64,000 bases of DNA from a virus (taxonomy: Duplodnaviria; Heunggongvirae; Uroviricota; Caudoviricetes): the IMG/VR virus record IMGVR_UViG_3300013004_000034. One strand, written 5' to 3'. The notes under the pieces were generated by a model, which searched no databases, had not been told where the DNA came from, and saw only the letters and a list, made by a program, of their open reading frames with translations. Each line of letters begins with the position of its first letter. Within the stretch, counting starts at the first letter, position 1. Made by a program: the position numbers and the translations under genes. Shown one piece after another: positions 1 to 64,000 of the stretch.

Positions 1-69
1 AGGCGCAGGGTGGTAACGATCCACCACTAACCGGCTTATGAGACCAGTAGGAACACCTGTTCCTGCGCC
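1..69 (-). tRNA. partial tRNA-like element, possible tRNA-Met (CAU); the 3' end is cut by the window edge
   Basis: The reverse complement gives acceptor GGCGCAG/CTGCGCC, an anticodon arm with loop CUCAUAA, and T-arm GGTGG-ATCGTTA-CCACC. The D arm is short and atypical, and the CCA would lie beyond position 1. Confidence 0.3.
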
Positions 70-75
70 AAAGTA

Positions 76-151
76 TGGAGCGGGTGGCCGGTAACGCTCC
101 GGTCCTGTCTAGCTTGGAAGGCTAGCGCACATCTATCTATACCACACCCGC
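76..151 (-). tRNA. non-canonical tRNA-Gly(UCC)-like
   Basis: The reverse complement gives acceptor GCGGGTG/CACCCGC with encoded CCA, anticodon arm CTAGC-CTTCCAA-GCTAG, and a 5-bp T stem. The D loop lacks GG and the T loop is AGCGTTA, so the usual T-Psi-C is absent. Confidence 0.4.
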
Positions 152-320
152 AAAATGTACTGGTGTATTTTACTTAGCCCAACCAGTAGGCTCTCCCCTC
201 AATGCTGTTCGTATTAACATTTTCCGGTCTGTTAATACCTACTGGGCACGGGAACTAAATTAGCTGAGCCTCACGTCATTGGCTCGTATGTCGTCTGGAA
301 TTCTCAATAAACGACGTGCG

Positions 321-689
321 CTATGCGCTTCGTATCCAGATCAAACTCTGTGTATATGTAAACTTACCAATTAGAAATTTCTTGGTTGGGTTCTTAGAAT
401 GTAAAAGACCTACGATCTTATGTAGGTTCTTACGAGTCTTTGATTTTGGTAAAAATGCAAATTCCGAATCCCAGTCTCCATAGTATCGGTCGCGAATCTC
501 ATAATCCTCACCCATATAAACCGATCTTTGACCGCGAGGCCTAAGCATATAAATTGGGCCGGAGTATCTCACTGCATCATGATATCTCATCTTCTGCAGA
601 ATTTTCCTGACCTTGATTTGAGTCATACGATCAATTTGCAACATAACAATCTCCATAAAAGTATCAAAAACCAGGGCCCTGGAACCCAT
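321..689 (-). CDS. hypothetical protein
   Basis: 122-aa ORF with no recognisable motif. Confidence 0.3.
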   Translation of the reverse strand: MGSRALVFDTFMEIVMLQIDRMTQIKVRKILQKMRYHDAVRYSGPIYMLRPRGQRSVYMGEDYEIRDRYYGDWDSEFAFLPKSKTRKNLHKIVGLLHSKNPTKKFLIGKFTYTQSLIWIRSA

Positions 690-861
690 AGGTGGATTTA
701 TCGGTTTTACCAGCAGTCAGCTTGAGGTCGGGTTCCCTATTTACACCGACTAGTCTTTGAACTTGGTAGGCGACCCGAGTTTCGATCTCGGTCTAGAACA
801 GTCATCTACTGCTAAAGGGTTTATAAGTCCCTCTCGTGTCCCAACACCGTCGCCTAAAACT

Positions 862-936
862 TGGTGCCTCTTTCCGGAATCGAACCGAATTCTGAGCATT
901 ACAAGTGCCCTGCATCGCCATTTATGCTTAAGAGGC
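862..936 (-). tRNA. tRNA-Thr(UGU)
   Basis: Full cloverleaf on the reverse complement: acceptor GCCTCTT/AAGAGGC, anticodon loop CTTGTAA, T loop TTCGATT, CCA encoded. Confidence 0.7.
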
Positions 937-940
937 ATAG

Positions 941-1015
941 TGGTACTTCCGGTTGGTAACGATCCAACTACCTCTCGCTTATCAAGCAAGCGCTCTACCA
1001 TTGAGCTACGGAAGC
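941..1015 (-). tRNA. tRNA-Ile(GAU)
   Basis: Acceptor GCTTCCG/CGGAAGT (one GU pair), D arm GCTC-AATGGTA-GAGC, anticodon loop TTGATAA, T arm GTTGG-ATCGTTA-CCAAC, CCA encoded. Confidence 0.6.
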
Positions 1016-1022
1016 ATGAAAT

Positions 1023-1097
1023 TGGCTGGGCAGACAGGACTCGAACCTGTAACCGTCCGGTTAACAGCCGGATGCTCTACCATTGAGCTACTACCCA
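1023..1097 (-). tRNA. tRNA-Asn(GUU)
   Basis: Acceptor TGGGTAG/CTGCCCA, D arm GCTC-AATGGTA-GAGC, anticodon loop CTGTTAA, T arm ACAGG-TTCGAGT-CCTGT, discriminator G then CCA. Confidence 0.65.
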
Positions 1098-1103
1098 AGA
1101 AAT

Positions 1104-1178
1104 TGGAAGATCCACCCGGAATTGAACCGGGGTAACAGGATTTGCAGTCCCGTGCCTAAGCCATTCGACCATGGATCT
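1104..1178 (-). tRNA. tRNA-Cys(GCA)
   Basis: Acceptor AGATCCA/TGGATCT, anticodon arm CGGGA-CTGCAAA-TCCTG, T arm CCCGG-TTCAATT-CCGGG, CCA encoded. The D stem is weak, at 3 bp. Confidence 0.5.
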
Positions 1179-1183
1179 AAAAT

Positions 1184-1258
1184 TGGTGGGATGGGGGAAT
1201 TTCGAAATCCCGACCCGCTGGTTAAGAGCCAGCCGCTCTGCCTCTGAGCTACCATCCC
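1184..1258 (-). tRNA. tRNA-Lys(CUU)-like
   Basis: Acceptor GGGATGG/CCATCCC, a perfect anticodon arm GCTGG-CTCTTAA-CCAGC, and CCA encoded. The T stem has a U53-U61 mismatch, so it may be atypical or a pseudo-tRNA. Confidence 0.45.
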
Positions 1259-1290
1259 ATAAACTTATTTATCATCCGCTCTATGAGATC

Positions 1291-1319
1291 ATATTACCAT
1301 ATTTGAGGTTCTATGTCAA
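1291..1319 (-). promoter_or_regulatory. sigma70-type promoter internal to the tRNA array
   Basis: Minus strand reads TTGACA, a 17-nt spacer, then TAATAT. Confidence 0.45.
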
Positions 1320-1344
1320 CCAAAGAGTTAGTAACCTAGAAGAT

Positions 1345-1419
1345 TGGAGGACCCTCTGGGGATCGAACCCAGGACGTACCGATTAAAAGTCGGTTGTTCT
1401 ACCACTGAACTAAGGGTCC
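1345..1419 (-). tRNA. tRNA-Lys(UUU)
   Basis: Acceptor GGACCCT/AGGGTCC, D arm GTTC-AGTGGTA-GAAC, anticodon arm ACCGA-CTTTTAA-TCGGT, T arm CTGGG-TTCGATC-CCCAG, CCA encoded. Confidence 0.7.
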
Positions 1420-1423
1420 GCAA

Positions 1424-1499
1424 TGGTGACCCCATCGGGGATCGAACCCGATTCTCCGGTTTGAGAGACCGGGATTCTAACCAAATAAACTATGGGGTC
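1424..1499 (-). tRNA. tRNA-Glu(CUC)
   Basis: Acceptor GACCCCA/TGGGGTC, anticodon arm CCGGT-CTCTCAA-ACCGG, T arm TCGGG-TTCGATC-CCCGA, CCA encoded. The D stem has two GU pairs. Confidence 0.5.
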
Positions 1500-1525
1500 G
1501 TGATAATTTGTAATCTACTATGGCT

Positions 1526-1693
1526 TTAACCTTTCCAGTGAAAGCCGGTGATAGGGCTAAAGTAGCCAATCTCTCGGCCGTCAGGCTGGAGAAGTATTGC
1601 CTCAAAACAAGCACGCTTCATATGATTAGTAGCCGCATCCACAGATTGGAAAGACTTGGTATAAGCAAAGTTTGTAAAGCTTACCAGGTACAT
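1526..1693 (-). CDS. small early ORF (55 aa), not in the ORF track
   Basis: An ATG sits directly after the leader GGTCATATCAACAGAGGGA, which follows a consensus promoter. The RBS is GAGGGAA. Confidence 0.3.
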   Translation of the reverse strand: MYLVSFTNFAYTKSFQSVDAATNHMKRACFEAILLQPDGREIGYFSPITGFHWKG

Positions 1694-1720
1694 TGTCTGA
1701 TTCCCTCTGTTGATATGACC

Positions 1721-1749
1721 ATTATAACCGGTCTAGGTCACTTTGTCAA
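1721..1749 (-). promoter_or_regulatory. consensus sigma70-type early promoter
   Basis: Minus strand reads TTGACA-17-TATAAT. It is followed by the leader GGTCATATCAACAGAGGGA, which is shared with the promoter at 2034..2062. Confidence 0.6.
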
Positions 1750-1822
1750 CGGTAGATTTGTTAACTTTTTGTAACCTAGACCGTATACAAGATACCATAT
1801 TCAATTGTCAAAGAGCAAGAAC

Positions 1823-2005
1823 TCAGACTTCCTTAATTCCGTTACAGGAGGCTTTCAGACTCAGAAGAAAGGACGAGTCAGCCTTGAAGAGAGCATGGTC
1901 GATAGCATCATTCTCAGTGTATGCAGTAACCTCGACCAGGAAGAGACCGATAAACTTACCGGATTGACGGTCAGAGATAGCAATCTCAACTTCGAAGTTT
2001 CGCAT
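1823..2005 (-). CDS. small early ORF (60 aa, MRNFEVEIAISD...)
   Basis: Uses the same promoter-leader as 1526..1693. The likely start is the ATG after GAGGGATACGACGAG, and the track ORF extends upstream in the same frame. Confidence 0.35.
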   Translation of the reverse strand: MRNFEVEIAISDRQSGKFIGLFLVEVTAYTENDAIDHALFKADSSFLLSLKASCNGIKEV

Positions 2006-2033
2006 CTCGTCGTATCCCTCTGTTGATATGACC

Positions 2034-2062
2034 ATTATACCAGGATTGTAGGAGGCTGTCAA
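2034..2062 (-). promoter_or_regulatory. consensus sigma70-type early promoter with an upstream palindrome
   Basis: Minus strand reads TTGACA-17-TATAAT. The palindrome ATTACAAATTTGTAAT at 2073..2088 lies just upstream of the -35. Confidence 0.6.
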
Positions 2063-2111
2063 CGGTAGTTTTATTACAAATTTGTAATCTAAGATACTGT
2101 ATACAAAGCGG

Positions 2112-2184
2112 CGAAGGTGGTAGGAGTCGAACCTTCGCCTGCGGTTTTGGAGACCGCCGTGCTACCGTAACACTTCACCGACGC
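2112..2184 (-). tRNA. tRNA-like element, possible degenerate tRNA-Trp(CCA)
   Basis: Anticodon arm GCGGT-CTCCAAA-ACCGC, D arm GTGT-TACGGTA-GCAC and T loop TTCGACT are present. The acceptor pairing is poor, and an 8-bp helix GGCGAAGG/CCTTCGCC competes with it. Confidence 0.3.
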
Positions 2185-2198
2185 AAACTATGCCTTAT

Positions 2199-3635
2199 TT
2201 AGGCATAGCGCTCATGCATGATAGTCTTCATCATAACACCCGTTGGAGTCATATCTTCCATGTCTCCTGAGAGCACGGACTTCAAGATCGAAGGGCTAAA
2301 GCCGGAGACCAAAGCAACTCCACGCTCATTGAACTTCACCGGCACATTGCTAGCTGCCATGATGTTCCAGAACACAATATTCGGAACAGTATAGCCAGCA
2401 GTTTCGTACTTACGGCGAATCATCTGCATTGCAGTATCATCAAAGCGAGTGCACTGGTCAAACTGCATGTCAGACATGATCAGCAGAGTAGCAGGCATCT
2501 CGGACTGAGGTACATCACCCTTGATTGCAACGTCAAGAATCTTCTCAAACGCAGCATGAAGATTGGTATTCATCTCCCACTTCGAAGTTACCATCTGCTG
2601 CACCTTCTGCAGGATATCACCCTTCAGATGCAAAAGCTGAGGGGAAGAAGAGAAGGTCAGGAATGTATCCTTGAACTTGCCCTTGTTCTTATCAGCACAG
2701 TACAGACCAAGGCTGACAGCTACGTCCATTGCGGTAGTCTTACCACCTGCAACACCAGCACCCATTGAGCCAGAGACGTCAACAAGAGCCAACACGTTAG
2801 CATCACCAACGTAGTTAGGCAGAGCATCCCACTGAGCCTTAACGACATCAAGTTCAGTCTTGTTATAGTCTGAACGCCAAGCGTAGTTGCTGACACCCTT
2901 CAGGACGTCATACGGATAAACTGCACCAGCGTTAACCTTTACAGTCTTGTCGCCCTTGACCAGCTTATCAACCCACTCCTTATACTTCGGAGTGTGGCGG
3001 TTGAAGGCCTTCTTATAACGGCTAGCCGCTACAGACGGAACATGAGAGAAGTTGATCTCATCCCAGTTCTTGGCACACATCTGAGTCTCAACAACCTTAG
3101 ATGCAGTGACAAGGGTCTTGCGGTACTGCTTAGGGCTCATGCCGAGCTTATTGCGCAGCTTGACAGCCATAGCACCCTTACGCGGGGTCCACTTGGCACA
3201 CAGACCATCATTGGCCATCAGTGCACGGCCGATCTTGGATGCAACAACATTCTGAATGTCTTCATCTACATCGTCCTCAAGCAGAACCAGAAGGTCATCC
3301 CAACGGCCGAGCTCAGGAGTCTTGTCAATGAGTCGAGTCAGCTCATGACCCATCAGATTCTTTGCTGCATGACGAAGAACCTTACGGTAGATCTCACGCT
3401 CACCTGCACCATTGCGGGCATCACGAGCCCAGAGTGCAATACGAGTGGCAATCTCGGCATCCTCAACAAATGCCGCCGTAAACGCAGGAATAGGATCCTG
3501 TCCACGCAGAGCGCCAATCTTGAAGAAGAGGTCTACGCATGCAGACGCGGTAGAAGCACGAGCCTTCATACCATTCTGAGTTCTGGAATCTTGGTTGATA
3601 ACGGCATTTACGAACGTATTCATCATAATCTCCAT
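2199..3635 (-). CDS. Ro60/TROVE-family protein with a C-terminal vWA (MIDAS) domain, Rsr-like
   Basis: The C-terminal ~190 aa align motif-by-motif to the Ro60 vWA domain: VDVSGSM/DVSASM, TFLTFSSSP, IMSDMQF/FTDNETF, GVALVSGFSPSILKSV/GMLDMCGFDTGALDVI. The N-terminus is alpha-helical and TROVE-like. The real start may be the internal Met at 3623. Confidence 0.65.
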   Translation of the reverse strand: MEIMMNTFVNAVINQDSRTQNGMKARASTASACVDLFFKIGALRGQDPIPAFTAAFVEDAEIATRIALWARDARNGAGEREIYRKVLRHAAKNLMGHELTRLIDKTPELGRWDDLLVLLEDDVDEDIQNVVASKIGRALMANDGLCAKWTPRKGAMAVKLRNKLGMSPKQYRKTLVTASKVVETQMCAKNWDEINFSHVPSVAASRYKKAFNRHTPKYKEWVDKLVKGDKTVKVNAGAVYPYDVLKGVSNYAWRSDYNKTELDVVKAQWDALPNYVGDANVLALVDVSGSMGAGVAGGKTTAMDVAVSLGLYCADKNKGKFKDTFLTFSSSPQLLHLKGDILQKVQQMVTSKWEMNTNLHAAFEKILDVAIKGDVPQSEMPATLLIMSDMQFDQCTRFDDTAMQMIRRKYETAGYTVPNIVFWNIMAASNVPVKFNERGVALVSGFSPSILKSVLSGDMEDMTPTGVMMKTIMHERYA

Positions 3636-3743
3636 AATGTTTAACAGGTTGGACTTGGTTGCTATATCAAAGCTTTAGATGCTGAACCCAACCTAGGGTT
3701 ATAACAGGATCGTTTTTTGCCCCCTCGGGCAGCTGCCAGGTCT

Positions 3744-3775
3744 TGGTTGGCAATGTTGGAGTCGAACCAACTAAA
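3744..3775 (-). ncRNA. isolated T-arm plus acceptor 3' strand plus CCA element (tRNA-like fragment)
   Basis: The reverse complement reads GTTGG-TTCGACT-CCAAC ATTGCCA A CCA. No matching 5' acceptor or canonical anticodon arm lies upstream. Confidence 0.3.
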
Positions 3776-3945
3776 AGGTTTTGCTGAACCGATCCTAGAA
3801 CTAATAAAGTAACAGAGTGGCTCCTACTTCTTTTTTAGCCTTGAGAAATCGAAGAACAAGGTTGTTGGTTTTGCCGAAGCTCCCCAACTGTTCTGGATGC
3901 GCTTGTAGGCGCGACGGTGTTGCTGTAACCACTCTAATATTAGAC

Positions 3946-4037
3946 AGGAAGCCTATAGTGCGGATTTGAACCGCTCCTATCGCGTTGAAGGCGATTGCTC
4001 TACCATTGAGTTAGATATGGTTTGCTGCAAGCTTCCT
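3946..4037 (-). ncRNA. tRNA-like cloverleaf module inside an extended terminal stem; candidate Y-RNA-like or pseudo-tRNA with an opal-reading UCA loop
   Basis: Contains D arm ACTC-AATGGTA-GAGC, a perfect anticodon-type arm ATCGC-CTTCAAC-GCGAT (anticodon UCA) and T arm GCGG-TTCAAAT-CCGC. There is no canonical acceptor stem. Instead a 7-bp terminal stem AGGAAGC/GCTTCCT encloses the module. Confidence 0.35.
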
Positions 4038-4159
4038 AAAACTTGTCGGGATCGTTTTGGTCCGCTAAGACTTACAGGGTTTAGCGTTTTTTGTTTGCTG
4101 AACCGATCCTAATAGTCGGGAATGAGGCTTAGTGAGTGTCTCATTCAATTTATAGGTTG

Positions 4160-4188
4160 ACTATATATCAAATTCCTTGATTTGTCAA
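4160..4188 (-). promoter_or_regulatory. sigma70-type promoter inside the ncRNA region
   Basis: Minus strand reads TTGACA, a 17-nt spacer, then TATAGT. Confidence 0.5.
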
Positions 4189-4237
4189 CCCACTTTTTAC
4201 ATCTGGAGCAGCTTTTTATGGTATAAAGCGCAAAAAT

Positions 4238-4313
4238 TGGTACCCGCTACGGGACTCGAACCCGTCCTGTAAAGATTTTAAGTCTTTTGCCTCTGCCGGT
4301 GGGCTAAGCGGGC
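4238..4313 (-). tRNA. tRNA with anticodon UAA (Leu-reading) but type-I architecture (5-nt variable loop)
   Basis: Acceptor GCCCGCT/AGCGGGT, anticodon arm AAAGA-CTTAAAA-TCTTT, T arm ACGGG-TTCGAGT-CCCGT, discriminator A, CCA encoded. Confidence 0.5.
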
Positions 4314-4314
4314 T

Positions 4315-4391
4315 TGGTAGTCACGGTCGGATTCGAACCGACACTTAACAGATTTTGAATCTGCCGCCTCTGCCAGTTGGGCTACGCGACC
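4315..4391 (-). tRNA. tRNA with anticodon CAA (Leu-reading), type-I architecture; paralog of 4238..4313
   Basis: Acceptor GGTCGCG/CGTGACT with two GU pairs, anticodon arm GCAGA-TTCAAAA-TCTGT, T arm GTCGG-TTCGAAT-CCGAC, discriminator A, CCA encoded. It shares the D-arm sequence GCCC..GGCAGAGG with its neighbour. Confidence 0.45.
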
Positions 4392-4399
4392 ATATTTCC

Positions 4400-4873
4400 T
4401 TATAGAGTATTTATATCATATATGTAGTTGTCTGTCAACTCATTTTCGCAAAAAAGTTTGGCACCGTTAGTAAGATGGAACTTACGAGCCATGGCAGTCT
4501 TAGGGCTGAGAGTACAGGCTACTTTAGTATACGGTCTTGTTGCTTTGATGTGCCGCAGTGTCTTGTTTAAGACTTCGCGTCCAGCTCCTGAAACATTGCT
4601 CCAGACCGTGTAAAAGCATGCTACATTTTGACGCGAGACGTCTACAAAGAGATCATCTTCAATTGTAGGAATATCATCTAGATAAGCAACGCATGTAACT
4701 GCACGCACAAAATAATTTTCGCTGAGCAAAAAGTACTCACGATTATGAGCCACTCTTTGCCATGCTGGGATATGAGGTCTGACAGGATCACCTATCAAAC
4801 ACCCTTCCCAGCAAGATCTAAAGTCACGTACTACAGTCAGTTGATGCATTGGCGGTTTCCGTTCTAAACACAT
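4400..4873 (-). CDS. hypothetical protein (weak GNAT-like pattern)
   Basis: 157-aa ORF. The pattern VSGAGREV ... ARKFHLTNGAKL is loosely acetyltransferase-like. Confidence 0.3.
   Translation of the reverse strand: MCLERKPPMHQLTVVRDFRSCWEGCLIGDPVRPHIPAWQRVAHNREYFLLSENYFVRAVTCVAYLDDIPTIEDDLFVDVSRQNVACFYTVWSNVSGAGREVLNKTLRHIKATRPYTKVACTLSPKTAMARKFHLTNGAKLFCENELTDNYIYDINTL
4410..4438 (-). promoter_or_regulatory. sigma70-type promoter driving the tRNA/ncRNA/Ro60 transcription unit
   Basis: Minus strand reads TTGACA-17-TATAAA, about 20 nt upstream of the first tRNA. Confidence 0.5.
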
Positions 4874-5123
4874 TCTCTGATGTATCTATCGGTTCTCCAC
4901 CAAAGAACTTAATGACTATACGAAGTGCACTGGCATAATTCTCATAATGAGTAATAGTGTCGATGTGATGCTGTGCATCCTCACAGCTCTTATCCATTAC
5001 AGCAATGGACTCAAATTCTAGAACTGACGTACAGGCATCGAGTGCTGCCTGACAATGCTTGACTACAATTTCGTCAAGTTGCTCATCATCTACCTTTACG
5101 TAGAGGTTTCCATTAATTTCCAT
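4824..5123 (-). CDS. hypothetical protein
   Basis: 99-aa ORF in the operon context. Confidence 0.3.
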   Translation of the reverse strand: MEINGNLYVKVDDEQLDEIVVKHCQAALDACTSVLEFESIAVMDKSCEDAQHHIDTITHYENYASALRIVIKFFGGEPIDTSENVFRTETANASTDCST

Positions 5124-5332
5124 TATTCATTCTTTCCTAGAATGTCAATACGCTTACATTCAAGACATGCAGCATAGCCACACGACCTGAGGAAGTCTTC
5201 AAACTTACCAATCACATCATAAACAGATAGATCGGCGCCTTGCATTTGAATATTAACACGGTCTACAATAGGAATGCCGGACTCCGATATACTAGTCGGA
5301 GCATACATCTCAAAGGTAAAGTGCTGTTGCAT
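5123..5332 (-). CDS. hypothetical protein
   Basis: 69-aa ORF. Confidence 0.25.
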   Translation of the reverse strand: MQQHFTFEMYAPTSISESGIPIVDRVNIQMQGADLSVYDVIGKFEDFLRSCGYAACLECKRIDILGKNE

Positions 5333-5336
5333 TATA

Positions 5337-6368
5337 TCACTCCTCGTTCTTCAGTAGCCAGCGATTACTAATAATCTTGAAGCTAGTGTCATTAGCCATA
5401 TTCTTGTACACCATTCCTTCGCGAGGCGGCTTCTTACCAATTAGAGACTGGCCATCGGCCGATGCAATTAGTGCATTAACGTCAGAAGTGCCAGTCGTTC
5501 CGGTAGCAAGCACAGGAACATGATTGAAGGCAAAGGCCTTGCAAAACTTACGGCGCTCATCGGGAGTCAGGTAGCAAGACTTGTTGATATCCCAGACATC
5601 AAAGACAAAGAAGTCGGTGGCATCAAGACCATACTTATTGCCCTGAATACCAGGGCCAATCAGCTCGCCCTGCAGAGCAAAACCTGCAGGAAGGCGCTGG
5701 TCGATATCTTCACGACGAACAGCCTGCCAGAATGCATTGCCTTCGGTCTCTTCCAGATCATAGTTACGAGAGCAGACACCGGTCACATCATTGTGCCGAT
5801 AAACCGTCATCGAAGAGCCATCAAGCTTCTCGGTAACTTCCCACCGAGCGCCTTCCTCTTCCCAACGACGGATGTCCTTAGTAAGATTCTGAACGCGTTC
5901 CTGATCAGTCTTGCGCAGGAAGCTAGGGAAATTACCCTTGACTACACCGGCAAGAGAACCATGAATGGGCTTTTCGTACTTCTGAATCTGAAGATACTCG
6001 GTCAGATCATCACCCTCTACAAGATAGTCAATATCACAAATGTACGAGTTGGAATCCCGTTCATCAAATGTGGCTACAGCAGACACCGGGAGCAGAAGTC
6101 CCTGGCTGATCTGCTTACAAAGCTTAATTGTTCGCAGACGTTCACCCTCAACTCCGTTGTACGTACGGCCACGGTTCAGGAAAGGCGCAATAGCCTTTGG
6201 AATCCAAGAGTCAATCTCAAAGTACACAGCCAGATCACCGACCTGGAAGTCGCCCTTCTTGACTACAACCTTCCATCCGTCAACCGTAGCTACGTCAATA
6301 GCATCAGCATCAGGGATGGGCTGAATGTCCGCAACGCGACGGACGGTAGCAAGCTTACGATCAGACAT
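5337..6368 (-). CDS. ATP-dependent RNA ligase-like nucleotidyltransferase with an N-terminal OB / tRNA-binding-like domain
   Basis: Covalent nucleotidyltransferase motifs are present: I TEKLDGSS, IV EGMVYK, V FKIISNRWLLK. The N-terminus (ADIQPIPDADAIDVATVDGWKVVVKKGDFQVGDLAVYFE) resembles a Trbp111/EMAP-type tRNA-binding fold. A promoter lies at 6394..6422. Confidence 0.55.
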   Translation of the reverse strand: MSDRKLATVRRVADIQPIPDADAIDVATVDGWKVVVKKGDFQVGDLAVYFEIDSWIPKAIAPFLNRGRTYNGVEGERLRTIKLCKQISQGLLLPVSAVATFDERDSNSYICDIDYLVEGDDLTEYLQIQKYEKPIHGSLAGVVKGNFPSFLRKTDQERVQNLTKDIRRWEEEGARWEVTEKLDGSSMTVYRHNDVTGVCSRNYDLEETEGNAFWQAVRREDIDQRLPAGFALQGELIGPGIQGNKYGLDATDFFVFDVWDINKSCYLTPDERRKFCKAFAFNHVPVLATGTTGTSDVNALIASADGQSLIGKKPPREGMVYKNMANDTSFKIISNRWLLKNEE

Positions 6369-6393
6369 ATCAATTCCTTTCCTTATAGCCTCA

Positions 6394-6422
6394 TTATACC
6401 AGGCTGGTAGGCGGCTGTCAAC
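6394..6422 (-). promoter_or_regulatory. consensus sigma70-type early promoter with an upstream palindrome
   Basis: Minus strand reads TTGACA-17-TATAAT. The palindrome ATTACAAATTTGTAAT lies at 6432..6447. Confidence 0.6.
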
Positions 6423-6468
6423 GGTAGTTTTATTACAAATTTGTAATCCGTTAACAGCCTATACCAAC

Positions 6469-6903
6469 TTACCTGACAGCCCGCGGTTGCATCTGCTGCT
6501 GGATCTGCTGAGTCTGCTGCTGGATCCAAGTTTGAAGAAGATTAATGGACGGATCAACTACATCCTGTACACGCTGGTGAGTCATGACTCGTTCGCCAAT
6601 TTCAGAAGCGGCAATTAGCAGCACGGTCTGACGGTTTGGAATTAGTGAAGTGGTAATACCTACAATTGTCATAGCAGCAAAAAATGCACATGAAAGCTTA
6701 AATGCCGCTACCTTTCGCTTTCGCCGAAGTGTTAGAATCGGTTCACTGAGTGGCCTAAAATCAGGCTGTTCATCCATATGGACAAAAGCAACAATAACAG
6801 CACCAATTGTTGCAATAGCAAAGAGAATCGTTATAAAAACCAGAAAGCCTGAAAGACTTTCTGCAACATTAGCGGCATAAATCAGCCAAGAAAGCGAATT
6901 CAT
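6469..6903 (-). CDS. small membrane protein (possible NfeD-like partner of the SPFH protein)
   Basis: Hydrophobic N-terminal helices (LVFITILFAIATIGAVIVAFV), and it lies immediately downstream of the SPFH gene. Confidence 0.35.
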   Translation of the reverse strand: MNSLSWLIYAANVAESLSGFLVFITILFAIATIGAVIVAFVHMDEQPDFRPLSEPILTLRRKRKVAAFKLSCAFFAAMTIVGITTSLIPNRQTVLLIAASEIGERVMTHQRVQDVVDPSINLLQTWIQQQTQQIQQQMQPRAVR

Positions 6904-7728
6904 TTAGCGAGTCCCCGGAAGGTTAATGAATGGCACACCATTTGTAGCAGCGGGCAGCTGTCCGTTCCACTTCTGCGCAGCCATGTACTGAACAAGCTCA
7001 GGTGTAATGCTCAGCGCAATGATGCGGTTAGCTGCAGCCTGTCCATCAGCCTCAATCCGCTGGCGCTCGGCTTCCTGACGTGCAGTCTCTACCTGCTGTC
7101 GGCGCTGTTCAGTTTCCTGACTTGCAGTGATACGGCGATTGATAGCTGCTTCGGTTTCTGCTGCCAGTCGGAATCGGCCCACAGCATATACGTTGTCGAC
7201 AATAATGCCGTGTGGGGCCATACGCTCCTTAACCGTCTTGAGTACTTCATCCATAAATGCATTCTTACCTTCACCAATCAGATCCTCGATGCGGCGAGTA
7301 CTAGCGGCACTGGTAAGTGCATCACGGACTTCATTGCGAAGAGTCTGTCGAGTAATCTCGATTGCACCCATACGATATCGGGCAAAGATGTCCGGAATAC
7401 GATCTCGCTGAAAGCTATATTGAATGCCAAAGTCGCTGTTGATATTAGCACCCTCGCGGCTCTGAAAGTCAATGGCTTCGTCGGTAGGACTCTGCGGAGT
7501 GATTGCCTTTGTCCATACATAGTTTTGCACGAACGTGGGGAATGTGTAGAGCCGCTCAGTGAAACCAATCCAGTGACGACCAGGCTCAAGCAGAGCACGC
7601 TGCACACCTCGCTCACCACCAGCAGTAGTGACCTTAACACCTACGGTGCCAGGCTCAATATAGTCACATGCTGCAGTGGTCGACAGAACCAGAGCACTAA
7701 TAGCAAAGGTCTTAGCAATCTTATTCAT
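6904..7728 (-). CDS. SPFH/band-7 (prohibitin/HflC-like) domain lipoprotein
   Basis: Signal peptide with a Cys (LSTTAAC), then an SPFH-like core and an alanine/glutamate-rich coiled tail (ETEQRRQQVETARQEAERQRIEADGQAAANRI). Confidence 0.45.
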   Translation of the reverse strand: MNKIAKTFAISALVLSTTAACDYIEPGTVGVKVTTAGGERGVQRALLEPGRHWIGFTERLYTFPTFVQNYVWTKAITPQSPTDEAIDFQSREGANINSDFGIQYSFQRDRIPDIFARYRMGAIEITRQTLRNEVRDALTSAASTRRIEDLIGEGKNAFMDEVLKTVKERMAPHGIIVDNVYAVGRFRLAAETEAAINRRITASQETEQRRQQVETARQEAERQRIEADGQAAANRIIALSITPELVQYMAAQKWNGQLPAATNGVPFINLPGTR

Positions 7729-7729
7729 A

Positions 7730-7993
7730 TCAATTCTTCTCCATGATGCGGTTGATATACTTTATGAGGGAAGCAAGCTGCGCATAGAGCGTCAGGGTTA
7801 CAAAAAGGATAGCAAAAGGCAATGCTATAAAGACAAGTTCACTCTCAAGTGAAAATACCTTTGGAACATACACCATAACTAGGATGGCAGTCACACAGAT
7901 GCCTGTAATTCGCGTTACAAAATTGGCAACTGTACTAAACTTTGGAGTCATTCTTATTCCTCTTCTGCAATAAGTCGGATAATGTGACGGCAC
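7730..7993 (-). CDS. small membrane protein
   Basis: 87 aa with two hydrophobic helices. Confidence 0.3.
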   Translation of the reverse strand: MPSHYPTYCRRGIRMTPKFSTVANFVTRITGICVTAILVMVYVPKVFSLESELVFIALPFAILFVTLTLYAQLASLIKYINRIMEKN

Positions 7994-8021
7994 TTGTTAA
8001 ACTTTCGTAATCCGGTATACA

Positions 8022-8234
8022 CTATTCTTCGTTTTTGGAACTGAAATTTTCAAACATGTTTTCAATGGCTTCGTACGTATGCTCTTCAAGCACACCCGGA
8101 GCTACACCCTTGTTGATATAGTAGCTAATCAAAAGCTCGAGCTCGATAACAAAGGACTGTTCCAGAGTAGCTTCCATGTTCATACCTTTCCCTTTTGATG
8201 ATGTCATTATAACAAATTCAGGGGGGGCTGTCAA
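8022..8234 (-). CDS. hypothetical protein
   Basis: 70-aa ORF directly downstream of the promoter at 8206..8234. Confidence 0.3.
   Translation of the reverse strand: MTAPPEFVIMTSSKGKGMNMEATLEQSFVIELELLISYYINKGVAPGVLEEHTYEAIENMFENFSSKNEE
8206..8234 (-). promoter_or_regulatory. consensus sigma70-type early promoter with an upstream palindrome
   Basis: Minus strand reads TTGACA-17-TATAAT. The palindrome ATTACAAATTTGTAAT lies at 8245..8260. Confidence 0.6.
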
Positions 8235-8272
8235 CTGGAGTTTTATTACAAATTTGTAATCTTAGGCAAGGC

Positions 8273-8548
8273 TCAGAGCATGTCAAGCAGGCGGCCATGA
8301 CCGTCAACTGCCCGAATCCGGTGGTTCGGGAACTGCCGTTGGGCATTCTGCAGTGCCATGTTCATGCTGAAGCCATCGTTGGCAATGCCGGTATAAACGC
8401 CTGCAGGAAACCAGGTTCCACCATGTGGCGACTGAGCTTGGATGTTTACGATGCGGCTCTTATGGTCATTGTCTGCATTTGCATTGGCTGCATGATTGGC
8501 CGCCAAGCTATTAACAAAGGCGTTACCAAAGATCTTCAGAAAATCCAT
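8273..8548 (-). CDS. hypothetical protein (GC-rich island)
   Basis: 91-aa ORF with markedly higher GC than the flanking phage genes. Confidence 0.35.
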   Translation of the reverse strand: MDFLKIFGNAFVNSLAANHAANANADNDHKSRIVNIQAQSPHGGTWFPAGVYTGIANDGFSMNMALQNAQRQFPNHRIRAVDGHGRLLDML

Positions 8549-8571
8549 GTCATGGATCCTTTTTGGTTGAC

Positions 8572-8844
8572 TTAGTAGTAATGTCGACGGGTGTCGTCGG
8601 TGTCAATAAAATTGCACCGGTATTTGGCCAAATACCGGAAGCCACGGTAGTTCCCAGTGGAATGCAGGACATCACACAAAATGGCATTCATAGCTTCCCG
8701 ACCTTCCCGGCCGCAAGTGCTGGTGGCCAGTGCCTTGTTGACCGTGTCCCTCAGATAGTCCACCGAAACCGTCTTCCGAGCCATGGCTTTGGCATCCTCT
8801 GTTGATAGTTTCTTTATATCACAATCAGCTATTAAAGTCACCAA
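8572..8844 (-). CDS. hypothetical protein (GC-rich island)
   Basis: 90-aa ORF with an upstream degenerate copy of the palindrome (TTGTATCAGTTTGTAACA). Confidence 0.35.
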   Translation of the reverse strand: MVTLIADCDIKKLSTEDAKAMARKTVSVDYLRDTVNKALATSTCGREGREAMNAILCDVLHSTGNYRGFRYLAKYRCNFIDTDDTRRHYY

Positions 8845-8854
8845 GAGTTTTGTA

Positions 8855-9301
8855 TCAGTTTGTAACAGGGATCCGTTCGGCTTTCAGCTCACACCTAACC
8901 GTGTGCCGACACTTGCGGTGGAACTGCCACCCAGTACAAGTGCAAGACCAGACTCGAGTCTGACCATTGAGATGGACGGTATACACTTCACCGGTCTTAG
9001 ACGAAGTCACATTGTATACTCTATCCTTAGCCTTGACCTTAGACTTGAGTGGCGCATCATTGACTGACAGAATCCGATGCTCAGGAATGTAGTTGAGAAC
9101 TTTGGACTCTGAGTTAAGAAGACAGAAGTGAGGGCCCTTGAGCCAGGCAGGCGCCACGACCACAGTACCACGGAGTACATCAGACTTTCGGGCCCTATGC
9201 AGGGAGTCATAGGCAAAGTACTGCAGCGTATGGCTCATGTCAATAGTAACCTCTACCATGGATCCTACCGGATAATCCATCATAGTATCCTTATTTGTCA
9301 C
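8855..9301 (-). CDS. SWIM zinc-finger protein
   Basis: The C-terminus SCTCTGWQFHRKCRH fits the CxCx(n)CxH SWIM signature. Confidence 0.4.
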   Translation of the reverse strand: MTNKDTMMDYPVGSMVEVTIDMSHTLQYFAYDSLHRARKSDVLRGTVVVAPAWLKGPHFCLLNSESKVLNYIPEHRILSVNDAPLKSKVKAKDRVYNVTSSKTGEVYTVHLNGQTRVWSCTCTGWQFHRKCRHTVRCELKAERIPVTN

Positions 9302-9306
9302 TACCT

Positions 9307-9335
9307 ATTATATACGGCTCCGAGCCAAAAGTCAC
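9307..9335 (-). promoter_or_regulatory. sigma70-type promoter (GTGACT-17-TATAAT) for the 8855..9301 operon
   Basis: On the minus strand, with the palindrome-like TTGTAACAGATTGTAAC upstream. Confidence 0.4.
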
Positions 9336-9624
9336 CACTAGTTTTGTAACAGATTGTAACCGTCATTCCAGGTCCATAGGGCTAGAGAACGGTAAAGAAT
9401 AAAAACTTAATTAGATCAATGGTTTAGCCAAACTCATCGCTATAGTAAAACCTAATTAAATCAATGGTTTAGTCAAGAAGTTCAGCTACCAACGATCTAA
9501 GTTGCTCTAATGGTAAGTAAACCCACTAAGGTTGCTTAGATCGCTGGTAGCTGATTGCAAAAAAGTTCAAAAAGTTTGTCCAATAAGCTCAATGTGTTAG
9601 ATCTAAGTTGTTGATCTAATTGGG

Positions 9625-9653
9625 TTGACAAACATCCTAGGATCGGTTATAAT
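9625..9653 (+). promoter_or_regulatory. consensus promoter TTGACA-17-TATAAT plus the shared leader CCACTCATCAACCAAGGGA
   Basis: Plus strand. This is the first of three near-identical promoter-leader cassettes. Confidence 0.65.
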
Positions 9654-9680
9654 CCACTCATCAACCAAGGGATTGCCCAC

Positions 9681-9923
9681 ATGACCCGAGCCCGCCTGGA
9701 TCTTTCCCGGAACCTCACGGAAAAGCGGGTTCCCGCTGAACTCCAAGGTCATGCGGCTTACCGTCTGGTCATCTGGGTAGTCGATCAGGATACGGGCTCT
9801 AAGTCTGTATACGATATCTATGAAGGGGTCGGCAAGTTTGCCATCTACCTGTTCAACCGCCAGCGGACCTCTTGGGCCAATGACAGCCTCCTGGTTGATC
9901 TGGAGCCTGCCGTCTACGTCTAA
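9681..9923 (+). CDS. hypothetical protein (GC-rich cassette gene 1)
   Basis: 80-aa ORF about 12 nt after the leader AAGGGA, with GC near 60%. Confidence 0.45.
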   Translation: MTRARLDLSRNLTEKRVPAELQGHAAYRLVIWVVDQDTGSKSVYDIYEGVGKFAIYLFNRQRTSWANDSLLVDLEPAVYV

Positions 9924-9984
9924 CTTTGCTATTGACTTTCATTCCTAGTTTGGTTATAGTGTACCTTCCAAAAGGAGAGATAAA

Positions 9985-10143
9985 GTGACCCTTACGGCAT
10001 ACAAGAACGGAAAGCTGGCCTTCGTCTGGGGCCTGGACAACAAGGCCTCGGCCATGCGGGAGGCCCTTCGCTGGCTCCGCATGGGTCGTGGCCGGGCAGC
10101 CGAGATCAGCATCGGTGACGCGGTCATCTGGTACCGAGGCTGA
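9985..10143 (+). CDS. small ORF with a GTG start (52 aa)
   Basis: The RBS AAAGGAGAG sits 8 nt upstream of GTG, giving VTLTAYKNGKLAFVWGLDNKASAMREALRWLRMGRGRAAEISIGDAVIWYRG. Confidence 0.3.
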   Translation: MTLTAYKNGKLAFVWGLDNKASAMREALRWLRMGRGRAAEISIGDAVIWYRG

Positions 10144-10173
10144 TCGGATTACAAATTTGTAATAAAACTCCAG

Positions 10174-10202
10174 TTGACTTGACCTGGTGGATCGGTTATA
10201 AT
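10174..10202 (+). promoter_or_regulatory. promoter TTGACT-17-TATAAT with the shared leader
   Basis: Preceded by the palindrome ATTACAAATTTGTAAT at 10148..10163. Confidence 0.6.
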
Positions 10203-10230
10203 CCACTCATCAAAAGGAAAGGGTACAAAC

Positions 10231-10437
10231 ATGGAACTTTTTGTGGTTGACCACGGTGACTCCTACGAACGGTATACCATCGGTGTCGCTCGCTCGCTGG
10301 ATGAAGCTCGGGACATGGCTCGGGCCTACCTGGCTGCTCTGCGCCATCCCGCTTCGTCGATTGACTTTTTCGGTGTGACCCGCTTCGAAGCGGGTGTGGC
10401 GGGTGATTCTGATCATGAAGCACTCACCCTGGGTTAA
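10231..10437 (+). CDS. hypothetical protein (GC-rich cassette gene 2)
   Basis: 68-aa ORF after the leader CCACTCATCAAAAGGAAAGG. Confidence 0.45.
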   Translation: MELFVVDHGDSYERYTIGVARSLDEARDMARAYLAALRHPASSIDFFGVTRFEAGVAGDSDHEALTLG

Positions 10438-10458
10438 CGATTTGTAATAAATATCTGG

Positions 10459-10487
10459 TTGACAGCTCGCCCCAGATAGGTTATAAT
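10459..10487 (+). promoter_or_regulatory. consensus promoter TTGACA-17-TATAAT with the shared leader
   Basis: Third copy of the cassette. Upstream is TTTGTAATAAA, a half palindrome. Confidence 0.65.
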
Positions 10488-10505
10488 CCACTCATCAACC
10501 AAGGG

Positions 10506-10994
10506 ATGACCTACATGACTAACATCATCAAGCAGACCACCCGCGAAGGTCTCTATGTTTCGGATATCATCGGCGCCCGCTATCAGGTCCTTGAGTCCGA
10601 TGTTTTCCACGGGTCATACTTTGTATACGATCTGGTCAAGGACGATCTACTCCGCTCTCGGGATGGCAGCTGCAAGTACTTTGATGATGTGGCATCGGCC
10701 ATGGCGGTGGCCGATGGTGCGGCACCTGCCGAGGTTTCCAAGACTTCGAAGGCGCTGAAGGCTCCCAAGGGTTCGAAGGAACCGAAGGAACCGAAGGTGG
10801 CCGAGCCCAAGTCGACCGAACCGAAGGTCAAGAAGCCGTCGGCCAACTCGATGATCATCGACCTCATCAAGACCACCAAGCTCTCCGATGACGAGATCTC
10901 GGCGGAAATTGTGAAGCTCTTCCCCGACTGCAAGACCTGCAAGCCCTACGACGTGAAGTACCGCCGCCGTAAGGTTGACGCGGGTGAGATCTAA
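10506..10994 (+). CDS. basic protein with K/P/E-rich repeats (histone-H1-like tail); possible nucleoid-binding factor
   Basis: The repeat run KALKAPKGSKEPKEPKVAEPKSTEPKVKKP is flanked by globular N- and C-terminal parts. Confidence 0.4.
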   Translation: MTYMTNIIKQTTREGLYVSDIIGARYQVLESDVFHGSYFVYDLVKDDLLRSRDGSCKYFDDVASAMAVADGAAPAEVSKTSKALKAPKGSKEPKEPKVAEPKSTEPKVKKPSANSMIIDLIKTTKLSDDEISAEIVKLFPDCKTCKPYDVKYRRRKVDAGEI

Positions 10995-11028
10995 GACTAA
11001 GTCTTAACTCAACTAACGGGAGGTTGAT

Positions 11029-11301
11029 ATGCTTATTGTTTCTACCAGCATGTTCGATTACGACCGTAAGACCAAGACTTTTTATACGGATGCATCCACA
11101 CTTGAGGCCAACAACCGCCCGCGCCCCCTTGACTTGGAAGGCGGTCGGTGGTGCATGCGTCTCCGGTCGCATAAGACCGGAATTGTTGTGAAATTTGTTC
11201 ATACCAACGAAATTAGAGATAGTGAAGGTGAACTTATGGCAGTTGTTTTTAAGGGTACTGATAGCCACAGCGATCTAAGTCTAAGTATTTTGAATGACTA
11301 A
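11029..11301 (+). CDS. hypothetical protein
   Basis: 90-aa ORF in the plus-strand operon. Confidence 0.35.
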   Translation: MLIVSTSMFDYDRKTKTFYTDASTLEANNRPRPLDLEGGRWCMRLRSHKTGIVVKFVHTNEIRDSEGELMAVVFKGTDSHSDLSLSILND

Positions 11302-11855
11302 TGCTTATAACCTTAGTAGACGTTCCGAGTAAATTTGATACGTGTGAGCTATTCAACGCCATAGTTTTTTATGGCGAAAAGCTCATGAGCAAGCGTATGC
11401 TTGCTGGAATAGATTTAAACATTGTATTTGTACCCAGACTTGAAAAGGACTATATTATAGTTGCTGATTGCGAGTGGGCAGATGATAGTGTTCGCCCACG
11501 CGAATTCGCAGTACGTCTTGATGCCGACATGGGCAAGAGGAAAATGCTTATTGCACTTGCTCACGAAATGGTTCATATCAAGCAGTATGCTAAAGGTGAA
11601 ATGCGCGATATGATGAAGCAGAACCACACTAAATGGTTTCGCGAAACGATAGATACAGATAAAGCTGACTACTGGGATTTGCCGTGGGAAATAGAAGCAT
11701 ATGGCCGAGAAACAGGTCTCTATATAAGATTTAAACGTTATTGGTGGAAGGATGCAAAAAATGCAAAAGCAGCCTACAAAGCGCAACCCGATTGCGCGGG
11801 CTCTTCGCACACCTTTATTCTCAAAAAGGGTTGTGAAGAGCAAAAAGACTTATAA
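11301..11855 (+). CDS. putative zinc metallopeptidase (HExxH)
   Basis: The sequence ALAHEMVHIKQ contains an HExxH motif. This is SprT/ImmA-like by size. Confidence 0.35.
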   Translation: MLITLVDVPSKFDTCELFNAIVFYGEKLMSKRMLAGIDLNIVFVPRLEKDYIIVADCEWADDSVRPREFAVRLDADMGKRKMLIALAHEMVHIKQYAKGEMRDMMKQNHTKWFRETIDTDKADYWDLPWEIEAYGRETGLYIRFKRYWWKDAKNAKAAYKAQPDCAGSSHTFILKKGCEEQKDL

Positions 11856-11909
11856 CCGAAAACAAAAGAGGTCAGATCCACTAAGGACTGACCTCTTTCA
11901 GTATGTAGT

Positions 11910-12278
11910 CTAAGGCGCATCTACCATTAGGTATTGCGCTTTTTTGTTTATCTGGTGATTATTGGCCTCGAGTACAGCGCGAGCTTTTTCCAGCTGTAAG
12001 ACACACTTACGAATGGTATCCCTCACAACTGCATCATTAGTATCGTCTTCCAGGTCAAGTAAAGCCGCTTGTAAATTTGCATCAACTGATTTATCTATAA
12101 TCATAGTAAGCCCGTCCATTTCCTTTTCTTCCGGTTCCGGAAATAGAAGTTCTGTAACTTCTTGTAGAGCCGAATCTCTAAGTATTACAGGCTTTGGATA
12201 AAATTTATTCATAATATATTGTTTAATCACTGGTCTAGCTTCTTCTTTCCTATGGTGTACTTGGATTCTAGAATCCAT
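11910..12278 (-). CDS. hypothetical protein
   Basis: 122-aa ORF downstream of regA. Confidence 0.3.
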   Translation of the reverse strand: MDSRIQVHHRKEEARPVIKQYIMNKFYPKPVILRDSALQEVTELLFPEPEEKEMDGLTMIIDKSVDANLQAALLDLEDDTNDAVVRDTIRKCVLQLEKARAVLEANNHQINKKAQYLMVDAP

Positions 12279-12643
12279 TCCTTCTTTTCTTTAAAGGGAA
12301 TGATCTTAATGCTGGAAATTTTAGCCTTAGGCTCTTGATACTTATCAGCTGATACTATAAGCAGCAGTCCCCATTCCTCTAGAAGATGAGCAATGGCATT
12401 GCGCCTACTCATATCTTCCTCGGTAAAGTCGGACTGCTTGCCATCTAGCAAGAAAAGCTCTTTAAAGTGTACTAGGTAGTACTTTCCACGCTTGTGTAGA
12501 ATATGACAGGATTGGTATAGCTTCTTTTCTTTTCTAGAAGCTATACCAATCCGTGTCAAGGTTTCCTTCACCTTGAGGAAGTCCTCATTATTGGTTAGTT
12601 GTATCTCTAAGAAGGTGTCGGTCAAGCTCATGGTAGTACCCAT
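12227..12643 (-). CDS. regA: RegA translational repressor
   Basis: Strong similarity to T4 RegA as I recall it: EDFLKVKETLTR.GIA...K.LYQSCHIL.K.G.YY.VHFKE. Confidence 0.75.
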   Translation of the reverse strand: MGTTMSLTDTFLEIQLTNNEDFLKVKETLTRIGIASRKEKKLYQSCHILHKRGKYYLVHFKELFLLDGKQSDFTEEDMSRRNAIAHLLEEWGLLLIVSADKYQEPKAKISSIKIIPFKEKKEWILESKYTIGKKKLDQ

Positions 12644-12658
12644 ATTGTTTTTACTTAT

Positions 12659-13186
12659 TTATTTTTTAGCATTCTTTGTGTCGGGGTATACATAGCGCTC
12701 AAGAAAGTCTTTCTTTTGATCATCAGACAGGACAGACCAGAATTGCTTGGTCCTCTTTAGATTAAACTGTGTAACTCCTGCCACATCTTTAAGAGTCTTA
12801 AGTTCCTTCTTTTCAGATTCAGACCGCTTAAGCCATCCTCCCTGCTTCCATCGCTTACGTTTTTTCACGCTATAAAACAAATAGTCGTGCTGCATACGCT
12901 TATCTAGATGATAGTTCATATTCAAGAACTCACCCGCCACAAACGTATCAGTAAAAATTGTCATGGCACGATTGAGTGTGTAAGGATCATATTCGGAAGC
13001 AGTATCATCAGCATAGAGATACTGCTTACCAAAGTTAATATCATTTACATAGTCAAAGACATTAAACTTCTTTTCTACTTCGACATCAACTGTAACCGCC
13101 TTCACCCTACCAAAGAGGGTGGAGACAGCACCAGTATCAGCAACAACTTCCTTCTTTGGAATTACCTTCTTTTTCACTTTTCCCAC
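12659..13186 (-). CDS. 62: clamp-loader small subunit (gp62-like)
   Basis: Assigned by synteny between regA and gp44, and by size (175 aa). Confidence 0.45.
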   Translation of the reverse strand: MGKVKKKVIPKKEVVADTGAVSTLFGRVKAVTVDVEVEKKFNVFDYVNDINFGKQYLYADDTASEYDPYTLNRAMTIFTDTFVAGEFLNMNYHLDKRMQHDYLFYSVKKRKRWKQGGWLKRSESEKKELKTLKDVAGVTQFNLKRTKQFWSVLSDDQKKDFLERYVYPDTKNAKK

Positions 13187-14115
13187 TCACAGCGCATCAT
13201 CACCTCCACAAAGAAAGCAATGAGATTGATCTCATGATCAGCCACAAAGGCCGCCTTGTATTGATAGTCAGCAATGATTACCACAAGTTCCGGGATGGAC
13301 TTCTTGTCAACAAGTTCAAATGCCCCTTCGTAGATCGATCGGAATACGTTGACCTGCTCTTGATCCGAATTGTCATGCACCCACTTCCGGATGGCATCAA
13401 AGTCCTTCTTCTTACATGCCTCAAGCACCTGACGGACAGTAAGATCCTGGAAGTTGGTAAGAATACCAGAGTCGATTGCACCACTGGCGCTATAGCGCTG
13501 AAGCTCATTAAGAACTCGACGCCAGTCAGGGAAGTGCTTCTGGATAACAGTACCGACAACAGTACGGTCGTACTTGACCTGTTCCTTCTCTAGAATAGTC
13601 TCGGTGCGCTTGAAGAACTGAGAGGCAAGCTTGGGCTTGCAACCCTTAGGAACCACAAAGTCGATTACAGAGCACCGAGAGTGAAGCGGCTTGATGATAC
13701 GATTCTTGTAATTGCAAGTCAGAATGAAGCCGCAGTTCTTAGAAAACTCTTCCATAAAGTTACGAAGAGCCGGCTGGGTAGAATTCTGATTGAGGTAATC
13801 GGCCTCGTCAAGAATTACATACTTGCGGCCACCCTGAAGAGAGACCGACGATGCAAAGGTGAGAATCTCATTTCGAAGGGTATCGATGTTACCATTCATT
13901 GAGCCGTTGATCACAATGTAGTCACAGTCAAGCTCTTCAAGCATGGCACGTGCCACAGTTGTCTTGCCGACACCCGCACTACCAGACAGCAGCAAGTTAG
14001 GAATATTCTTTTGATCGACAAACGTCTGGAAAATTGTCTTAAGTTCAACAGGCAGAATAGTATCACTAATATTCTTAGGGCGATATTTTTCACACCACAA
14101 AAATTGCTCGAGCAT
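13174..14115 (-). CDS. 44: clamp-loader ATPase (gp44-like)
   Basis: Walker A GSAGVGKTT, an SRC-type motif, and overall similarity to T4 gp44. Confidence 0.8.
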   Translation of the reverse strand: MLEQFLWCEKYRPKNISDTILPVELKTIFQTFVDQKNIPNLLLSGSAGVGKTTVARAMLEELDCDYIVINGSMNGNIDTLRNEILTFASSVSLQGGRKYVILDEADYLNQNSTQPALRNFMEEFSKNCGFILTCNYKNRIIKPLHSRCSVIDFVVPKGCKPKLASQFFKRTETILEKEQVKYDRTVVGTVIQKHFPDWRRVLNELQRYSASGAIDSGILTNFQDLTVRQVLEACKKKDFDAIRKWVHDNSDQEQVNVFRSIYEGAFELVDKKSIPELVVIIADYQYKAAFVADHEINLIAFFVEVMMRCEWEK

Positions 14116-14117
14116 GT

Positions 14118-14513
14118 TCAGCCCTCAATCTTAATGATACGGTGGCACTGAAGAACGGTAGTACCATAAGGCTCTACTGGCAGAGTTACGGTTTCGTCAT
14201 ATTCATACGATGCCTCAACCGGCATATATTTCCTCGTTTCATAGTCATACTTCTGATGCATATAAGTGTAAGTCAGCTTATTGCCAGTAAGTTCGGTCTT
14301 AGTATCCTCCATAATGCCCTGAACTCGAGTTAGCACAACGTCACCCTTCTCATTCTTGTAAACACCATCAAACCAGCCCTTGCCCATATGGACACTCCAG
14401 CCGTGAGTGATGTATGCAACTCGGTCACCGGGATTGATGGTCTGACCGATCGAGTTGGTAAACGGCGCGGCCACAAACGTATTGATAGTCTTACCCATGT
14501 CACATATCTCCAT
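14118..14513 (-). CDS. hypothetical protein
   Basis: 131-aa ORF between genes 45 and 44. Confidence 0.3.
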   Translation of the reverse strand: MEICDMGKTINTFVAAPFTNSIGQTINPGDRVAYITHGWSVHMGKGWFDGVYKNEKGDVVLTRVQGIMEDTKTELTGNKLTYTYMHQKYDYETRKYMPVEASYEYDETVTLPVEPYGTTVLQCHRIIKIEG

Positions 14514-14536
14514 TATAAAGAAGGGGAAGTAGTATC

Positions 14537-14566
14537 ATTATACCACCTCCCCTCGATGTTTGTCAA
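14537..14566 (-). promoter_or_regulatory. sigma70-type promoter (TTGACA-18-TATAAT)
   Basis: Minus strand, upstream of 14118..14513. Confidence 0.4.
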
Positions 14567-14577
14567 CTAATAAAACT

Positions 14578-15231
14578 TTAAAAAGTAGAAGAGGCTTCAA
14601 CAGCCACAAAATAGGTAGCCTCAACACCAACAAATTGAGAGATACCCTTCGAAGAGATTCTGACCTGATAGTCGCCATCAATCAGCTTGATGTTCTCTGC
14701 TCGGAATACAGCACGGAAGGTCCGATCAGTATCACCAAGTCCGACGCTGAATGCATCCGCCGAAGGATTCTTCACATCAATAGCCTGAATGGTAAGTTCA
14801 GTGCCGTCACCAACAATAGCAAGTTCCGGAAGTCCCAGAACACTCATGGCCTTCAGCACATCCTGAAAAGCCTTGTTGGTAATCAAACATTCCACCTCAA
14901 CAGAAGGAAGCTTGATATCCTTCTCGGGAGGCGCCAAGATAATGGCAGGATCGCTGTAGTGATAGGTAATGGCAGACTTACCACCGCGGATTACAGCAGC
15001 ACCATCACCAAACTCAACGTCAGGATCCTGGAAGAGAGACAGAGCGCTAAGGAATCGGTTTAGCGCATAGATAGGCACCTGTCGATCAAATGTGTCGGGC
15101 ACTGTAGCCTTAGCAAGTACAGTCTTGTTTGCCGCAATCGAAGCCAGGACATTACCTGGCTTGATCACGATGGACGGATTGATAGTAGAAAAATTCTTCA
15201 GAATTTGAATAGTCTTAGGGGAAAGCTTCAA
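14578..15231 (-). CDS. 45: sliding clamp (gp45-like)
   Basis: The N-terminus MKLSPKTIQILKNFSTINPSIVIK matches T4 gp45 MKLSKDTTALLKNFATINSGIMLK, and the size is right. Confidence 0.75.
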   Translation of the reverse strand: MKLSPKTIQILKNFSTINPSIVIKPGNVLASIAANKTVLAKATVPDTFDRQVPIYALNRFLSALSLFQDPDVEFGDGAAVIRGGKSAITYHYSDPAIILAPPEKDIKLPSVEVECLITNKAFQDVLKAMSVLGLPELAIVGDGTELTIQAIDVKNPSADAFSVGLGDTDRTFRAVFRAENIKLIDGDYQVRISSKGISQFVGVEATYFVAVEASSTF

Positions 15232-15274
15232 GTCAAATCTCCATCATATAGGGTGCGTACAAGGCCATTATATA

Positions 15275-16123
15275 CTACTTCTTCGGCTTCCTCAACATAG
15301 AAGCGTCGGCCGTAGCAGGAGCTCCGATCTGAGCAAGATCAACAAGAGAGCCACCAAAGATATAAGCGCCAACGTGCTGCAGCTTCATCCAAGGGCAGTA
15401 ATAAATCTTTCTATCAATTTCCTGTAGCTTCTGGCAGAACCAGTAGTCTTCCGACAAATAGCGCTTCGACTTCGGATCAATCTCAGCCTGGAAGTATTGC
15501 ATAATCTCACGGCTACCGTCAAAGTGCTCAGTACGAACATGATCCGGCTTATAGCTATACTGAGGATATGCCTCATTGAACTTCTCAAATGCGGAACGTC
15601 TAGTCATCATGAAGCCCGTGCCGACTTCGGAGACTTCAACCGGCTGATCAATTCGAATTGATCCGGCGCCAGCCTTAGGATTGAAGACGTAGTCGCCAAC
15701 ATAGCGCTCAAGGACATTGGGATCTTCATCCGCCATACCCTTGTCAACTGCCATCTTGATCTTTTCCCACGAAATGCACTTCTTAGGATAAGGACCGGCA
15801 AGGACGTCATATTCAGACTCATCGGACTGTAGAGCCAACATTGCCAGCACGTCACGAGGATCAAAGCCAATGTCTGAGTCGATGAACATAAGATGATCGG
15901 CATCTGACCGCATAAACTCGTCAACAATATAGTTTCGAGCACGCGTGATCAAACTCTCGTTAAACAAAAAGTAAGAACGCATGTTGATGCCGTGGTTGGT
16001 ACACATGGCGGTCAAGTCAGCTACAGACTTAGTGAACATACCAGCACACTGCCCACCGTACATGGGCACGCCAAGAAATAGCTTACGCTTACGCAGTTCT
16101 TCAATTGAGATAGAAATTTCCAT
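15275..16123 (-). CDS. glycosyltransferase (GT-A-like, DxD)
   Basis: FIDSDIGF contains a DxD motif and the fold looks nucleotide-sugar binding. Confidence 0.4.
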   Translation of the reverse strand: MEISISIEELRKRKLFLGVPMYGGQCAGMFTKSVADLTAMCTNHGINMRSYFLFNESLITRARNYIVDEFMRSDADHLMFIDSDIGFDPRDVLAMLALQSDESEYDVLAGPYPKKCISWEKIKMAVDKGMADEDPNVLERYVGDYVFNPKAGAGSIRIDQPVEVSEVGTGFMMTRRSAFEKFNEAYPQYSYKPDHVRTEHFDGSREIMQYFQAEIDPKSKRYLSEDYWFCQKLQEIDRKIYYCPWMKLQHVGAYIFGGSLVDLAQIGAPATADASMLRKPKK

Positions 16124-16446
16124 TACTTATCCTTTTCATAATGTGTGTTGTGGTAGTTTAAAGCAAGTACAGTATAGTGAAGGACCTTCATTAGATCATC
16201 CTTACTATGACCATTCTTTTTACCATATCTTGATGCATACTTGATGATATTGCCCATGTAGAATCCTTCTCCATGCCCTGACGAGACTATAAGGTCTTGT
16301 GCTTGGACACGGTCACCGTAGTGACTACCATAGGACTTTTTGATATATGCATGAAGTTCGTCTAGGATATTACCCTCATTGTACTTGAATGGGGTGTCCT
16401 TCAACTGTGGATATTTATCACTCAAATCCATCGGTATCCTTTCCAA
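16123..16446 (-). CDS. DUF3310-like phage protein
   Basis: The motif SGHGEGFYMGNIIKYASRYGKK is present. Confidence 0.3.
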   Translation of the reverse strand: MERIPMDLSDKYPQLKDTPFKYNEGNILDELHAYIKKSYGSHYGDRVQAQDLIVSSGHGEGFYMGNIIKYASRYGKKNGHSKDDLMKVLHYTVLALNYHNTHYEKDK

Positions 16447-17287
16447 AGGTATTGCTAAATGTAACTTTTTGCTCTAATTCACGAGCATCCTTCTTGTAGA
16501 GCTTCCTATACTTGTTGTTGGAGCTAATGACTTCCTTCAACACAGTCATATCTACACCAAGACCATCTGCAAAGTGAGCCAAAGCAGATGTATCCTTAGG
16601 GAAACAAGCACCACCATAGCCTCGCCTACCATCAAAGCCAGGAACTGTTGTGTGAGAACGACCAACACGACTATCAGCCGTAATAGCACCTACGACTTTA
16701 CCGAAATTAGATCCATGCTTGTTGACCACATCATAAAACTGATTGAACCACAGGACCTTACTAGCAAGATAGCTGTTAATGCCATACTTAACAAAACTTG
16801 CTTCTACTGCGGTCATATGATATGTCGGGCAAGGCTTACAGATGCTATAGAACTTATATAGATGTTCTACTTTTTCCGTAGCTGTAGGATTGCCACCAAG
16901 AATATGCATGAAAGGATTGACAAAATCCTCATTTGCACTCTTTTCGGTAAGGAACTCTGGATTATACACCATCCGATCAGATGAGTCAACCATATTAAGT
17001 AGATTTTCGATGATATCCGGAGTCACAGTTGACTTGATAATGATTGTTACACTCGGATGAAGCTTGAGCTTCTCAATAACATTGTTGATGATTGATGCAT
17101 CAATCTTTCCGTCTGCTCCCATAGGAGTAGGAACACAGACAAAAGCATAAGAAATATCTAGAGTCAGAAGATCATCAACTGAATTTCCATACTTCGGATC
17201 AATGATGATCTTCTGACACATATTATCAGGGAAGCCATAATCTACAGCCTTCCCAACAAATCCATGCCCGATAATTGCAATTTGCAT
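16418..17287 (-). CDS. UDP-sugar 6-dehydrogenase family protein (short form)
   Basis: The N-terminal Rossmann sequence MQIAIIGHGFVGKAVDYGF is followed by the VPTP and GGACFPKD catalytic-Cys signatures. Confidence 0.55.
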   Translation of the reverse strand: MQIAIIGHGFVGKAVDYGFPDNMCQKIIIDPKYGNSVDDLLTLDISYAFVCVPTPMGADGKIDASIINNVIEKLKLHPSVTIIIKSTVTPDIIENLLNMVDSSDRMVYNPEFLTEKSANEDFVNPFMHILGGNPTATEKVEHLYKFYSICKPCPTYHMTAVEASFVKYGINSYLASKVLWFNQFYDVVNKHGSNFGKVVGAITADSRVGRSHTTVPGFDGRRGYGGACFPKDTSALAHFADGLGVDMTVLKEVISSNNKYRKLYKKDARELEQKVTFSNTFGKDTDGFE

Positions 17288-18249
17288 TAGTTCACTCCAT
17301 AATAATGCTTATACCACTCAGCAAATTTAGCCACACCTGCAGGAATAGAAGTTGTAGGCTTCCACCCGAGTGACTGAAGCTTACTGGTGTCAGACCAGGT
17401 CTCTAAAGTATCTGCCGGATGTTGGGGTATCAAGTTCTTCTTAATCTCACGACCAAAGTTCTTTTCAATCTCAGAGATAAAGTCCATGAGATTAACCTGA
17501 CGACCGCGGCCGATGTTGTAGATCTCATTCATAGGTACTTCGAGCGCTACAATCCGATTGACAACTAGATTTATGCCTGAGACAATATCATCCACATAAG
17601 TGAAGTCACGTTTCATGTTTCCGAAGTTGAAAACATCGATGGTCTTGTCATTCACAGCAGCATCTGCAAACTGAAAGAGCGCCATATCAGGTCGACCATA
17701 CGGACCATAAACTGTAAAGAATCGAAGTCCGATGGTGTTCTGAAGACCCGAAGTCATGAACTGGCATTCGTTCATGCGCTTAGTATAGCCATACGGATTG
17801 AGTTGATGACCGGTAGGCATATCTTCAACCCATGGCAAAGGATTGCCAGCCATAACACATGAAGTAGAAGCATAGATGACCTTCTTGATCTTCTTTGCCT
17901 TACAGAATTCAATAAGGTTCTGCGTGCCCACTACATTGTTGTCGATGTATTCCATTGCATTATCATACGAGTGTCGAACACCTACTGATGCCGCAAGATG
18001 AATCACCAAATCAAATTCCATGAGCTTGAAGTACTCTTCAAGCCTATTCTTGTCTCTAAGATCCTTCTTTACTACCGGAACACCATAGGACTCGTCAAGG
18101 ATTCCCGCTCGTGTCTTCTTGAGATCCACATCATAGTAGTCACTAAAGTTGTCCAACCCGAACACGGTGTGCTCAGGATTATCGGACAGGCGCTTGCAAA
18201 GATGAAAGCCAATGAAGCCAGCGGCTCCAGTAACAAGGATCCTAGTCAT
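17287..18249 (-). CDS. NAD-dependent nucleotide-sugar epimerase/dehydratase (SDR)
   Basis: TGAAGFIGFHL, YGYTKRMNE (YxxxK), and 320 aa. Confidence 0.7.
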   Translation of the reverse strand: MTRILVTGAAGFIGFHLCKRLSDNPEHTVFGLDNFSDYYDVDLKKTRAGILDESYGVPVVKKDLRDKNRLEEYFKLMEFDLVIHLAASVGVRHSYDNAMEYIDNNVVGTQNLIEFCKAKKIKKVIYASTSCVMAGNPLPWVEDMPTGHQLNPYGYTKRMNECQFMTSGLQNTIGLRFFTVYGPYGRPDMALFQFADAAVNDKTIDVFNFGNMKRDFTYVDDIVSGINLVVNRIVALEVPMNEIYNIGRGRQVNLMDFISEIEKNFGREIKKNLIPQHPADTLETWSDTSKLQSLGWKPTTSIPAGVAKFAEWYKHYYGVN

Positions 18250-19214
18250 CAGTAATTCTTTCGTCCCTGCGGATATACAAGTTCAGAGTAATCAACATCC
18301 TCATGTGCTTGATCGGTGTTCCACTCACGGATCAGCTTCATGCCATAGTTATCAGTCTTGTTCAAAATCTTCACGTCCTTCTTAAGGATCAACGGATTCA
18401 GTCGGGCTGGCTGACCGTTCTTATTCACGATGGCTTCAAGGTCAACGTGATGATGTATTCTACCATACCTTTCCTGCAAAGTCACCACATCAGGATGCAT
18501 TTCGACAAGCATTTGTGACTTACGAAGTGATGCATCAGCTTCATAGTTGTTATAGACTTCAGATGTGTTGCCGCCCTTAACAGTACCAGTCCTAGCCTTA
18601 CCACACAGGAAAGAATAGAAAAGCATCGTACAGAGGCCTTCCTTGAGCACTCGGATAGACAAGTCAACGTCTTCGTTGTAGCGACCACGCCACTTGTGTG
18701 GGCAATTATTATCAATCAAGAAGCATGACATGATACGCGTATTCAAGATGTAAGGAGGATACGGATAGTCGTCGACACAGAAGAACTTATACTGAAGACC
18801 TGCCAGTGCTACATTCTCGAAGCGATCTACAAAATCTTCAGTCGAGCGGAAGCAAGCAGAGCCTTGTTCAACACGATACCGCTTGTTTTGGTGAAAGCGC
18901 CAGAACTCAAAGATGTTATCATCCATAAGCCAATGTCGATCATAACCGTGAGCTTGAGAATGTTCCCAACACCAGTTACGAGCAGGACCAGAACCCTTTC
19001 CGTGATTACTGAATGGAAGAGTCAGGACCTTCTTGGGATCAATAACCGCTGCATAGTTATCGTACTCTTGTGGCTCGACTGCAATCATGTAGTCGACACC
19101 CATACGATCTAGAGCTTTACTAGTATACCTAGTATCCCAGCGGCCCTTCGAAATGATATAGATCGGATAGCGCTGAGTGGTAGGATGAAAGATCTTATCA
19201 GACATCTTCAACAA
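18249..19214 (-). CDS. hypothetical protein; possible glycosyltransferase (WLMDDN)
   Basis: 321 aa in the sugar cluster with a DxD-like motif. Confidence 0.3.
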   Translation of the reverse strand: MLKMSDKIFHPTTQRYPIYIISKGRWDTRYTSKALDRMGVDYMIAVEPQEYDNYAAVIDPKKVLTLPFSNHGKGSGPARNWCWEHSQAHGYDRHWLMDDNIFEFWRFHQNKRYRVEQGSACFRSTEDFVDRFENVALAGLQYKFFCVDDYPYPPYILNTRIMSCFLIDNNCPHKWRGRYNEDVDLSIRVLKEGLCTMLFYSFLCGKARTGTVKGGNTSEVYNNYEADASLRKSQMLVEMHPDVVTLQERYGRIHHHVDLEAIVNKNGQPARLNPLILKKDVKILNKTDNYGMKLIREWNTDQAHEDVDYSELVYPQGRKNY

Positions 19215-19554
19215 TCCTATTCATATTGTTCTTCTCACGGCCCTTGTCGGGAAACCAAATCACTGCGGTCTTTTCAGTCAGCTGCATGTTGACTAGTTCA
19301 GCAAATGCTTGCCGATCTTCCATAGTCTTAAACTTGAGCTTGATCTGTTTATATGGAGATAAGTCACCGGTGACAAACGAAGGCATACCTGCCGCATACC
19401 ACTGCATGTATGGATTGCGCCAGTTGTCTTGCAACTCTTGCGCCGATCTAGCAATAAGTTTCATTATATAGCCCTTAGAAAAAATTAAGGAGTCCGTTAT
19501 CTTTTTCCTTAGAAAAGATAACTGTATTGGTCTTGGGCCCAGGTACTTCATCAA
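19198..19554 (-). CDS. hypothetical protein
   Basis: 118-aa ORF. Confidence 0.3.
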   Translation of the reverse strand: MMKYLGPRPIQLSFLRKKITDSLIFSKGYIMKLIARSAQELQDNWRNPYMQWYAAGMPSFVTGDLSPYKQIKLKFKTMEDRQAFAELVNMQLTEKTAVIWFPDKGREKNNMNRIVEDV

Positions 19555-19774
19555 TGAGCTTCATAAACTCGATGAAGTCCTTCTCGGAGCGAAAGTTCAC
19601 ATAGAGATTTTGCCAGTCCTCAGGGAAGTCTGGATCAACGGGCTTCGGTTTAATGTGCAGCTTGTGTTCTGCTTGCTCACCAAGAAACAGAGACAGGTCC
19701 GTTGGGATCGTCTCCTTGGCTTTATAACCTACTAAGTCTTCATAGTCAATGGAAGTATCACGAACTTCTGTCAC
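19475..19774 (-). CDS. hypothetical protein
   Basis: 99-aa ORF. Confidence 0.3.
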   Translation of the reverse strand: MTEVRDTSIDYEDLVGYKAKETIPTDLSLFLGEQAEHKLHIKPKPVDPDFPEDWQNLYVNFRSEKDFIEFMKLIDEVPGPKTNTVIFSKEKDNGLLNFF

Positions 19775-19854
19775 AGATTGTCTCCAAGTAGAAATTGTAT
19801 CCTAGTTTATTTAGACGGTATGGATTAGGATACAATTTCTCGATGTTTATGTTG

Positions 19855-20229
19855 TCAACCGAAAACCGCGGCCTTGGTGTCAGGCGGTGTCCAACCATCG
19901 GGCTTCAAGATCTTACCATCGGCACGACGGATGACCTTGCCATCAACAAGCTTTGCCATATTAGACCGATGGACTTCATCAAATACCCGATTAAGCGGGA
20001 TGCCATAGGATACTGCAGTGCCACAAGCAATGTAAATGATATCTGCCAGAGCATCGGCAATCTCTACAATATCATCCTCACTTTCGGCTTGCATATACTC
20101 GTTATATTCCTCGGTGAGAAGTCGGCGCCGCAAGTCACGCTCATTCTCATCAGGGAGCTTTGGTTCAGTTCCGACATTCAGCTCGCAAGCAATCTGGAAC
20201 TTCTTAACATCGTTGTACATATCAGTCAT
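19855..20229 (-). CDS. MazG-like nucleotide pyrophosphohydrolase (gp56 dCTPase-like?)
   Basis: An all-alpha protein with clustered acidic residues (EEYNEYMQAESEDDIVE). Confidence 0.45.
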   Translation of the reverse strand: MTDMYNDVKKFQIACELNVGTEPKLPDENERDLRRRLLTEEYNEYMQAESEDDIVEIADALADIIYIACGTAVSYGIPLNRVFDEVHRSNMAKLVDGKVIRRADGKILKPDGWTPPDTKAAVFG

Positions 20230-20356
20230 GCAAAATAACTCCGTTCATTACACAAGCACCGGCATTGAGGCAAGATAAACAGAACTAAAAATCCTTTAAA
20301 AATTGAATGTTCTAACTGCTATAAAATGTATGACCCTGGTAACTTTAAAAGGCATC

Positions 20357-20899
20357 TTACGCGTTTAGCCATGGCGGAGGATCCCGCCTAGTATAAGCGT
20401 GAAGTTTCTTCTTACCAAGCTTGTAATAGTTTCTGTAGTTGGTAAGAGGATCAGTGCTAATAACATACTGATCATCCATAGCAGATGGAATCTTAGTCAT
20501 CTCATAAGCACGAAGATTGAGAGGCGGCGATGCCAGCATATATGCCATCTCACCATGAAAGCACTTATGGATTTTGTTATAGCGATGGGTATATTCTTGG
20601 CCAAGAGCATGAAAATGCTCATACAGCCAGTTATAATTCTTGACCGCAGTACGAGCCCAGACGGCCGAAGGATGGTTAACATGCGTTGCCACATAGATAA
20701 CACCGTTACGAGCATCTGGCAGTTCAAAGCGCTTAACATTGCGCCCAGTTGCCGTCTTACCGGTAAACATACGGCCGTCAAGGACACGATGTGCGGTAGA
20801 AAGCAACTGAGCGGATTCTAGAATCATCTTTACTACATGCTTGTCAACCATCCACTTAGCTGCTTGGTGTGGATCACGATCGATGTAGAAGATATTCAC
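20357..20899 (-). CDS. hypothetical protein
   Basis: 180-aa ORF. Confidence 0.3.
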   Translation of the reverse strand: MNIFYIDRDPHQAAKWMVDKHVVKMILESAQLLSTAHRVLDGRMFTGKTATGRNVKRFELPDARNGVIYVATHVNHPSAVWARTAVKNYNWLYEHFHALGQEYTHRYNKIHKCFHGEMAYMLASPPLNLRAYEMTKIPSAMDDQYVISTDPLTNYRNYYKLGKKKLHAYTRRDPPPWLNA

Positions 20900-20925
20900 G
20901 GTGGTCTCCGTTGGTTACAGATTGA

Positions 20926-21450
20926 CTATACCATAGAAGTCTTGAACTGTAAACCCTTAAATTTCTTCTTCCACTTCCTCAGTGCCTGCTCTCGGTGAAA
21001 AAAGTTAGCCTTCGTGTAGAAAGGCTCACCCGAGAGAATGTCCATACAATGCTGGAAAGTCCTAGCAGTAAGGCCTTCAAATACATCAGTCCTAGTCTCA
21101 CCATTAGGAGTCATAAAGCGAACCCTGATGGTCTTAGGACGCTTAATCTTTACAATGAGACCTGGATAAGAGAGTGAAGTCTCTTCAAGGACTATCTGTT
21201 CATCACTCTTAAAGACAATTCGTGGATTGAAACAGACAAAGTTCTCTGGGGCTCCACGCATAGCAAATGCCTGAACATCAACCCCAACTTGAGGTGCTGC
21301 TAGACAAATACCACCTGCATCGTACATGGTCTTTACCAGACTTTGAGCAAATTCAATAGGCTCAAACGGCGGATTTAGAAAATTGAATGGCGCTCCAGCG
21401 CCTAACTCTGCACCAAAATTCACAGCTCGCCTCATAATATCCATATTCAT
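20926..21450 (-). CDS. peptide deformylase-like protein with altered catalytic motifs
   Basis: Motif 1 GGICLAAPQVG is conserved. Motif 2 EGCLS is replaced by EETSLS, and motif 3 HExxH by QHCMD. Confidence 0.4.
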   Translation of the reverse strand: MNMDIMRRAVNFGAELGAGAPFNFLNPPFEPIEFAQSLVKTMYDAGGICLAAPQVGVDVQAFAMRGAPENFVCFNPRIVFKSDEQIVLEETSLSYPGLIVKIKRPKTIRVRFMTPNGETRTDVFEGLTARTFQHCMDILSGEPFYTKANFFHREQALRKWKKKFKGLQFKTSMV

Positions 21451-22571
21451 TATTCCTTTCTCCCACCTTCATACAAGAACACAGCAACCGGAAAGCGGGG
21501 AATGCCATCGGGCGTCAAACGAAAATAGCGAATGGTAGCTTCAGAGCTATTGCCAATGTACTTGTGCTTCTCTTCCAGAAGCTTACGGGAATAGTCATGT
21601 GAACCCTTAATGCCGGCACCAAAGATTCTACCATCCTCCTTCTTCAGAGTGACGCGACCAGCAATGCCACCACGATTGCCCTTGCCTTCAACAATGTCAA
21701 CGATCTCATACTCTTCGTCAATAAACTCCTTGCGCTTCAGCAGCGTATTGCAGCGCTTATTGTGATAGGTATCGTTGATGCGAACAATTTCACCTTCGTA
21801 GTTAGCTTCAAGATACTGCTCGTAGTTAGCATCAATCTCTTCAAGACTGGTAACTTCATCAGTACGAACATACTGAATGATGCCACATTCACTACTTACC
21901 CGAGCGGTGGCAATAAAGCGCTCAGCAAAGGTTTGTTCGGTATCACTGGTAATGTCGTAGATATGAAACTGAAGCATTTTGCGAGACTTGGCAAGATCTT
22001 CCTCAGTAGGCTTGGTACGACGAGCAATGCTCATGAGCTCATCAAAGTCTTCATGCAGCTCGTGATTATAAAGCTCTCCGTCATACACGCGAGAGTCATC
22101 AACATCCCAATAGCCATTGGCAAGCATATATTCATGGATATGAGGTGCAGACAGCACTCGCTTACCTGCCCGAGAAAACATGCCAGACAATGTCACTACA
22201 CACCGCATGCCATCCAGCTTGGGCTGGGACCAAGTCCTAGTCTTGAAGTTGATCTTCTTAACTCGGTCATTGTACTTAGCGGCAAGCATGGGCTTGAAGT
22301 AGATGTCATTGTCTACATCCTCAAGCCGCTCGAAGTAGTCAAGCTCGAGCTTCTTCTTGTACTTAGCCTTCACTTCAAGAACGGCCTGCTCTTCGGCAGT
22401 TGTTCCGTTCTTCTTGCCCGTATTCTTCGGCTGACACTTATGCCAACCAGAAGTTACCTTCAGTCCATCAATCTGGCCAGACACAGTACGCCAGGAATCA
22501 CCTTCAACTTCCTGGTGCCAGACTTGGATAGCACCGGTGGAAGTCCGCTTGTAAAGCGTAGGGAAAATCAT
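21450..22571 (-). CDS. ATP-dependent DNA ligase
   Basis: Motif I is PKLDGMRCV and the C-terminus GIPRFPVAVFLYEGGRKE resembles small viral ligases. Confidence 0.65.
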   Translation of the reverse strand: MIFPTLYKRTSTGAIQVWHQEVEGDSWRTVSGQIDGLKVTSGWHKCQPKNTGKKNGTTAEEQAVLEVKAKYKKKLELDYFERLEDVDNDIYFKPMLAAKYNDRVKKINFKTRTWSQPKLDGMRCVVTLSGMFSRAGKRVLSAPHIHEYMLANGYWDVDDSRVYDGELYNHELHEDFDELMSIARRTKPTEEDLAKSRKMLQFHIYDITSDTEQTFAERFIATARVSSECGIIQYVRTDEVTSLEEIDANYEQYLEANYEGEIVRINDTYHNKRCNTLLKRKEFIDEEYEIVDIVEGKGNRGGIAGRVTLKKEDGRIFGAGIKGSHDYSRKLLEEKHKYIGNSSEATIRYFRLTPDGIPRFPVAVFLYEGGRKE

Positions 22572-22627
22572 GATATATCCTCTTCGTGTGAGCTCATGGT
22601 ACTACATTACAGTGTGTTTGTCAACCG

Positions 22628-24337
22628 CTATTGATCACTTTTTGAGAAATTTTGATGCTTGACGAACTTGATGACATTTTCAAACTTGTCATGTAGGTTC
22701 TCTCGGTGAGAGATGATGAAAACGTTAGATTCACGACTGATGGCCTGAAGTATTTTTAGCAAGTCGTCGGCTGCGGTTTGATCCAAACTTGAGTCAAATA
22801 CTTCATCCAGAATCAATAGATTCGTGTTCAATGAATTTCTGAGTTTAGCAACTGCTCTCCAAGTAAACAACAGGGCCAGGTCGATCTTTTGCTTCTCACC
22901 CTCACTGAATGATGCATAGGAAAATTCGTCTCGGTGTCTAGACTTTATGACTTCGTTGAATTGTTCATCTAGATTAAATTGTACAAACAGATCAAATTCA
23001 CTCAAGTACTTGTTAATTAGCTTGTTGATGATCGGAATGTATTGATTGACTATCTTAGTCTTAATACCGCCATCCTTGAGCATCATAGTTGCGGCGGCAA
23101 GAACTTGTTTGTCTTCTTGCAACTCATTATACTTGATCGTAAGTTCATGCAGAGAAGATTCAAAGTCCGCTACCTTGGACTCACCGGTAAAGTTAGTCTC
23201 ACTCTCGGCCTCTTCAATCTCCTTATTAATAGATTGAATCTGATCCCTGTACATCTTGATTCGTAGAGTCTCGTGAGAGATATCAGTCATCAAGTTATTA
23301 TATTGTGTGTCAAGATCAATCAGTTCCGCTAGCTGTGCATGAACCGCAAGGTATCTCTCTCCTAATTGTCTTAATCCATCCTCAATCTGACTGATTTCGG
23401 TGGTTCTGTGGTCGATTATCTCACAGCTGAACTTTTTATCAATACCTTGTTTGCATGTAGGACAATTGGAGTTGGTCTTGAAAAATTCCATTTCTTTTTC
23501 AAGTGTGGTAGATTTAGATTCCATCTGAACCTTAATGGACTTCATCTTGTCTAGCTTGGACTGTAGTCCAGTTATACCTATAGTCTTCTCAATTAAAGAA
23601 TCGGCCTGAGTTTTAAGTGCCGATCTACTTTCAATAATTTCCTTGACTTTAGACTCTAGATCTTGAACAGTGGTCAACTTTTCTCTGATGAATTGCTCAC
23701 TTTTGGACTTTATTTCCGTCAGGTGAGCTCTCAGTAGCTTTATCTTTTCATTGATAAGCCTCTGTTCATTACTACATTCAACTATCTTATCTACATTTTC
23801 TTGAATCTGAGACTTGAGCAACGTATTCATCACTGTAAAGACTTGTAAGTCTAGAAGGTCTTCAATGATGGCTCGTCTTTGTCCGGCAGGCAACTGCATG
23901 AATGGAACAAATGATGCAGACCCAAGAACAACTACCTGACAGAATGACTTGTAGTTTGTCTTTAAGATCTTTCGTTCAAGTAACTCTTGATAGTCCTTCA
24001 TCTCAGCATCTTGGTTGAGAAGGACATCATTACAGTAGACTTCAAAGATATTAGGCTTCATGCCTCTGCTGATTACATATGAGTTCTTACCGATTCTGAA
24101 CTCTAGTTCAACAAGCATATCACGGTTAGTAATGCTATTGATGAGCTGAGGCTTGTTGATATTACGGAAAGGCTTACCGAATAGGGCAAATGTCAGAGCA
24201 TCAAGAACTGTAGACTTACCTGCGCCGTTTTCACCAACTATAAGAGTAGTCCCAGGAACACTCAGATCAAGTTCCGTGAACGAGTTACCAGTAGAAAGCA
24301 GATTTTTCCATCTGATCTTACCGAAGAATATTGCCAT
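22628..24337 (-). CDS. 46: recombination exonuclease subunit (gp46 / SbcC-Rad50-like)
   Basis: Walker A GENGAGKST at the N-terminus, a long coiled coil with CPTC zinc hook, and a C-terminal signature/D-loop region. Confidence 0.75.
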   Translation of the reverse strand: MAIFFGKIRWKNLLSTGNSFTELDLSVPGTTLIVGENGAGKSTVLDALTFALFGKPFRNINKPQLINSITNRDMLVELEFRIGKNSYVISRGMKPNIFEVYCNDVLLNQDAEMKDYQELLERKILKTNYKSFCQVVVLGSASFVPFMQLPAGQRRAIIEDLLDLQVFTVMNTLLKSQIQENVDKIVECSNEQRLINEKIKLLRAHLTEIKSKSEQFIREKLTTVQDLESKVKEIIESRSALKTQADSLIEKTIGITGLQSKLDKMKSIKVQMESKSTTLEKEMEFFKTNSNCPTCKQGIDKKFSCEIIDHRTTEISQIEDGLRQLGERYLAVHAQLAELIDLDTQYNNLMTDISHETLRIKMYRDQIQSINKEIEEAESETNFTGESKVADFESSLHELTIKYNELQEDKQVLAAATMMLKDGGIKTKIVNQYIPIINKLINKYLSEFDLFVQFNLDEQFNEVIKSRHRDEFSYASFSEGEKQKIDLALLFTWRAVAKLRNSLNTNLLILDEVFDSSLDQTAADDLLKILQAISRESNVFIISHRENLHDKFENVIKFVKHQNFSKSDQ

Positions 24338-25410
24338 TAGGTTTCTACTGTAATAGCTTGATTATACAAATCCGTGATCAAGAGTTCCAACTTACCTTTG
24401 ATCTGAGTAGGGACTTGAACTAGTCCGATATGCTTCCTAAACACATCTAGAGTACTTTCTGCTTCAATTGCCATTGTTTCATCATCCTCAAGATTCAAAT
24501 TCAAATGGTCCTCAACAATCTGCATACCGAGAGGGCCACTTTTATCTAGCCTATCACAAAACATATCAAACCAATATGGATTGGTTTTGTTCTGCACAAT
24601 TAGCTTGACATACTTACCGTGGACAGAAGCTTCATCAAGTTGCAGTACTTGATCTAATTCCTTGCCCTTATCATCATACCACACCTTTTTGAACATGGTA
24701 TATGGATTAGGGATGAACTCTAATTCTTGTGTCTTGAGATCAAGAATGTGAAACCCGCGGGGATCATCATAATCAGACCAAGTAAACTCGCCGTGAGAAC
24801 CAACGTAAGTAATACTACCATCACTAGAACGATGATGGAAGTGACCAGACAGTGTAGTATTAAACTTGTCAAATAAGTCCCGATTTTCACCATGAGATGA
24901 TATGCTGCCTCTATACATTTCAAAGCCTGAAATTTCAAGGTGACCCATGCAGACATTGGTTTTACTTTCCTTCAGTAGCTTCATACTCTTTTCACGGTTT
25001 TCGTCACATATCCATGGTAGAAAAAGAGTATTATAGCCACAAAGATTAACCTCTTCAGGATCAATGTAGCAGTTGATGTTAGGATAGTTTCCATCAACTA
25101 GTTCTGTAAGTGCATTGACTCTATTTGTGTTCTTATAATAGCAGTCATGGTTACCTGCTATTATATGTGTGTTGTACTTACCAAACTGTAGCTTGTCCAG
25201 GAAGTCTGCTCTGAGTCGATTAGCAGTAAGGTAACTTATATGCTTTCGGCGATCAACCAAATCGCCTAAGTGCACAACGTCATGGATGGATTTAGATTTA
25301 AGGGTATGAAAGAACACGTCCGCCATAAACTTCTGTGCCATGTCCATGAAGGGCACAGAATCGCCTCTAACACCCCAGTGAGTATCTGCTATAATTGCTA
25401 CTTTTGTCAA
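24337..25410 (-). CDS. 47: recombination nuclease subunit (gp47 / SbcD-Mre11-like)
   Basis: Calcineurin-like phosphoesterase motifs ADTHWG and GNHD. Confidence 0.75.
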   Translation of the reverse strand: MTKVAIIADTHWGVRGDSVPFMDMAQKFMADVFFHTLKSKSIHDVVHLGDLVDRRKHISYLTANRLRADFLDKLQFGKYNTHIIAGNHDCYYKNTNRVNALTELVDGNYPNINCYIDPEEVNLCGYNTLFLPWICDENREKSMKLLKESKTNVCMGHLEISGFEMYRGSISSHGENRDLFDKFNTTLSGHFHHRSSDGSITYVGSHGEFTWSDYDDPRGFHILDLKTQELEFIPNPYTMFKKVWYDDKGKELDQVLQLDEASVHGKYVKLIVQNKTNPYWFDMFCDRLDKSGPLGMQIVEDHLNLNLEDDETMAIEAESTLDVFRKHIGLVQVPTQIKGKLELLITDLYNQAITVET

Positions 25411-25413
25411 CTG

Positions 25414-25935
25414 TTAGACCTCGACAAATTTCTCTATACCTACTATCTTATCCTTCTTTTTTGACTTTGTCAACTTATTTTCGAAGTTTGCAATGATATC
25501 ATTGGACAAGTCGTTACTTTTGATTTGCATACCACCGCCTGTATCACCGTATGATGCTTCATCCATTTCACCTGACAAATACGAGTACTGTACATTTTTA
25601 TGCTTGATGTACTGCTCTCGCTTCTCATTACTAATTCTACGAATGAAGGCATTCCATGCAATCTGTGTAAAGTAAGCAAAAGGATTGTTTGTCCTATTGG
25701 GATCAAACAGAAGTACTGCCTTGATGCAATTTTCAATGCCATCAGAGATCATTTCATCCCTGAACGAGTAACCAACGAAGTTCGGCTTTGTGGAGAGCCG
25801 CTCGCAAATTTTGAAGATACACATACCGATGTACTCTGAAATCCTTGCGAGCGGTTCCTTCTCCACCTTGGCCCGATAGTCGACGATGGCCTGGTAGAAG
25901 TCCTTGTTGTTCACGTAGTGCCGCTTTGCTGCCAT
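25414..25935 (-). CDS. 55: late sigma factor gp55
   Basis: Matches T4 gp55 as I recall it: YVNNK...AI.D, NF.GYSF, SDGIE, NPFAYFTQIAWNAFIRRI. Confidence 0.8.
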   Translation of the reverse strand: MAAKRHYVNNKDFYQAIVDYRAKVEKEPLARISEYIGMCIFKICERLSTKPNFVGYSFRDEMISDGIENCIKAVLLFDPNRTNNPFAYFTQIAWNAFIRRISNEKREQYIKHKNVQYSYLSGEMDEASYGDTGGGMQIKSNDLSNDIIANFENKLTKSKKKDKIVGIEKFVEV

Positions 25936-25989
25936 TGTAGTTGACTTTCTATGATGTTTATGGTATAAGAGAGCTATGCATCAAATAAA

Positions 25990-27432
25990 CTATATGTCTA
26001 TGTTATAGACTTTATACCTGAATTTTTCACTATTGTAAATCTTTATCCTTGCCACAAAGTGGAGAAGTGTATGATTTTTGGATGACTTCCACGATAAGTC
26101 ATCAGCAATATCGTATAGAGTGGCAGTAGACTTTGTATCCGAAGTACGAAGCCCTCTACCGATAGACTGTAGATTCCGAATCCTGGACTTTGACGGACTG
26201 GCAAATACTACATTTGAGAGATTCTTGATGTTGATACCTGTCGAGCTAGTACCGTATGATGCCACAATGATAGCATCTGTTTCGGACTCGATGATGTGTC
26301 TAATCTCTTCTCTCTTGTTGCCATCCACTTCACCAGAGATGAAGAATACCCTGCGTTCGATAGCATCTTTAGCTATCATGTCGTGAAGTACTTTCCCGTG
26401 CTTTTCTACATACTGAAAGAGCAGTAGCGTATTGCCTTTGAGAGATAGAGCAAGGTTCTTGATGAACTTATTCCTAGCTTCAGATCTAACAAGAAAGTCC
26501 ATCTCAGCTTGGTATTCAGCCTTGCACATGGTTTTTCTTGTGACTTCTGGATACTTCAAGAGTAGCGCTTTGATTGTAAGTTCTGCTAAGTGCTTTTGTT
26601 CCATCAAGTCGGCGGTGGTAGTTACCTTCTTGACTGCACCGAATAGACCTTCTAGAACAAGCTTATGGGTTTGAGTACCATCAAGAGTTCCAGTAAATCC
26701 AAATCTATGCTTACAAGTATCCATTGCAGATAGGATGGAAGTAAGTGACTTTGCTTTGAATAAGTGGGCTTCGTCACCTATGACTAAGTTGAATTGTTGG
26801 AACCACTTCTTCGGAAGCTTATAGATGGATTGCCATGTTGACACGACAAACGGCTTGTCGGTATCTTTTTCTTCACCTGACATGATCTTATGAACCATAC
26901 CTTTTGGTAGTCCGTAATCTTCAAAGTCAGAAGCCATCTGATGTACAAGTGAAGTTGTAGGAACAATGACGAGAGTCTTTGTTCTGTAATAGCAAGCAAG
27001 CAGATAGATGATGAGTGACTTACCGGATCCTGTAGGTGAGAGTAGAAGTGACCTACGATTTCGGACCGCATGCACAAATGCATCTATCTGATAGTCTCTT
27101 GGATAGTGCTTTGGGGCCAATTTCTTTATAAAGGCTTCGGCCTCTATTCTGGAAAATTCTGTTGCACCAAAGTCTCCATCTAGTATCAGTTCATATTCTC
27201 TGCTAGCACAGAATTGTTCTAGATGGGGTAACAAACCGGTGTATAGTAGTCTAGTCAGCTGATTGGCTAGACGTATCTTTCCATCCCATACTCTATTCTT
27301 ATAAGCAGGAGAGAACTTTGCGCCTGGTACATCAAACGTAAAAAAAGTAGAAATTTCCATCATTAAACTTGGTTCACAGTCAAGTTTCATATAAACTTCA
27401 TTGTGTTTTCTTATAATTATTCTTTCCATCAC
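25990..27432 (-). CDS. uvsW: SF2 helicase (UvsW-like)
   Basis: Walker A SPTGSGKS and motif II GDEAH, in the T4 position next to uvsY. Confidence 0.6.
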   Translation of the reverse strand: MMERIIIRKHNEVYMKLDCEPSLMMEISTFFTFDVPGAKFSPAYKNRVWDGKIRLANQLTRLLYTGLLPHLEQFCASREYELILDGDFGATEFSRIEAEAFIKKLAPKHYPRDYQIDAFVHAVRNRRSLLLSPTGSGKSLIIYLLACYYRTKTLVIVPTTSLVHQMASDFEDYGLPKGMVHKIMSGEEKDTDKPFVVSTWQSIYKLPKKWFQQFNLVIGDEAHLFKAKSLTSILSAMDTCKHRFGFTGTLDGTQTHKLVLEGLFGAVKKVTTTADLMEQKHLAELTIKALLLKYPEVTRKTMCKAEYQAEMDFLVRSEARNKFIKNLALSLKGNTLLLFQYVEKHGKVLHDMIAKDAIERRVFFISGEVDGNKREEIRHIIESETDAIIVASYGTSSTGINIKNLSNVVFASPSKSRIRNLQSIGRGLRTSDTKSTATLYDIADDLSWKSSKNHTLLHFVARIKIYNSEKFRYKVYNIDI

Positions 27433-27863
27433 ACCCCTGACAAATACTTTATAAAGTCGATTGCGTTTTTAATCAAGAAGTTCCTATTGTGTAGAGACTT
27501 AATGATGGACTCTAGAAATTCTACCTTCTCTCCTTGCATCCCGATCTTGAGTGATAAGTCGATGATGTCATTATCACTCTCAATATACATGGGTATGTCT
27601 GCTTTAAGGATAATTCCTCGTGGTGGTAGTTCCCAGCCGAGTTTTTTGGTTTCCTCAGTATGACCTTGACTGTAAAATTCATACTTGGAAAGTCTAAGCT
27701 GCTTCATCTGAGCATCTAGCTTCTTGAGAGAAGCCTTTTCGGACACTAACATCATATAATACTTATGATGTAGCCTAGGGATCTTTAGACTTTCATTGCC
27801 GAGATCAGTCTTGTCAATCTCACTGTCGGTCTTCCATTCGTCAAAGATATCTTCAAACTTCAC
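27429..27863 (-). CDS. uvsY: recombination mediator UvsY
   Basis: 144 aa with segmental similarity to T4 UvsY, including the C-terminus IDFIKYLSG. Confidence 0.55.
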   Translation of the reverse strand: MKFEDIFDEWKTDSEIDKTDLGNESLKIPRLHHKYYMMLVSEKASLKKLDAQMKQLRLSKYEFYSQGHTEETKKLGWELPPRGIILKADIPMYIESDNDIIDLSLKIGMQGEKVEFLESIIKSLHNRNFLIKNAIDFIKYLSGV

Positions 27864-27925
27864 AACTAGTCCTTTACCACCAAAATATATGACATAATAT
27901 CATACATTCTGACAGTTGTAAATTG

Positions 27926-28435
27926 CTAAATGACTTTAGTTATATCATAAGTGACATACCTAAATGTAGCTGAAGCCTGGACATAGTCGACATCTGATGA
28001 TGTTACGTCAAAGTTTATGCCGGATAGCTTTATAGGAAAGGCATCTTTGAATGTAACTGAATAGTTTGCATTCCTATTGCTTGTCAGTACTGTAAGAGTC
28101 ATATCAGAGCGGATACCTTCACCAGTTGTACTGATTTTCTGTGTGAGAGTTTTATATTCGTCATATGACCTCTTACCTAAAGCTCGGAGCCATTCATGAA
28201 TCTCCATGTAATTCTTTAGGTCTTCATCGACTTTAAAAGACAAATCAAGCTCATCGTAGAGCAGATGATCACCCGGATATGGAACTCTGATTAGAGGATT
28301 GCTTACATCAATGTCAGGCAATGAAAGTCCAGGTAGATTTACTCCCTGAACAAAGAAATTCACGTGAGGTGCTCTCTTTATAGCAAACTTGAAGTTGATA
28401 GGTGAGAGAAAGTTCTTGTTAGTTATACCTGTCAT
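27926..28435 (-). CDS. tail-tube/baseplate-tube family protein (gp19/gp54/gp48-like paralog)
   Basis: The pattern FKFAIKRAPHVNFFVQGVNLPGLSL resembles the tail-tube fold family. Confidence 0.35.
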   Translation of the reverse strand: MTGITNKNFLSPINFKFAIKRAPHVNFFVQGVNLPGLSLPDIDVSNPLIRVPYPGDHLLYDELDLSFKVDEDLKNYMEIHEWLRALGKRSYDEYKTLTQKISTTGEGIRSDMTLTVLTSNRNANYSVTFKDAFPIKLSGINFDVTSSDVDYVQASATFRYVTYDITKVI

Positions 28436-28549
28436 GACAAACTCCTTTGATCAATATTTATTCTCAACAAAAAGGGAGCTAACTGCTCCCTTTAAAGTTG
28501 GATCCAGTTAGCCGGCACATAAGGCCTCTGGACTTCTTATTGATTGTAT

Positions 28550-29179
28550 TTATATAGCTTTTCTTTTGACCCATGCTGCTTTTCTGGATTCAGCTTGTCT
28601 AGCTCTAAACTCCGGGTCTGACCATATCTGTTTAAACCGCTCGGAGTTTTGTTGCTTCCATTCATCCGTATGAGGCTTCTTTTTAATACCAGTCAGTGCA
28701 GCTTTATGTTCATCACTCATGCCACCGCGTTCGGCAAACTTCTTTTTCTTTGCTTCAGAGATAGCTGCAGCCTTTTCAGGTGTGCAAGGGATAGACTTGC
28801 CTTTCTTAGCCGCTGAAATTTTTTCACCAACAGTTTTGCTAGAATCAATATCAGACCACCATTGATTTTGTGTTCCGAGCTTAATGTTATAATATCGTAC
28901 ATTTGTTCTAGATTCGGCAGTAGTATTTCTTGGTGTTGTCTTATTTGGATCAATCATAGACAACCAGCGCTCTTCTTCTATAAGAAGATCTTTTCTATTT
29001 GTATAGATCCTCTTGACTATTCTACGTTTAAAGTCATCAGATCTTCGATTATATGATTGTCTCATCATCCGAGATGAGCAAACATAACCATCATTTTCAT
29101 TACCCCAATGAGAACCTACGTAGTATCTTTTGTACTTTTTATCAAACCAAACATAGATAAAGCCATATTTTTCAGACAT
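28550..29179 (-). CDS. putative GIY-YIG-like homing endonuclease (freestanding)
   Basis: N-terminal GFIYVWFDKKYKRYYVGSH fits GIY-x10-YVGS. It is a paralog of 42842..43477 and sits where T4 segD lies, next to gene 23. Confidence 0.4.
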   Translation of the reverse strand: MSEKYGFIYVWFDKKYKRYYVGSHWGNENDGYVCSSRMMRQSYNRRSDDFKRRIVKRIYTNRKDLLIEEERWLSMIDPNKTTPRNTTAESRTNVRYYNIKLGTQNQWWSDIDSSKTVGEKISAAKKGKSIPCTPEKAAAISEAKKKKFAERGGMSDEHKAALTGIKKKPHTDEWKQQNSERFKQIWSDPEFRARQAESRKAAWVKRKAI

Positions 29180-29277
29180 AAAAAAACTCCTAAAGTTTCC
29201 CCTAGGAGTATTTTATACTAATTCTATGATAGGAGATATGACAAAATAGTATATCTCCTATCTAGAAAAGTGATACC

Positions 29278-30657
29278 TCACATAAGGTTATTAACGATTA
29301 CGCGGCGGTAGTACTTGTTGGTATTGATTGTCAGTGCGCCCGAACCGACGTCGATGCCCTGAGCAAATGGGTTAGCAACCATGCCGTACCTGGTCTTGAA
29401 ACCAATCTTAGGCTGGAATGTGCCCTGATCAACCGCACGTACCATCTGTAGAGGAACGTATGGGCAGTAGAAGATACCAGCGTCGAATGCGCTAGAACCC
29501 TTATAACCAACAGTCAGGTAGTTACCACCGATTGCATATGGATCGATGTAGACCTTCAGACGGCCATTCAGAACACCGGCAAAGGTATTACCTGTATCGT
29601 CAACCTGTAGGTTGTTGGAGTTTAGAGCAGGAGCGTAGTCAAGTACACCTGCCATCTGCAGAGCGGATGCTACGTCAGAAGAGCAGATAACAATGTTACC
29701 CTTACCACGACGAGTCTGCTTAGCAATCTGGTTAGCTTCACGCTCTAGCTGGAACATAAGGCCCTTGAACTTCTCAACTGACCAACGGCCGTTAGAGTCT
29801 GTATCAAGGTCGAATACACCTGCAGTTGTTACGTTGTCCTGTGCACCTGGGACAGCGGTGATGTTGATTGTACGAACAACTTCACGGTTGATTTCAGCAA
29901 GGATTTCAGCAGACAGAATGTTTGAAAGTTCTGTTTCTGCATCAAGGCCGTGGATTGCCTTCAGGTCCTGTGCCAGTTCCATGGTATATTCTGCCTTGAG
30001 CGCACGTGACTTTGCGGTCACTGTAACCTTCTCAATTGAGAATGCCATTGAAGCAAACATTGTATTGCTGTCAGCACCTAGAGCTTCTGCCTGAGCTGTG
30101 CTCATGCCTGTACCGGTGTTATAGGTATTAACCGCAGAGAGACCGCTGGTGTTGCTGTCGCCTGGGATTGATCCAACAAACTTCTGACCGAAAGTATTTG
30201 CGCCAGATACAACAGATGAGAATGAAGTATTAACTTCGTTGAAGAATGTCTCACCACCTGCCAGAGCATTAGCAGTTGTTGCATTAGCAGCATAACGTGA
30301 GCGCATAGCAAAGATAAGGCCTGTAGGACCAGTCATTGGCTGTGTGCCGCAAACATCATAAGCAATCAGATTAGGCATTGACCTACGAACCAGGCTGATC
30401 AGTACTGGATCAAACGTGTCGATAGCACCCGAACCAGCAGTTGAGCTTGAACCACCCATGTTGTTCAGAGGTACGTTGGATACAGTTTCCATAATAGTCT
30501 GGAACTGGCCGTGTGCAGCAGACTCACGGAGAGCCCTTTCTGTGTTCTCTAAGAGAACAGCGGTAACTGAACGCCTGTGAGCATCCTTGATTGGCGCCAA
30601 ATCAGCGTGCTCAAGAATAGGAGCCCACTTCTTTTGAATTTCTTCCTGTAGATACAT
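29278..30657 (-). CDS. 23: major capsid protein (gp23-like)
   Basis: Size and position after the scaffold/protease genes, with a T4-type late promoter 28 nt upstream. Confidence 0.75.
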   Translation of the reverse strand: MYLQEEIQKKWAPILEHADLAPIKDAHRRSVTAVLLENTERALRESAAHGQFQTIMETVSNVPLNNMGGSSSTAGSGAIDTFDPVLISLVRRSMPNLIAYDVCGTQPMTGPTGLIFAMRSRYAANATTANALAGGETFFNEVNTSFSSVVSGANTFGQKFVGSIPGDSNTSGLSAVNTYNTGTGMSTAQAEALGADSNTMFASMAFSIEKVTVTAKSRALKAEYTMELAQDLKAIHGLDAETELSNILSAEILAEINREVVRTINITAVPGAQDNVTTAGVFDLDTDSNGRWSVEKFKGLMFQLEREANQIAKQTRRGKGNIVICSSDVASALQMAGVLDYAPALNSNNLQVDDTGNTFAGVLNGRLKVYIDPYAIGGNYLTVGYKGSSAFDAGIFYCPYVPLQMVRAVDQGTFQPKIGFKTRYGMVANPFAQGIDVGSGALTINTNKYYRRVIVNNLM

Positions 30658-30684
30658 AATTTTTCCTTTCTGTAAGGTTTGTTT

Positions 30685-30692
30685 TATTTATA
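30685..30692 (-). promoter_or_regulatory. T4-type late promoter TATAAATA (gp55-dependent) upstream of the major capsid gene
   Basis: The reverse complement of TATTTATA lies 28 nt before the ATG. Confidence 0.45.
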
Positions 30693-30697
30693 AACTT

Positions 30698-31732
30698 TTA
30701 CTTCTTGACAGTTCTAGAGATGGCCTGTACATACCTGTTAACCGATGGGTCAGCAAATACGGTAGGAGCTGATGTGTCACCCTCAAAGGTCTCTTCTTCA
30801 AGGTTGGTCTTTGCTGTTGACTTCACAAAGTAATTCTCCTTTACCATTGAGAGCTTCTTTGTATAAGTTTCCAAGTCACCGTCAAATTCAAGACCTTCGG
30901 CTAGGGCAAAGAACTTTTCGGTCTGGTTCATTGTCAGACCTTCGGCAACATTTGAAATAGCATCCTGCTTCATTGACTCAGATACAAGGCCCTTAAGCTC
31001 TGCATTCTCTTCAATTGCTTCAGACAGACTTGTTTCAAGCTCTTCAACCTTGGTGGCCATAGCTTCAAGTACGTCTACCTTATCCTCAGGTACATCAATA
31101 TAGTGTTCTGCAAAGAGGCCCTTGAGTCCGTCAATGAACCCTTCCATGATCTCGTTGCGTAGAGCAGATTCAACGGCAACTTCATTTGAATCCATCCACT
31201 TTTCTACTACATAACTCAAATATGAGTCTAGTGCTGTCTCGATTGAATCAACTGCGGTTGCAATTTCTTCATTGAGCTTCTGTTCAAACTCTTCTTCAAG
31301 CTTGACAAGCTCTACTGTAACCTTGGCATTAACCGCGGCTTCAAATAGAGTTGTAGCCTTATCCTTGAACTCTTCTGAAAGTTCTTCACCTACAAACATT
31401 TCCTCAACATCTTCACGAACATTGAGCTTAGGCATTGCGTCGCGAGTCTTAGGACCCTTGCCGCCCCTCATATCTACAGTCGACTGATTAGCATCAGATG
31501 ATGCGCCAGCTGGTAGTGATGATGCTTCCTTACCAATCAAAGCCATTGCCTGCGTATACCACTTAGTAAGATCGTCCTTACGCATGGAGTGCATAGCACC
31601 AATAACTGAAGTCATTGCTTCAATCTTAGACTTTGGATTAGTATCTGGACGTGATCCAGCCTTTAGAGTATCGGAAGCAATTGATTCATCAATCTGCTCC
31701 AAATCTGAATTAATAGTATCTTCTGGATTCAT
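30698..31732 (-). CDS. 22: prohead scaffold protein (gp22-like)
   Basis: Acidic, alpha-helical and E/K-rich, between the protease and the MCP. Confidence 0.55.
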   Translation of the reverse strand: MNPEDTINSDLEQIDESIASDTLKAGSRPDTNPKSKIEAMTSVIGAMHSMRKDDLTKWYTQAMALIGKEASSLPAGASSDANQSTVDMRGGKGPKTRDAMPKLNVREDVEEMFVGEELSEEFKDKATTLFEAAVNAKVTVELVKLEEEFEQKLNEEIATAVDSIETALDSYLSYVVEKWMDSNEVAVESALRNEIMEGFIDGLKGLFAEHYIDVPEDKVDVLEAMATKVEELETSLSEAIEENAELKGLVSESMKQDAISNVAEGLTMNQTEKFFALAEGLEFDGDLETYTKKLSMVKENYFVKSTAKTNLEEETFEGDTSAPTVFADPSVNRYVQAISRTVKK

Positions 31733-31759
31733 TATAGATCTCCCTTCTTAGATTTTTAA

Positions 31760-31767
31760 TATTTATA
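31760..31767 (-). promoter_or_regulatory. late promoter TATAAATA upstream of the scaffold gene
   Basis: Same 28-nt spacing to the ATG as the MCP promoter. Confidence 0.45.
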
Positions 31768-32440
31768 CTATATTTTTCTTTGACGAGAGACCATTAATAA
31801 AGCTCTCGAAAATATCAAGCTTGCTTTTCTCAATTTCATTTGTGGTCATCTTGTGCATTTGCTTACGAGCTTCATGCAGTCTTTCTTGATACCAAGAATC
31901 ATTGGAAGCATCATAAACCCAGTCTACATTCTCCATAACACCCTTTACAAAAGCATTAGGAGCAGAAGGATCTGCTACAATATCGGCCGCAGTGGCAAGA
32001 TGAAAATCACCTTGAACTTCCATAATACCTTCTTTATTAGGCTTTAGTGTGCCCATACCACGAGAAGATACACCCAGATTAGCGCCAGACTTGAGTAGAC
32101 CTCTAGCAATATTACCCATTGGTGTATCGGTCAACTTAGCCTTACCAATGAAGTTATTACCATCTTTCTTAATCTCTGAAATAATATGTGAAACACGATC
32201 AAGATTGATTTGTGGGCCTGATGGATGCCCAAGCTCACCATATGCACGCTTATTCTTGATATGAGATTCAATATACTTATTTACCGCAGCTTCCATTACA
32301 GGGAGCTTGTAAATTCTACCATTCTTATTTGGTACTTCAGCTTGCATAAAGATGCCGCGGATATAATGGTCCTTGGTACCATCTTCCCTAGCTTCAGTAA
32401 TATACTCGATTTCTTCGGTAAGTTCTGTGATGAGCTTCAT
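31763..32440 (-). CDS. 21: prohead protease (gp21-like)
   Basis: Position, size, and a conserved HPSGP/GELGH region. Confidence 0.6.
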   Translation of the reverse strand: MKLITELTEEIEYITEAREDGTKDHYIRGIFMQAEVPNKNGRIYKLPVMEAAVNKYIESHIKNKRAYGELGHPSGPQINLDRVSHIISEIKKDGNNFIGKAKLTDTPMGNIARGLLKSGANLGVSSRGMGTLKPNKEGIMEVQGDFHLATAADIVADPSAPNAFVKGVMENVDWVYDASNDSWYQERLHEARKQMHKMTTNEIEKSKLDIFESFINGLSSKKNIV

Positions 32441-32441
32441 C

Positions 32442-32687
32442 TTATCCTCTATAACCAGCTGGTGTTACTAGAACAGCAACATTTGCAGTCATCAGATCAG
32501 TTGGCGCTTTGGATACAAAAATATACTGATTAGCTGGTATTACAAACGATGCATATTGGGTTGCAGCATTACTATATAGATTGACTTGTGCAGCTGTTGT
32601 AGCAGCAACATAGACTATAGCAGAACCATTTATTGTATTCTGTGTTGTAAGTGATATAGAATTGCCCGTAGGCTTAATGATGTTCAT
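32442..32687 (-). CDS. hypothetical head protein
   Basis: 81-aa ORF. Confidence 0.3.
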   Translation of the reverse strand: MNIIKPTGNSISLTTQNTINGSAIVYVAATTAAQVNLYSNAATQYASFVIPANQYIFVSKAPTDLMTANVAVLVTPAGYRG

Positions 32688-33664
32688 ACATTCCTACCTG
32701 TGTTAACATCTGCTGAGAAGTTAGGATACGTATTTCTTGGGGCACCCGACATATCAATGCCGCCAACATACGGTGCGGTTTGTTCTGCTTCTGGCTTTTT
32801 ACCATTGCCATAAACCATGTAATCATGGACTGCCGAAACATTATCCTTAGCAACAGCAATCTTTGCTTGCACCCATGGCTCTACAATTTGATCATCTGAC
32901 AACTGCATGACAAGATGAAGTGCTTTATTAGCAAGTGCACGTAGCTGAGTCTTTGCCATTTCAGCAGACTCATCGTCATCACCGCCAATCAATGGAACTG
33001 CTAGACTTTCATCTACGCTAGGTACCTTAGGTGCTTCAGTGCCGGCAACCTTGCCGCCCCACTTCTTCTTTAGTGCAAGTTCCCTACCAGACTTACGCTT
33101 ATCATCATCCTTGGTCTTGCTTAGGTATGTATTAACCATACCAGTTGAAATTTCATCAACCTGCTCAACTTCTTCATTGCGCTGCTTAGCATAATATGCT
33201 GCTAGAGCCATCTGCTTGCGCTTCTCAGGAGACTTACCTGCAAACTTTTCATTATCAGACTTCTGGAAGTCCTTAATCACTTTACCAGCAGAGGTCTGCT
33301 TTGTGATAACTTCCTTGAGTGACTTCTTATTGCTTGAGTCACATGAAGACATTTCATGGACGGGACAATGAGTTCCTTCTGCAGTCATATTGCACGAAGC
33401 TGCTTCATTGACTTTCTTATCGTCCGGATTCTTATATCCGTGCTTAGCATCTTTAATTTGAGCATGCTTAACATTGGTGGCCTGGTAAATGTCATCACCA
33501 TTACCTACACGATCTGCATGCTTCTCAGTCTTATGCTTCTTAACAAAATCCTGTTCTGCAGGCGCCTTAGGAGCATAATCTACACCAGGCTCATCGCCGG
33601 TTGAACCAGGAACTACCGTTGACTTCTTTACACCAGCTAGAATATCTTTAAGCGACCTTGCCAT
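32684..33664 (-). CDS. K/D/E-rich internal head / prohead core protein (gp68-like?)
   Basis: Highly charged low-complexity protein between the portal and the protease. Confidence 0.35.
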   Translation of the reverse strand: MARSLKDILAGVKKSTVVPGSTGDEPGVDYAPKAPAEQDFVKKHKTEKHADRVGNGDDIYQATNVKHAQIKDAKHGYKNPDDKKVNEAASCNMTAEGTHCPVHEMSSCDSSNKKSLKEVITKQTSAGKVIKDFQKSDNEKFAGKSPEKRKQMALAAYYAKQRNEEVEQVDEISTGMVNTYLSKTKDDDKRKSGRELALKKKWGGKVAGTEAPKVPSVDESLAVPLIGGDDDESAEMAKTQLRALANKALHLVMQLSDDQIVEPWVQAKIAVAKDNVSAVHDYMVYGNGKKPEAEQTAPYVGGIDMSGAPRNTYPNFSADVNTGRNV

Positions 33665-33665
33665 C

Positions 33666-33884
33666 TCATTCTTCCTCTGTTTCTATTTCTGTATCTTCAT
33701 TGTCGGAATCAAAAGACGGGTTAAACATTCGTTGGGCGACCTCAATCTTCTTTGTGTTGATAGCGGTATCAACCCTTGAAGTAATAATATCATTAAATGC
33801 GTCGACAAACTCTATAGGCTTTTGATCAGAACTGAACTTAATCAAGTCTGCAAGTGTGTGCTGTATTTCTGCCATGGTCATCAT
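33666..33884 (-). CDS. prohead core protein (gp67-like)
   Basis: 72 aa with an acidic C-terminus, in the T4 position. Confidence 0.35.
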   Translation of the reverse strand: MMTMAEIQHTLADLIKFSSDQKPIEFVDAFNDIITSRVDTAINTKKIEVAQRMFNPSFDSDNEDTEIETEEE

Positions 33885-33885
33885 C

Positions 33886-35634
33886 CTAAATGCTCAAATT
33901 ATCTGTAATCTGTTTATTTTTTGAAAGCAACATTATTGCCGATCTATATTTAGACTCATCTTGAATAGATCGGTTTTCTGAGCCCTTCTCTTCCATTTGC
34001 TTCTTCACTAGCATGGCTTGCTTAAGTGCTTTAATCTTATCGTTGTCATTGTCATCAGGGGTTATTTGATCGGTGGTTTGATCGTCTTGAACCGGTTGAT
34101 CACCATCACTCATACCACCAGCCCCTGGCAATTCCGGAGGTGCCCATTTAGGATCATTCTGTTCTTCTTCGATTGCTTTATCTTGTTCTTCAATGTCCTC
34201 ATCGGACTGCCTCAAGATCTGCCTTCTAGCCCACTGATGTGAATAATACTTTCCTATTAGGCCACCTTGCTCAATAGTCATCATCAACTGTGCTCTATTC
34301 TGCATGATTTCTGCATCCTTGAGCTCGGTAAAGTAGTTATCACGAGCAAAATCATACTTGACTTCATTAACTATCTGCTGCCATTCCTCAATAGACATGA
34401 TGCCCTTGAGGACCAACTGCTTCTCGAGAACTTGATTGAATAGAGCTGAAAACCTACCACGTATTCTAGTGATAAACTTGTAGAACTTTAGTTCATCTCT
34501 AGTGACTTCGGTAGCTCTACCGATTGAGAATAGCGCATCGGAATTCAATCTATTTACAGGAACATTCAACGTCTGATAAAGCTTTTTCTGAAAGTATAAG
34601 ACATCGTCCATTTCACCAAGAGTCTGACCACCCGGGAGAGTAGTTACTTCAGTTCCACGGCCGCCTTCTCTCCTTGGGAGCCAGTAATCTTCAAGCATGG
34701 TCATAAACTTTCTATCGTCTCTGACCTCACCGGTAGAGGCATCATAGATCAATCTATTCTTATGCTTGACCATAATGTCACGTACGTATTGCTCTGCCTT
34801 CATCTTAGGTAGATTACCAACATCGATATACCAGATGCGCCTTTCTGGTGCTCTAGCTAGTCGATAGATGATAAGTGAATCTTCAAGAGTTCTGAGCTGA
34901 TTAAGAGGCTTAATAGCCTTATGAAGATATGAAAGTACCATTGTGCCTTGTGTATCTGTTAGTCCAGATGTTACATGCACAATAGAATCTTTAGCAATCT
35001 TCATACCTGCAGTGGATGGACCAACTACTTTATTGCCGTAATTAAAACCCTTATCATTGTATACATAGTATTCATTTTGAGTCTTAGGAATTACTGCTTC
35101 GCTGCCATCGGCACCACCTGGGGCTCTTTTCTTGCCAATTTCACGGACCTTTCTGATCTTACGTGGATCAACATATCGTAGCTCTAATAGACCGTCTTGC
35201 GGTGAATCTTTGCTTATAATAGCATGATAGTAAAGTCTACCGTCAATGTACCAGCGTCTATAAATTTCGTACCCACGCATGTTGAAGTCAAGAAGTTTTA
35301 ATACAATATTAAATTCTTCTTGAATGGCTTTCTTTACTCTATTGGGAATATTTACATTATCAAGGTTAATATTTACTATATCTTCCTCGTCAATAGAGAT
35401 TGATTCATTAATAATCTCGTCTACAGCCATATCTATTTCAGGCTGTAGTGACATCTCTCTATACTTAGTCACCAGTTCGGCTTCGGTCCTTACGGTACCG
35501 TCCAAGTCGATGTAAGTGCCGTATGCGCCGCCGGCCGCGACGACTAAGGCTCCGTCATCGGCCTCTTTCGGGGCAAATGACGGAGCCGGATCAAGTTGAT
35601 CTTGTCTTTTAAACTCAAAACCAAACAATTTCAT
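33886..35634 (-). CDS. 20: portal protein (gp20-like)
   Basis: 582 aa, positioned between tail tube and prohead core genes. Confidence 0.75.
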   Translation of the reverse strand: MKLFGFEFKRQDQLDPAPSFAPKEADDGALVVAAGGAYGTYIDLDGTVRTEAELVTKYREMSLQPEIDMAVDEIINESISIDEEDIVNINLDNVNIPNRVKKAIQEEFNIVLKLLDFNMRGYEIYRRWYIDGRLYYHAIISKDSPQDGLLELRYVDPRKIRKVREIGKKRAPGGADGSEAVIPKTQNEYYVYNDKGFNYGNKVVGPSTAGMKIAKDSIVHVTSGLTDTQGTMVLSYLHKAIKPLNQLRTLEDSLIIYRLARAPERRIWYIDVGNLPKMKAEQYVRDIMVKHKNRLIYDASTGEVRDDRKFMTMLEDYWLPRREGGRGTEVTTLPGGQTLGEMDDVLYFQKKLYQTLNVPVNRLNSDALFSIGRATEVTRDELKFYKFITRIRGRFSALFNQVLEKQLVLKGIMSIEEWQQIVNEVKYDFARDNYFTELKDAEIMQNRAQLMMTIEQGGLIGKYYSHQWARRQILRQSDEDIEEQDKAIEEEQNDPKWAPPELPGAGGMSDGDQPVQDDQTTDQITPDDNDNDKIKALKQAMLVKKQMEEKGSENRSIQDESKYRSAIMLLSKNKQITDNLSI

Positions 35635-35662
35635 AATATTTACAGTCTATAATTCAATTGGA

Positions 35663-36262
35663 TTAAAGTTCTACTGGGATCTGTGGATTATTTACTAGCG
35701 AATTAGCCTCAGCAATAGGTTCCCACCAATCGTAAGCAAATGTTACACCAAACGTCTGGATAGTATTAGTAGCTTCCCAATCAAGACCCATTTCATCCAC
35801 ATTTACTGGAAAGATGTTAACAAATCTATACGCCTTAATTACAACACCATTCTTTCCAAATTGCTGGACAACTGCTTCACCTTTATAACCTCCAGCAGCA
35901 GCGCTTTCATCTTTAACATTATCTGCTCTTCTATTTGAGACAATGGAATTAATTCCATTGTGCCAAGCTTCAAAAGCATTTCGTACTGTATAATCTTCAT
36001 CATTCATAACGGTTACAGACCAATCTGAAAAAGTACGATCGCCTGCAACCTTTACTGTTCTACCAAAGTAAGGAACTGGTATTGAAGCTATGGATGATGC
36101 AGGAATTGAAGAAGCTCTGCAAACAAATCGGAATCGTCCAATTGCTTCGTCGGTCAGACCTGAAACATCAGGGAATGTCATACTAACATCAAAGAGGGTG
36201 GGGCGAGCCCCACCAAACTTTAAACCACTGGTTACAAAATCATTGATATTAAAAGCCATCAA
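35663..36262 (-). CDS. 19: tail tube protein (gp19)
   Basis: KVAGDRTFSDWSVTVMNDE matches T4 gp19 INVAGDRTFDDWTVTVMNDE. Confidence 0.8.
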   Translation of the reverse strand: MMAFNINDFVTSGLKFGGARPTLFDVSMTFPDVSGLTDEAIGRFRFVCRASSIPASSIASIPVPYFGRTVKVAGDRTFSDWSVTVMNDEDYTVRNAFEAWHNGINSIVSNRRADNVKDESAAAGGYKGEAVVQQFGKNGVVIKAYRFVNIFPVNVDEMGLDWEATNTIQTFGVTFAYDWWEPIAEANSLVNNPQIPVEL

Positions 36263-36293
36263 AGTGACTCCTTATTTCTCTATTTTCTATTTA

Positions 36294-38675
36294 TTAGAAT
36301 CTACCAATGACGGTAGAGAATTCCACACCTGTTCTGACAGCCACAAAGTTGAGCTGAATGAAGTTAATCGAGCGAGCCGGCTTGATATAAATATCGCCCC
36401 AGAATTCGTTACGGTCAACTCTCTCAGGTGTGTTGTTGGTCGAGTCACAAACAACCAAGAAGTCTGTAATTCCTCTTCTGCCCTTTACTTCTCTGAGGAA
36501 TGGAGTCACCAGATTCACAAACTGTGACCTTGTAAACTCGTCATTAAACTCAAAGAGTGAGAACTTAGCAGCTTGAGAGATGGACTTTTCTAGTGTGATG
36601 AAGAGTCTACGAACATTGATTCGATCAAATGCAGATGACTTCAATGTTGCTGTCTTATCCCCATAGAGAATAGTGCCCTGACCCGGAAATGAAACAACCG
36701 GGTTGATAGAATTCTTGTAGAGTAGATCTCTATCAGCCTGTGCTGGGTTAAACCTAAGCTTGATAATATTCTTGATCTGCCCGCGGTTGAAACCAGCAGG
36801 TGAGAACCATGAATCGTTTGTATTGTCAGTCCTTGCTGCAAGTCCTGCAATGTCTCCGTTCAATGGCACATAGCGGTACAAGTCATTGTACTTATCATAC
36901 ATGTACTTATAACCTGTATCAAGAACAGCATAACTAGAATCACGCACGCTAGATTTCCAAGTTACAAGAGCTGAAGCTTCATTGCCTGCATTACCCTGTA
37001 CAATACCATCATCAGGCGAGATGAAGACAACGCAGTCCTTTCTGACATCAGCAATATTGTCAATCAAGTAGTTACCGAGCTGTGTATTAGAAGTTCCACC
37101 ACGTGGCTTGCCAGCAAGTACCAATGAGATGTCAACCGCTTCTTTGGACTTAAACAAATCATAAGCGCTAGCAAGTGTTGCAACCGGTACTGCAGCTTCA
37201 CCTAGGCCGTTGTCACCACCAACCAAATCAAGTGTTAGAGGCTTGACATTTGAAGAGCTAGTAATATTAGCAGCAGTATTGGATGCTGCAGCTGCTCTAT
37301 CATTTGCCCACCAAACATACTTAGAGCCTTGATTGATTGCAGTCTTGTAATATAGTGTAGCACCTTCTGCGGTCTTGGCGTCAGTTCCTCTAGATAGACT
37401 CTGGAATATTTCCAGAGGGGAACCAGCAATGCCGCTGAACTTACCGTCTTGGTCAATAACTACAACGTGCAATGTATCTACAGCTGATGTATTGCCACCA
37501 TATGTAGCTTGCCATGCAGAAATTCCAGGGGCAGCTCCTACAACATCAGAGTATTCCCAACTTCTTGTAATATTAGCTACAGTGGTATTACCATTGGTTG
37601 TATTACTTACAATGTAGTTGCTTGAAAGCTTGTTGATATCCGTAAATACTACGTTTACAGAAGCAACAGAGTTTGCAGTAACAGCTGGTGTACCGATAGA
37701 ACTAATCTTAAGATTCTGAGTACCTATAGTCGAGTTACCAATGGTGATGATGTCACCTACTGATAGCTGAGCTACTACCGTATTTGCATACGTATTTGCC
37801 GCAGTATTACCTACCGCAGTTCCGTTATCCGAAGTAAATACAAATGATGCAGTATTGGATCCAATATTAACTGTCAAAGCGCCAATTACTGTATTTGAAT
37901 CTTGTGTACCGATGATATCAATTGTAGACTGATATGCAGTGACACTATCACAGATACTTACACGAAGTGAATTACCGATATCACCTGGGTACTTTGCAAT
38001 GTACAGAGATCCGGATGCAAATGATGCCTTTGAATCATAATCATCCCTATTCTTGACTACAAGAGTCTGTAAGTCAACTGCACTTGTATTTGCAACAGCA
38101 GAAAGAGTGCCTGTTGTAGAAACACCGGCTCTAGCAACAATGCTAGTGACAATATTATTACCCGATGAAGGAAAACCACCAGTTGAATTAGCTACAAAGA
38201 TATTATCAGTAGATACAGGCTGATTTGCCTTGAATCCAGTGCCGGCACTTGTAATGGTAAAGCTTACAAATCCACCTGAAGCATTGGTAACAAAAGATGC
38301 AGTTGCATTTGTTCCACCTGCAGGTGGAACAAATAAGAGGATATCGGTGTTATTATAACCAGTTGAAGTTGTACCTGTAACTGTTACGGAAGTTACCGTG
38401 CTCTGAGCATTTGTTGTATTAGCAGCTCTTGCTACCATCAGCGCATTACCATAACCAAAGAAATTAGCAGCGGTGAGGAAAGTCTCTGCATTGTAGTTTG
38501 TAGGGGTGCCGAATGTCTCTACCAACTTTGTTTCGGAGTCAACAAGAACTCTTTCACCTACAGGACCCCAACCGAACAAACCAGCAAAAGCACCAACAGA
38601 AGTTGATACCGCTGGAACCGTGGTTGTTAGATCTACCTCGGTAACATTTACACCTGGGCTTAATTGAAATGCCAT
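36294..38675 (-). CDS. 18: tail sheath protein (gp18)
   Basis: The N-terminus and the C-terminus FDRINVRRLF...ARSINFIQLNFVA match T4 gp18. Confidence 0.85.
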   Translation of the reverse strand: MAFQLSPGVNVTEVDLTTTVPAVSTSVGAFAGLFGWGPVGERVLVDSETKLVETFGTPTNYNAETFLTAANFFGYGNALMVARAANTTNAQSTVTSVTVTGTTSTGYNNTDILLFVPPAGGTNATASFVTNASGGFVSFTITSAGTGFKANQPVSTDNIFVANSTGGFPSSGNNIVTSIVARAGVSTTGTLSAVANTSAVDLQTLVVKNRDDYDSKASFASGSLYIAKYPGDIGNSLRVSICDSVTAYQSTIDIIGTQDSNTVIGALTVNIGSNTASFVFTSDNGTAVGNTAANTYANTVVAQLSVGDIITIGNSTIGTQNLKISSIGTPAVTANSVASVNVVFTDINKLSSNYIVSNTTNGNTTVANITRSWEYSDVVGAAPGISAWQATYGGNTSAVDTLHVVVIDQDGKFSGIAGSPLEIFQSLSRGTDAKTAEGATLYYKTAINQGSKYVWWANDRAAAASNTAANITSSSNVKPLTLDLVGGDNGLGEAAVPVATLASAYDLFKSKEAVDISLVLAGKPRGGTSNTQLGNYLIDNIADVRKDCVVFISPDDGIVQGNAGNEASALVTWKSSVRDSSYAVLDTGYKYMYDKYNDLYRYVPLNGDIAGLAARTDNTNDSWFSPAGFNRGQIKNIIKLRFNPAQADRDLLYKNSINPVVSFPGQGTILYGDKTATLKSSAFDRINVRRLFITLEKSISQAAKFSLFEFNDEFTRSQFVNLVTPFLREVKGRRGITDFLVVCDSTNNTPERVDRNEFWGDIYIKPARSINFIQLNFVAVRTGVEFSTVIGRF

Positions 38676-38720
38676 TTTTATCTCCTTTCAAAGAGGACTA
38701 TGTAAGTTCTCTTTATTTAT

Positions 38721-39848
38721 TTAGAAAGAGTCCTCAGCGCTCGCCATCCAATTGCTCCCTCTAGGAAGCTCAAGTACTTCATCTACAGGCATGCCATCGT
38801 CCATAAATCCAAACGGCAACATGTCTTGCGCGATCTCTTCATCAGTCTTTTCTCGTAGTTTTGCTAGAGTATTTATAGAAGTTAATTCTTTGAAGTACAT
38901 CTGATCTGAGAGCCATGCAAAGAGAACCAGACCCATGACTAAATCATCATGCTTCCCTGATTCTGCCTCGTACGATATACCTTTCCGCGAGAATGTAGAG
39001 AGTTCACTTATTGTTTCAAAGTCATAAAGAATCAGCTGATTCTGCTCTATCAATAGCTTTAGGATTGAACAACCAACTGACTTGACTGATTTGGTTGTTC
39101 TGATACCTTTATCAATATTTGTTCCAAAGCCAGATGTGATTCTCTTACCTGCTCTGCCGGCAGATTCAGTTGATAGAATGTTTTCATACTCAAAATCATA
39201 ATGCAGAGACGATGAAACTTGTTCACCTATGTCATTAATTTCTACAAGAACGGATGCATTATTATAGGACTTGCACACTCTATGCAGAATATCAGCATAG
39301 TCAACCGGTGTCACTAAGTTGTTTCGAAATGTGCATACTTGACGATAAGGCATTTCTGTAACATCTATTACACTGAATGCTGAATAGTCAAGCCCTTTAC
39401 CTCTTGATACGTCAGCTATACATGCATATGCTCGATCTCTTCTAGGCTCTTCATACTTTGACAAGCCTTCCTTGGAATAAAGCGGGACTTTATGAACCAG
39501 CTCTTTAAGCTTCCAACCGGAAATGAGTGTACCGGATGAACCTTGGAATTCTACACAATTATGATTTACTATTGATCCAGTTAGATACTCATGCTTTTCT
39601 CCAACATTAATAGGATCATATACATATACTTCTTCGTCAATTACTCTTTCAATAAATTTAGTTTGGTTGGCTTGAATAAAGGACCCCAAAATTTTTATTT
39701 TGTGATCTTCCGTGCATCTGATTATTTGGCCGTCTATGTTAAGAAGAACGGTTTTTGTTACCTTTTTTCTAGAGATGCCAGTAAATTGTTTAAATCCATC
39801 AGGTGTTAAAATTTTTATACCGGTGCGGTTTCGAGCAATTTCGACCAT
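38721..39848 (-). CDS. 17: large terminase C-terminal part: split-intein C fragment (aa 1-97) fused to the nuclease domain
   Basis: Block B TEDH, and the terminal ...GSIVNHN|CVEF (HN then Cys+1). The nuclease-domain similarity begins after the junction. Confidence 0.7.
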   Translation of the reverse strand: MVEIARNRTGIKILTPDGFKQFTGISRKKVTKTVLLNIDGQIIRCTEDHKIKILGSFIQANQTKFIERVIDEEVYVYDPINVGEKHEYLTGSIVNHNCVEFQGSSGTLISGWKLKELVHKVPLYSKEGLSKYEEPRRDRAYACIADVSRGKGLDYSAFSVIDVTEMPYRQVCTFRNNLVTPVDYADILHRVCKSYNNASVLVEINDIGEQVSSSLHYDFEYENILSTESAGRAGKRITSGFGTNIDKGIRTTKSVKSVGCSILKLLIEQNQLILYDFETISELSTFSRKGISYEAESGKHDDLVMGLVLFAWLSDQMYFKELTSINTLAKLREKTDEEIAQDMLPFGFMDDGMPVDEVLELPRGSNWMASAEDSF

Positions 39849-39879
39849 AACTTACTTTTTCCTGTAATAATATTTCGGA

Positions 39880-40785
39880 TCATTGTTGCATGAAAAAGAA
39901 AAGATCTTCAATTGCTATTTCTGAAATGGTACCGTCGTTGGTCTGAATAGTTACTTTTGTATCACCTGTAATACAAAACTCCTGGGCAAACTTTTCCAAG
40001 TCAAAGTTCAAACCAGATAGAGTATTTTGTCTCCACTGTTCATCTCTGCCCGGGACTCTATCCCACTTAACCATGATGTTCTTGTAGCTGTTACGTTTCT
40101 CTACGGCATTTTGCCATATGGCATAAAAGTGATTCAATCCATTTGGTGTAGATACCAAGACCACTTTGGTGCTCTTACCGGAAGAAACTGTAGGATAAAC
40201 TGATGTGAAGAATTCATCCCAGTTGTCAATGAAGGCAGCCTCGTCGATGAACAACAAGTTAATAGAGAAGCCTCGAATGTTGTCGGATGAAGTAGCGGTT
40301 GCCAGGACTCGGCTATTATTTTCTAGAACAAATGATCCCTTGTTCCACTCGTTGACACCGTGCTGCAACCACTTTGGCAAGTGCTGATATGCTAGCTGGA
40401 CCTTACCAAGAATTTCACGGGCAGTCTCAGCTTTATTTGCAAGAAGAGCAACGTTCTTGTCGCTATTAAAGAGGATATACCAAAGGATGAAAGCACAAGT
40501 AACGGTTGACTTTCCGGCCTGACGGCTTGTAGCAAAGATGCAGTATCGTTCCTCCTGCATCGAGTGAAGCATTTCAATCTGGTAGTCGTATGGTTCAAAC
40601 GCAATCAATCCGCGGTCTACGTTCACAATTTTCATGTAGCGCTTTACAAAGTAAACTACATCCTCCGAACACTTCACCCATTCTTGAACCATCTCTGGGG
40701 TCCAATTGACTTGTACTCCGGATCGCTTGAGGTTAGGATTGCCGTTGTAGAACTTTAAATTGTTGATGGGAGATTGTTCTGTCAT
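39880..40785 (-). CDS. 17: large terminase N-terminal part: ATPase domain plus a 31-aa split-intein N fragment
   Basis: Walker A ATSRQAGKST and Walker B LLFIDEAAF as in T4 gp17. It ends EF|CITGDTKVTIQTNDGTISEIAIEDLFFFMQQ*, which is intein block A. Confidence 0.75.
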   Translation of the reverse strand: MTEQSPINNLKFYNGNPNLKRSGVQVNWTPEMVQEWVKCSEDVVYFVKRYMKIVNVDRGLIAFEPYDYQIEMLHSMQEERYCIFATSRQAGKSTVTCAFILWYILFNSDKNVALLANKAETAREILGKVQLAYQHLPKWLQHGVNEWNKGSFVLENNSRVLATATSSDNIRGFSINLLFIDEAAFIDNWDEFFTSVYPTVSSGKSTKVVLVSTPNGLNHFYAIWQNAVEKRNSYKNIMVKWDRVPGRDEQWRQNTLSGLNFDLEKFAQEFCITGDTKVTIQTNDGTISEIAIEDLFFFMQQ

Positions 40786-40795
40786 GATATACCTA

Positions 40796-40824
40796 TTGAC
40801 TTTGTGGTTGAGTGGTGGTATAAT
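40796..40824 (+). promoter_or_regulatory. perfect sigma70 consensus promoter antisense to the terS/terL junction
   Basis: Plus strand reads TTGACT-17-TATAAT, followed by the hairpin ATGAGTCA..TGACTCAT. No plus-strand ORF follows. Confidence 0.45.
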
Positions 40825-40851
40825 GCTCTATGAGTCAATAAAGATGATACC

Positions 40852-41274
40852 TTATGACTCATTTCTAAGTTGAGCAATTACCTTAGCCAACTCTGTGGTA
40901 CTACCCACATAGAGGTTGTTTGTCACTTGTGACTTGCCTTCATCACTAGTTGGTGTGTTAGGCTTGTCTATTTGACGGATATCCTTCTGTATTTCCATCA
41001 GATGTTTACTTGCGCTTACAGCCGAATCCATCAACTTGGCAAGTACTTCAAATGCCCTAGGATTCTGTGACTGATCGGCTATAACCGAAAGCTTTGCAAT
41101 AGCATCATTGGCATTTTCAACCACTTCACGGATATTTGCTCGAGCAAAAGTGAAGTCTTCTTTTGCAGAGTCATCATGTACTTTAGCAAGTATGGTGGCC
41201 ACCGCCGTTGATTGATGCATAGAACTAAGTCCTAATGCTCTATCAATCGGGCTATTACTGTCATCATCTATCAT
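40852..41274 (-). CDS. 16: small terminase subunit (gp16-like)
   Basis: NPRAFEVLAKLMDS and YVGSTTELAKVIAQL match T4 gp16 SPRHMEVFATLMGQ and FMGSPTELMDEIGD. Confidence 0.6.
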   Translation of the reverse strand: MIDDDSNSPIDRALGLSSMHQSTAVATILAKVHDDSAKEDFTFARANIREVVENANDAIAKLSVIADQSQNPRAFEVLAKLMDSAVSASKHLMEIQKDIRQIDKPNTPTSDEGKSQVTNNLYVGSTTELAKVIAQLRNES

Positions 41275-42140
41275 TGTTGTGGATCCTTGGGATCGTCAAT
41301 TGTCACTACAAAGCCGAAGTCGTCTGTAGCAAGAATCTCGTCGACTGGTATTGATAGGCTAGAATTTGAAGTAGGAGAGCCATTAGCGAGTAGTCCAGGC
41401 TGTATAGTAATGCTAGCAACTGGGTCTGCTGTTCGATCGATTTGATCATACAGATTTGTTATAGAGTACTTAATGATCTTTGTTGACTTGACAGGGCCAT
41501 ACATGTAGCCTTTGAGCGTGAAGTCTAGTGTCCACACCATAGTTCTTCGTTGTGTGAAGTCACCTTCATACACATCGTCAAGATCAACTCTGTCAAGTAT
41601 TACTGGGATATCGTGCTTTACATCCATCTCTGGAATGAGTAGAGCTGTAACTGTCCAGTCAGGAGTGAAGTATGGTAGAATCTGCTCGACTATCCTAGTA
41701 CCATCTTCTGCATTCTTTGTTAGGATGCTTAGCTTGAATCCTATGTTGTATGGTACTGGAACATACTGATACTTTCTTTTGTTATCGTTAGTCGTGTCAT
41801 TATAAGAAAATTTGGTGACAGATGATAACTTCCTAGATCCATCGTAGTCAAACTTAGTCATTTCGAACGTCATCATAGGCAAAGGATATGTAGCAGTAGG
41901 TCTGTCAATATCCGGATCTTGGAATACCCTAGTAAGTGCCTTATCTTTAGGTCCGTATGTAATAGGAACGCGAAGTCTCAGCACTTCATTGCCGTCTTTG
42001 TCTTGCTTAGTGATGTAGATGTTATTGAATAGTGTTCCAAATGTAATAATATACTTTCGAATCAAATCAAAATAGAACGGATTAGTATTGAACATTCTAA
42101 TAATTGTCCTCTGCAAACGGATTCTTTTCAGTAAAGTCAA
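41271..42140 (-). CDS. 15: tail completion / sheath stabilizer (gp15)
   Basis: RVPITY and IVEQILPYFTP match T4 gp15. Confidence 0.65.
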   Translation of the reverse strand: MTLLKRIRLQRTIIRMFNTNPFYFDLIRKYIITFGTLFNNIYITKQDKDGNEVLRLRVPITYGPKDKALTRVFQDPDIDRPTATYPLPMMTFEMTKFDYDGSRKLSSVTKFSYNDTTNDNKRKYQYVPVPYNIGFKLSILTKNAEDGTRIVEQILPYFTPDWTVTALLIPEMDVKHDIPVILDRVDLDDVYEGDFTQRRTMVWTLDFTLKGYMYGPVKSTKIIKYSITNLYDQIDRTADPVASITIQPGLLANGSPTSNSSLSIPVDEILATDDFGFVVTIDDPKDPQQ

Positions 42141-42741
42141 TGAAGTCGTTTGACCCTAGAGGGAAGTTTTCCGAGCCGTCTTGGATTACATCATTGTCGG
42201 CTGCTGGATTAAGTTGAGATAGATTGTAATTTTCTGCAATTATTATGTTACCGCTCTCATCTGTGATGATCTGATCTGTTTCATCTCTGAGTGCATAGTC
42301 AAGTACATTGAGTGAGAAGTTAGTTTGTAATTTATCAATCTCGCCAACACCAGTACTAAATTTCTCATTGGCATATTCAAAGAGCTCTACTGTAATTTCC
42401 CATGTTGGCAAAGTACCTAATGGATAAAAGAATTCTTGCTTCTTGATATACATGATCTTGAAGCATTTGTCATTGAGTGGGAAGTAAATCAAGTCACCTT
42501 CATTAGGTCTAGTCTGGCCAGTCAAAGCTGCAATCTCTGCAGAGAATACTCTTTGTGATATGGAGAATACAGCCTGGTCTCTAATCTGTAGTCCAAACTT
42601 TGACATGAAGTTACCATCACCAGTGAAGCCGTCCACTGACTTGATGTAAAGTTCTACTAGTATAGCTCGATTGTATTCTGAGATAGCATCCTCACCATAG
42701 ATGCTATCATATCTCTTAAGCTCCCTGGGGACATAGTACAT
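42097..42741 (-). CDS. 14: neck protein (gp14-like)
   Basis: Assigned by synteny between genes 15 and 13. Confidence 0.4.
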   Translation of the reverse strand: MYYVPRELKRYDSIYGEDAISEYNRAILVELYIKSVDGFTGDGNFMSKFGLQIRDQAVFSISQRVFSAEIAALTGQTRPNEGDLIYFPLNDKCFKIMYIKKQEFFYPLGTLPTWEITVELFEYANEKFSTGVGEIDKLQTNFSLNVLDYALRDETDQIITDESGNIIIAENYNLSQLNPAADNDVIQDGSENFPLGSNDFIDFTEKNPFAEDNY

Positions 42742-42841
42742 GTTTTCACCATATATACGGATTGACTCTATGACTAAGTCATGTAATAAATCTTGCTCAC
42801 TAGTTGCTTGATAATTATTAAAATAGAAATTTGTAGTAATG

Positions 42842-43477
42842 TTAGCCTCCCGTCTTTTCTCTACGAGAAGCCCACCAGAGCTTCATTCTTTCTGAATGTA
42901 ATTCACTATAATTATCAGGTCTTTTAGCTAAACTTATCTTGCCTGCTATACTTGCATTTTCTTTACTCTTAGGATTTAGTAATTTTGCATTTGACATCTT
43001 TTGTCTAGTAATTTCTGTATGCTTAGTATTTTTTCTGACAGCAACTATTGCTGCAGTATGCTCTGGTGAGTTCCTTGATCTTCTTCTGCCTTCATGAAGT
43101 TTGTGAGCATGTTCAGGCGATATCTTTCTACCTTTACCTGCTTTTCCTATATTTTTCTTGTGCTCTTCCGTCATGGTATCACTAGACCATCCATCAAAGT
43201 AAAGACCGTCATTATTATGCTTATTATAGAACTGCTCATCATTTTTAGCGTTGACTGACTTGAGAATAGCACCTTCAAACTTTCTCATATCAGAGTGCAG
43301 ACCTTCAGCCACTATCTGTCTAGAAAAATCTGTAGGTCTTTCCTTGTATTCTTTTAACATATGCTTGCTGGAACAAATATAACCGTCATCCGTAGATCCC
43401 TTATGTGATCCTACGTATAGCTTGTTTGTTGCTCTATCCACCCAGCAGTAGACAAATGCTTCTGATATTGTTGCCAT
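42842..43477 (-). CDS. putative GIY-YIG-like homing endonuclease with NUMOD-like repeats
   Basis: N-terminal FVYCWVDRATNKLYVGSH, plus C-terminal repeats KISPEHAHKL and NSPEHTAAIVAVRKNTKHTEITRQKMS. It is inserted between neck genes 14 and 13. Confidence 0.4.
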   Translation of the reverse strand: MATISEAFVYCWVDRATNKLYVGSHKGSTDDGYICSSKHMLKEYKERPTDFSRQIVAEGLHSDMRKFEGAILKSVNAKNDEQFYNKHNNDGLYFDGWSSDTMTEEHKKNIGKAGKGRKISPEHAHKLHEGRRRSRNSPEHTAAIVAVRKNTKHTEITRQKMSNAKLLNPKSKENASIAGKISLAKRPDNYSELHSERMKLWWASRREKTGG

Positions 43478-53131: not shown

Positions 53132-54913
53132 TCAAATAGCTATTCCAGTTCGTGTGAACTTGACTATCACATTGTTTGATATCGGTGTGTATCTTAGATT
53201 GAGAACGCCAACGGATATAGCAGCATTGAATATGCCCATAGCAGCATTGGTTGTAATTGTGGCATACTCTGTGATGAATGCAGTTGTTGCATCTTGCACC
53301 AGTAAAAGCTTTGTAATCTGATGACTATTGGCAGGAGCAGTTGTATCCGAAGTCTGAATTAAGTATTCTACAGTTCTAAAACCGGTGGTAGAAAATGAAT
53401 CAATTGTTGCCATAGTATTACTATTGGTAAATGTATAAGATCCTGTACCTCTAGTGCTAAGTGAGCTAGTACCTTGTACTATTTGATTAGCAACTATGAG
53501 TGAACTGCTAGTAGTCAAATTGCCGGTAAAGATACCAGTATTACTGAATGTGGCATTGCCTGTGATAGTTATAGAATTAGAGAATGTGGCATTACCGGTA
53601 ACAGTCAGTGTTCTAGCAACTGTAGCTGTATTCAGAGTAGCTACATTATTTACAAATAGGTTAGCACTATAAGTTGTGAGCCAATAAAGTGTTGGGCTAC
53701 CTAGACTGTACGTAACATTTGCTGTAGGAAGTATATCACCAGTAGAACTTCCTGCATATACTAGACTTCCGGTTACTTGAAGATCCCCACCCACCTTAAG
53801 TGTACCTGCTACATTAGCACCACCTACAGTGTATAGACTGCCTACATTTGCTTCATTTGTTACTGATATTCTGTTACTAAATGTGGCATTACCGGCTACA
53901 CTTATATTTCCGCCTACCGTTACATTACCTGCTAAGTTAGCTAGTCCCGATGTAACATTTAACGTTGCCGTGTTAACCGCCCCGGATATAACTGCTGCAG
54001 CAGCATTGACTATTAAAGCTACATTAATTGAGTTACTAAATGTGGCATTACCTACAACTCCCAGAGTACTAGACAAATTAGCAGCACCGGTAACTCCAAT
54101 AGTTGATAGTAGATTTGCAGCACCAGATACACGTATTGTCGACAACAAATTAGCTGAACCAGTTAATACAGTAGAATTAGCAACACTTAGTGTATTGCTC
54201 AGTGTTACATTACCAGTTACCGATAAGGTATTGCTCAGTGTTACATTACCAGTTACCGATAAGGTATTGCTCAGTGTTACATTACCAGTTACCGATAAGG
54301 TATTGCTCAGTGTTACATTACCTGTAACTGTCAGATTGTTAGTAAGAGCAACGTTGCCAACAATAGTTGTATTAGCAGTATTAGCAATGATCACCGGACC
54401 AGATGCAGAATTGGTAATACTAATGGCATTGAATGATGAGTTTGATCTGAAAACAATATTAGCGCTAGTAGTGAGTACATCATTTGCAGTTAGAGCCACA
54501 GTATTTGATGCAACATTTACTGCAAGAGAATTTACAGTAAGAGCGGCACCGCCAATTTGCACATTTTCATTAGTCTGAATGCTTACGGTATTAGTCTGAA
54601 CCGAAAGAGCTGTAGCTGTTGAATTGGATTGGATGGTAACAAGATTGGAGGTGCTATATCTAAATGCAGTGTTGGAAAGTACGTACAGAGTGCCGTTAGT
54701 AGATACATTACCACCTACTAAGCCTTCAGATGCATAGAGATAGTTTACTCCAAAATAGCCGTTTACATATGCGTTACCTGTTGTTAACGACCCACCGGCA
54801 GTTGTATCAACTGTTACTGCATTGGCCGAGATTATTCTGGCCAGAATATTTGTTGTAGTTAACCAAGACAAAAATGTCTGATTACTTTGTACATTTGCTA
54901 CACTGATCGTCAT
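53132..54913 (-). CDS. tail fiber protein with exact tandem peptide repeats
   Basis: LSNTLSVTGNVT occurs four times, encoded by a 36-bp tandem DNA repeat. Confidence 0.45.
   Translation of the reverse strand: MTISVANVQSNQTFLSWLTTTNILARIISANAVTVDTTAGGSLTTGNAYVNGYFGVNYLYASEGLVGGNVSTNGTLYVLSNTAFRYSTSNLVTIQSNSTATALSVQTNTVSIQTNENVQIGGAALTVNSLAVNVASNTVALTANDVLTTSANIVFRSNSSFNAISITNSASGPVIIANTANTTIVGNVALTNNLTVTGNVTLSNTLSVTGNVTLSNTLSVTGNVTLSNTLSVTGNVTLSNTLSVANSTVLTGSANLLSTIRVSGAANLLSTIGVTGAANLSSTLGVVGNATFSNSINVALIVNAAAAVISGAVNTATLNVTSGLANLAGNVTVGGNISVAGNATFSNRISVTNEANVGSLYTVGGANVAGTLKVGGDLQVTGSLVYAGSSTGDILPTANVTYSLGSPTLYWLTTYSANLFVNNVATLNTATVARTLTVTGNATFSNSITITGNATFSNTGIFTGNLTTSSSLIVANQIVQGTSSLSTRGTGSYTFTNSNTMATIDSFSTTGFRTVEYLIQTSDTTAPANSHQITKLLLVQDATTAFITEYATITTNAAMGIFNAAISVGVLNLRYTPISNNVIVKFTRTGIAI
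54195..54345. repeat. 36-bp tandem repeat (about 4 copies) inside the fiber gene
   Basis: The unit GTATTGCTCAGTGTTACATTACCAGTTACCGATAAG is repeated head to tail. Confidence 0.7.
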
Positions 54914-55170
54914 GAGCCTAAGCGCTCCAATAGCTGTTTAAGTAGTGATTTGATCTCAAGCATATCAGACTCTATTGTCTCTTGCCTCTCTAACAAAGAG
55001 CGCATCCTGAACTTCTCGTCTCTAATTTGCTTGTATTTATTTAATTCAGTTTGGTTCGTGTTGAGCACAGCTTTACTGTTTCTTGCACGAACCAAATCCG
55101 GATTGTCTTTTACTTTTAAGAACTCTGGTTTCATATCAGATTTGTAGAGCCAGAGTTCGCATATCAGCAA
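54910..55170 (-). CDS. small coiled-coil protein (fiber assembly/chaperone?)
   Basis: 86 aa and helical. Confidence 0.3.
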   Translation of the reverse strand: MLICELWLYKSDMKPEFLKVKDNPDLVRARNSKAVLNTNQTELNKYKQIRDEKFRMRSLLERQETIESDMLEIKSLLKQLLERLGS

Positions 55171-57652
55171 CTCGAGGAATTATTTGAGTAGAGTCTGATG
55201 TTAGAACTATCTTTATTGCAAATGTCTTATAGCTATCAAATGTACTATCACTCGATCTACAAACATACCTAACAATACCATTGTTCAAGTTGTTCCGGAA
55301 TGCATTACACTGAGCCATCATTTCTGGCATATAACCAATTGCAGCATTTGCCGATACGAATGTCAAGTTAGAAGCCGCAATGAGTGCTGTAGTATTTGGC
55401 ACCTCAACAATCCTTCTTACAGCAAATGTCTTAGTTGTGGTATCGGACACGTATACAAACATACCTGGTGTGAATGATTCTGTGGTCTTGGAATTGGTAA
55501 AGTTTATGATAGCACTAGTAGTATTAATAGAGATATTTGAAGTATGGACTGCTACAGTCTGAGGTAATTCAAACTTTAGTTCCACGTAGTCGTCTTTGTT
55601 AACAAGACTACTGAATAGAGTCTCCGTTGTATTAATCATAGGAGTCCATGACTTATCATCGAATGGATCACTGTCCGCTGCATTCAACAACTTACCGTAA
55701 ACCTCAATATCAGTACCAGGCGGTCTGTACGCGGTCAAGAACGCCACCATATCTTCGGAGTCCTGACCTTCTGCTAGTATTACTGTCTTTGACACATATC
55801 TAGATGGCATTTTAGAACCATTACCAAGAGCTTCATTGAATACTTTGACTGCAGTTACATTTGCCGTAATACCGCCTTCTCCAGTTACTATACTAGTTGC
55901 ATTTGTATTGAACTGAGCTAGCAAACTACTATTACTTCCAGATATATTATATACAGTGATAAAGCTGCTATTGGAGAATAATACTTTACCAACTGTATTT
56001 GAAGTTGCATTTGCTTGCCATACCGTAGTATCTACATTAAATTTGCCATTGGCATTTTCTATATTCAAATAGTAACCAGTTAGATTATCAGTAGATAGTA
56101 TCTTATTTGATGTAACAATAGCATTTGTTCTGATCAAGTCAATATACGGTGAAAATTTTGAAGTAGAGGATGATAGATTTGTTTGCACCACTAGCGTATT
56201 GTTGCCATTGAAAGGAGACAATACTTCTGCACTCTTAGAATAAATGAATCTTTCATTGTCAATGAATTCATATGGTACTTCATTGATTATGTTACTATAG
56301 TTTGAATCAGATATACCGCTATTACTATAGCCTTTAAAGCTAAAAGCTATAGTTGAATCCTTTGAGTCTATAGCAGATATTTGAGATGTTATTGAATCAT
56401 AGTATATGCTGGCAAGACTGGTCATATTTGCTGTAGTACCAGAGTCTACACCTATCAGAATTTGATTTGCCGAACTTGCAAAGTTTTGAGTAGTATTAGC
56501 ATTTGAACCATGCAAACCTATAAATGCAAAATTCTTAGATCTTATATCAAATGATAGAAGACCAAAAAGATTACCATCGGACTTGATTCTTCCATGCACA
56601 GCATCAGATTCGGTATAGCTTATATTTCTGTCTAATGTAACTTCTCTATTAGTAGTATTAACACCTACTACTTTAGCCACTTGTACATTTGACCAAGTCG
56701 ACTTTCCAACATAGATAAAGTTACCTACAGTAAAATCAGAGTCAGGAGTAGTTGTCGCCGCAACTGTAATGATACTATTACCGGATGATGTAACTACATT
56801 TGTAAATGCTGCGGTTGGATTTGCAGTTGTAAATGCCGAAGTCAGTCCCTTGAGTCCGCTACCTGTAGTAGAGAACTTTTGTGTTCCGCCGACATCCTTT
56901 AAACGTACCGCTGTTGTATTTGCAAAGTACACAGTACCGTATGATGTTGCAGATACAATATTTGTAGCAGTATTAGGCTGTACAACAATTTCACCAACTG
57001 TAAATGGAGTACCCATTGCTGAAACCGACATTGAAGCAAGCCTCAAGTAGTTATTAGAGACCATTACTCTTTCGTTAGTAGCAAAACCACCGGTTGGTAT
57101 AGACGTATTAAAGAATTCTAGATCTGCAGATTGGAATACAGCTGTGCCACTTGAACTATTAAAGCTAGCAGTGACTAATGAAAACTTCAAGCACTCATTC
57201 TGAATAGGCGTATAGCTCAAATCATTTGAAGGAGCATATAAGTTACCTACATTATTTGGAAATACCACAAGTGAGCCTGCAGTTGAAGGTGTAACATCTA
57301 TCCCATCTCTCTTTGCAGTCCATAGCGAGTACTCAGGAGAGCCGCCGGCTGAAATCACGGCAATTGCCACAAGTTCATTAGTTCGAACCAATACAGGAGT
57401 ATCAAATGTAAATCTAGTAGCAGTTGATCCGTCCGAGCTTACACTGATTGCTGATGCTGGCAATCTCTTGGATGCATAAGGAAGTTGCTTGGATAGCGGA
57501 ACACCATTTAAAGTTTCTCTTATTTGAACTTCAACTCCCATAGTAGTTATCGAAGACTTTGCCCTAAAATACAGATCAATAGCGGTCACAAAAACCGCTT
57601 CTGATCCTGTATTTGGTTCATTTATCAAGAAAGTCTGTGCTAATGGTCTCAT
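55136..57652 (-). CDS. large virion structural protein (baseplate/fiber)
   Basis: 838 aa with S/T/N-rich beta composition, in the structural operon. Confidence 0.4.
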   Translation of the reverse strand: MRPLAQTFLINEPNTGSEAVFVTAIDLYFRAKSSITTMGVEVQIRETLNGVPLSKQLPYASKRLPASAISVSSDGSTATRFTFDTPVLVRTNELVAIAVISAGGSPEYSLWTAKRDGIDVTPSTAGSLVVFPNNVGNLYAPSNDLSYTPIQNECLKFSLVTASFNSSSGTAVFQSADLEFFNTSIPTGGFATNERVMVSNNYLRLASMSVSAMGTPFTVGEIVVQPNTATNIVSATSYGTVYFANTTAVRLKDVGGTQKFSTTGSGLKGLTSAFTTANPTAAFTNVVTSSGNSIITVAATTTPDSDFTVGNFIYVGKSTWSNVQVAKVVGVNTTNREVTLDRNISYTESDAVHGRIKSDGNLFGLLSFDIRSKNFAFIGLHGSNANTTQNFASSANQILIGVDSGTTANMTSLASIYYDSITSQISAIDSKDSTIAFSFKGYSNSGISDSNYSNIINEVPYEFIDNERFIYSKSAEVLSPFNGNNTLVVQTNLSSSTSKFSPYIDLIRTNAIVTSNKILSTDNLTGYYLNIENANGKFNVDTTVWQANATSNTVGKVLFSNSSFITVYNISGSNSSLLAQFNTNATSIVTGEGGITANVTAVKVFNEALGNGSKMPSRYVSKTVILAEGQDSEDMVAFLTAYRPPGTDIEVYGKLLNAADSDPFDDKSWTPMINTTETLFSSLVNKDDYVELKFELPQTVAVHTSNISINTTSAIINFTNSKTTESFTPGMFVYVSDTTTKTFAVRRIVEVPNTTALIAASNLTFVSANAAIGYMPEMMAQCNAFRNNLNNGIVRYVCRSSDSTFDSYKTFAIKIVLTSDSTQIIPRVADMRTLALQI

Positions 57653-57694
57653 ATAAATCTTCTACCTCTTAAAGTAAATTTACTATAGTATGTA

Positions 57695-60600
57695 TTATGC
57701 ATCACCCATGCCATTTCCGCTTCCGTCGTCTCCGCCATTATCAGATCCCGGATCTGAAGAAGTACCACCATCACCAATACCTTCACCTGCTGCGGCGCCG
57801 CCTGCAACACCGTCACTAGCACTAGCAGGATCCGCCCCAATGCCTTCACCTACTGCAGCGCCGCCGGACGGTGTGCCCGGGTCAAAACTATCAGGATTAA
57901 AGGATCCGTAGTCATTACTTGTATCAGTATATTCACCAGTGTTTGAATTTGAATCAGAGCCGCTTGGCGACCATGGTGGTTCCGAATTAATTGGTGGAAG
58001 TATAACTGATGGCTGTTGGACTACGTTCTGGTTATTAGTTATATTATTTACAATGGTCTGCTGTATATTTGTTATCTCTGTAATTTCTTGTGTAATATTG
58101 ACTACTGGTCTGATCTGCAGTTCAATCTTCTGCTTCTGAACAGATAGTGCGGTACCGTAAAATATTGCGGATGCTTGAGTAGATGCACCAGTCAATGTCA
58201 AAGTTGGAGTATCAATTAGCTTAAATTCTAGTTCCGCCGCCTTAAAGATTCTTGGTGGAATTCGAATGACTCCATAAGCATCACCATTTGTATCTGCAGT
58301 TATTGCTGAGCCCCAAGTTGTACCGTCATAATCATATTCATATACGTTTCCATATGGATCTCTTGTAAGAGGATTGCCGCTTGCATCGGAGATATGAGTA
58401 CCATTAATTAGTGTCCATGGGGCGGGACCACCACCTGTCGCGACAAATATCTTAAGAGGCATACAGATTGCGCTTACATCAGAGTCAGCAAAGAATGGAT
58501 ATAATCTAGCAAAAGGCTTCATGCCACTTGCTCTAAAGTATATGAACTGTGACTTCAGATAAGGAGCAATTGATACGTTAGTAACATATTCACCTACATT
58601 TATATTTGTATCAGTAGGTTGTGTAGTCAACTGAGAACTAATTAATTGGGTCTGATTGTCTATAGTTGTAGTAGTTTGTGAGTTAAGAGCTTCGGTTGTT
58701 AGTGAGCTAGGACCTGTTCCTAAATCGACTGCAGTCCATGCGCCCCACTGAGAATTCCAAGCCCTATCAAGATTTACCCAATTTGAATATAGATCCACAT
58801 TATTCAATACGTCCGGATTAATGCCGTAGTCAGGAGCTGTAGCACCAGCAGGACTTAGTACAACACGGCCTCTATATCCGTATACGTTACCAACTGTTAG
58901 ACTTTGAGTTGATGATGCATATTTCTGAACTTGTGTAACGTTATTGTTATAAGTTAGTGTAAGCAAAGATCCGGTTACAGCAATATTTGAACTTGAATCG
59001 GCGTTAAATACCATCGGTATCTTTGAGACCGCAAATGCAGGTCTTAGTTCATTCTTGTTTGCGTCTACTGCTATATTATATTCTTTATCAAGTGTATTTC
59101 CGATGGTGTGATCTCTGAATGGATCAACAAGGAATCCATTCTTAAATCTATTTTCACCAGTAGAACCACTTCTTACAAGAAGGTTTGTAGCTGCTTGTTC
59201 AAGTAATGATAGTGAAGTATAATATTCTAGATTATCAATTCTCTTTGCTAGAGTACCAATATCAGACATCGTATAACGCTTGGTCTGCTGAGAATTTACC
59301 TGTACAGCATAATCATATCGGTTGCTTCTTCTAGCGGTTCTGATATCAAGAGATGGATATGGTGACATATCAACTGTTCCAATGGTCATGGTACCAGCTG
59401 GTTCACCTGGCAGAACAGGACTTGTTGATGATCCACCCTCGGTTATCAGAATATCACCACTAGTGGATAGAGAAATTCTATCTTTTCTTGGTAGATAGTA
59501 CTGAATTGACGATGCTTCATATGATGAATCTGGTGTAGGGATAAACGACCCTGCAGACCCATAAGAAAATAAAGTCAACGTGGTTGTCGGATTTATAGTT
59601 GCAGATCCAACAGTGGTAGTCGAGACCGCAGTATTTTCAGCCAATGACCTAAAATCGACTGCATCTCTTAAATCAATATATTGCTTTGATGATCTAGAGA
59701 TATATGTCGGTATTTGATAAGTCTGTATAGCATTTGTATTTGCAGTATTTGCATCATCAATAGGGTACGACTTAGCAGTAAAGAAGCCAACACCTGCCGA
59801 GGTATTAAATGTAAAGTGGTCAAGATCAACAAGGAACGAAGTACTAGTACTGAATAGCCTATTTGATGTAAGATATGCTAGATCATAGTAAGCATCCTTC
59901 TGACCATTGTCAAGTGTAAAGAATGAAACAAGATCTGGATTTGTATTACTGTATGACCCTGTAGCACCAACGTATACGTGGTTAATTCTAAAGACGTCAG
60001 GTAGGCCTAAACACCATGGACCTGTTGCCCCTGCAGCATTATTTGCTAGATTAATCTTTATAAGAGCATTTCGAATTATAGTCTTACCAATAGGCGCTGT
60101 AGTATCTCTATTGACATTAAAGTAGAATGTAGAAGAAAAAGCTGGGCTAACTGACTGCCCCAACGATACAGCAGCAATGGTAGAATTTGCTACAATTGTT
60201 CTAGTTGAAGGTGCCAAATTAATAGGCACACCTGCAGGGAAAGTCTTTTTGTGTACTATCTGTGCGGCTGTATTGTTGTTGAACGCGGCATCCACATTCA
60301 TATTTGTGTTATTAACTATACTAACAATTCTACGGGTTTCGTTGTTAGCAAAGATATAATCACCTACAACATAATCGGTTGTAAAGGTGGCAGTAGCATT
60401 TCCTACTACAAGTGTATTGGAGCTGTACGCGGTAATACCCCCATTCAGCGCGGTAGAGAAACCGTTGACATTTGGTACTACTATAAAGTCTCTTTTTGAT
60501 GTAGCAGAATATGTACCGGTTGGAATTATTGAATCTGTACCACTTCCTGCAGAAGTACCTAGTCCTACTGATGCATTACCTGATGTAGTAAAGTCTGTAG

Positions 60601-62161
60601 TAAACTTATTTCTATAAGTAAATTGCTGTTCCGTAATTCCGTCAGCCTTAATAGCTTTCTGACCGAATGGAAATACCATTAGTTCACTTGTTGATTCTTG
60701 AATTCTTGCAACGTCAGCACCTACAGCGGCATCATATGTGAGTACAATGTCGGCCACAGCCTTAACAGTTGAATTGTAAAGTATTAGGCTTCTGGCATTA
60801 GATATGCTGAAACCTGGATCCATTCTTAAATTAAAGATGTAAATTAGATATGTAGCATCAGCACCTGGGATTCCAGAGTCATATGATACTCCTCGTACGT
60901 ACGCAGTTCCTATCTTTGTAGAAGTAGAGTACGAGGAATCAAGAAATGTTCTTGCAGTTATAGCGGTCTTTGCAACACTGTGAATTTCTATCTGTGCAAT
61001 CTGATCGTTATTGAAGTCGCCGCAGTATTCTTTTACCTCAAAGTAGTATCCGAAGTTAGTTGATACTACTTGATTTAATACAGTATTGTAATCAAGCCCC
61101 TTGCGAAGAGGTACAGTATTATTGTTGATAAACTCTATTCTATTACCCTTGATATAACCTACACCAGGTGAAACTACTAAGTTTAGATGAGTGGTATTTG
61201 CTTCTTTATCGGAAGCCGACATAAAGAAAGGACTGACCACATAATCACCACTGGTTTCATAAGTCCTTCTTGCTTGCTCTCTACCCAATGCTGCATATTG
61301 AGGGTCGTTCTTTATTGAGACAGGGAGACCATTTTGAAAGTCACAGACCGAAAAAAATGATGCCGTATTTGTAGAGCTAGTAACTCGAGTAATTAATGAA
61401 GGGATTAGCTTAAGTCTATGTGCACCAGGTGCTTCATAGTTTGGAGAACCGGCCGCATTATCCAGAAGTGATGTATCTATCTCCGGAGTGATGATCTCTT
61501 CTAGAGCATCAAAACCAACTGATACATTGTTCGGTTGATTATTGTACTTGGTAACAATGAGTGTCTGAGGCTCTACTCTGATGAAAAAGCCTTTCTTAAA
61601 GATCACACCTTCCGTAGTGGTAAAAGCATAACCCTTACCTGTGGAATTTGCAACTGTTGCCACCACCGCGTTTGATACAGCAACGTTTGCAGTTGTGAAT
61701 ACTTGTAGTATTTCACCATTAGCAAATACAGATTGAATTGATCCATTAGGATATGTAGCAGATTTCAGATACTTGATATACAGCGTATTGAGATCTGGAT
61801 TCTGAGATTGGAAACCCTCTACTGTATTGATGACCAGAGCTTCAAGACCATTTGCATTTCGCACAAGCTTATCATTAAGATCTACAACATTACTAATGGC
61901 AAAGTTGTTGGCGTAGTTGTCTTCTATCTTTACATAGTCATAATTGATATCAAAAGTAAATGCACATCCTTCAACTACAGATCCATCTTTGAATATATGT
62001 CTACCGAACTTGTTGATCTGATCTTGTAGAATCGACTGCGTCTGATTGAGTTCGCGAGCCTGCACCGCGGCCGCAGGTCGGAATAGGACCTCATGAAAAT
62101 TCTTATCTTCACTGAAGTCGTCAAAGTACGGCTTACGTGAAAGGTCTGTCTCTAATGTCAT
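57695..62161 (-). CDS. giant virion structural protein with an acidic G/D/S-rich C-terminal tail
   Basis: 1488 aa. The C-terminus carries a duplicated GEGIG and a DGSGNGMGDA tail. Confidence 0.4.
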   Translation of the reverse strand: MTLETDLSRKPYFDDFSEDKNFHEVLFRPAAAVQARELNQTQSILQDQINKFGRHIFKDGSVVEGCAFTFDINYDYVKIEDNYANNFAISNVVDLNDKLVRNANGLEALVINTVEGFQSQNPDLNTLYIKYLKSATYPNGSIQSVFANGEILQVFTTANVAVSNAVVATVANSTGKGYAFTTTEGVIFKKGFFIRVEPQTLIVTKYNNQPNNVSVGFDALEEIITPEIDTSLLDNAAGSPNYEAPGAHRLKLIPSLITRVTSSTNTASFFSVCDFQNGLPVSIKNDPQYAALGREQARRTYETSGDYVVSPFFMSASDKEANTTHLNLVVSPGVGYIKGNRIEFINNNTVPLRKGLDYNTVLNQVVSTNFGYYFEVKEYCGDFNNDQIAQIEIHSVAKTAITARTFLDSSYSTSTKIGTAYVRGVSYDSGIPGADATYLIYIFNLRMDPGFSISNARSLILYNSTVKAVADIVLTYDAAVGADVARIQESTSELMVFPFGQKAIKADGITEQQFTYRNKFTTDFTTSGNASVGLGTSAGSGTDSIIPTGTYSATSKRDFIVVPNVNGFSTALNGGITAYSSNTLVVGNATATFTTDYVVGDYIFANNETRRIVSIVNNTNMNVDAAFNNNTAAQIVHKKTFPAGVPINLAPSTRTIVANSTIAAVSLGQSVSPAFSSTFYFNVNRDTTAPIGKTIIRNALIKINLANNAAGATGPWCLGLPDVFRINHVYVGATGSYSNTNPDLVSFFTLDNGQKDAYYDLAYLTSNRLFSTSTSFLVDLDHFTFNTSAGVGFFTAKSYPIDDANTANTNAIQTYQIPTYISRSSKQYIDLRDAVDFRSLAENTAVSTTTVGSATINPTTTLTLFSYGSAGSFIPTPDSSYEASSIQYYLPRKDRISLSTSGDILITEGGSSTSPVLPGEPAGTMTIGTVDMSPYPSLDIRTARRSNRYDYAVQVNSQQTKRYTMSDIGTLAKRIDNLEYYTSLSLLEQAATNLLVRSGSTGENRFKNGFLVDPFRDHTIGNTLDKEYNIAVDANKNELRPAFAVSKIPMVFNADSSSNIAVTGSLLTLTYNNNVTQVQKYASSTQSLTVGNVYGYRGRVVLSPAGATAPDYGINPDVLNNVDLYSNWVNLDRAWNSQWGAWTAVDLGTGPSSLTTEALNSQTTTTIDNQTQLISSQLTTQPTDTNINVGEYVTNVSIAPYLKSQFIYFRASGMKPFARLYPFFADSDVSAICMPLKIFVATGGGPAPWTLINGTHISDASGNPLTRDPYGNVYEYDYDGTTWGSAITADTNGDAYGVIRIPPRIFKAAELEFKLIDTPTLTLTGASTQASAIFYGTALSVQKQKIELQIRPVVNITQEITEITNIQQTIVNNITNNQNVVQQPSVILPPINSEPPWSPSGSDSNSNTGEYTDTSNDYGSFNPDSFDPGTPSGGAAVGEGIGADPASASDGVAGGAAAGEGIGDGGTSSDPGSDNGGDDGSGNGMGDA

Positions 62162-62177
62162 TTAGCTGCCGGGCCCC

Positions 62178-63959
62178 TTAAAACTTTATAACCAATCTAA
62201 CTTCTTCTTTACTAGTCTCAGATCTGGTAACTGGCTGTACGTTGTCTATGTAAATTACTTTACCAGTATCTCTAATCAGTTCAGGATACTGTATCAGTGC
62301 ATAAGCATTGCAAGTACCAGTGGCGCCAGATGTTTGACCCACTATAGAATCAGAACCAGCCTGAAATCTATTTGGACCATCCACATGATTCAGCAATAGA
62401 ACAGGTACTACACTGCCAATTGTAGCGGTAGATCCTAACCCATTATTTATGGTATGTCCAGCAACAAAACTAGCGCTTTGTGTAACTCCAGTCAATTTCA
62501 AGTATGTATTATTTGCAAATGTTGTAAAGCCATATGCACCTGTAGTTGTGTCTGTAATCTTTTGCCCAGTTGAAAATGAACCGGTAGTTATAGTCATCTG
62601 AAGATCAAGTTCGTCGACACCAGATACGACAACAGCTGTTGCATTGCTGATATCTTGGACCACAGCCTCACCGTTAGTATATGCACCGGTATTTGCAGTG
62701 ATAGTAAGTCTCATTGTCTGGTTAAACTTATTACCAAACGAAGATGTTACATCTCTTGATCCATTTGCAGTTGATATTGAATTGACTACTGCATATGCAT
62801 TTACAGATGAATCATATATGGTATCGCCAGTTACAAACTTACCAACCACATTGCTCAATACAATAGATGTATTGGTTAGAAGTTGTGTAACTTCACCACT
62901 AGCACCAGAACCAACCTGTGATAAGATCTCTGCAAGACTATCAGAAGTTACTTGGAATCTGATTATCTCTTGTGAACTTACATTGGCAGTAGTATTGCTA
63001 TAGTAACTGATTATTTGAGCATTGCTTGCACCAAATTCGCCAAGCACACTCTTTACTTGCAATGTCGTATTATTACCGCTTACTACAACACCTGCGGCTT
63101 TTGTAGACGGTTGTACAACTACTTCACCTGGATACCAGGTTGTTACACCTGCTGGTGGGCTAGTTGTTGCTTTATTATTGATAACTAAATTTACTCTATC
63201 AAATGACTGCAATGTTACCCTTACATCGGCAAATTCTGGATTCTCTATGATTCCTATCTTTCGGAAGCTTCCATATGTAGGATAGAAGAAACCTTCATTG
63301 ATACCGGTATCAAAGGTAGAAGTAACACCAACATATCTACTACCTAACTCAGATACAGCATCTTTACCGTGACCACCTACAGGAGCTATTACAGCATTTG
63401 CACTAGCCCCAAGTCCAAAGCTTGTATTAGAGTAGATCGTTACATTGGCATGTGTATATCCCTGGCCAGGAGCAATTACTTCCACTCCGACAATATCATT
63501 AACTGAACCAAATGCATTATTGACAATTGCAATTGCTTTAGCATCAGTTCCATCTCCGGAAATTTCAACTGTAGGCGCTATCTGATATTCGGTTTGATCA
63601 TTAGGTAGAGTTGTAACAGCAATAATAATAGCATTTCCAGTATAGCCGGCAGCTGCTGCATTGAGCTTAAAGTTCATTGGGAAGCCAAGAACAAACTCAC
63701 CAGTAGGATCACTTATTGTTAGATTAGGATTGCTGTCAATTGATACTATTTCACTCTTCTGTAGGGTTGAAGATCCAAGAGCAAATAAGCCTGCAATCCA
63801 TGGTCCGCCTACAGCCGACAAGTAAACAGTTGAACTATTGGCAAATGCCACAATTGCGTTGGCGCCGGCGGCGGTATTTGCTGAAGTTACTTGAGTTACC
63901 TGTTCACCGATTTTAAACGATACCCCTGCAAGGGTTGAATTACTTATGGTCAACTTCAA
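62178..63959 (-). CDS. large structural protein (N-terminus possibly beyond the window)
   Basis: 593+ aa, beta-rich. The frame may extend past position 64000. Confidence 0.35.
   Translation of the reverse strand: MKLTISNSTLAGVSFKIGEQVTQVTSANTAAGANAIVAFANSSTVYLSAVGGPWIAGLFALGSSTLQKSEIVSIDSNPNLTISDPTGEFVLGFPMNFKLNAAAAGYTGNAIIIAVTTLPNDQTEYQIAPTVEISGDGTDAKAIAIVNNAFGSVNDIVGVEVIAPGQGYTHANVTIYSNTSFGLGASANAVIAPVGGHGKDAVSELGSRYVGVTSTFDTGINEGFFYPTYGSFRKIGIIENPEFADVRVTLQSFDRVNLVINNKATTSPPAGVTTWYPGEVVVQPSTKAAGVVVSGNNTTLQVKSVLGEFGASNAQIISYYSNTTANVSSQEIIRFQVTSDSLAEILSQVGSGASGEVTQLLTNTSIVLSNVVGKFVTGDTIYDSSVNAYAVVNSISTANGSRDVTSSFGNKFNQTMRLTITANTGAYTNGEAVVQDISNATAVVVSGVDELDLQMTITTGSFSTGQKITDTTTGAYGFTTFANNTYLKLTGVTQSASFVAGHTINNGLGSTATIGSVVPVLLLNHVDGPNRFQAGSDSIVGQTSGATGTCNAYALIQYPELIRDTGKVIYIDNVQPVTRSETSKEEVRLVIKF

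Positions 63960-64000: not shown

Follow-up and report, generated by a model that had tools for sequence, protein, structure and literature searches.

The locus described here raises two questions, namely how a large terminase (TerL) that is encoded in two pieces could be made whole and how its gene came to be broken. We examined the locus within the window, that is, the whole 64,000-nucleotide stretch of DNA from a T4-like phage that was analysed. The reading that we favor takes together a split TerL intein, a trans-splicing route that would rejoin the protein, and a history in which an endonuclease gene was deleted from the break; we give this combination a probability of about 0.85. The type of split TerL intein is already known and rare. 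What is newly seen here is the scar of an endonuclease gene.

Two ORFs that carry the halves of an intein

At the original TerL locus, the host gene consists of two adjacent, co-oriented genes with the halves of a split intein at the break. The earlier note had claimed two minus-strand TerL ORFs with an intein half on each, and both are present; the coordinates that it gave for IntN and IntC were exact. The features are listed below.

39880..40785, minus strand: ORF1, TerL ATPase part plus the 31-aa IntN; 301 aa, C-terminus ...EKFAQEF followed by CITGDTKVTIQTNDGTISEIAIEDLFFFMQQ and the stop
39976..40785, minus strand: N-extein, TerL (gp17-like) ATPase part, 270 codons, C-terminus ...LEKFAQEF (Terminase_6N)
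39883..39975, minus strand: IntN, 31 codons, CITGDTKVTIQTNDGTISEIAIEDLFFFMQQ, block A with Cys1 (alignment with CatN, 6DSL)
39880..39882, minus strand: TGA stop of the ExtN-IntN ORF (DNA alignment with the relative L003, boundary mapping)
39849..39879, minus strand: spacer between the ORFs, 31 nt (direct reading and three-frame translation)
39863..39860, minus strand: AGGA, a Shine-Dalgarno-like motif in the spacer, 11 nt upstream of the IntC ATG
39854..39852, minus strand: TAA in the IntC frame, inside the spacer (three-frame translation)
39815..39883, minus strand: putative scar of a GIY-YIG homing endonuclease gene, a 22-codon remnant ORF, MIRNIITGKSKLWSKLLETAPV and stop (comparison with L003)
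38721..39848, minus strand: ORF2, the 97-aa IntC plus the TerL nuclease part; 375 aa, N-terminus MVEIARNRTG..., then ...GSIVNHN followed by CVEFQGSS...
39558..39848, minus strand: IntC, 97 codons, MVEIARNRTG...CTEDH (block B)...VYVYDPINV (block F)...GSIVNHN (block G) (match to CatC, 6DSL)
38721..39557, minus strand: C-extein, Cys+1 and then the TerL linker and nuclease domain, 278 codons plus stop (Terminase_6C)

The distance between the ORFs had been given as 34 nt, which is correct if the TGA stop is counted, but the spacer proper is 31 nt. Similarly, the statement that stop codons occur in all frames needs adjusting. Three-frame translation showed that no frame is open across the whole junction, but the third frame is open through the spacer and is closed on both sides of it. 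The view that this is not a simple frameshift stands. The IntN frame is closed by the TGA at 39882..39880 and the IntC frame by the TAA at 39854..39852, before the IntC ATG, so a single indel cannot fuse the two ORFs.

The intein had been proposed to be a naturally split, short-N/long-C intein of the AceL-TerL type, with alignment to a known TerL intein as the check. When the fused halves were compared with the PDB using phmmer, they matched the Cat intein consensus (PDB 6DSL), with E=1.8e-13 for CatC and E=0.21 for CatN. Similarity at the level seen with CatC is, as a sequence match, far beyond chance, and homology to Cat bears out the proposed type. The match to CatN is weak because IntN is very short; with a family profile, which includes Cat, it reached E=6.8e-4. 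Searching the PDB with this profile returned inteins only, including VidaL, gp41-1, NrdJ-1, PolB16, DnaX, and RadA. Pfam intein models stayed under the cut-off (Vint, E=6.5e-4; Intein_splicing, E=0.08). The intein is thus missed by standard domain searches, which labelled the ORFs only as Terminase_6N (ORF1, E=1.3e-23) and Terminase_6C (ORF2, E=2.7e-8). TerL is a main phage marker gene, so split genes of this kind can distort phylogenies and completeness estimates. A single-sequence AlphaFold2 model of the fused intein had a pLDDT of 37.9, too low for the model to inform on the HINT fold.

The block A Cys1, the block B TEDH, and the terminal His-Asn followed by Cys+1 that had been read from the letters were all found in the alignment. 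The residues of a class 1 intein are all present (C1, T-E-D-H, Y-D-P, and H-N followed by C), and Cys1, C-T-x-D-H of block B, Y-D of block F, and H-N followed by C are invariant among the natural family members aligned. With all five residue features found, the window intein is predicted to be class 1. Alignment with Cat and with the contiguous intein of the relative L021 placed the break immediately behind block A/N1 and assigned blocks B, F, and G to IntC. A segment of ~15 residues that occurs in Cat and L021 is missing from IntC of the window's clade, which accounts for the window IntC being shorter than that of Cat. Taken as sequence evidence, these matches support membership of the locus in the atypically split TerL inteins (AceL-TerL, GOS-TerL, and Cat).

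Joining the two exteins in silico yielded a protein of 548 aa (270+278) rather than the product of about 577 aa predicted earlier. This protein aligned with T4 gp17 (3EZK) at E=9e-115 with no gap across the junction, so uninterrupted gp17 homology is restored. The equivalent junction in T4 gp17 is between H352 and T353, with the N-extein aligning to H352 and the C-extein from T353, and lies ~8 residues before the boundary of the ATPase and nuclease domains. The C-extein also aligned with the nuclease domain of RB49 (3C6A). Nuclease similarity had been said to resume after IntC, and this is what was observed; alignments of intein-free T4-like TerLs to ORF2 begin at residue 98-100, and IntC is absent from those proteins. 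One intein-free TerL (L033) matched partially and was rejected.

The spacer as the probable scar of an endonuclease gene

The same break point as in the window occurs in L003-L005 and L015-L017 (80% identity) and in L006/L007 (54%). All of these have an ORF of 209/220 aa with GIY-YIG and NUMOD3 between the TerL halves, and a free-standing GIY-YIG gene is also found at the same TerL site in L024 and L025. [quoted passage not shown] DNA alignment and boundary mapping showed that 626 bp present in L003 are missing from the window, with the breakpoint between CAACA and ATGAT.

This difference could have arisen in either direction. If the endonuclease-free split were ancestral and the GIY-YIG gene had been inserted later, the window would be an 'empty site'. 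Homing endonuclease genes that stand alone do invade alleles lacking them, the microhomology at the breakpoint is only 3 nt, and the deletion is judged against an 80%-identical relative that is not a direct ancestor. However, the remnant itself argues for loss. Its first 19 residues match the C-terminal end of the L003 endonuclease at every position (19/19) and are read in the endonuclease frame, and four endonuclease lineages, with identities of only 39-49%, keep this C-terminal motif. The TGA stop of IntN arises at the deletion junction, where two internal codons of the endonuclease, 'ATG ATT' (Met-Ile), are read out of their own frame. In addition, the contiguous intein of L021 at the same site has no remnant-type sequence, and L020 has a truncated 103-aa endonuclease ORF there, an independent partial deletion of the gene. 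Given these observations, we consider insertion into an ancestral empty site quite unlikely. The spacer, judged by these alignments, is the scar of a removed GIY-YIG homing endonuclease gene, which the earlier note had missed.

In the deletion history that we favor, a contiguous mini-intein at this site would have been broken by an invading free-standing GIY-YIG gene, giving a 'fractured gene', and in the lineage of the window the endonuclease gene would later have been removed by a deletion of ~0.6 kb. The 22 leftover codons would then double as the leader of the IntC gene and provide its ribosome-binding site and start. In the model proposed by Dassa et al. (2009, PMC2677866) for how split inteins arose, step III is the loss of the endonuclease, and the deletion and remnant in the window correspond to this step more than to a complete fractured gene. 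The relatives at this one site show every stage of the Dassa-Pietrokovski model: contiguous (L021), endonuclease fused behind IntN (Vibrio phage 1.244.A), free-standing (L003, L006, L024, and L025), truncated (L020), scar only (the window), and tight adjacency of the halves without an endonuclease gene (L018, L019, and L022). L023, which groups with L022, also has no endonuclease gene at the site. The related inteins of L008 and L057 are at other TerL sites and were rejected as orthologous insertions. As one allele that lacks the endonuclease gene and one that has it, the window and L003 make a natural pair with mapped boundaries, so that both the endonuclease target and the loss event can be tested.

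The remnant ORF begins at an ATGA that it shares with the IntN stop, reads over the ribosome-binding site and start codon of IntC, and ends 33 nt inside IntC. The scar may thus be no passive remnant but a retained element for translational coupling, where ribosomes ending at the IntN stop would reinitiate at the remnant ATG and either determine the proportion of the two TerL halves or make the start of IntC accessible. We regard this as unlikely; if true, a domesticated piece of a selfish gene would control assembly of the packaging motor. At the junction, the predicted RNA fold had no significant hairpin (z=-0.27), no terminator-like site was found on the minus strand at the spacer, and a promoter/terminator scan gave no enrichment over shuffles.

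Predicted trans-splicing, selection, and reproducibility of the break

The two genes would be cotranscribed in the gp16-gp17-gp18 late block and translated separately, and IntN would then dock on IntC to complete the HINT fold. Class 1 trans-splicing would proceed by an N-S acyl shift at Cys1 and trans-thioesterification to Cys+1, followed by cyclization of Asn97 of IntC and an S-N shift. Splicing of this kind would yield a TerL of 548 aa joined at ...FAQEF-CVEFQGSS..., from which trypsin would release FAQEFCVEFQGSSGTLISGWK as the junction peptide.

It is also conceivable that the TerL pieces form a non-covalent two-subunit enzyme and that the intein halves are only an association module, with no splicing. 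The break is within ~8 residues of the natural boundary between the ATPase and nuclease domains, so the separate domains could plausibly fold alone, and fractured genes without splicing have been documented (Dassa et al., 2009, PMC2677866). Such a TerL would resemble NrdA of phage Aeh1, which is endonuclease-fractured and assembles without an intein. By contrast, residues that serve only the chemistry of splicing (Cys1, block-B Thr/His, block-F Asp, His-Asn, and Cys+1) are kept in the window and in all natural relatives, and AceL-TerL, GOS-TerL, and Cat trans-splice in vitro (PMC11766414). Comparison with L003 points the same way, since both intein halves are under purifying selection. IntN had a pN of 0.12 and a pS of 0.80, omega for IntC was ~0.10, and the two together had a pN of 0.114, a pS of 0.64, and an omega of ~0.09; these omega values are rough because dS relative to L003 is near saturation. 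We consequently view a two-subunit enzyme that does not splice as distinctly improbable. Part of the time over which the window and L003 diverged may predate the loss of the endonuclease.

Six contigs, assembled from different samples (JGI, ENA, and Logan), share one and the same 61-mer across the junction; among them, L009 may be the source contig of the window. The earlier note had raised an assembly artefact as a possibility, and identity at every base in the six contigs means that the junction is not one. At least 14 contigs encode identical copies of the 375-aa ORF2 protein, and relatives down to ~35% intein identity are broken at the same point. No match was obtained when the locus was compared by megablast with 50,697 phage records. 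The window does encode a tRNA whose TCA anticodon would read UGA, and the stop of the IntN ORF is TGA; readthrough by this tRNA was rejected as a bypass because it would add 26 residues in the wrong frame before reaching a further TGA. A sequencing or assembly error, a pseudogene of a defective phage, or a bypass by readthrough or frameshifting is effectively refuted by the independent assemblies, the shared break in distant relatives, the strong purifying selection on both ORFs, and the TAA just before the IntC ATG, which means that at least two indels would be required.

Comparison with known split inteins

The window intein shares its host protein and the break after block A with Cat, AceL-TerL, and GOS-TerL, and Cat and AceL-TerL likewise have Cys1/Cys+1. 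In the window, V-E-F rather than E-F follows Cys+1. AceL-TerL and GOS-TerL probably have the same insertion site, judging from Cat, from the description from 2009, and from a 'CEF' C-extein. The sizes of IntN and IntC are 25+104 aa for AceL-TerL, 37+115 aa for GOS-TerL, and 30+104 aa for Cat (PMC11766414), as compared with 31+97 aa in the window. A Glu at extein position -2 has been noted for Cat (PMC11766414) and is also present in the window. Atypical split inteins with a short IntN that can be synthesized are rare and prized for protein labelling. The window intein is divergent (~39% identity to Cat) and smaller, and with 31+97 aa and without the Cat hairpin it could be a compact, orthogonal, natural atypical split intein for semisynthesis. 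No survey of split inteins across large terminases turned up in a literature search.

A gp17-like Myoviridae terminase from Lake Gatun was described as two adjacent genes with an unusual split-intein break point (Dassa et al., 2009, PMC2677866). Its IntC has all motifs except N1 and is 122 aa long, whereas that of the window is 97 aa. It has a free-standing endonuclease gene, as do L003, L006, L024, and L025, where the window has only the 22-codon scar. The gp41-7 locus (Dassa et al., 2009) is like the window in having adjacent halves without an endonuclease gene, which has been interpreted as secondary loss (step III). However, its host is the gp41 helicase with a canonical break, whereas here the host is TerL with an unusual one. 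Hairpins have been reported upstream of the endonuclease genes of fractured genes (Dassa et al., 2009, PMC2677866), and gp41-7 kept this upstream hairpin, whereas the window has no significant hairpin, and what it kept of the endonuclease gene is the 3' end of the coding sequence.

A cultured phage with the same break, Vibrio phage 1.244.A._10N.261.54.C3 (MG592609), has two adjacent TerL CDSs (NVP1244A_002/003), and its IntC is homologous to that of the window (36% identity across the ~135 N-terminal residues of the ORF that align). Unlike in the window, IntN continues in frame into a GIY-YIG module, giving a 653-aa ORF. The record places the phage in the Ackermannviridae and annotates the CDSs as 'coil containing protein' and 'terminase-like family protein', with no intein annotation.

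VidaL and PolB16 OarG likewise occur naturally in split form, and their IntN is very short (PMC10189870). They matched the window family profile at E=4.7e-7 and E=4e-5, respectively, as distant HINT-fold relatives, neither being a close homolog. The host of PolB16 is a PolB-type DNA polymerase (PMC10189870) rather than TerL, and this intein has Ser1/Ser+1 where that of the window has Cys1/Cys+1.

Anatomy and identity of the split terminase

The large terminase (TerL) is encoded by two ORFs lying head to tail, with the T4 gene order around them (neck protein, gp15, small terminase, TerL-N, TerL-C, sheath, tube). Terminase_6N was found in the first ORF (Pfam, E=1.3e-23) and Terminase_6C in the second (E=2.7e-8); the Pfam intein models gave sub-cut-off scores.

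Features of the TerL locus (slash, intein-extein junction)
39880..40785, minus strand: TerL-N plus N-terminal intein half (IntN), 301 aa, ending ...LEKFAQEF/CITGDTKVTIQTNDGTISEIAIEDLFFFMQQ and a stop
38721..39848, minus strand: C-terminal intein half (IntC) plus TerL-C, 375 aa, starting MVEIARNRTGIKILTPDGF..., with CTEDH and then ...GSIVNHN/CVEFQGSSGTLISG

The coordinates previously proposed for IntN and IntC were exact. The 34-nt gap in the earlier note holds if the stop codon is counted, and the spacer proper is 31 nt. Its claim of stops in all frames between the ORFs needs amending: the third frame has no stop within the spacer, though it is closed on both sides. The IntN frame is closed by TGA (39882..39880) and the IntC frame has TAA (39854..39852) one codon ahead of the IntC ATG. 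Therefore one indel could not fuse the ORFs, and this is not a simple frameshift, as had been argued.

We compared the fused intein halves with Cat (PDB 6DSL), a consensus atypical TerL split intein built from GOS-TerL and AceL-TerL (PMC11766414). They matched CatC with E=1.8e-13, and 25 residues aligned with CatN (E=0.21). An intein-family profile matched only inteins in the PDB (VidaL, gp41-1, NrdJ-1, PolB16, DnaX and RadA); it was made from nine reconstituted members including Cat, so its Cat match is partly circular. Cys1, the Cys and His of block-B C-T-x-D-H, the block-F Tyr-Asp, and the terminal His-Asn followed by Cys+1 are invariant in the family alignment, the sole exceptions being in the partial Cat row (Cys1 absent as entered, and a crystallisation Asn-to-Ala mutation). 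As a comparison, published IntN+IntC sizes are 25+104 for AceL-TerL, 37+115 for GOS-TerL and 30+104 for Cat (PMC11766414), whereas the window intein is 31+97; IntC of its clade lacks a segment of about 15 residues found in Cat and in the contiguous intein of a relative (L021).

In the second ORF, the alignment of intein-free T4-like TerLs begins at residue 98-100, and nuclease similarity does resume after IntC, as previously noted. When joined in silico, the exteins aligned with T4 gp17 (3EZK) with E=9e-115 and a gap-free junction, FAQEF/CVEFQGSSGTLISG in the window and FRQEH/TAAFEGTSGTLISG in gp17. The insertion point is H352/T353 of gp17, in a numbering checked against the Walker A lysine, K166. 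Residues 8-278 of the joined protein are covered by the gp17 ATPase-domain structure 2O0H and residues 277-495 by the RB49 nuclease-domain structure 3C6A; therefore the break at 270/271 is about 8 residues ahead of the domain boundary.

By its sequence, the intein is of the atypically split TerL kind, and the AceL-TerL likeness proposed in the earlier note is borne out by the Cat homology, invariant residues and extein continuity. As a member of that kind it is new, divergent and compact. The first such inteins date from 2009, and they are already exploited as tools (PMC2677866; PMC11766414), so that this one would not surprise a specialist. The added interest lies in a readable scar of endonuclease loss and a complete evolutionary series among relatives. 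The intein is of use for annotation and for putting the gene-breaking model to the test, and is a candidate tool.

A probable endonuclease scar and the states of the site

Relatives on viral and metagenome contigs (L numbers) share the break point. An ORF of 209 or 220 aa with GIY-YIG and NUMOD3 (Pfam) separates the halves in L003-L005 and L015-L017 (79-80% identity) and in L006/L007 (54%). The window DNA aligns with L003 on either side of a gap, with 626 bp absent from the window. The breakpoint, CAACA/ATGAT, shows 3 nt of microhomology and lies near 39884/39883, and the IntN stop TGA is formed from the endonuclease's internal 'ATG ATT'.

Remnant across the spacer
39883..39815, minus strand: third-frame MIRNIITGKSKLWSKLLETAPV and a stop; first 19 residues identical to the L003 endonuclease C-terminus

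The C-terminal motif RNII.GK.K.W belongs to the endonuclease protein because it is conserved in lineages only 39-49% identical. Judged from these alignments, the spacer is most probably the scar of a deleted endonuclease gene, which the first reading missed. In the model of Dassa et al. (2009; PMC2677866), an invading element provides the start of the downstream gene and later loss of the endonuclease gene is step III, which they saw for gp41-7; they also reported a gp17-like terminase locus with the same unusual break and an IntC with all motifs but N1. The window scar agrees with this model.

Most of the 80 metagenome loci have no intein at this site. Intein-bearing loci fall into several states.

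States of the site
Contiguous intein: L021, 691-aa ORF, ...QEYS/CVTGDT...FFQIQ-NNYEILT...SHN/CEFQGSS
IntN followed in frame by a fused endonuclease module: Vibrio phage 1.244.A, a cultured phage
Free-standing endonuclease gene: L003, L006, L024, L025
Internally deleted 103-aa endonuclease ORF: L020
No endonuclease gene: window, L018 (5-nt gap), L019 (36-nt gap), L022/23

The endonuclease-free state could instead be ancestral, a question that concerns history only; given the remnant we consider this unlikely, and favor loss.

In Vibrio phage 1.244.A (L001, MG592609.1, 532..3682) the same split TerL intein, with a GIY-YIG module behind IntN, lies under no other annotation than 'coil containing protein' and 'terminase-like family protein'; being cultured, this phage would offer a tractable experimental system. 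The insertion point seems to be one residue off between clades. The window (39555..39560), L003 and L006 read QEF/C-VEFQG and L021 reads QEYS/C-EFQG; in L018, L019 and L022, too, Cys1 is preceded by one additional residue and the intein is followed by CEFQ, and L025 (C-side alone seen) reads HN/CEFQ. Spliced length is equal for both versions.

Selection, reproducibility and proposed splicing

Compared with L003 (80% identical), the intein halves gave pN 0.114, pS 0.64 and omega of about 0.09, and the exteins omega of about 0.03; dS is near saturation, making the omega values rough. Even so, the intein is clearly under purifying selection at the protein level. That TerL works instead as a non-covalent two-piece enzyme is unlikely.

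The identical 375-aa protein occurs on at least 14 contigs. The 301-aa ORF lies at the same spacing in six loci of JGI, ENA and Logan assemblies from different samples (full call in five; L011 has a shorter 270-aa call), and the 61-nt junction is base-identical in all six, one of which, L009, could be the contig from which the window itself came. This answers the earlier concern about an assembly artefact, and a break due to artefact or readthrough is extremely improbable.

Together, the two-ORF anatomy, homology to a biochemically characterised split-intein family, the preserved catalytic residues, the selection and the continuity of the exteins support the idea that the products of the two TerL genes are joined by split-intein trans-splicing, to which we assign a probability of roughly 85%. 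The halves would be co-transcribed (no terminator-like site was found on the minus strand) and translated separately, an AGGA motif lying 11 nt ahead of the IntC ATG. The short IntN would dock onto IntC, and class-1 trans-splicing would yield a TerL of 270+278 = 548 aa, not the approximately 577 aa predicted before.

Other inteins and terminase oddities

A tRNA with anticodon TCA (3951..4020, minus strand, 70 nt; labelled SeC by ARAGORN) would read UGA, and may be an opal suppressor. It lies among 11 phage tRNAs in a cluster (862..4391), beside a normal tRNA-Trp(CCA). Of the window's 49 large ORFs, 14 terminate in TGA, the ExtN-IntN ORF included; reading through UGA would still leave the TerL halves apart.

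In Sinorhizobium phage phiN3 (L002, KR052482.1, 116..2331), an extra 195-aa ORF, gp94, annotated 'terminase large subunit', resembles the ATPase N-terminal part and lies immediately upstream of the complete 543-aa TerL, gp93, with no tie to inteins as far as we looked.

A second, contiguous intein, absent from the window, sits in the Walker A loop of TerL in L003 and L015-L017, the window's closest endonuclease-bearing relatives (L003 223..2364, SRQAGK/CVSEDT...GGILSHN/STVTCAF); inside that of L003 is an other-frame 266-aa ORF (596..1396) with an HNH-like motif, HHILPESLGG.... The TerL of L019 (1021..4592; L022/L023 similar) is in at least three pieces with two atypically split inteins. The first precedes Walker B (...IRGKS/CVSGDTRV...) with a 335-aa GIY-YIG ORF between its halves, and the second, at the window's site, has no endonuclease gene; the first TerL piece begins with an apparent C-half of a P-loop intein. 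The 820-aa TerL of L057 (2421..4883) is interrupted at its Walker A site and again at its Walker B site by contiguous inteins related in sequence, and has none at the window's site (FKQEFMNEFQGSSGTLISG). A single intein family seems to have spread to several sites within TerL. L041 (1..2115) carries a distant IntC-TerL ORF (MKEIIKNINDYEILTPSGWSNISGIRK...); the preceding ORF (...YYYVDFKIKKKEKFQLIEIKG...) does not look GIY-YIG-like and may represent another type of endonuclease at this break.
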